Shown: positions 1-9,554 of the stretch, one piece after another
How the letters are laid out: each line of letters starts with the position of its first letter
Position numbering within the stretch: the first letter of the stretch is position 1
Source of the DNA: a virus
Lineage: Duplodnaviria; Heunggongvirae; Uroviricota; Caudoviricetes
Reading direction: 5' to 3' (one strand)
Virus record (IMG/VR): IMGVR_UViG_2778261381_000013
Coordinates: 1-9,554 of that record
Length of the DNA: 9,554 nucleotides
Position numbers and translations under genes: made by a program
Notes under the pieces: model-generated
What the model was told of the DNA's origin: nothing
What the model saw: the letters and a program-made list of their open reading frames with translations, nothing else
Database searches by the model: none

Positions 1-1089
1 ATGACCAACATTCCCGACGGTATGGACTGGGGCGTCATTGATGGCAACCTGATAAACATCGCAGTTGGTCCGAGTGATGATTCCGGTACGGGGCGCTCAA
101 TGCATGTATGGCGCAGCACTGTAAGTAAAGCCAACTACCGCTTTTTTATGGTGCGCATTTCAGGAAATCCGGGAAGCCGCACGATCACAACAAGACGAGT
201 ACCAATCATTGACGAAGCCCAGACATGGGGCGCGAAACAGACATTCAGTGCTGGCCTTTCTGGTGAACTGTCCGGCAATGCGGCGACAGCAACAAAGCTG
301 AAAACAGCCCGTAAAATTAATAACGTTTCGTTTGATGGAACATCAGATATTAACCTGACGCCGAAAAATATTGGTGCATTTGCTTCAGGAAAAACAGGAG
401 ACACTGTTGCGAATGATAAAGCCGTTGGATGGAACTGGAGTAGCGGAGCCTATAACGCAACTACTGGTGGGGCATCAACGTTAATTCTTCATTTTAATAT
501 CGGTGAAGGAAGTTGTCCCGCCGCCCAGTTTCGCGTTAATTATAAGAACGGTGGTATTTTTTATCGTTCTGCTCGTGACGGTTACGGATTCGAGGCTGAC
601 TGGTCTGAGTTTTATACCACAACGCGAAAACCTACAGCGGGAGATGTCGGTGCACTGCCGTTATCTGGTGGTCAATTGAATGGTGCTCTGGGTATAGGAA
701 CATCCAGTGCTCTTGGCGGTAATTCGATTGTTTTGGGTGATAATGACACGGGCTTTAAACAAAATGGTGATGGTAATCTGGATGTTTATGCTAATAGCGT
801 CCATGTTATGCGCTTTGTCTCCGGAAGCGTTCAAAGTAATAAAACCATAAATATTACGGGGCGTGTTAATCCCTCGGATTACGGTAACTTTGATTCCCGC
901 TATGTGAGAGATGTCAGACTTGGCACACGTGTTGTCCAGACCATGCAGAAAGGGGTGATGTATGAGAAAGCAGGGCACGTAATTACCGGTCTTGGTATTG
1001 TCGGTGAAGTCGATGGTGATGACCCCGCAGTATTCAGACCAATACAAAAATACATCAATGGCACATGGTATAACGTCGCACAGGTGTAA
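1..1089 (+). CDS. H: Tail fiber protein, C-terminal ~362 aa; the ORF is open to the window edge so the real start is upstream
   Basis: Long + strand ORF ending TAA 1087-1089, directly followed by the tail fiber assembly gene (ATG 1093). Gly/Ser/Asn/Thr-rich translation typical of phage fibers. Position immediately before G matches P2 gene order. Family call from memory of P2-like fibers, not a search. Confidence 0.8.
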   Translation: MTNIPDGMDWGVIDGNLINIAVGPSDDSGTGRSMHVWRSTVSKANYRFFMVRISGNPGSRTITTRRVPIIDEAQTWGAKQTFSAGLSGELSGNAATATKLKTARKINNVSFDGTSDINLTPKNIGAFASGKTGDTVANDKAVGWNWSSGAYNATTGGASTLILHFNIGEGSCPAAQFRVNYKNGGIFYRSARDGYGFEADWSEFYTTTRKPTAGDVGALPLSGGQLNGALGIGTSSALGGNSIVLGDNDTGFKQNGDGNLDVYANSVHVMRFVSGSVQSNKTINITGRVNPSDYGNFDSRYVRDVRLGTRVVQTMQKGVMYEKAGHVITGLGIVGEVDGDDPAVFRPIQKYINGTWYNVAQV

Positions 1090-1092
1090 TTT

Positions 1093-1620
1093 ATGCAGCA
1101 TTTAAAAAATATTACTGCGGGTAATCCAAAAACTGTTGCCCAATATCAACTGACAAAAAATTTTGATGTTATCTGGTTATGGTCCGAAGAGGGAAAAAAC
1201 TGGTATGAGGAAGTAAGTAATTTTCAGGAAGACACGATAAAGATTGTTTACGATGAGAATAATATAATTGTCGGCATCACCAGAGATGCTTCAACGCTCA
1301 ACCCTGAAGGTTTTAGCGTTGTCGAGGTTCCTGATATTACCGCCAACCGACGTGCTGATGACTCAGGTAAATGGATGTTTAAGGATGGTGCCGTGATTAA
1401 GCGGATTTATACGGCAGACGAACAGCAACAACAGGCAGAATCACAAAAGGCCGCGTTACTTTCCGAAGCGGAAAGCGTTATTCAGCCACTGGAGCGCGCT
1501 GTCAGGCTGAACATGGCAACAGATGAGGAGCGTAGCCGACTGGAAGCATGGGAACGCTACAGTGTTCTGGTCAGCCGTGTGGATCCTGCAAATCCTGAAT
1601 GGCCGGAAATGCCGCAATAA
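1093..1620 (+). CDS. G: Tail fiber assembly protein (chaperone), 175 aa
   Basis: ORF 4 nt after the H stop with AGGTG upstream as a Shine-Dalgarno site. Size and position after H match P2 gpG (175 aa, from memory). C-terminal acidic/Trp-rich tail ([11 protein letters not shown]) is typical of Tfa-type chaperones. Confidence 0.8.
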
Positions 1621-1670
1621 GTTGTATGAGCTGACATATCTATAGCACAGAGTAAAGCCTAATCTGACAG

Positions 1671-1694
1671 TCCGCTCTGTGCAAGGAGCGGACA
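1671..1694. terminator. GC-rich hairpin between convergent genes (G on +, AT-rich gene on -); possible bidirectional terminator
   Basis: Seen in sequence: GTCCGCTC (1671-1678) and GAGCGGAC (1687-1694) form a perfect 8-bp stem with an 8-nt loop, in the 151-bp gap between two convergent stops. No clean U-tract on either strand, so intrinsic-terminator function is uncertain. Confidence 0.3.
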
Positions 1695-1771
1695 TTACCT
1701 AACACATTGGTAACCTTCACAGATTTACGCGTTCTACATAGTTAGCATTGTATCTGATGAGTTATCATGTT

Positions 1772-2551
1772 TTAAAATATCCAACTGATAAATCCACCTG
1801 AATACTTTTCACTAATTTTGATTGCATAAAGATCATGAAGAGTTATAAATAAATCATTATCTTCTTTGAAAATTAACTCCTCATATTCTGCCATTATCAA
1901 ATTATGCTGTGTTGTTAGTTTAGATATGTTATCTATTTCACTGGCAAGCATGGATTTGTTTACATTGGTGTGTGGATTCATGGCAATATATTTCCGCATC
2001 AATGGAATTAGTTGTTCAGGGTCTATATTTTTTGCATTTTCCTTTGCTTTTTTTTGTCTTTCTGAATAGATGGAGTTAATTGTGTTAGTGTGTTTTTTCG
2101 CCAGCCTCTTAAACTCTGGATATGAACCAGTAACTAATGCAAGCTCTTCGTACTTAAGGAATAAATCGATATTGCATTTTTTTACCGTCATTTCAAGATC
2201 TTCAACTCTTTTTTTTAACTCTTCATTTGTTTTAATAAGAGACATCGGGAGAACTTCATAATGTTGTCCTAATTCTGAATCAGGGCTCATTGCCATATGT
2301 ACTATTTCATTATACATGAGCTGATAAGAAGCAGATAACTCTCCATACTTTAGAAATAGTTCATTATGTGAAGATGAACAAGAACTTTGTAATTTCATCA
2401 TTGGCCTAAAGTAATCCTTTATAAACTCCTCCTGAAGATCTTGGTCTTTTTTGTAGCTCTCTAGGATTCCAGCAAAAAGAAATGACCCTAAAGATATAGA
2501 GATTATGGATATTAGCAATTGACTAAGGAATGATTGTGTTTCATTACTCAT
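1772..2551 (-). CDS. Hypothetical membrane-anchored protein, 259 aa, AT-rich cargo gene at the G/FI (Z/fun) hotspot; candidate superinfection-exclusion or anti-phage protein
   Basis: Minus-strand ORF, ATG at 2551 with AAGGA 7 nt upstream on the - strand. Composition differs sharply from flanking tail genes (18 G+C in the 60 nt 1861-1920, i.e. 30%). N-terminal hydrophobic segment LLISIISISLGSFLFAGIL followed by KK, then a mostly charged, helix-prone body with an internal repeat LFLKYGEL / LFLKYEEL. No Walker, nuclease or other catalytic motif recognised. Same position and opposite orientation as the P2 Z/fun locus (established knowledge of P2 organisation). Confidence 0.7.
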   Translation of the reverse strand: MSNETQSFLSQLLISIISISLGSFLFAGILESYKKDQDLQEEFIKDYFRPMMKLQSSCSSSHNELFLKYGELSASYQLMYNEIVHMAMSPDSELGQHYEVLPMSLIKTNEELKKRVEDLEMTVKKCNIDLFLKYEELALVTGSYPEFKRLAKKHTNTINSIYSERQKKAKENAKNIDPEQLIPLMRKYIAMNPHTNVNKSMLASEIDNISKLTTQHNLIMAEYEELIFKEDNDLFITLHDLYAIKISEKYSGGFISWIF

Positions 2552-2810
2552 AAAACATCCTTAAAAAATAACACGAAAAGTGACTCCTGACAGGAAAGAA
2601 ACGACAGGTCGGAAACAAACTTAACTGATGAGTTAGCCGTAGTCCAGAACCTTGTTTGAACACTTAGTGTGACTGTTTGCATCTCAGGAATTTGTGCCAA
2701 TAATATTTGAATCCTTATAATTTATTTAAATCAAATTTAGTTACTCGCTCAAAGCAGGCTGTCAGATTTGATAGCGTTTGGGCTATGTAAACTGTCAGTC
2801 GGAAAATGAG

Positions 2811-2828
2811 TGTGTACAAATCAGGACA
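2811..2828 (+). promoter_or_regulatory. Candidate Ogr-dependent late promoter element (TGT-N12-ACA) for the FI operon
   Basis: Seen in sequence: TGT (2811-2813), 12 nt, ACA (2826-2828); the only TGT-N12-ACA in the 400-bp region upstream of FI. P2 late promoters carry this dyad centred near -55 (established knowledge), which would put the transcript start near 2875, about 75 nt before the FI ATG at 2952. No strong -10 hexamer found, as expected for an activator-dependent promoter. Confidence 0.4.
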
Positions 2829-2951
2829 GGCGAGCTGATTGCCCGCCTTTTCTTTATCTGTTGTTTCATCCACTGACCAGCCAGGTCAAATAGCGTCTCA
2901 TGCTCTGCACAACAGAAAATAGTTGCACCCATTAACCACGGAGTTAAACGG

Positions 2952-4142
2952 ATGAGTGACTATCATCATGGCGTGCAGGTGCTGGAGATTAACGACGGCA
3001 CCCGCGTCATTTCCACCGTATCCACTGCCATTGTCGGCATGGTCTGCACGGCCAGCGATGCGGATGCGGAAACCTTCCCCCTCAATAAACCGGTGCTGAT
3101 TACCAATGTGCAGAGCGCAATTGCAAAGGCCGGTAAAAAAGGCACGCTGGCGGCATCGTTACAGGCCATCGCTGACCAGTCAAAACCGGTCACCGTTGTC
3201 GTGCGTGTGGAAGACGGCACCGGCGAAGACGAGGAAACGAAACTTGCGCAGACCGTTTCCAATATCATCGGCACCACCGACGAAAACGGTCAGTACACCG
3301 GACTGAAAGCCCTGCTGGCGGCGGAGTCGGTAACCGGTGTTAAACCGCGCATTCTCGGTGTGCCGGGACTAGACACCAAAGAGGTTGCCGTCGCACTGGC
3401 ATCAGTCTGTCAGAAGCTGCGCGCTTTCGGGTATATCAGCGCATGGGGCTGTAAGACCATTTCCGAGGTGAAAGCCTACCGCCAGAATTTCAGCCAGCGT
3501 GAGCTGATGGTCATCTGGCCGGATTTCCTCGCATGGGATACGGTCGCCAGTACCACCGCCACCGCGTATGCCACCGCCCGTGCGCTGGGGCTGCGCGCTA
3601 AAATCGACCAGGAGCAGGGCTGGCATAAAACGCTGTCCAACGTCGGGGTGAACGGTGTTACCGGCATCAGCGCGTCCGTATTCTGGGATTTGCAGGAGTC
3701 CGGCACCGATGCTGACCTGCTTAACGAGTCAGGCGTCACAACGCTGATTCGGCGTGACGGTTTCCGCTTCTGGGGTAACCGTACCTGCTCTGATGACCCG
3801 CTGTTCCTCTTTGAAAACTACACCCGCACCGCGCAGGTGCTGGCCGACACGATGGCTGAGGCGCATATGTGGGCGGTGGACAAGCCCATCACCGCAACGC
3901 TGATTAGCGACATCGTTGACGGCATCAATGCCAAATTCCGAGAGCTGAAAACAAACGGCTATATCGTGGATGCGACCTGCTGGTTCAGCGAAGAATCCAA
4001 CGATGCGGAAACCCTCAAGGCCGGAAAACTGTATATCGACTACGACTATACACCGGTGCCTCCTCTTGAAAACCTGACCCTGCGCCAGCGTATTACCGAT
4101 AAATACCTGGCAAATCTGGTCACTTCGGTTAACAGCAATTAA
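2952..4142 (+). CDS. FI: Contractile tail sheath protein, 396 aa
   Basis: ORF with GGAG 9 nt upstream of the ATG; 396 aa, first gene after the variable region and directly before the tube gene, as in P2. N-terminus MSDYHHGVQVLEINDGTRVI matches my recollection of P2-family sheath proteins. Confidence 0.93.
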   Translation: MSDYHHGVQVLEINDGTRVISTVSTAIVGMVCTASDADAETFPLNKPVLITNVQSAIAKAGKKGTLAASLQAIADQSKPVTVVVRVEDGTGEDEETKLAQTVSNIIGTTDENGQYTGLKALLAAESVTGVKPRILGVPGLDTKEVAVALASVCQKLRAFGYISAWGCKTISEVKAYRQNFSQRELMVIWPDFLAWDTVASTTATAYATARALGLRAKIDQEQGWHKTLSNVGVNGVTGISASVFWDLQESGTDADLLNESGVTTLIRRDGFRFWGNRTCSDDPLFLFENYTRTAQVLADTMAEAHMWAVDKPITATLISDIVDGINAKFRELKTNGYIVDATCWFSEESNDAETLKAGKLYIDYDYTPVPPLENLTLRQRITDKYLANLVTSVNSN

Positions 4143-4154
4143 GGAGCCTGACCG

Positions 4155-4673
4155 ATGGCAATGCCGCGCAAACTCAAGTTAATGAACGTCTTTCTGAACG
4201 GCTACAGCTATCAGGGCGTTGCAAAGTCCGTCACGCTGCCAAAACTGACCCGTAAGCTCGAAAACTATCGCGGTGCGGGGATGAACGGCAGCGCACCGGT
4301 AGACCTCGGCCTTGATGACGATGCACTGTCAATGGAGTGGTCACTCGGGGGCTTCCCGGATTCGGTTATCTGGGAGCTTTACGCCGCAACCGGCGTGGAT
4401 GCCGTGCCGATTCGTTTTGCTGGTTCTTACCAGCGCGACGATACCGGCGAAACGGTGGCCGTCGAAGTGGTCATGCGTGGACGTCAGAAAGAAATCGACA
4501 CCGGCGAGGGTAAACAGGGAGAAGACACCGAGTCGAAAATCTCCGTGGTCTGCACCTATTTCCGGCTGACGATGGACGGTAAGGAGCTGGTCGAAATTGA
4601 CACCATCAACATGATTGAGAAGGTGAACGGCGTCGACCGGCTGGAGCAACACCGCCGCAATATCGGCCTGTGA
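4155..4673 (+). CDS. FII: Tail tube protein, 172 aa
   Basis: ORF 12 nt after the FI stop with a strong AAGGAG site (4142-4147). Size and position match P2 gpFII. Confidence 0.93.
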   Translation: MAMPRKLKLMNVFLNGYSYQGVAKSVTLPKLTRKLENYRGAGMNGSAPVDLGLDDDALSMEWSLGGFPDSVIWELYAATGVDAVPIRFAGSYQRDDTGETVAVEVVMRGRQKEIDTGEGKQGEDTESKISVVCTYFRLTMDGKELVEIDTINMIEKVNGVDRLEQHRRNIGL

Positions 4674-4680
4674 TTTTCAT

Positions 4681-4701
4681 CCGGTCAGCCTGGCTGACCG
4701 G
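4681..4701 (+). promoter_or_regulatory. GC-rich hairpin in the FII-E intergenic region; possible attenuator or mRNA-stability element
   Basis: Seen in sequence: CCGGTCAGC (4681-4689), CTG, GCTGACCGG (4693-4701), a 9-bp perfect stem with a 3-nt loop (or 8 bp with 5-nt loop), 8 nt after the FII stop. No U-tract follows, so not a canonical intrinsic terminator. Sits between high-copy (sheath, tube) and low-copy (E, T) genes. Confidence 0.35.
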
Positions 4702-4729
4702 TTAACCCCGATTCATAAGTGAGAAAACC

Positions 4730-5005
4730 ATGAACAAAGAAAATGTGATTACCCTGGACAATCCGGTCAAACGTGGTGAGCAGGTCATCGAACAGGTCAC
4801 GCTGATGAAACCCAATGCCGGGACGCTGCGCGGTGTCAGTCTGGCTGCGGTCGCAAACTCCGAAGTCGATGCACTGATTAAGGTGCTGCCGCGCATGACG
4901 GCACCGATGCTGACCGAGCAGGAGGTCGCCGCGCTGGAACTGCCTGACCTTGTGGCGCTGGCCGGTAAGGTGGTCGGTTTTTTGTCTCCGAACTCGGTGC
5001 AGTGA
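4730..5005 (+). CDS. E: Tail assembly chaperone gpE, 91 aa (zero-frame product)
   Basis: ORF ending TGA 5003-5005; 91 aa, located between the tube and tape-measure genes. Sequence MNKENVITLDNPVKRGEQVIEQV... matches my recollection of P2 gpE. Confidence 0.88.
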   Translation: MNKENVITLDNPVKRGEQVIEQVTLMKPNAGTLRGVSLAAVANSEVDALIKVLPRMTAPMLTEQEVAALELPDLVALAGKVVGFLSPNSVQ

Positions 5006-5157
5006 CGTTTCCGAAAAATCTGTCGGTCGATGACCTGATGGCAGATGTGGCAGTGATATTTCACTGGCCGCCATCAGAACTGTATCCCATGAGCCTGACC
5101 GAACTCATCACATGGCGCGAAAAGGCGCTCCGGCGAAGCGGAAACACGAATGAGTAA
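4730..5157 (+). CDS. E': Tail assembly chaperone E+E', 142 aa, made by -1 programmed ribosomal frameshift at 4978-4984
   Basis: Hand translation: slippery TTTTTTG at 4978-4984 inside E; shifting to -1 and resuming at GTC 4984 gives an open frame of 57 codons (VSELGAVTFPKNLSVDDLMADVAVIFHWPPSELYPMSLTELITWREKALRRSGNTNE) ending TAA 5155-5157, which overlaps the ATG of T (5150). 85 + 57 = 142 aa, matching P2 E+E' (established knowledge). The -1 frame has no start codon of its own. Confidence 0.8.
4978..4984 (+). other. Slippery heptamer TTTTTTG for the E/E' -1 frameshift
   Basis: Seen in sequence: T run 4978-4983 followed by G 4984, read as G GTT TTT TGT in the E frame region (codons TTT 4979-4981, TTG 4982-4984). 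Confidence 0.75.
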
Positions 5158-7597
5158 CAATGTAAAATTACAGGTATTGCTCAGGGCTGTTGACCAGGCA
5201 TCCCGCCCGTTTAAATCCATCCGCACAGCGAGCAAATCGCTGTCGGGGGATATCCGGGAAACACAAAAATCACTGCGCGAGCTGAACGGTCACGCATCCC
5301 GTATTGAGGGATTTCGCAAGACCAGTGCACAGCTCGCCGTGACTGGTCATGCACTTGAAAAGGCACGGCAGGAAGCCGCAGCTCTGGCTGTCCAGTTTAA
5401 AAATACTGAACGACCGACAAATGCACAGGCAAAGGCAATGGAAGCCGCGCGTAAAAATGCGTCTGAGTTACAAGCGAAATATAACAGCCTGAGATTGTCG
5501 GTACAGCGCCAGCGTCAGGAATTGAGTCAGGCGGGTATTAATACCCGCAATCTTGCACATGATGAGCAGGGACTGAAAAACCGTATCAGTGAAACCACCG
5601 CACAGCTTAACCGTCAGCGTGACGCGCTGGCGCGTGTCAGTGCGCAACAGGCAAAACTTAACGCAGTAAAACAGCGTTATCAGGCCGGAAAGGAACTGGC
5701 CGGAAATATGGCCTCAGTGGGCGCTGCCGGTGTGGGGATTGCGGCGGCGGGAACGATGGCCGGAGTTAAGTTGCTGATGCCCGGTTATGAGTTTGCGCAG
5801 AAAAACTCAGAATTGCAGGCCGTGCTAGGTGTGGCAAAAGACTCCGCCGAAATGGCTGCACTACGCAAGCAGGCGCGCCAGCTCGGTGACAACACCGCCG
5901 CCTCAGCGGATGATGCGGCCGGTGCACAGATTATCATTGCGAAAGCGGGTGGAGATGCTGCGGCTATTCAGGCGGCAACGCCGGTCACGCTGAATATGGC
6001 TCTGGCGAATCAGCGGTCGATGGAAGAAAACGCACAACTGTTGCTGGGGACTAAGGCATCCTTTCAACTGTCAAATGATGATGTCAGCCATGTGGGCGAC
6101 GTGTTGTCGGCAACGATGAATAAGTCGGCAGCTGATTTTCAGGGACTCAGTGATGCACTGACTTACCTCGGGCCGGTTGCGAGGACGGCAGGTGTAAGTC
6201 TTGAGCAGGCAGCGGCCATGACAGGTGTGCTGCATGACAATAACATCAGGGGGTCAATGGCGGGGACGGGTAGCAGTGCCGTTGTCACCCGATTACAGGC
6301 TCCGACAGGGAAAGCATGGGAAGCACTCAAAGAGCTTGGCGTTAAAACCTCGGACAAAAAGGGAAATATGCGTCCGTTGTTCACCATTCTGAAAGAGATT
6401 CAGGCCAGCTTTGATAAACACAAGCTGGGAACGTCTCAGAAGGGGGAATACCTTAAAACCATTTTTGGTGAGGAAGCCCTGAAATCAGCGAACGTTTTAC
6501 TGGCAGCGGCAGCAAGCGGAAAACTGGACACGCTGACCGCCACGCTGAAAGCCTCGGACGGTAAAACGGAAGAGCTGGTTAAAATCATGCAGGATAACCT
6601 CGGCGGCGACTTTAAGGAGTTTCAGTCCGCTTATGAGGCGGTGGGGACTGACCTGTTTGACCAGCAGGAAGGCGCACTGCGTAAGCTCACGCAGACGGCC
6701 ACAAAGTATGTGTTAAAACTCGACGGCTGGATCCAGAAAAACAAATCACTGGCGTCAACCATCGGCCTCATTGTCGGTGGCGCACTGGCGCTGACTGGCA
6801 TCATCGGTGCCATTGGTCTTGTCGCCTGGCCGATTATCACCGGCATCAATGCCATCATCGCGGCAGCAGGCGCAATGGGGGCAATCTTCACGACGGTTGG
6901 CAGTGCCGTTATGACGGCCATCGGGGCGATTAGCTGGCCGGTTATGGCCGTGGTGGCCGCCATTGTCGCCGGGGCGTTGCTTATCCGTAAATACTGGGAG
7001 CCTGTCAGCGCATTCTTTGGTGGTGTGGTTGAAGGGCTGAAAGCGGCATTTGCGCCGGTGGGGGAACTGTTCACGCCACTTAAACCGGTTTTTGACTGGC
7101 TGGGTGAAAAGTTACAGGCCGCGTGGCAGTGGTTTAAAAAACTGATTGCCCCGGTCAAAGCCACCCAGGACACCCTGAACCGTTGCCGTGACACGGGCGT
7201 CATGTTCGGGCAGGCACTGGCTGACGCGCTGATGCTGCCGCTTAATGCGTTCAACAAACTGCGCAGCGGTATTGACTGGGTACTGGAAAAACTCGGTGTT
7301 ATCAACAAAGAGTCAGATACACTTGACCAGACCGCCGCCAGAACTCAAGCCGCCACGTATGGCAGCGGTGGTTATATTCCGGCGACCAGCTCTTATGCAG
7401 GCTATCAGGCTTATCAGCCGGTCACGGCACCGGCTGGCCGCTCTTATGTGGACCAGAGTAAAAACGAATATCACATCAGTCTGACGGGCGGTACTGCGCC
7501 GGGGACTCAGCTCGACCGCCAGTTACAGGATGCGCTCGAAAAATACGAGCGGGATAAACGTGCGCGCGCCCGTGCCAGCATGATGCATGACGGTTAA
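5150..7597 (+). CDS. T: Tail tape measure protein, 815 aa
   Basis: Longest ORF in the window. Ala/Gln-rich helical N-terminal half, long hydrophobic Gly/Ala/Ile-rich segment around residues 530-615, position after the E/E' frameshift pair. Size matches P2 gpT. ATG overlaps the E' stop. Confidence 0.93.
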   Translation: MSNNVKLQVLLRAVDQASRPFKSIRTASKSLSGDIRETQKSLRELNGHASRIEGFRKTSAQLAVTGHALEKARQEAAALAVQFKNTERPTNAQAKAMEAARKNASELQAKYNSLRLSVQRQRQELSQAGINTRNLAHDEQGLKNRISETTAQLNRQRDALARVSAQQAKLNAVKQRYQAGKELAGNMASVGAAGVGIAAAGTMAGVKLLMPGYEFAQKNSELQAVLGVAKDSAEMAALRKQARQLGDNTAASADDAAGAQIIIAKAGGDAAAIQAATPVTLNMALANQRSMEENAQLLLGTKASFQLSNDDVSHVGDVLSATMNKSAADFQGLSDALTYLGPVARTAGVSLEQAAAMTGVLHDNNIRGSMAGTGSSAVVTRLQAPTGKAWEALKELGVKTSDKKGNMRPLFTILKEIQASFDKHKLGTSQKGEYLKTIFGEEALKSANVLLAAAASGKLDTLTATLKASDGKTEELVKIMQDNLGGDFKEFQSAYEAVGTDLFDQQEGALRKLTQTATKYVLKLDGWIQKNKSLASTIGLIVGGALALTGIIGAIGLVAWPIITGINAIIAAAGAMGAIFTTVGSAVMTAIGAISWPVMAVVAAIVAGALLIRKYWEPVSAFFGGVVEGLKAAFAPVGELFTPLKPVFDWLGEKLQAAWQWFKKLIAPVKATQDTLNRCRDTGVMFGQALADALMLPLNAFNKLRSGIDWVLEKLGVINKESDTLDQTAARTQAATYGSGGYIPATSSYAGYQAYQPVTAPAGRSYVDQSKNEYHISLTGGTAPGTQLDRQLQDALEKYERDKRARARASMMHDG

Positions 7598-7611
7598 GGA
7601 GGTGACGAAAA

Positions 7612-8091
7612 ATGATGCTCGCGTTAGGTATGTTTGTTTTTATGCGCCAGACGCTGCCACACCAGACCATGCAGCGTGAATCAGATTATCGCTGGCCGTC
7701 AAATTCCCGTATCGGTAAACGGGATGCCTTTCAGTTTCTCGGTGTGGGTGAGGAAAACATGACGCTTGCCGGTGTGCTTTATCCCGAACTGACCGGCGGC
7801 AAGCTGACGATGACCACGCTCAGGCTGATGGCAGAGGAAGGTCGGGCGTGGCCGTTGCTGGATGGCACCGGCATGATTTACGGCATGTATGTCATCAGCA
7901 GGGTGAGTGAAACAGGGAGTATTTTCTTTGCAGATGGCACACCCCGGAAAATTGATTTTACGCTGTCGCTCACCCGCGTTGATGAATCACTGGCCGCGCT
8001 TTATGGCGATATCGGTAAACAGGCGGAATCGCTCATCGGTAAGGCCGGCAGTATGGCGACCAGATTCACGGGTATGACGGGGGCGGGATAA
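7612..8091 (+). CDS. U: Tail protein gpU, 159 aa
   Basis: ORF with a strong AAGGAGGTGA site ending 7 nt before the ATG; stop TAA (8089-8091) overlaps the D start (ATG 8091-8093). Position and size match P2 gpU. Confidence 0.88.
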   Translation: MMLALGMFVFMRQTLPHQTMQRESDYRWPSNSRIGKRDAFQFLGVGEENMTLAGVLYPELTGGKLTMTTLRLMAEEGRAWPLLDGTGMIYGMYVISRVSETGSIFFADGTPRKIDFTLSLTRVDESLAALYGDIGKQAESLIGKAGSMATRFTGMTGAG

Positions 8092-9254
8092 TGCTGGATG
8101 CGCTGACATTTGATGCAGGCAGTACACTGACGCCGGATTACATGCTGATGCTCGACAGCAGGGATATTACCGGCAATATCAGCGATCGTCTGATGAGCAT
8201 GACCCTGACGGATAACCGGGGCTTTGAGGCTGACCAGCTTGATATTGAACTGAACGATGCCGACGGGCAGGTCGGGCTGCCGGTTCGTGGCGCTGTCCTG
8301 ACGGTGTATATCGGCTGGAAAGGTTTTGCCCTGGTATGCAAAGGGAAATTCACCGTTGATGAGGTTGAACACCGGGGCGCACCGGATGTGGTCACCATCC
8401 GCGCCCGGAGTGCAGATTTTCGCGGGACGCTCAATTCCCGCCGTGAAGGCTCCTGGCATGACACCACGCTCGGTGCGATTGTTGAGGCGATAGCTTCCCG
8501 TAACAGGCTGGAAGCCAGTGTCGCGCCGTCACTGGCAGGAATTAAAATCCCACACATCGACCAGTCGCAGGAGTCTGATGCGAAATTCCTGACCCGTCTT
8601 GCAGAACGCAACGGCGGTGAGGTCTCGGTAAAAATGGGAAAACTGCTGTTTCTCAAAGCGGGGCAGGGGGTGACGGCCAGCGGTAAAAAAATCCCGCAGA
8701 TTACCATCACCCGCAGTGACGGCGACCGCCATCATTTTGCGATTGCTGACCGTGGAGCCTATACCGGCGTAACAGCAAAGTGGTTACACACCAAAGACCC
8801 GAAACCGCAAAAGCAGAAGGTAAAACTGAAACGCAAAAAGAAAGAAAAACACCTGCGCGCACTGGAGCACCCGAAAGCGAAACCGGTCAGGCAGAAGAAA
8901 GCGCCTAAAGTACCGGAAGCGCGCGAAGGTGAATACATGGCCGGTGAGGCTGATAACGTTTTTGCCCTGACCACGGTATATGCCACGAAAGCGCAGGCCA
9001 TGCGCGCCGCTCAGGCGAAGTGGGATAAACTGCAACGGGGCGTAGCGGAGTTCTCCATCAGCCTGGCTACCGGTCGTGCTGATATTTACACGGAAACACC
9101 GGTTAAAGTGTCAGGCTTTAAGCGCGTCATAGACGAGCAGGACTGGACAATCACTAAGGTGGCACATTTTCTGAATAATAGCGGCTTCACGACGTCCTTA
9201 GAGCTTGAGGTCAGGCTTTCTGATGTGGAGTACGGAACCGAAGATGATGAGTGA
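8091..9254 (+). CDS. D: Tail protein gpD (late control D family), 387 aa
   Basis: ORF translationally coupled to U through ATAATG; 387 aa; last structural gene before ogr, as in P2. Contains an internal Lys-rich segment. Confidence 0.88.
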   Translation: MLDALTFDAGSTLTPDYMLMLDSRDITGNISDRLMSMTLTDNRGFEADQLDIELNDADGQVGLPVRGAVLTVYIGWKGFALVCKGKFTVDEVEHRGAPDVVTIRARSADFRGTLNSRREGSWHDTTLGAIVEAIASRNRLEASVAPSLAGIKIPHIDQSQESDAKFLTRLAERNGGEVSVKMGKLLFLKAGQGVTASGKKIPQITITRSDGDRHHFAIADRGAYTGVTAKWLHTKDPKPQKQKVKLKRKKKEKHLRALEHPKAKPVRQKKAPKVPEAREGEYMAGEADNVFALTTVYATKAQAMRAAQAKWDKLQRGVAEFSISLATGRADIYTETPVKVSGFKRVIDEQDWTITKVAHFLNNSGFTTSLELEVRLSDVEYGTEDDE

Positions 9255-9272
9255 TGTTTTTATTTTATCTGT

Positions 9273-9301
9273 TTGTTTTGTAAGGATAAATTAACTAAAA
9301 T
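9273..9301 (+). promoter_or_regulatory. Candidate sigma70 promoter for ogr (TTGTTT-N17-TAAAAT)
   Basis: Seen in sequence: TTGTTT 9273-9278, 17-nt spacer, TAAAAT 9296-9301, in the AT-rich gap after the D stop. Followed by GGAAGAGG (9320-9327) and the ogr ATG at 9336. Hexamers picked by eye, no scoring matrix. Confidence 0.3.
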
Positions 9302-9335
9302 GGCACCATCAACAAAACCGGAAGAGGTGCTCGCG

Positions 9336-9554
9336 ATGTTTCATTGTCCTTTATGCCAGCATGCCGCACATGCGCGTACAAGTCGCTATATCACTGACAC
9401 GACAAAAGAGCGTTATCACCAGTGTCAGAACGTGAATTGCAGCGCCACGTTCATCACTTATGAGTCGGTACAGCGATACATCGTGAAGCCGGGAGAAGTC
9501 CACGCCGTAAGGCCGCACCCGTTGCCGTCAGGGCAGCAAATTATGTGGATGTAA
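9336..9554 (+). CDS. ogr: Late gene transcriptional activator Ogr, zinc-finger protein, 72 aa
   Basis: Translation from ATG 9336 (MFHCPLCQHAAHARTSRYITDTTKERYHQCQNVNCSATF...QQIMWM) has the Cys-X2-Cys-X22-Cys-X4-Cys zinc finger and matches my recollection of P2 Ogr (72 aa). GGAAGAGG sits about 8 nt upstream. The ORF-track start at 9273 is a TTG with no Shine-Dalgarno site and lies in the putative promoter, so the shorter ORF is preferred. Confidence 0.88.
   Translation: MFHCPLCQHAAHARTSRYITDTTKERYHQCQNVNCSATFITYESVQRYIVKPGEVHAVRPHPLPSGQQIMWM

Follow-up and report, generated by a model that had tools for sequence, protein, structure and literature searches.

Between the tail fiber assembly gene G (1093–1620, plus strand) and the tail sheath gene FI (2952–4142, plus strand) of the 9,554-nt stretch of viral DNA analyzed here (the window), a single AT-rich gene lies on the opposite strand. 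What kind of locus is this, and what might its gene do? The original prediction described one opposite-strand gene flanked by 151 bp (3′) and 400 bp (5′) of noncoding DNA, and we found the same values: ORF 1772–2551 (minus strand) is the sole long ORF between the end of G at 1620 and the start of FI at 2952. G was assigned by Pfam (Caudo_TAP, E = 1e-36) and PHROGs (phrog_136, tail fiber assembly, E = 2e-81), and FI by Pfam (Phage_sheath_1 / Phage_sheath_1C) and phrog_23 (E = 2e-159). [quoted passage not shown] On the P2 reference map, fun(Z) is annotated at exactly the G/FI junction with the PF promoter downstream, and this placement agrees with the annotations of phage L-413C and of E. coli. 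Genes, map position and literature all bear out the proposed identity: region 1621–2951 belongs to a P2-like E. coli prophage and is its Z/fun cargo slot, known as “moron position 2”.

The Z/fun locus is already known as a published P2 hotspot that has previously been mined for defense genes. The G/FI junction is moron position 2 of P2 (PMC3573123) and also its second defense-enriched locus, with three validated systems besides fun (PMC9519451; bioRxiv 10.1101/2024.10.15.618418). Its cargo is not always defensive, since it includes neaT, an acyltransferase gene linked to virulence (PMC3573123), and sopE, which encodes a T3SS effector (PMC7380047). What is new here is the cargo, whose orphan family is rare and well conserved and carries no domain assignment; its fold is predicted with confidence, and it probably resides in the periplasm.

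Alignment with P2, P2-EC58 and P2-EC67 confirmed that conserved flanks enclose a differing insert. Positions 1621 to ~1696 and ~2743 to 2951 are conserved backbone alignable to P2-like phages, and the foreign insert, a variable AT-rich single-gene cassette read on the minus strand, occupies 1697–2742. The compositionally foreign module of ~1.3 kb that had been predicted is therefore AT-rich and foreign as described, with an extent of ~1046 bp rather than 1331 bp. Its GC content is 0.323, against about 0.46–0.56 in the surroundings. Windowed GC and codon usage told the same story: 200-nt windows gave 0.29–0.37 over 1701–2700, 0.45–0.53 in G and 0.53–0.62 in FI, and GC3 was 0.28 in the cargo ORF vs. 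0.685 in FI. The tail block that the cassette interrupts had been called GC-rich; this holds for FI through D (0.555) but not especially for G (0.45) or the C-terminal part of H (0.47).

The left border of the slot (1621–1696) matches P2, P2-EC58 and P2-EC67 to ~1696 and is unrelated beyond; it corresponds to the “left inverted repeat” of the GenBank AJ5126xx records. The right border (2741–2768) combines a degenerate copy (TCGCTCAAAGCAGGC) of hpA, one half of a boundary element described below, with the right inverted-repeat arm at 2744–2768, and it aligns to TCGCTCACAGCGGAC at other loci. This arm pairs with 1661–1685 (25 nt, 80%) as inverted repeat I1, whose arms align with the annotated left and right inverted repeats of the Z-region records AJ512683 and AJ512685. 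The Z-region repeats were reportedly first described by Nilsson et al. in 2004. A search of Rfam returned no family for either the slot borders or the insert.

In the right flank, a consensus scan marked a terminator-like hairpin with a T-run (2829–2853, plus strand) upstream of PF; it is conserved in P2, P2-EC58 and P2-EC67, and its predicted fold was not above that of shuffled sequences. Transfer of the P2 annotation by alignment predicts the PF activator (Ogr) site at 2858–2884 (plus strand) and the PF transcription start at 2926–2928. The cargo start codon lies ~306 bp from the activator site, and 191 bp of that distance is insert, so the ~260 bp originally allotted to the stretch before the late promoter did not hold. 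Two small minus-strand ORFs (2715–2873 and 2795–2932) were considered as a second cargo gene and judged to be spurious calls. Each matches one half of phrog_11095, in a different frame from the other, and both fall within the conserved region around the PF promoter, in which indels distinguish related phages.

As anticipated, the content of the slot varies between related prophages. The flanks were present in ~1,020 of 5,426 E. coli genomes and in 70 phage records, and the full insert in 13 of those genomes and in Yersinia phage L-413C. The cassette is thus a rare allele of the slot. It is 100% identical in E. coli 09-02E, and L-413C shares 99.5% nucleotide identity with the window over 1331 bp; its gene L-413Cp20 (NP_839869) represents essentially the same cassette, with no substantive difference. 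From 1670 to 2755–2767, sequence with 85–88% nucleotide identity also occurred in a lambdoid prophage and in Enterobacter, Phytobacter and Superficieibacter loci, where the flanks were otherwise unrelated. (The locus search used the closer alignment A1, since the family-wide alignment A4 spanned too much divergence.) Because the cassette recurs border to border, both within a lambdoid prophage and in islets on the chromosomes of other Enterobacterales, we conclude that it moves as a unit.

The comparison with P2 itself is one of shared location and unrelated product. The window has the G/FI slot, borders and PF promoter of the P2 Z/fun locus, and in both the cargo is AT-rich, variable and on the opposite strand (PMC3573123; PMC9519451). 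The protein differs: P2 Fun(Z) has 528 aa vs. 259 aa, and the best BLASTP alignment (E = 0.42 over 14 residues) marks the two as unrelated. The Z-region ORFs of P2-EC58 and P2-EC67 are likewise unrelated to it. The SopE-cassette, as summarized in PMC7380047 (citing Mirold 2001), is a single-gene unit with constant flanks found in P2-like and lambdoid prophages. The window cassette shares this distribution, with unrelated cargo.

The cargo gene has a good ribosome-binding site, AAGGA (2558–2562, minus strand), read from the sequence 6 nt upstream of the ATG at 2551. The 191 nt upstream of the ORF (2552–2742, minus strand) stay with it in unrelated contexts and presumably hold its own promoter. 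A scan for promoters and terminators found no strong sigma-70 consensus on the minus strand upstream of the gene, with the total number of sites at chance level, and the consensus scan combined with fold prediction gave no canonical terminator for it. Measured against the Juhala/Hendrix view of a moron as a separate transcription unit within a phage operon region, with promoter and terminator of its own, the gene shows the opposite strand, the good ribosome-binding site and the co-traveling upstream region, and the scans found neither a consensus sigma-70 promoter nor a canonical terminator.

The 259-aa product (L-413Cp20, also WP_077727464) had no match in Pfam or PADLOC and resembled no known defense or exclusion family in NCBIfam. 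PHROGs returned only phrog_7729 (E = 3e-125), which, like L-413Cp20, is annotated “unknown function”. The phrog_7729 model spans residues 79–259 only, so other annotators evidently called a shorter ORF. PADLOC-DB 2.0, which includes the PD-T4, PD-lambda and PD-T7 systems, gave 0 matches at E ≤ 1 for the window protein and just scattered single weak matches for 58 members of its family. By Pfam or PHROG profile it belongs to none of the superinfection-exclusion families sought (Imm, Sp, SieA, SieB, gp15-like, Cor/Llp). A hemerythrin (HHE) identity was rejected, since TIGR02481 reached 12.8 bits, below its cut-off of 51.75, and only two His residues are semi-conserved. A literature search for members of the family found no paper. 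An exhaustive search of 1.84 billion recovered 91 representatives, which marks the family as rare. Homologs in 45 clusters, all of ~259 aa, are 38–97% identical and conserved over their full length, as expected of a real protein under constraint. Its hosts include marine, plant-associated and enteric bacteria, among them Teredinibacter, Vibrio, Marinomonas and Pectobacterium.

AlphaFold2 predicted an N-terminal membrane helix followed by an all-alpha four-helix bundle (pLDDT 80, pTM 0.71). In the sequence, a hydrophobic helix at about residues 9–30 (hydropathy 2.36) precedes long helices at 34–88, 100–141, 144–190 and 196–250, and GGFISWIF forms a conserved C-terminal motif. A structure search with this model recovered generic helical bundles only and nothing solved that was specifically similar. 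Conservation within the family peaks at C58 and C126 (95 and 93 of 100 members, respectively). They co-occur closely, with both present in 93 members, neither in 5 and one in 2 (n = 100), and 80% of members have no further Cys. This co-conserved pair suggests a periplasmic, disulfide-bonded domain, although it could alternatively be part of a metal site.

The orientation in the membrane is less straightforward. Counting K and R in the window protein alone, with none ahead of the helix and 3 behind it, would favor the opposite topology, so we base the periplasmic assignment on features of the family as a whole. The long N-terminal tails of family members are basic (net +1.4 vs. −0.3 after the helix). 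One relative, a single metagenomic sequence, carries a Peptidase_C14 (caspase) domain of 265 residues, of cytoplasmic type, N-terminal to the helix. The nearest stand-alone relative of this fusion has no caspase neighbor, and a search of the family for further domain fusions as a clue to function left it a singleton. We infer from these sequence features that the N-terminus is cytoplasmic and that the bundle, probably closed by a C58–C126 disulfide, faces the periplasm, with the most conserved residues beside the membrane surface.

Solitary homologs adjoin Mrr_cat, AbiEii/ParDE (with Rhs fragments nearby), type I R-M with HNH, HEPN/IS110 or a YobI-ATPase, and one occupies the moron slot of a lambdoid prophage. 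The recurrence of homologs next to defense genes, the validated defense systems of the slot (PMC9519451) and the defense genes in cassettes with the same boundary element (discussed below) speak for a putative role in defense. Counting against it, the protein resembles no known defense or exclusion family, its fold matches are generic, no clear promoter was found, and both the slot and the element-bounded cassettes also carry non-defense cargo. On balance we see about an even chance that the cargo is a prophage-expressed, envelope-level anti-phage protein of the exclusion type, which fits the original suggestion of a candidate, perhaps uncharacterized, for exclusion or defense. The lysogen would transcribe the gene from a promoter belonging to the cassette, and the product, working alone at the cell envelope, would protect its host against further phages. 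Most likely it would interfere with the tail-tip or ejection machinery that takes incoming DNA through the periplasm and the inner membrane. During late lytic growth of P2, read-through from the oppositely oriented late operons would run antisense to the cargo.

Inner-membrane proteins that exclude superinfecting phages include T4 Sp and Imm, P1 Sim, lactococcal Sie2009 and HK97 gp15. Another, P22 SieA, prevents delivery of DNA through interference with the periplasmic and membrane conduit formed by ejection proteins (PMC10883804). The cargo resembles SieA-type proteins in being a single prophage gene for a small inner-membrane protein that would be expressed in the lysogen, and the mode proposed for it is the same. 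It differs in having no sequence match to them (Pfam, PHROGs), and its predicted fold has no specific likeness to any solved structure. If it does exclude phages at the envelope, it would represent a new single-gene exclusion family, easily tested as one 1-kb cassette. Its carriers are L-413C, a phage used in plague diagnosis, along with P2-like and lambdoid prophages and defense islets. Exclusion would also bear on the host range of therapeutic or diagnostic phages on lysogens.

A rival reading is an abortive infection protein, a membrane sensor or effector in which the bundle would sense perturbation of the envelope during infection and then insert into or disrupt the inner membrane or activate a host factor, killing or arresting the infected cell. 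We consider this unlikely. For a protein that would act alone and expose only ~8 residues to the cytoplasm, a blocking role fits better than a signaling one, and the outcome expected is superinfection exclusion of the P22 SieA or T4 Sp kind rather than abortive infection.

It is equally improbable, in our estimate, that the cargo is a lysogenic-conversion gene with no part in defense, acting instead in envelope remodeling, stress tolerance or host interaction as neaT and sopE of this slot might suggest. The functional mix of the slot (neaT, PMC3573123; SopE-cassette, PMC7380047) fits such a gene, as do the roughly one-quarter of sampled cassettes that looked metabolic or regulatory and the one UniRef member named “lysogenic conversion protein” (an annotation only). 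However, the spread of hosts from free-living marine and plant-associated to enteric bacteria speaks against host-specific virulence, and defense-gene neighborhoods recur around the homologs.

Some of those neighborhoods would suit an orphan immunity protein, encoded by a lysogenic-conversion gene, against a periplasm- or membrane-acting toxin (CDI, a T6SS/Rhs effector or a bacteriocin). Homologs occur within an orphan immunity gene array downstream of an Rhs/PAAR toxin (Imm26, DUF4303), beside an Hcp-VgrG-Rhs island, near Rhs fragments and beside a Pseudomonas two-partner-secretion toxin locus. A CdiI-type immunity protein is also among the cassettes with the same boundary element, and a solitary, membrane-anchored, periplasmic protein is typical of this class. 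We nevertheless rate this explanation as quite improbable: a cognate toxin gene is adjacent in none of the contexts, phage contexts included, the same gene lies beside R-M, Abi or Mrr at least as often, and a protein of 259 aa, large for this class, matches no immunity family. Finally, a cytoplasmic, membrane-tethered four-helix bundle of opposite topology, with the conserved Cys and His binding metal as a hemerythrin-like sensor, is very unlikely, since the protein lacks the ligands of hemerythrin (H, HxxxE, H, HxxxxD), H62 is replaced by Q, N or D in one-quarter of members, and neither the long, highly charged N-terminal tails nor the 265-residue caspase domain of relatives would plausibly be exported.

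The exclusion reading concerns the gene, and the borders of its cassette raise a separate matter. They contain degenerate copies of a cassette boundary element of ~66 nt, a double palindrome composed of hpA (GTCCGCTnnTCGCTCACAGCGGAC), a spacer of ~18 nt and hpB (GTCCGCTTCGTGCCAGnAGCGGAC). The hpB half was located at 1659–1699 (plus strand) by nhmmer (model positions 35–75, E = 1.6e-4). Within it, the palindrome GTCCGCTCTGTGCAAGGAGCGGAC at 1670–1693, a pattern match with 0.01 expected by chance, is predicted to form a strong stem-loop.

In other prophages, the ~66-nt element separates single-gene cassettes, many of which are known defense genes. Cassettes bounded by it carry DRT RT_UG17, AbiH, DarT, a Pycsar-type TIR, Mrr, RelA_SpoT and PDC-S06/S33/S35, along with non-defense genes in the sample (CdiI immunity, GNAT, LysR and transporters). 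By BLAST, whose sensitivity is limited for such short queries, the composite element was detected in 108 of 5,426 E. coli genomes (median, one place) and in 5 of 50,697 phage records. These figures led us to reject, for E. coli, a high-copy REP/BIME-type repeat with tens to hundreds of copies per genome.

One possible but doubtful interpretation is that the element marks a dedicated exchange system that shuttles self-promoted, single-gene, largely anti-phage cassettes among P2-like phages, lambdoid phages and Enterobacterales islets, with the 259-aa protein as founder of a new periplasm-facing exclusion class. Exchange would proceed through some site- or structure-specific recombinase, or through phage recombinases acting on short linkers. 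Recent surveys document defense-cassette swapping without explaining its mechanism, and the boundary element may matter more broadly as a searchable signature of such swapping between unrelated temperate phages. If the exchange interpretation is true, the element could serve as a sequence tag to harvest unknown defense genes.

Integron cassettes invite comparison, as they too form mostly single-gene arrays with co-oriented, imperfectly palindromic elements of ~60–80 nt and defense-rich cargo. They differ from the element-bounded arrays in gene orientation, which here is free (24 vs. 13) even though neighboring element copies were co-oriented in 37 of 38 pairs. No IntI-type integrase was seen in the cassette neighborhoods listed, and no attC core motifs were recognized in the ~66-nt element. 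An integron/attC identity was rejected on the unfixed gene orientation and on the stems, in which compensatory changes were not above control; the loops of the element are more conserved than its stems.

Judged from its ORFs, Pfam and PHROGs matches and the translation of ogr, the 9.5-kb window is identified as the tail-gene block of a P2-like prophage. It runs from the C-terminal part of tail fibre gene H (1-1089) through the tail-fibre assembly gene G (1093-1620), the sheath gene FI (2952-4142) and the tube gene FII (4155-4673), all three assigned by Pfam and PHROGs, to the E ORF (4730-5005) with an overlapping ORF (5002-5157), the tape measure gene T (5150-7597), the further tail genes U and D, and a complete late activator gene, ogr (9339-9554, zinc finger CPLC...CQNVNC), at the right end. 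The sole long ORF between G and FI (1772-2551) lies on the opposite strand, encodes 259 amino acids and has non-coding flanks of 151 bp and 400 bp, as the original prediction of a single AT-rich gene had described. Windowed GC drops to 0.29-0.37 across the slot and is 0.323 for the insert; GC3 is 0.28 for this cargo ORF versus 0.685 for FI. The module is thus foreign in composition, but its proposed extent of about 1.3 kb (1621-2951) was too generous. When both junctions were aligned with P2 and with the P2-related Z-region records P2-EC58 and P2-EC67, 1621 to ~1696 and ~2743 to 2951 proved to be conserved backbone, and only ~1697-2742 (1046 bp) is variable. The P2 PF activator site and PF transcription start have homologous counterparts in the right backbone, at 2858-2884 and 2926-2928.

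The P2 reference map places fun(Z), likewise on the opposite strand, at the identical junction, with the PF activator site coming after it. E. coli strain 09-02E carries exactly the same slot DNA (1621-2951; 100% identity), and Yersinia phage L-413C differs little from it (99.5% identity). Of 5,426 complete E. coli genomes, ~1,020 contain the flanks, as do 70 phage records, whereas the whole insert is present in 13 of those genomes and in L-413C. This junction has been named "moron position 2" (PMC3573123), described as the Z/fun hotspot (bioRxiv 10.1101/2024.10.15.618418), and recognized as a second defence-enriched P2 locus, from which three validated systems were obtained (PMC9519451). Because the P2 map, the flank and insert counts, the border repeats and the literature agree, the original prediction read the locus correctly, as a conserved frame around a varying foreign insert; the hotspot itself was already known. 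What is new is the uncharacterised cargo family; the element at the cassette borders is a secondary lead.

Loci of non-P2 type match the window at 77-88% nucleotide identity between 1670 and 2755-2767 and no further; in these alignments the cassette behaves as a mobile unit. Its ends are related 24-nt palindromes. One, hpB (GTCCGCTTTGTGCCAGAAGCGGAC-like), lies at 1670-1693 within an element match at 1659-1699, and the other, hpA (GTCCGCTnnTCGCTCACAGCGGAC), is present as a degenerate copy at ~2741-2762 (right border 2741-2768). Inverted repeats, left and right, are annotated at these borders in GenBank records of the Z region; here they correspond to arms at 1661-1685 and 2744-2768. These annotations, dating from 2003-2004, and published work on the SopE-cassette anticipated the element in part; it had no match in Rfam, and our literature search found no description of it.

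In other loci hpA, a spacer of ~18 nt and hpB are joined as a ~66-nt composite, spaced one every 0.3-2.7 kb. Fishing viral contigs with the 15-mer TCGCTCACAGCGGAC yielded 105 stretches. A complete hairpin arm (at most one mismatch) accompanied 58 of the 107 matches to TCGCTCACAGCGGAC, far above chance, with the full composite in most. An nhmmer model found the element in 81 loci, 43 of them with at least two copies; the set is biased, being fished with a 15-mer from hpA, while extra copies within arrays are independent of the bait. Arrays or copies occur at L136 3999-4071, L008 5096-7810 and L014 6124-8882, and in loci L039, L107, L113 and L031. Two cargo genes share the G-FI slot of P2-like phage 899; a full element lies precisely at their junction, and an hpB half marks the left border. 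In lambdoid phage PhiR11_1, two hypothetical genes located downstream of the side tail fibre have the element between them. Neighbouring elements are co-oriented in 37 of 38 pairs; gene orientation inside cassettes is free (24 versus 13). The full composite is rare (108 of 5,426 complete E. coli genomes; 5 of 50,697 isolated phages). Stem pairing, at 86.6%, is not above shuffles, and conservation is higher in the loops than in the stems. Sequence-specific recognition would be at least as likely as selection for structure.

The element separates mostly single-gene, AT-rich cassettes in P2-like prophages, lambdoid prophages and chromosomal islets. Proteins from 58 cassettes (mean GC 0.40) formed 38 clusters, 28 of which were scanned through a representative. 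Many of the cassettes code for known defence proteins. Matches among these 28 included DRT RT_UG17, AbiH, DarT, a CAP12/Pycsar-type TIR, Mrr_cat/PD-DExK, RelA_SpoT, an AAA_13 ATPase, the three PADLOC candidates PDC-S06, PDC-S33 and PDC-S35, as well as mad3, DUF6602 and an Exo_endo_phos nuclease. A transglycosylase-domain protein and an immunity protein of CdiI type also occurred. Of the remaining ten clusters, one is the cargo family; by visual inspection, most others seemed to be regulators or metabolic genes (LysR, transporters, GNATs). Single-gene anti-phage functions are clearly over-represented in this pool, and this makes an anti-phage role for the 259-aa protein more likely a priori.

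That protein had no match in Pfam or PADLOC and none meaningful in NCBIfam; its only PHROG match was phrog_7729 (function not assigned), and our literature search found no mention of it. Sequence comparison related it neither to Fun(Z) nor to two other Z-region ORFs. Homologs, found in Enterobacterales, Vibrio, Teredinibacter and Marinomonas, formed 45 clusters with identities of 38-97%; lengths were 257-262 aa in nearly all, apart from a few truncated calls. The family is rare: when 1.84 billion representatives were searched exhaustively with a profile, 91 were found, almost all single-domain proteins of 250-300 aa. AlphaFold2 gave a confident model (pLDDT 80, pTM 0.71) with a hydrophobic N-terminal helix (residues 12-30, mean hydropathy 2.36) and a bundle of four long helices (34-88, 100-141, 144-190, 196-250). 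Among solved and viral structures, searches by fold and by sequence returned generic helical bundles only, and no specific structural relative. Aside from two cysteines, the most conserved residues follow the hydrophobic helix (E31, Y33, K34, D36) or lie at the C-terminus (I246, S247, G253, F254), which would group them at those ends of the bundle that are nearest the membrane.

No position is more conserved than C58 and C126 (95 and 93 of 100 near-full-length members); 93 members have both, 5 neither and 2 only one, and 80% have no other cysteine. The helix boundaries of the model would put the pair at about equal height on adjacent antiparallel helices (58 + 126 is close to 88 + 100). N-terminally extended members have basic tails, and in one distant relative, the metagenomic representative P0119 (512 aa), a Peptidase_C14 caspase domain (residues 2-219, E 2e-17) precedes the membrane helix and bundle. 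Because of the cysteine conservation, helix geometry, basic tails and caspase placement, we consider it quite probable that the protein is N-in/C-out, with a periplasmic bundle and a putative C58-C126 disulfide. The K+R count of the window protein itself is a counter-sign, favouring the reverse orientation, and the caspase fusion is a singleton. The closest stand-alone relatives of P0119 have no caspase neighbour; its domain order suggests that the bundle signals across the membrane to a cytoplasmic protease.

In the contexts examined the homolog is always a solitary gene, and P2 tail genes were near it in none of eight species-representative loci. It occurs in a lambdoid prophage moron region after lambda-P/PerC/DUF977, beside an Mrr-type nuclease in an Enterobacter islet, next to AbiEii and ParDE, close to IS110 and a HEPN gene, and in Vibrio immediately 3' of a type I R-M operon, before an HNH nuclease. 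Elsewhere it lies among Rhs orphan-immunity and prophage-remnant genes (Pectobacterium), alongside an integrase and an Hcp-VgrG-Rhs island, or at the edge of a strain-variable spot in Pseudomonas that holds a YobI-type ATPase in one strain and a two-partner-secretion toxin in another. These neighbourhoods are of conflict-system type, mostly anti-phage, with some polymorphic-toxin association.

On balance we lean slightly towards an anti-phage role of some kind. Exclusion at the envelope is our tentative choice of mode, since the protein would act alone, with almost no cytoplasmic part and with its most conserved residues near the membrane. It would be expressed in the lysogen from its own promoter and would hinder delivery of an incoming genome across the periplasm and inner membrane, by analogy with P22 SieA, which blocks the ejection-protein conduit (PMC10883804). 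An Abi-type sensor or effector seems unlikely. A lysogenic-conversion gene outside defence is comparably improbable; the slot is functionally mixed, also taking neaT (acyltransferase, virulence) and the SopE-cassette (PMC3573123, PMC7380047), while the homolog's neighbours are mostly anti-phage. A toxin immunity protein, recalling the Rhs and two-partner-secretion neighbours, is the least probable.

Several smaller features deserve mention. A DUF4440 (SnoaL-like) gene lies directly downstream of the homolog in two unrelated contexts, the Enterobacter islet (L014 9041-9397) and the Vibrio defence island (L140 7127-7513), which could reflect chance or a recurrent neighbouring cassette. In the Pectobacterium island (L017 13657-15578), a thymidylate-synthase-like gene beside an aGPT-Pplase3/ADDT gene, both DNA hypermodification-type enzymes, suggests a prophage remnant with modified DNA. 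In the window, the conserved right flank of the slot contains, shortly before the PF activator site, a terminator-like GC hairpin with a T-run after it (2829-2853). This hairpin is kept in P2, EC58 and EC67, with a fold energy not above shuffles, and might stop transcripts of the upstream late operon that read on across the cargo slot. Two overlapping short minus-strand ORFs at 2715-2932, each matching half of phrog_11095 in a different frame, lie in the conserved region of the PF promoter; they are probably false ORF calls that have spread into a PHROG family. The layout at 4730-5157 matches the P2 E/E' tail-chaperone pair, annotated with -1 frameshifting in P2 and L-413C. The listed ogr ORF is a longer TTG-initiated version; the P2-type protein begins MFHCPLCQ. 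GC also falls to 0.35-0.39 at 1001-1300 (the end of H and first half of G), which fits the known mosaic, host-range-swapping tail fibre/chaperone module adjoining the slot.

Follow-up and report, generated by a model that had tools for sequence, protein, structure and literature searches.

The window analysed here, a 9,554-nt stretch of viral DNA (positions 1 to 9,554 of IMG/VR record IMGVR_UViG_2778261381_000013), shows the gene order H-G-[slot]-FI-FII-E/E'-T-U-D-ogr of a P2-like phage (Table 1). Homology to P2 stops at position 1696 and starts again at 2744, and the DNA in between carries one gene only, a 259-aa ORF, in a cassette of about 1.05 kb. This cassette is a horizontally acquired single-gene cargo ("moron") lodged in the known variable Z/fun slot, and the G and FI flanks, together with the cassette limits, bear out an earlier note on this DNA, which had taken the ORF for a single-gene occupant of that slot. 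The gene is oriented against the late tail genes, an arrangement that would fit expression in the lysogen. An 8-bp GC-rich hairpin at 1670-1693 overlaps the left repeat arm and lies 3' of both the stop codon of G on the plus strand and that of the ORF on the minus strand; its reading as a terminator was rejected, as it has no U-tract and its region is no more stably folded than shuffled sequences are (z = -0.97). On the minus strand 5' of the ORF no convincing sigma-70 promoter was found, the best candidate being TTTAAA-19-TATTAT, 148 nt upstream, and an Rfam search of the whole window returned zero matches.

Table 1. Position of the cargo gene, its coding features and the borders of the slot in the window.
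Feature	Position	Strand	Basis or remark
Tail fibre assembly gene G, left slot border	1093..1620	+	context
Inverted repeat bracketing the slot, left arm	1661..1692		"left inverted repeat" in the P2-EC67 record
Foreign cargo cassette, about 1047 bp, AT-rich (32% GC)	1697..2743		all DNA between the sequences shared with phage P2
ORF, 259 aa	1772..2551 (stop codon included)	-	ATG-to-stop reading frame, homologues of conserved length, purifying selection
Motif copy 2, LFLKYEEL, residues 130-137	2141..2164	-	within the family-wide YEEL-A-L-x-T-G block (E135, L137, G142)
Cys126 codon	2174..2176	-	conserved in 90% of family representatives
Motif copy 1, LFLKYGEL, residues 65-72	2336..2359	-	read from the sequence; repeat comparison
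Cys58 codon	2378..2380	-	conserved in 92% of family representatives
Single transmembrane helix, residues 12-30, LLISIISISLGSFLFAGIL	2462..2518	-	hydropathy and family conservation
Shine-Dalgarno AAGGA	2558..2562	-	6 nt ahead of the start codon ATG (2549-2551); seen in the sequence itself
Inverted repeat of the slot, right arm	2744..2768		the conserved P2 flank on the FI side begins here
Tail sheath gene FI, right slot border	2952..4142	+	context

The Z/fun slot has been known for decades, and its occupants, Fun(Z) included, are mostly uncharacterised. Its flanks were matched in 1020 of 5426 complete E. coli genomes, only 13 of which carry the present cargo; the other cargo found in the slot among E. 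coli genomes includes Fun(Z), a Mrr-type restriction endonuclease and DUF6615. Published work describes the slot as a hotspot of mixed purpose, with defence-like genes among its cargo (bioRxiv 10.1101/2024.10.15.618418; bioRxiv 10.64898/2026.02.27.708500). Cargo of a non-defence kind is also carried there.

That the 259-aa ORF is a real gene is practically certain. The position, the AT-richness and the good Shine-Dalgarno site claimed in the earlier note all hold, with the addition that the gene lies on the minus strand, which had been left unsaid: its GC content is 31.7%, against 53% in the rest of the window. A frame of 780 nt staying open by chance would be rare in stop-rich, AT-rich DNA. 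The translation of the ORF is identical to WP_077727464.1 of E. coli 09-02E, annotated as hypothetical, nearly all of the 45 homologue clusters (at 90% identity) are exactly 259 aa long, and the dN/dS against eight homologues is about 0.08-0.3. The closest described relative lies in Yersinia phage L-413C, where the DNA is 99.5% identical over the whole slot and L-413Cp20 (NP_839869.1; 99.2% protein identity), essentially the same gene, is annotated as hypothetical.

The family to which this protein belongs is small, with 91 clusters among 1.84 billion proteins, and it is mobile. Residence in P2-like phages is limited to copies at least 98% identical, while an 84% homologue sits as a moron in a lambdoid prophage and others lie downstream of a Zot gene (of the filamentous-phage type), within integrase islands or on a conjugative plasmid of Burkholderia. 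The homologous genes stay at 31-35% GC where the flanking host DNA has 40-53%. At every locus examined the gene is solitary; the neighbours differ from one locus to the next and no partner gene is conserved. Residues 79-259 match PHROG 7729, a family of unknown function (E=3.2e-125), while PHROG families of known function, including exclusion proteins, gave no match even at E <= 10. In the literature the accessions of the family are uncited and a protection experiment was found for none of its members, and every database name is "hypothetical"; in the parts of the DefensePredictor paper supplements that were available, the accession numbers had no match.

The protein is very probably anchored in the membrane. 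Residues 12-30 reach a Kyte-Doolittle 19-mer mean of 2.36, the next best window only 0.59, so that the hydrophobic N-terminal helix of the earlier note stands with slightly adjusted limits and is followed by E-S-Y-K-K. A single hydrophobic helix is kept in about 100 family members, and its sequence is itself one of the most conserved stretches in the family, with G22, S23, F26 and G28 inside it and a juxtamembrane E31-x-Y33-K34 motif after it.

Beyond the helix, the AlphaFold2 model shows an all-helical body (mean pLDDT 79, pTM 0.71), which as modelled is a generic bundle, elongated and made up of long helices. Foldseek searches of PDB and BFVD found nothing at E <= 0.001, the matches being generic helical bundles, and a sequence-profile search of PDB yielded chance matches only (E 0.9 and 1.6). 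The lack of a catalytic signature, noted before, was upheld in Pfam, NCBIfam and PADLOC, where neither a catalytic domain nor a family model was matched and the only NCBIfam line was a sub-cutoff hemerythrin. A hemerythrin-like four-helix bundle was rejected (12.8 bits against a curated cutoff of 51.75), and its set of His/Glu/Asp iron ligands was not matched: only His62 and His85 are conserved, and these only within the close subfamily. A ClyA-type alpha-pore-forming toxin was rejected as well (Foldseek E=0.06, TM-score 0.24, no Pfam match). The internal helical repeats proposed earlier were reduced to one short pair. LFLKY[G/E]EL does occur twice, the first copy being at 65-72, with the second located at 130-137 and not at about 118-126; the similarity extends over some 26 residues (hhalign E=9e-6 in a single comparison; the Smith-Waterman score is attained by 4 of 1000 shuffles). 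No other similar pair of segments was found within the protein, and an extensive repeat architecture was rejected. The two most conserved columns of the family are Cys58 and Cys126, which are lost jointly in four mutually divergent members, being replaced by F, Y, A or T at the one and Y at the other (Fisher exact p=1e-6, uncorrected for phylogeny). From this covariation and the helix register, we infer that the two residues are in contact and may form a disulfide.

On which side of the membrane the bundle lies was judged mainly from distant relatives. Two of these, P0121 and P0135, start with a Peptidase_C14 caspase domain (residues 2-219), which is followed by a K-rich linker, a transmembrane helix and then the family domain, and neither has a signal peptide; the second such fusion came from a further word-indexed search, started from distant members, that found only six proteins. 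The caspase domain standing ahead of the membrane helix in these rare relatives suggests that the bundle faces the periplasm. N-terminal tails of some 30-50 residues with 3-13 K/R are present in about a dozen representatives. Together with the covarying cysteine pair, these features make a cytoplasmic N-terminus and a periplasmic body the probable arrangement, and they speak against the cytoplasmic body that the earlier note implied. The opposite arrangement, which is rather unlikely, would place the short N-terminus outside and the bundle in the cytoplasm, where the cysteine pair would serve as a redox or metal site instead of forming a disulfide, and the target of the protein would lie on the cytoplasmic side, for instance incoming DNA or a membrane-bound host factor. 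A simple positive-inside count for the E. coli subfamily points this way, with 0 K/R ahead of the helix and 3 behind it (3-4 within 15 residues in the enterobacterial subfamily), the opposite of what a periplasmic body predicts. However, the lysines after the helix, the KK of the earlier note, are not a clean topology signal, since they belong to the conserved, family-wide E-x-Y-K motif and are flanked by equally many acidic residues, while the caspase fusions and the long K/R-rich tails require the N-terminus to be inside. A metal site would be consistent with His62, which lies four residues past Cys58 and is invariant in the close subfamily, and with the very weak hemerythrin-domain match (E=0.094); however, distant members lack a conserved His62, the family has no conserved third or fourth metal ligand, and the cysteines are swapped pairwise for aromatic or hydrophobic residues, as a structural contact predicts.

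The main clue to function came from the neighbourhoods of the homologues. Defence genes adjoin the family gene at 7 of about 18 distinct non-P2 loci, in unrelated taxa, as a raw count. Type I restriction-modification lies directly upstream at two loci, AbiE toxin-antitoxin adjoins one, and the PADLOC candidates PDC-S06 (E=0) and PDC-S31 (1e-34), a dCTP-deaminase defence (2.7e-176) and a nuclease-effector-like protein (1e-23) stand beside others; at about one third of the loci the neighbours are only housekeeping or uninformative. These neighbourhoods favour an anti-phage role of some kind, which we regard as probable. The protein itself matches 0 of the families in the 5027 models of PADLOC-DB 2.0.0 even at E <= 10. 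The candidate defence role put forward in the earlier note stands as one suggested by gene neighbourhood. PDC-S06, PDC-S31, dCTP deaminase, AbiE and type I restriction-modification likewise sit at the cargo ends of prophages and integrative islands, where the family gene is solitary and of low GC.

Taken together, the best reading, which can only be put forward tentatively, is that the gene is moron cargo encoding an envelope-level anti-phage factor. The protein would shield the lysogen from other phages at the envelope: its periplasmic bundle may bind part of the ejection machinery of the incoming phage, or the conduit in the inner membrane which that machinery uses, and once bound would stop genome entry, giving exclusion without killing the cell. 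Within a defence role, such an entry block is slightly favoured over abortive infection. In the rare relatives fused to a caspase, this module could do the sensing outside for a death protease located in the cytoplasm. A more far-reaching version, which we consider improbable but worth stating, makes the family domain a periplasmic receptor for an early envelope event (ejection or tape-measure proteins, or their channel), which alone would block entry and which, when fused to a caspase, would form a one-protein transmembrane immune receptor that senses outside and fires the death protease inside.

Membrane-tethered superinfection-exclusion proteins acting outside the cytoplasm include T4 Sp and Imm, HK97 gp15, lactococcal Sie2009 and Streptococcus TP-J34 Ltp. 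The present protein resembles them in being the product of a small single phage or prophage gene, with a membrane anchor, a largely helical extracytoplasmic body and no enzymatic domain, and the action proposed here, a block of genome entry, is also theirs. In its P2-like, lambdoid and Zot-associated contexts the family is both prophage-encoded and membrane-anchored. In contrast to these proteins, with which it shares no detectable homology (none of the PHROG families of known function at E <= 10, and nothing significant in BFVD), the present family is found mostly outside prophages and in several proteobacterial classes, which is unusual for narrow-range exclusion proteins. A second likeness is to the four-helix-bundle (4HB) periplasmic sensor domains of histidine kinases and chemoreceptors (TorS, NarQ, QseE, Tar/Tsr, PilJ), in which an N-terminal membrane helix likewise leads into an elongated, antiparallel bundle of helices, and whose sensor-domain position is the one taken by the family module in the caspase fusions. 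However, there is no Pfam match, the 259-aa form has neither a second membrane helix nor a cytoplasmic signalling domain, and the similarity is generic to helical bundles, designed proteins scoring higher.

Abortive infection is an unlikely alternative to an entry block. According to it, the protein would stay idle in the inner membrane until infection, when the helix or the bundle would oligomerise and depolarise or permeabilise the membrane, and the cell would die before phage release. Rousset et al. 2022 (PMC9122126) note that transmembrane proteins of known systems are believed to act as suicide effectors, the membrane helix is well conserved and its small residues G22, S23 and G28 would suit helix-helix packing, the gene is present in chromosomal defence islands besides prophages, and the caspase fusion ties the module to a death-type effector. 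In that fusion, however, caspase and bundle lie on opposite sides of the membrane, which makes the bundle look more like an input than an effector. Moreover, there is one membrane helix only, neither a separate sensor domain nor a partner gene accompanies it, and the structural matches to pore formers fall well short of significance.

Somewhat less credible still is that the gene is lysogenic-conversion or mobile-element cargo whose envelope function has nothing to do with phages, such as orphan immunity against a periplasm-acting toxin (a type VI effector or a bacteriocin) or a factor in stress or fitness. Anchored proteins that face the periplasm are a typical architecture for immunity to periplasmic toxins. 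Pectobacterium copies adjoin Rhs/PAAR toxins, Imm26 and DUF4303, or type VI Hcp/VgrG genes, a Teredinibacter copy stands among small cassette-like genes including DUF4304, several loci have no defence neighbours, and the cargo of the slot at hand has more than one purpose (bioRxiv 10.1101/2024.10.15.618418). However, no cognate toxin gene is conserved alongside the family gene, restriction-modification, AbiE, dCTP deaminase, PDC-S06 and PDC-S31 are directly adjacent to it in unrelated taxa, and a caspase fusion is hard to square with a passive immunity protein.

The classical occupant of the slot is Fun(Z), and a P2 lysogen blocks phage T5. The earlier note had left it undecided whether the present gene was Fun(Z) itself or an unrelated occupant, and the second option proved right: the protein is almost certainly not Fun(Z). 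The two genes share the locus between G and FI with the same bracketing inverted repeats, and both are single, non-essential and presumed to be expressed in the lysogen; identity with Fun(Z), or descent as a diverged orthologue, can nevertheless be dismissed at the sequence level, since BLASTP against the 299-aa P2 Z-region protein gave E=1.9 over 11 residues and hhalign a probability of 0.4%, and Fun(Z) lies on the opposite strand and differs in length. Fun(Z) has no Pfam match either.

The interest of an envelope-level exclusion factor of this kind lies in the simplicity of the system, a small, widely mobile and unstudied family of simple architecture, represented by one 780-bp gene that could be tested in a week. 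If protective, it would add a single-gene system at the envelope, where few mechanisms are understood, and its caspase-fused relatives would give a natural means of studying how a signal from the periplasm reaches a cytoplasmic effector. If the receptor version were true, the family would represent a new form of outside-in sensing in bacterial immunity, carried on P2-like and lambdoid prophages, a Zot-associated region and integrative islands. If not protective, the gene would be one more prophage moron, and the value of the analysis would lie in a corrected annotation: a full 259-aa start, a membrane anchor, a probable disulfide and a product that is not Fun(Z). The PHROG 7729 profile was built from gene calls that begin at Met79 and leave out the membrane helix.

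The window corresponds to the tail region of a P2-like (Peduovirus) prophage, in which H, G, a 1.33-kb gap, FI, FII, E/E', T, U, D and the start of ogr follow one another, the gap being the classical Z/fun slot. The gap matches E. coli 09-02E at 100% identity and Yersinia phage L-413C at 99.5%, and homology to P2 stops at 1696 and picks up again at 2744. This break delimits a foreign cargo of about 1047 bp, of which the ORF is the single gene. An inverted repeat brackets the slot and, since it is common to P2 itself, it is part of the slot and not of the cargo; its left arm overlaps an 8-bp GC hairpin placed past the stop codon of G as well as that of the cargo ORF. The slot flanks were matched in 1020 of 5426 complete E. 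coli genomes, and this cargo in only 13. Other occupants include Fun(Z) in P2, a DUF6615 protein, various hypothetical proteins and, in P2-EC67 and several E. coli genomes, an Mrr-type restriction endonuclease. Two papers present the locus as a mixed-purpose hotspot, defence-like cargo included (bioRxiv 10.1101/2024.10.15.618418; bioRxiv 10.64898/2026.02.27.708500); Rousset et al. 2022 tested the other P2 hotspot, not the Z/fun slot (PMC9122126).

Coordinates of the features discussed in the text
Feature	Position	Strand	Remark
H	1-1089		
G	1093-1620		
G-FI gap	1621-2951		
Inverted repeat	1661-1692 and 2744-2768		Also annotated in P2-EC Z-region GenBank records
GC hairpin	1670-1693		
Cargo ORF	2551 to 1772	minus	259 aa
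ORF from Met79	1772-2317		Residues 79-259
ORF C-terminus	1775-1795		Residues 253-259
GTGCCA-16-TATAAT	2694-2721	plus	
TGT-N12-ACA dyad	2811-2828	plus	124-141 nt before FI start
FI	2952-4142		
E and E' frames	4730-5005 and 5002-5157		Together 4730-5157

The ORF is the same gene as L-413Cp20 of phage L-413C (NP_839869.1), so its sequence is not new; there, as in E. coli 09-02E (WP_077727464.1), it is labelled only as hypothetical, as is every database name, and the accessions go unmentioned in the literature searched. The earlier note had hesitated between Fun(Z) itself and an unrelated occupant of the same slot. Fun(Z) was rejected, because BLASTP against the 299-aa P2 Z protein gave E=1.9, profile comparison gave a probability of 0.4%, and the strand is opposite; the second option stood. 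The claim that the protein carries no catalytic signature was borne out, with zero matches in Pfam and PADLOC and, in NCBIfam, a hemerythrin line alone, at 12.8 bits vs. a cutoff of 51.75. A PDB profile search returned chance matches only, and the PHROGs match was to family 7729, whose function is not known in that database. None of the known defence or exclusion families matches this family, which is itself uncharacterised.

The ORF is a real gene. Nearly all of 45 clusters (90% identity) are exactly 259 aa long, and dN/dS against eight homologues is about 0.08-0.3. An AAGGA lies 6 nt upstream of the ATG, GC content is 31.7% vs. 53% in the rest of the window, and residues 12-30 (Kyte-Doolittle mean 2.36; next best segment 0.59) are the sole strongly hydrophobic segment, followed by E-S-Y-K-K, in agreement with the Shine-Dalgarno site, AT-richness and N-terminal hydrophobic helix noted earlier. 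PHROG 7729 and some database entries (e.g., P0066, 182 aa) start at Met79, which omits the membrane helix, Cys58 and the first motif; the N-terminus is conserved in about 100 homologues, which supports the 259-aa start. This motif occurs as LFLKYGEL at residues 65-72 and LFLKYEEL at 130-137, the second copy having been misplaced by 12 residues (at 118-126) in the first reading. Local similarity around the copies extends over about 26 residues (hhalign E=9e-6 in one comparison; the Smith-Waterman score was reached by 4 of 1000 shuffles). Other segment pairs lack similarity, and the proposed internal helical repeats reduce to this short pair, with no repeat architecture.

When 1.84 billion representatives were searched exhaustively with a profile, 91 clusters were recovered at E <= 0.001, 40 of them at E <= 1e-30, almost all of 250-300 aa and matching end to end. 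Gammaproteobacteria predominate among the hosts; some are Betaproteobacteria, and one is a Nitrospirota metagenome bin. The best conserved positions family-wide are Cys58 (92%) and Cys126 (90%), together with G22, S23, F26 and G28 in the membrane helix, the juxtamembrane motif E31-x-Y33-K34, and P50, E135, L137, G142, E224 and G253.

The gene is solitary and mobile. P2-like phages (E. coli, L-413C and six IMG/VR contigs) house only copies at least 98% identical. The closest homologue outside E. coli, in Enterobacter bugandensis (84%; L040:6001-6780), is a lambdoid-prophage moron between O/P-like replication genes and a DinI/RusA/DUF968 region; flavin reductase, LysR and acetyltransferase genes come next as cargo. 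The low GC composition moves along with the gene, whatever the host, being 31-35% where the flanks have 40-53% (loci L018, L019, L020, L021, L022, L023, L006 and L010). Defence neighbourhoods recur, a known or candidate defence gene lying within two genes at 7 of about 18 distinct loci, as a raw count. In Vibrio sp. HI00D65 (L029:5114-8750), a Zot (filamentous-phage) gene precedes a DUF2971 protein, the PADLOC candidate PDC-S31, which adjoins the family member, an arrangement suggestive of defence-type cargo where an inovirus-like element ends. The Stutzerimonas copy ends a small integrase/NikA island, right after a dCTP-deaminase defence gene (E=2.7e-176); hsdM-hsdS-hsdR lies directly upstream in Vibrio sagamiensis, AbiE is nearby in Thiodiazotropha, and PDC-S06 (E=0) faces the gene in Phytobacter. 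One Pectobacterium copy has Rhs/immunity genes before it and a nuclease-effector-like protein after it, another sits in an integrase island with type VI genes beside it, and one Burkholderia copy is on a conjugative plasmid. In about one third of the loci, the neighbours are housekeeping or uninformative. No neighbour is conserved across the homologue loci, which indicates a gene acting on its own or together with host factors.

AlphaFold2, run on a 29-sequence alignment, gave an all-helical model (mean pLDDT 79, pTM 0.71; helices 8-88, 100-141, 144-172, 178-190 and 196-249), in which confidence drops over the first 40 residues and the final 8. Cys58 and Cys126 covary: 55 representatives have both, only two members have a single one, and four mutually divergent members (12-24% pairwise identity) have lost both, with F/Y/A/T plus Y instead. 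Judging from the secondary-structure limits, the two would lie within one turn of the same level in an antiparallel 8-88/100-141 hairpin. Where two cysteines touch and no further ligand is conserved, a disulfide is the simplest explanation, and it suits the periplasm. In rare fusions, two metagenomic relatives (P0121 and P0135, 512 and 515 aa), the membrane helix and the family domain come after a Peptidase_C14 caspase domain (residues 2-219, E=2.4e-17) and a lysine-rich linker. A single membrane helix places caspase and bundle on opposite sides of the membrane and, as there is no signal peptide, the caspase should be cytoplasmic. The gene for P0121 (L037:8001-9539, L038:3593-5131) lies directly downstream of a type I restriction-modification locus also encoding an AAA_13 ATPase. 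Also relevant to the orientation, about a dozen representatives have N-terminal tails of about 30-50 residues with 3-13 K/R, although some of the long tails may be start-codon miscalls. Counting against a periplasmic body, members of the enterobacterial subfamily carry three K/R after the helix and none ahead of it; these lysines form part of the conserved E-x-Y-K motif, where acidic residues offset them. On balance, the helical body is probably periplasmic.

The protein ends in GGFISWIF, a conserved glycine followed by an aromatic/hydrophobic tail, with the pattern G-F-x-S-W-x-F-COOH (R-F-x-R-G-F... in distant members) and low pLDDT. Were the long helical legs even in number, the tail would come back to the membrane-proximal end of the bundle, where, speculatively, it could contact the membrane or act as a C-terminal recognition tag.

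As the slot is a known hotspot, a defence-like moron is expected there. We consider an anti-phage role the likelier function of the ORF. Within such a role, an envelope-level block of genome entry is preferred: the bundle, tethered in the periplasm, would bind the ejection apparatus as it comes in, or the conduit used by that apparatus in the inner membrane. In the caspase fusions, this binding module would do the sensing for a cytoplasmic protease. Membrane-tethered exclusion proteins would be closest in this proposed function, although all homology-based tests of membership among them were negative. Its main rival, abortive infection caused by damage to the membrane, draws support from a conserved membrane helix rich in small residues and from the presence of the family in chromosomal islands. 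An envelope function unconnected with phages, for instance orphan immunity against a toxin of the periplasm, seems rather unlikely and is retained on account of the Rhs and type VI neighbourhoods. The ORF is cheap to test, and a periplasmic-sensor role, backed by the caspase fusions, adds real upside to it.

Expression signals are a weak point of the case: no good sigma-70 promoter was found for the ORF on the minus strand, and the hairpin beyond its stop lacks a U-tract. The best sigma-70-like site of the region, GTGCCA-16-TATAAT (10/12), lies inside the cargo and is oriented towards FI, away from the ORF; promoter-like sites are no commoner in this region than in shuffles. The only TGT-N12-ACA dyad of the window, not significant by count alone (2.6 expected by chance), is in the conserved flank, at a position where we would presume an Ogr-dependent P2 late promoter. 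Further downstream, the E and E' frames overlap, and the L-413C record annotates the corresponding E+E' as a -1 frameshift product, an ordinary P2 feature.
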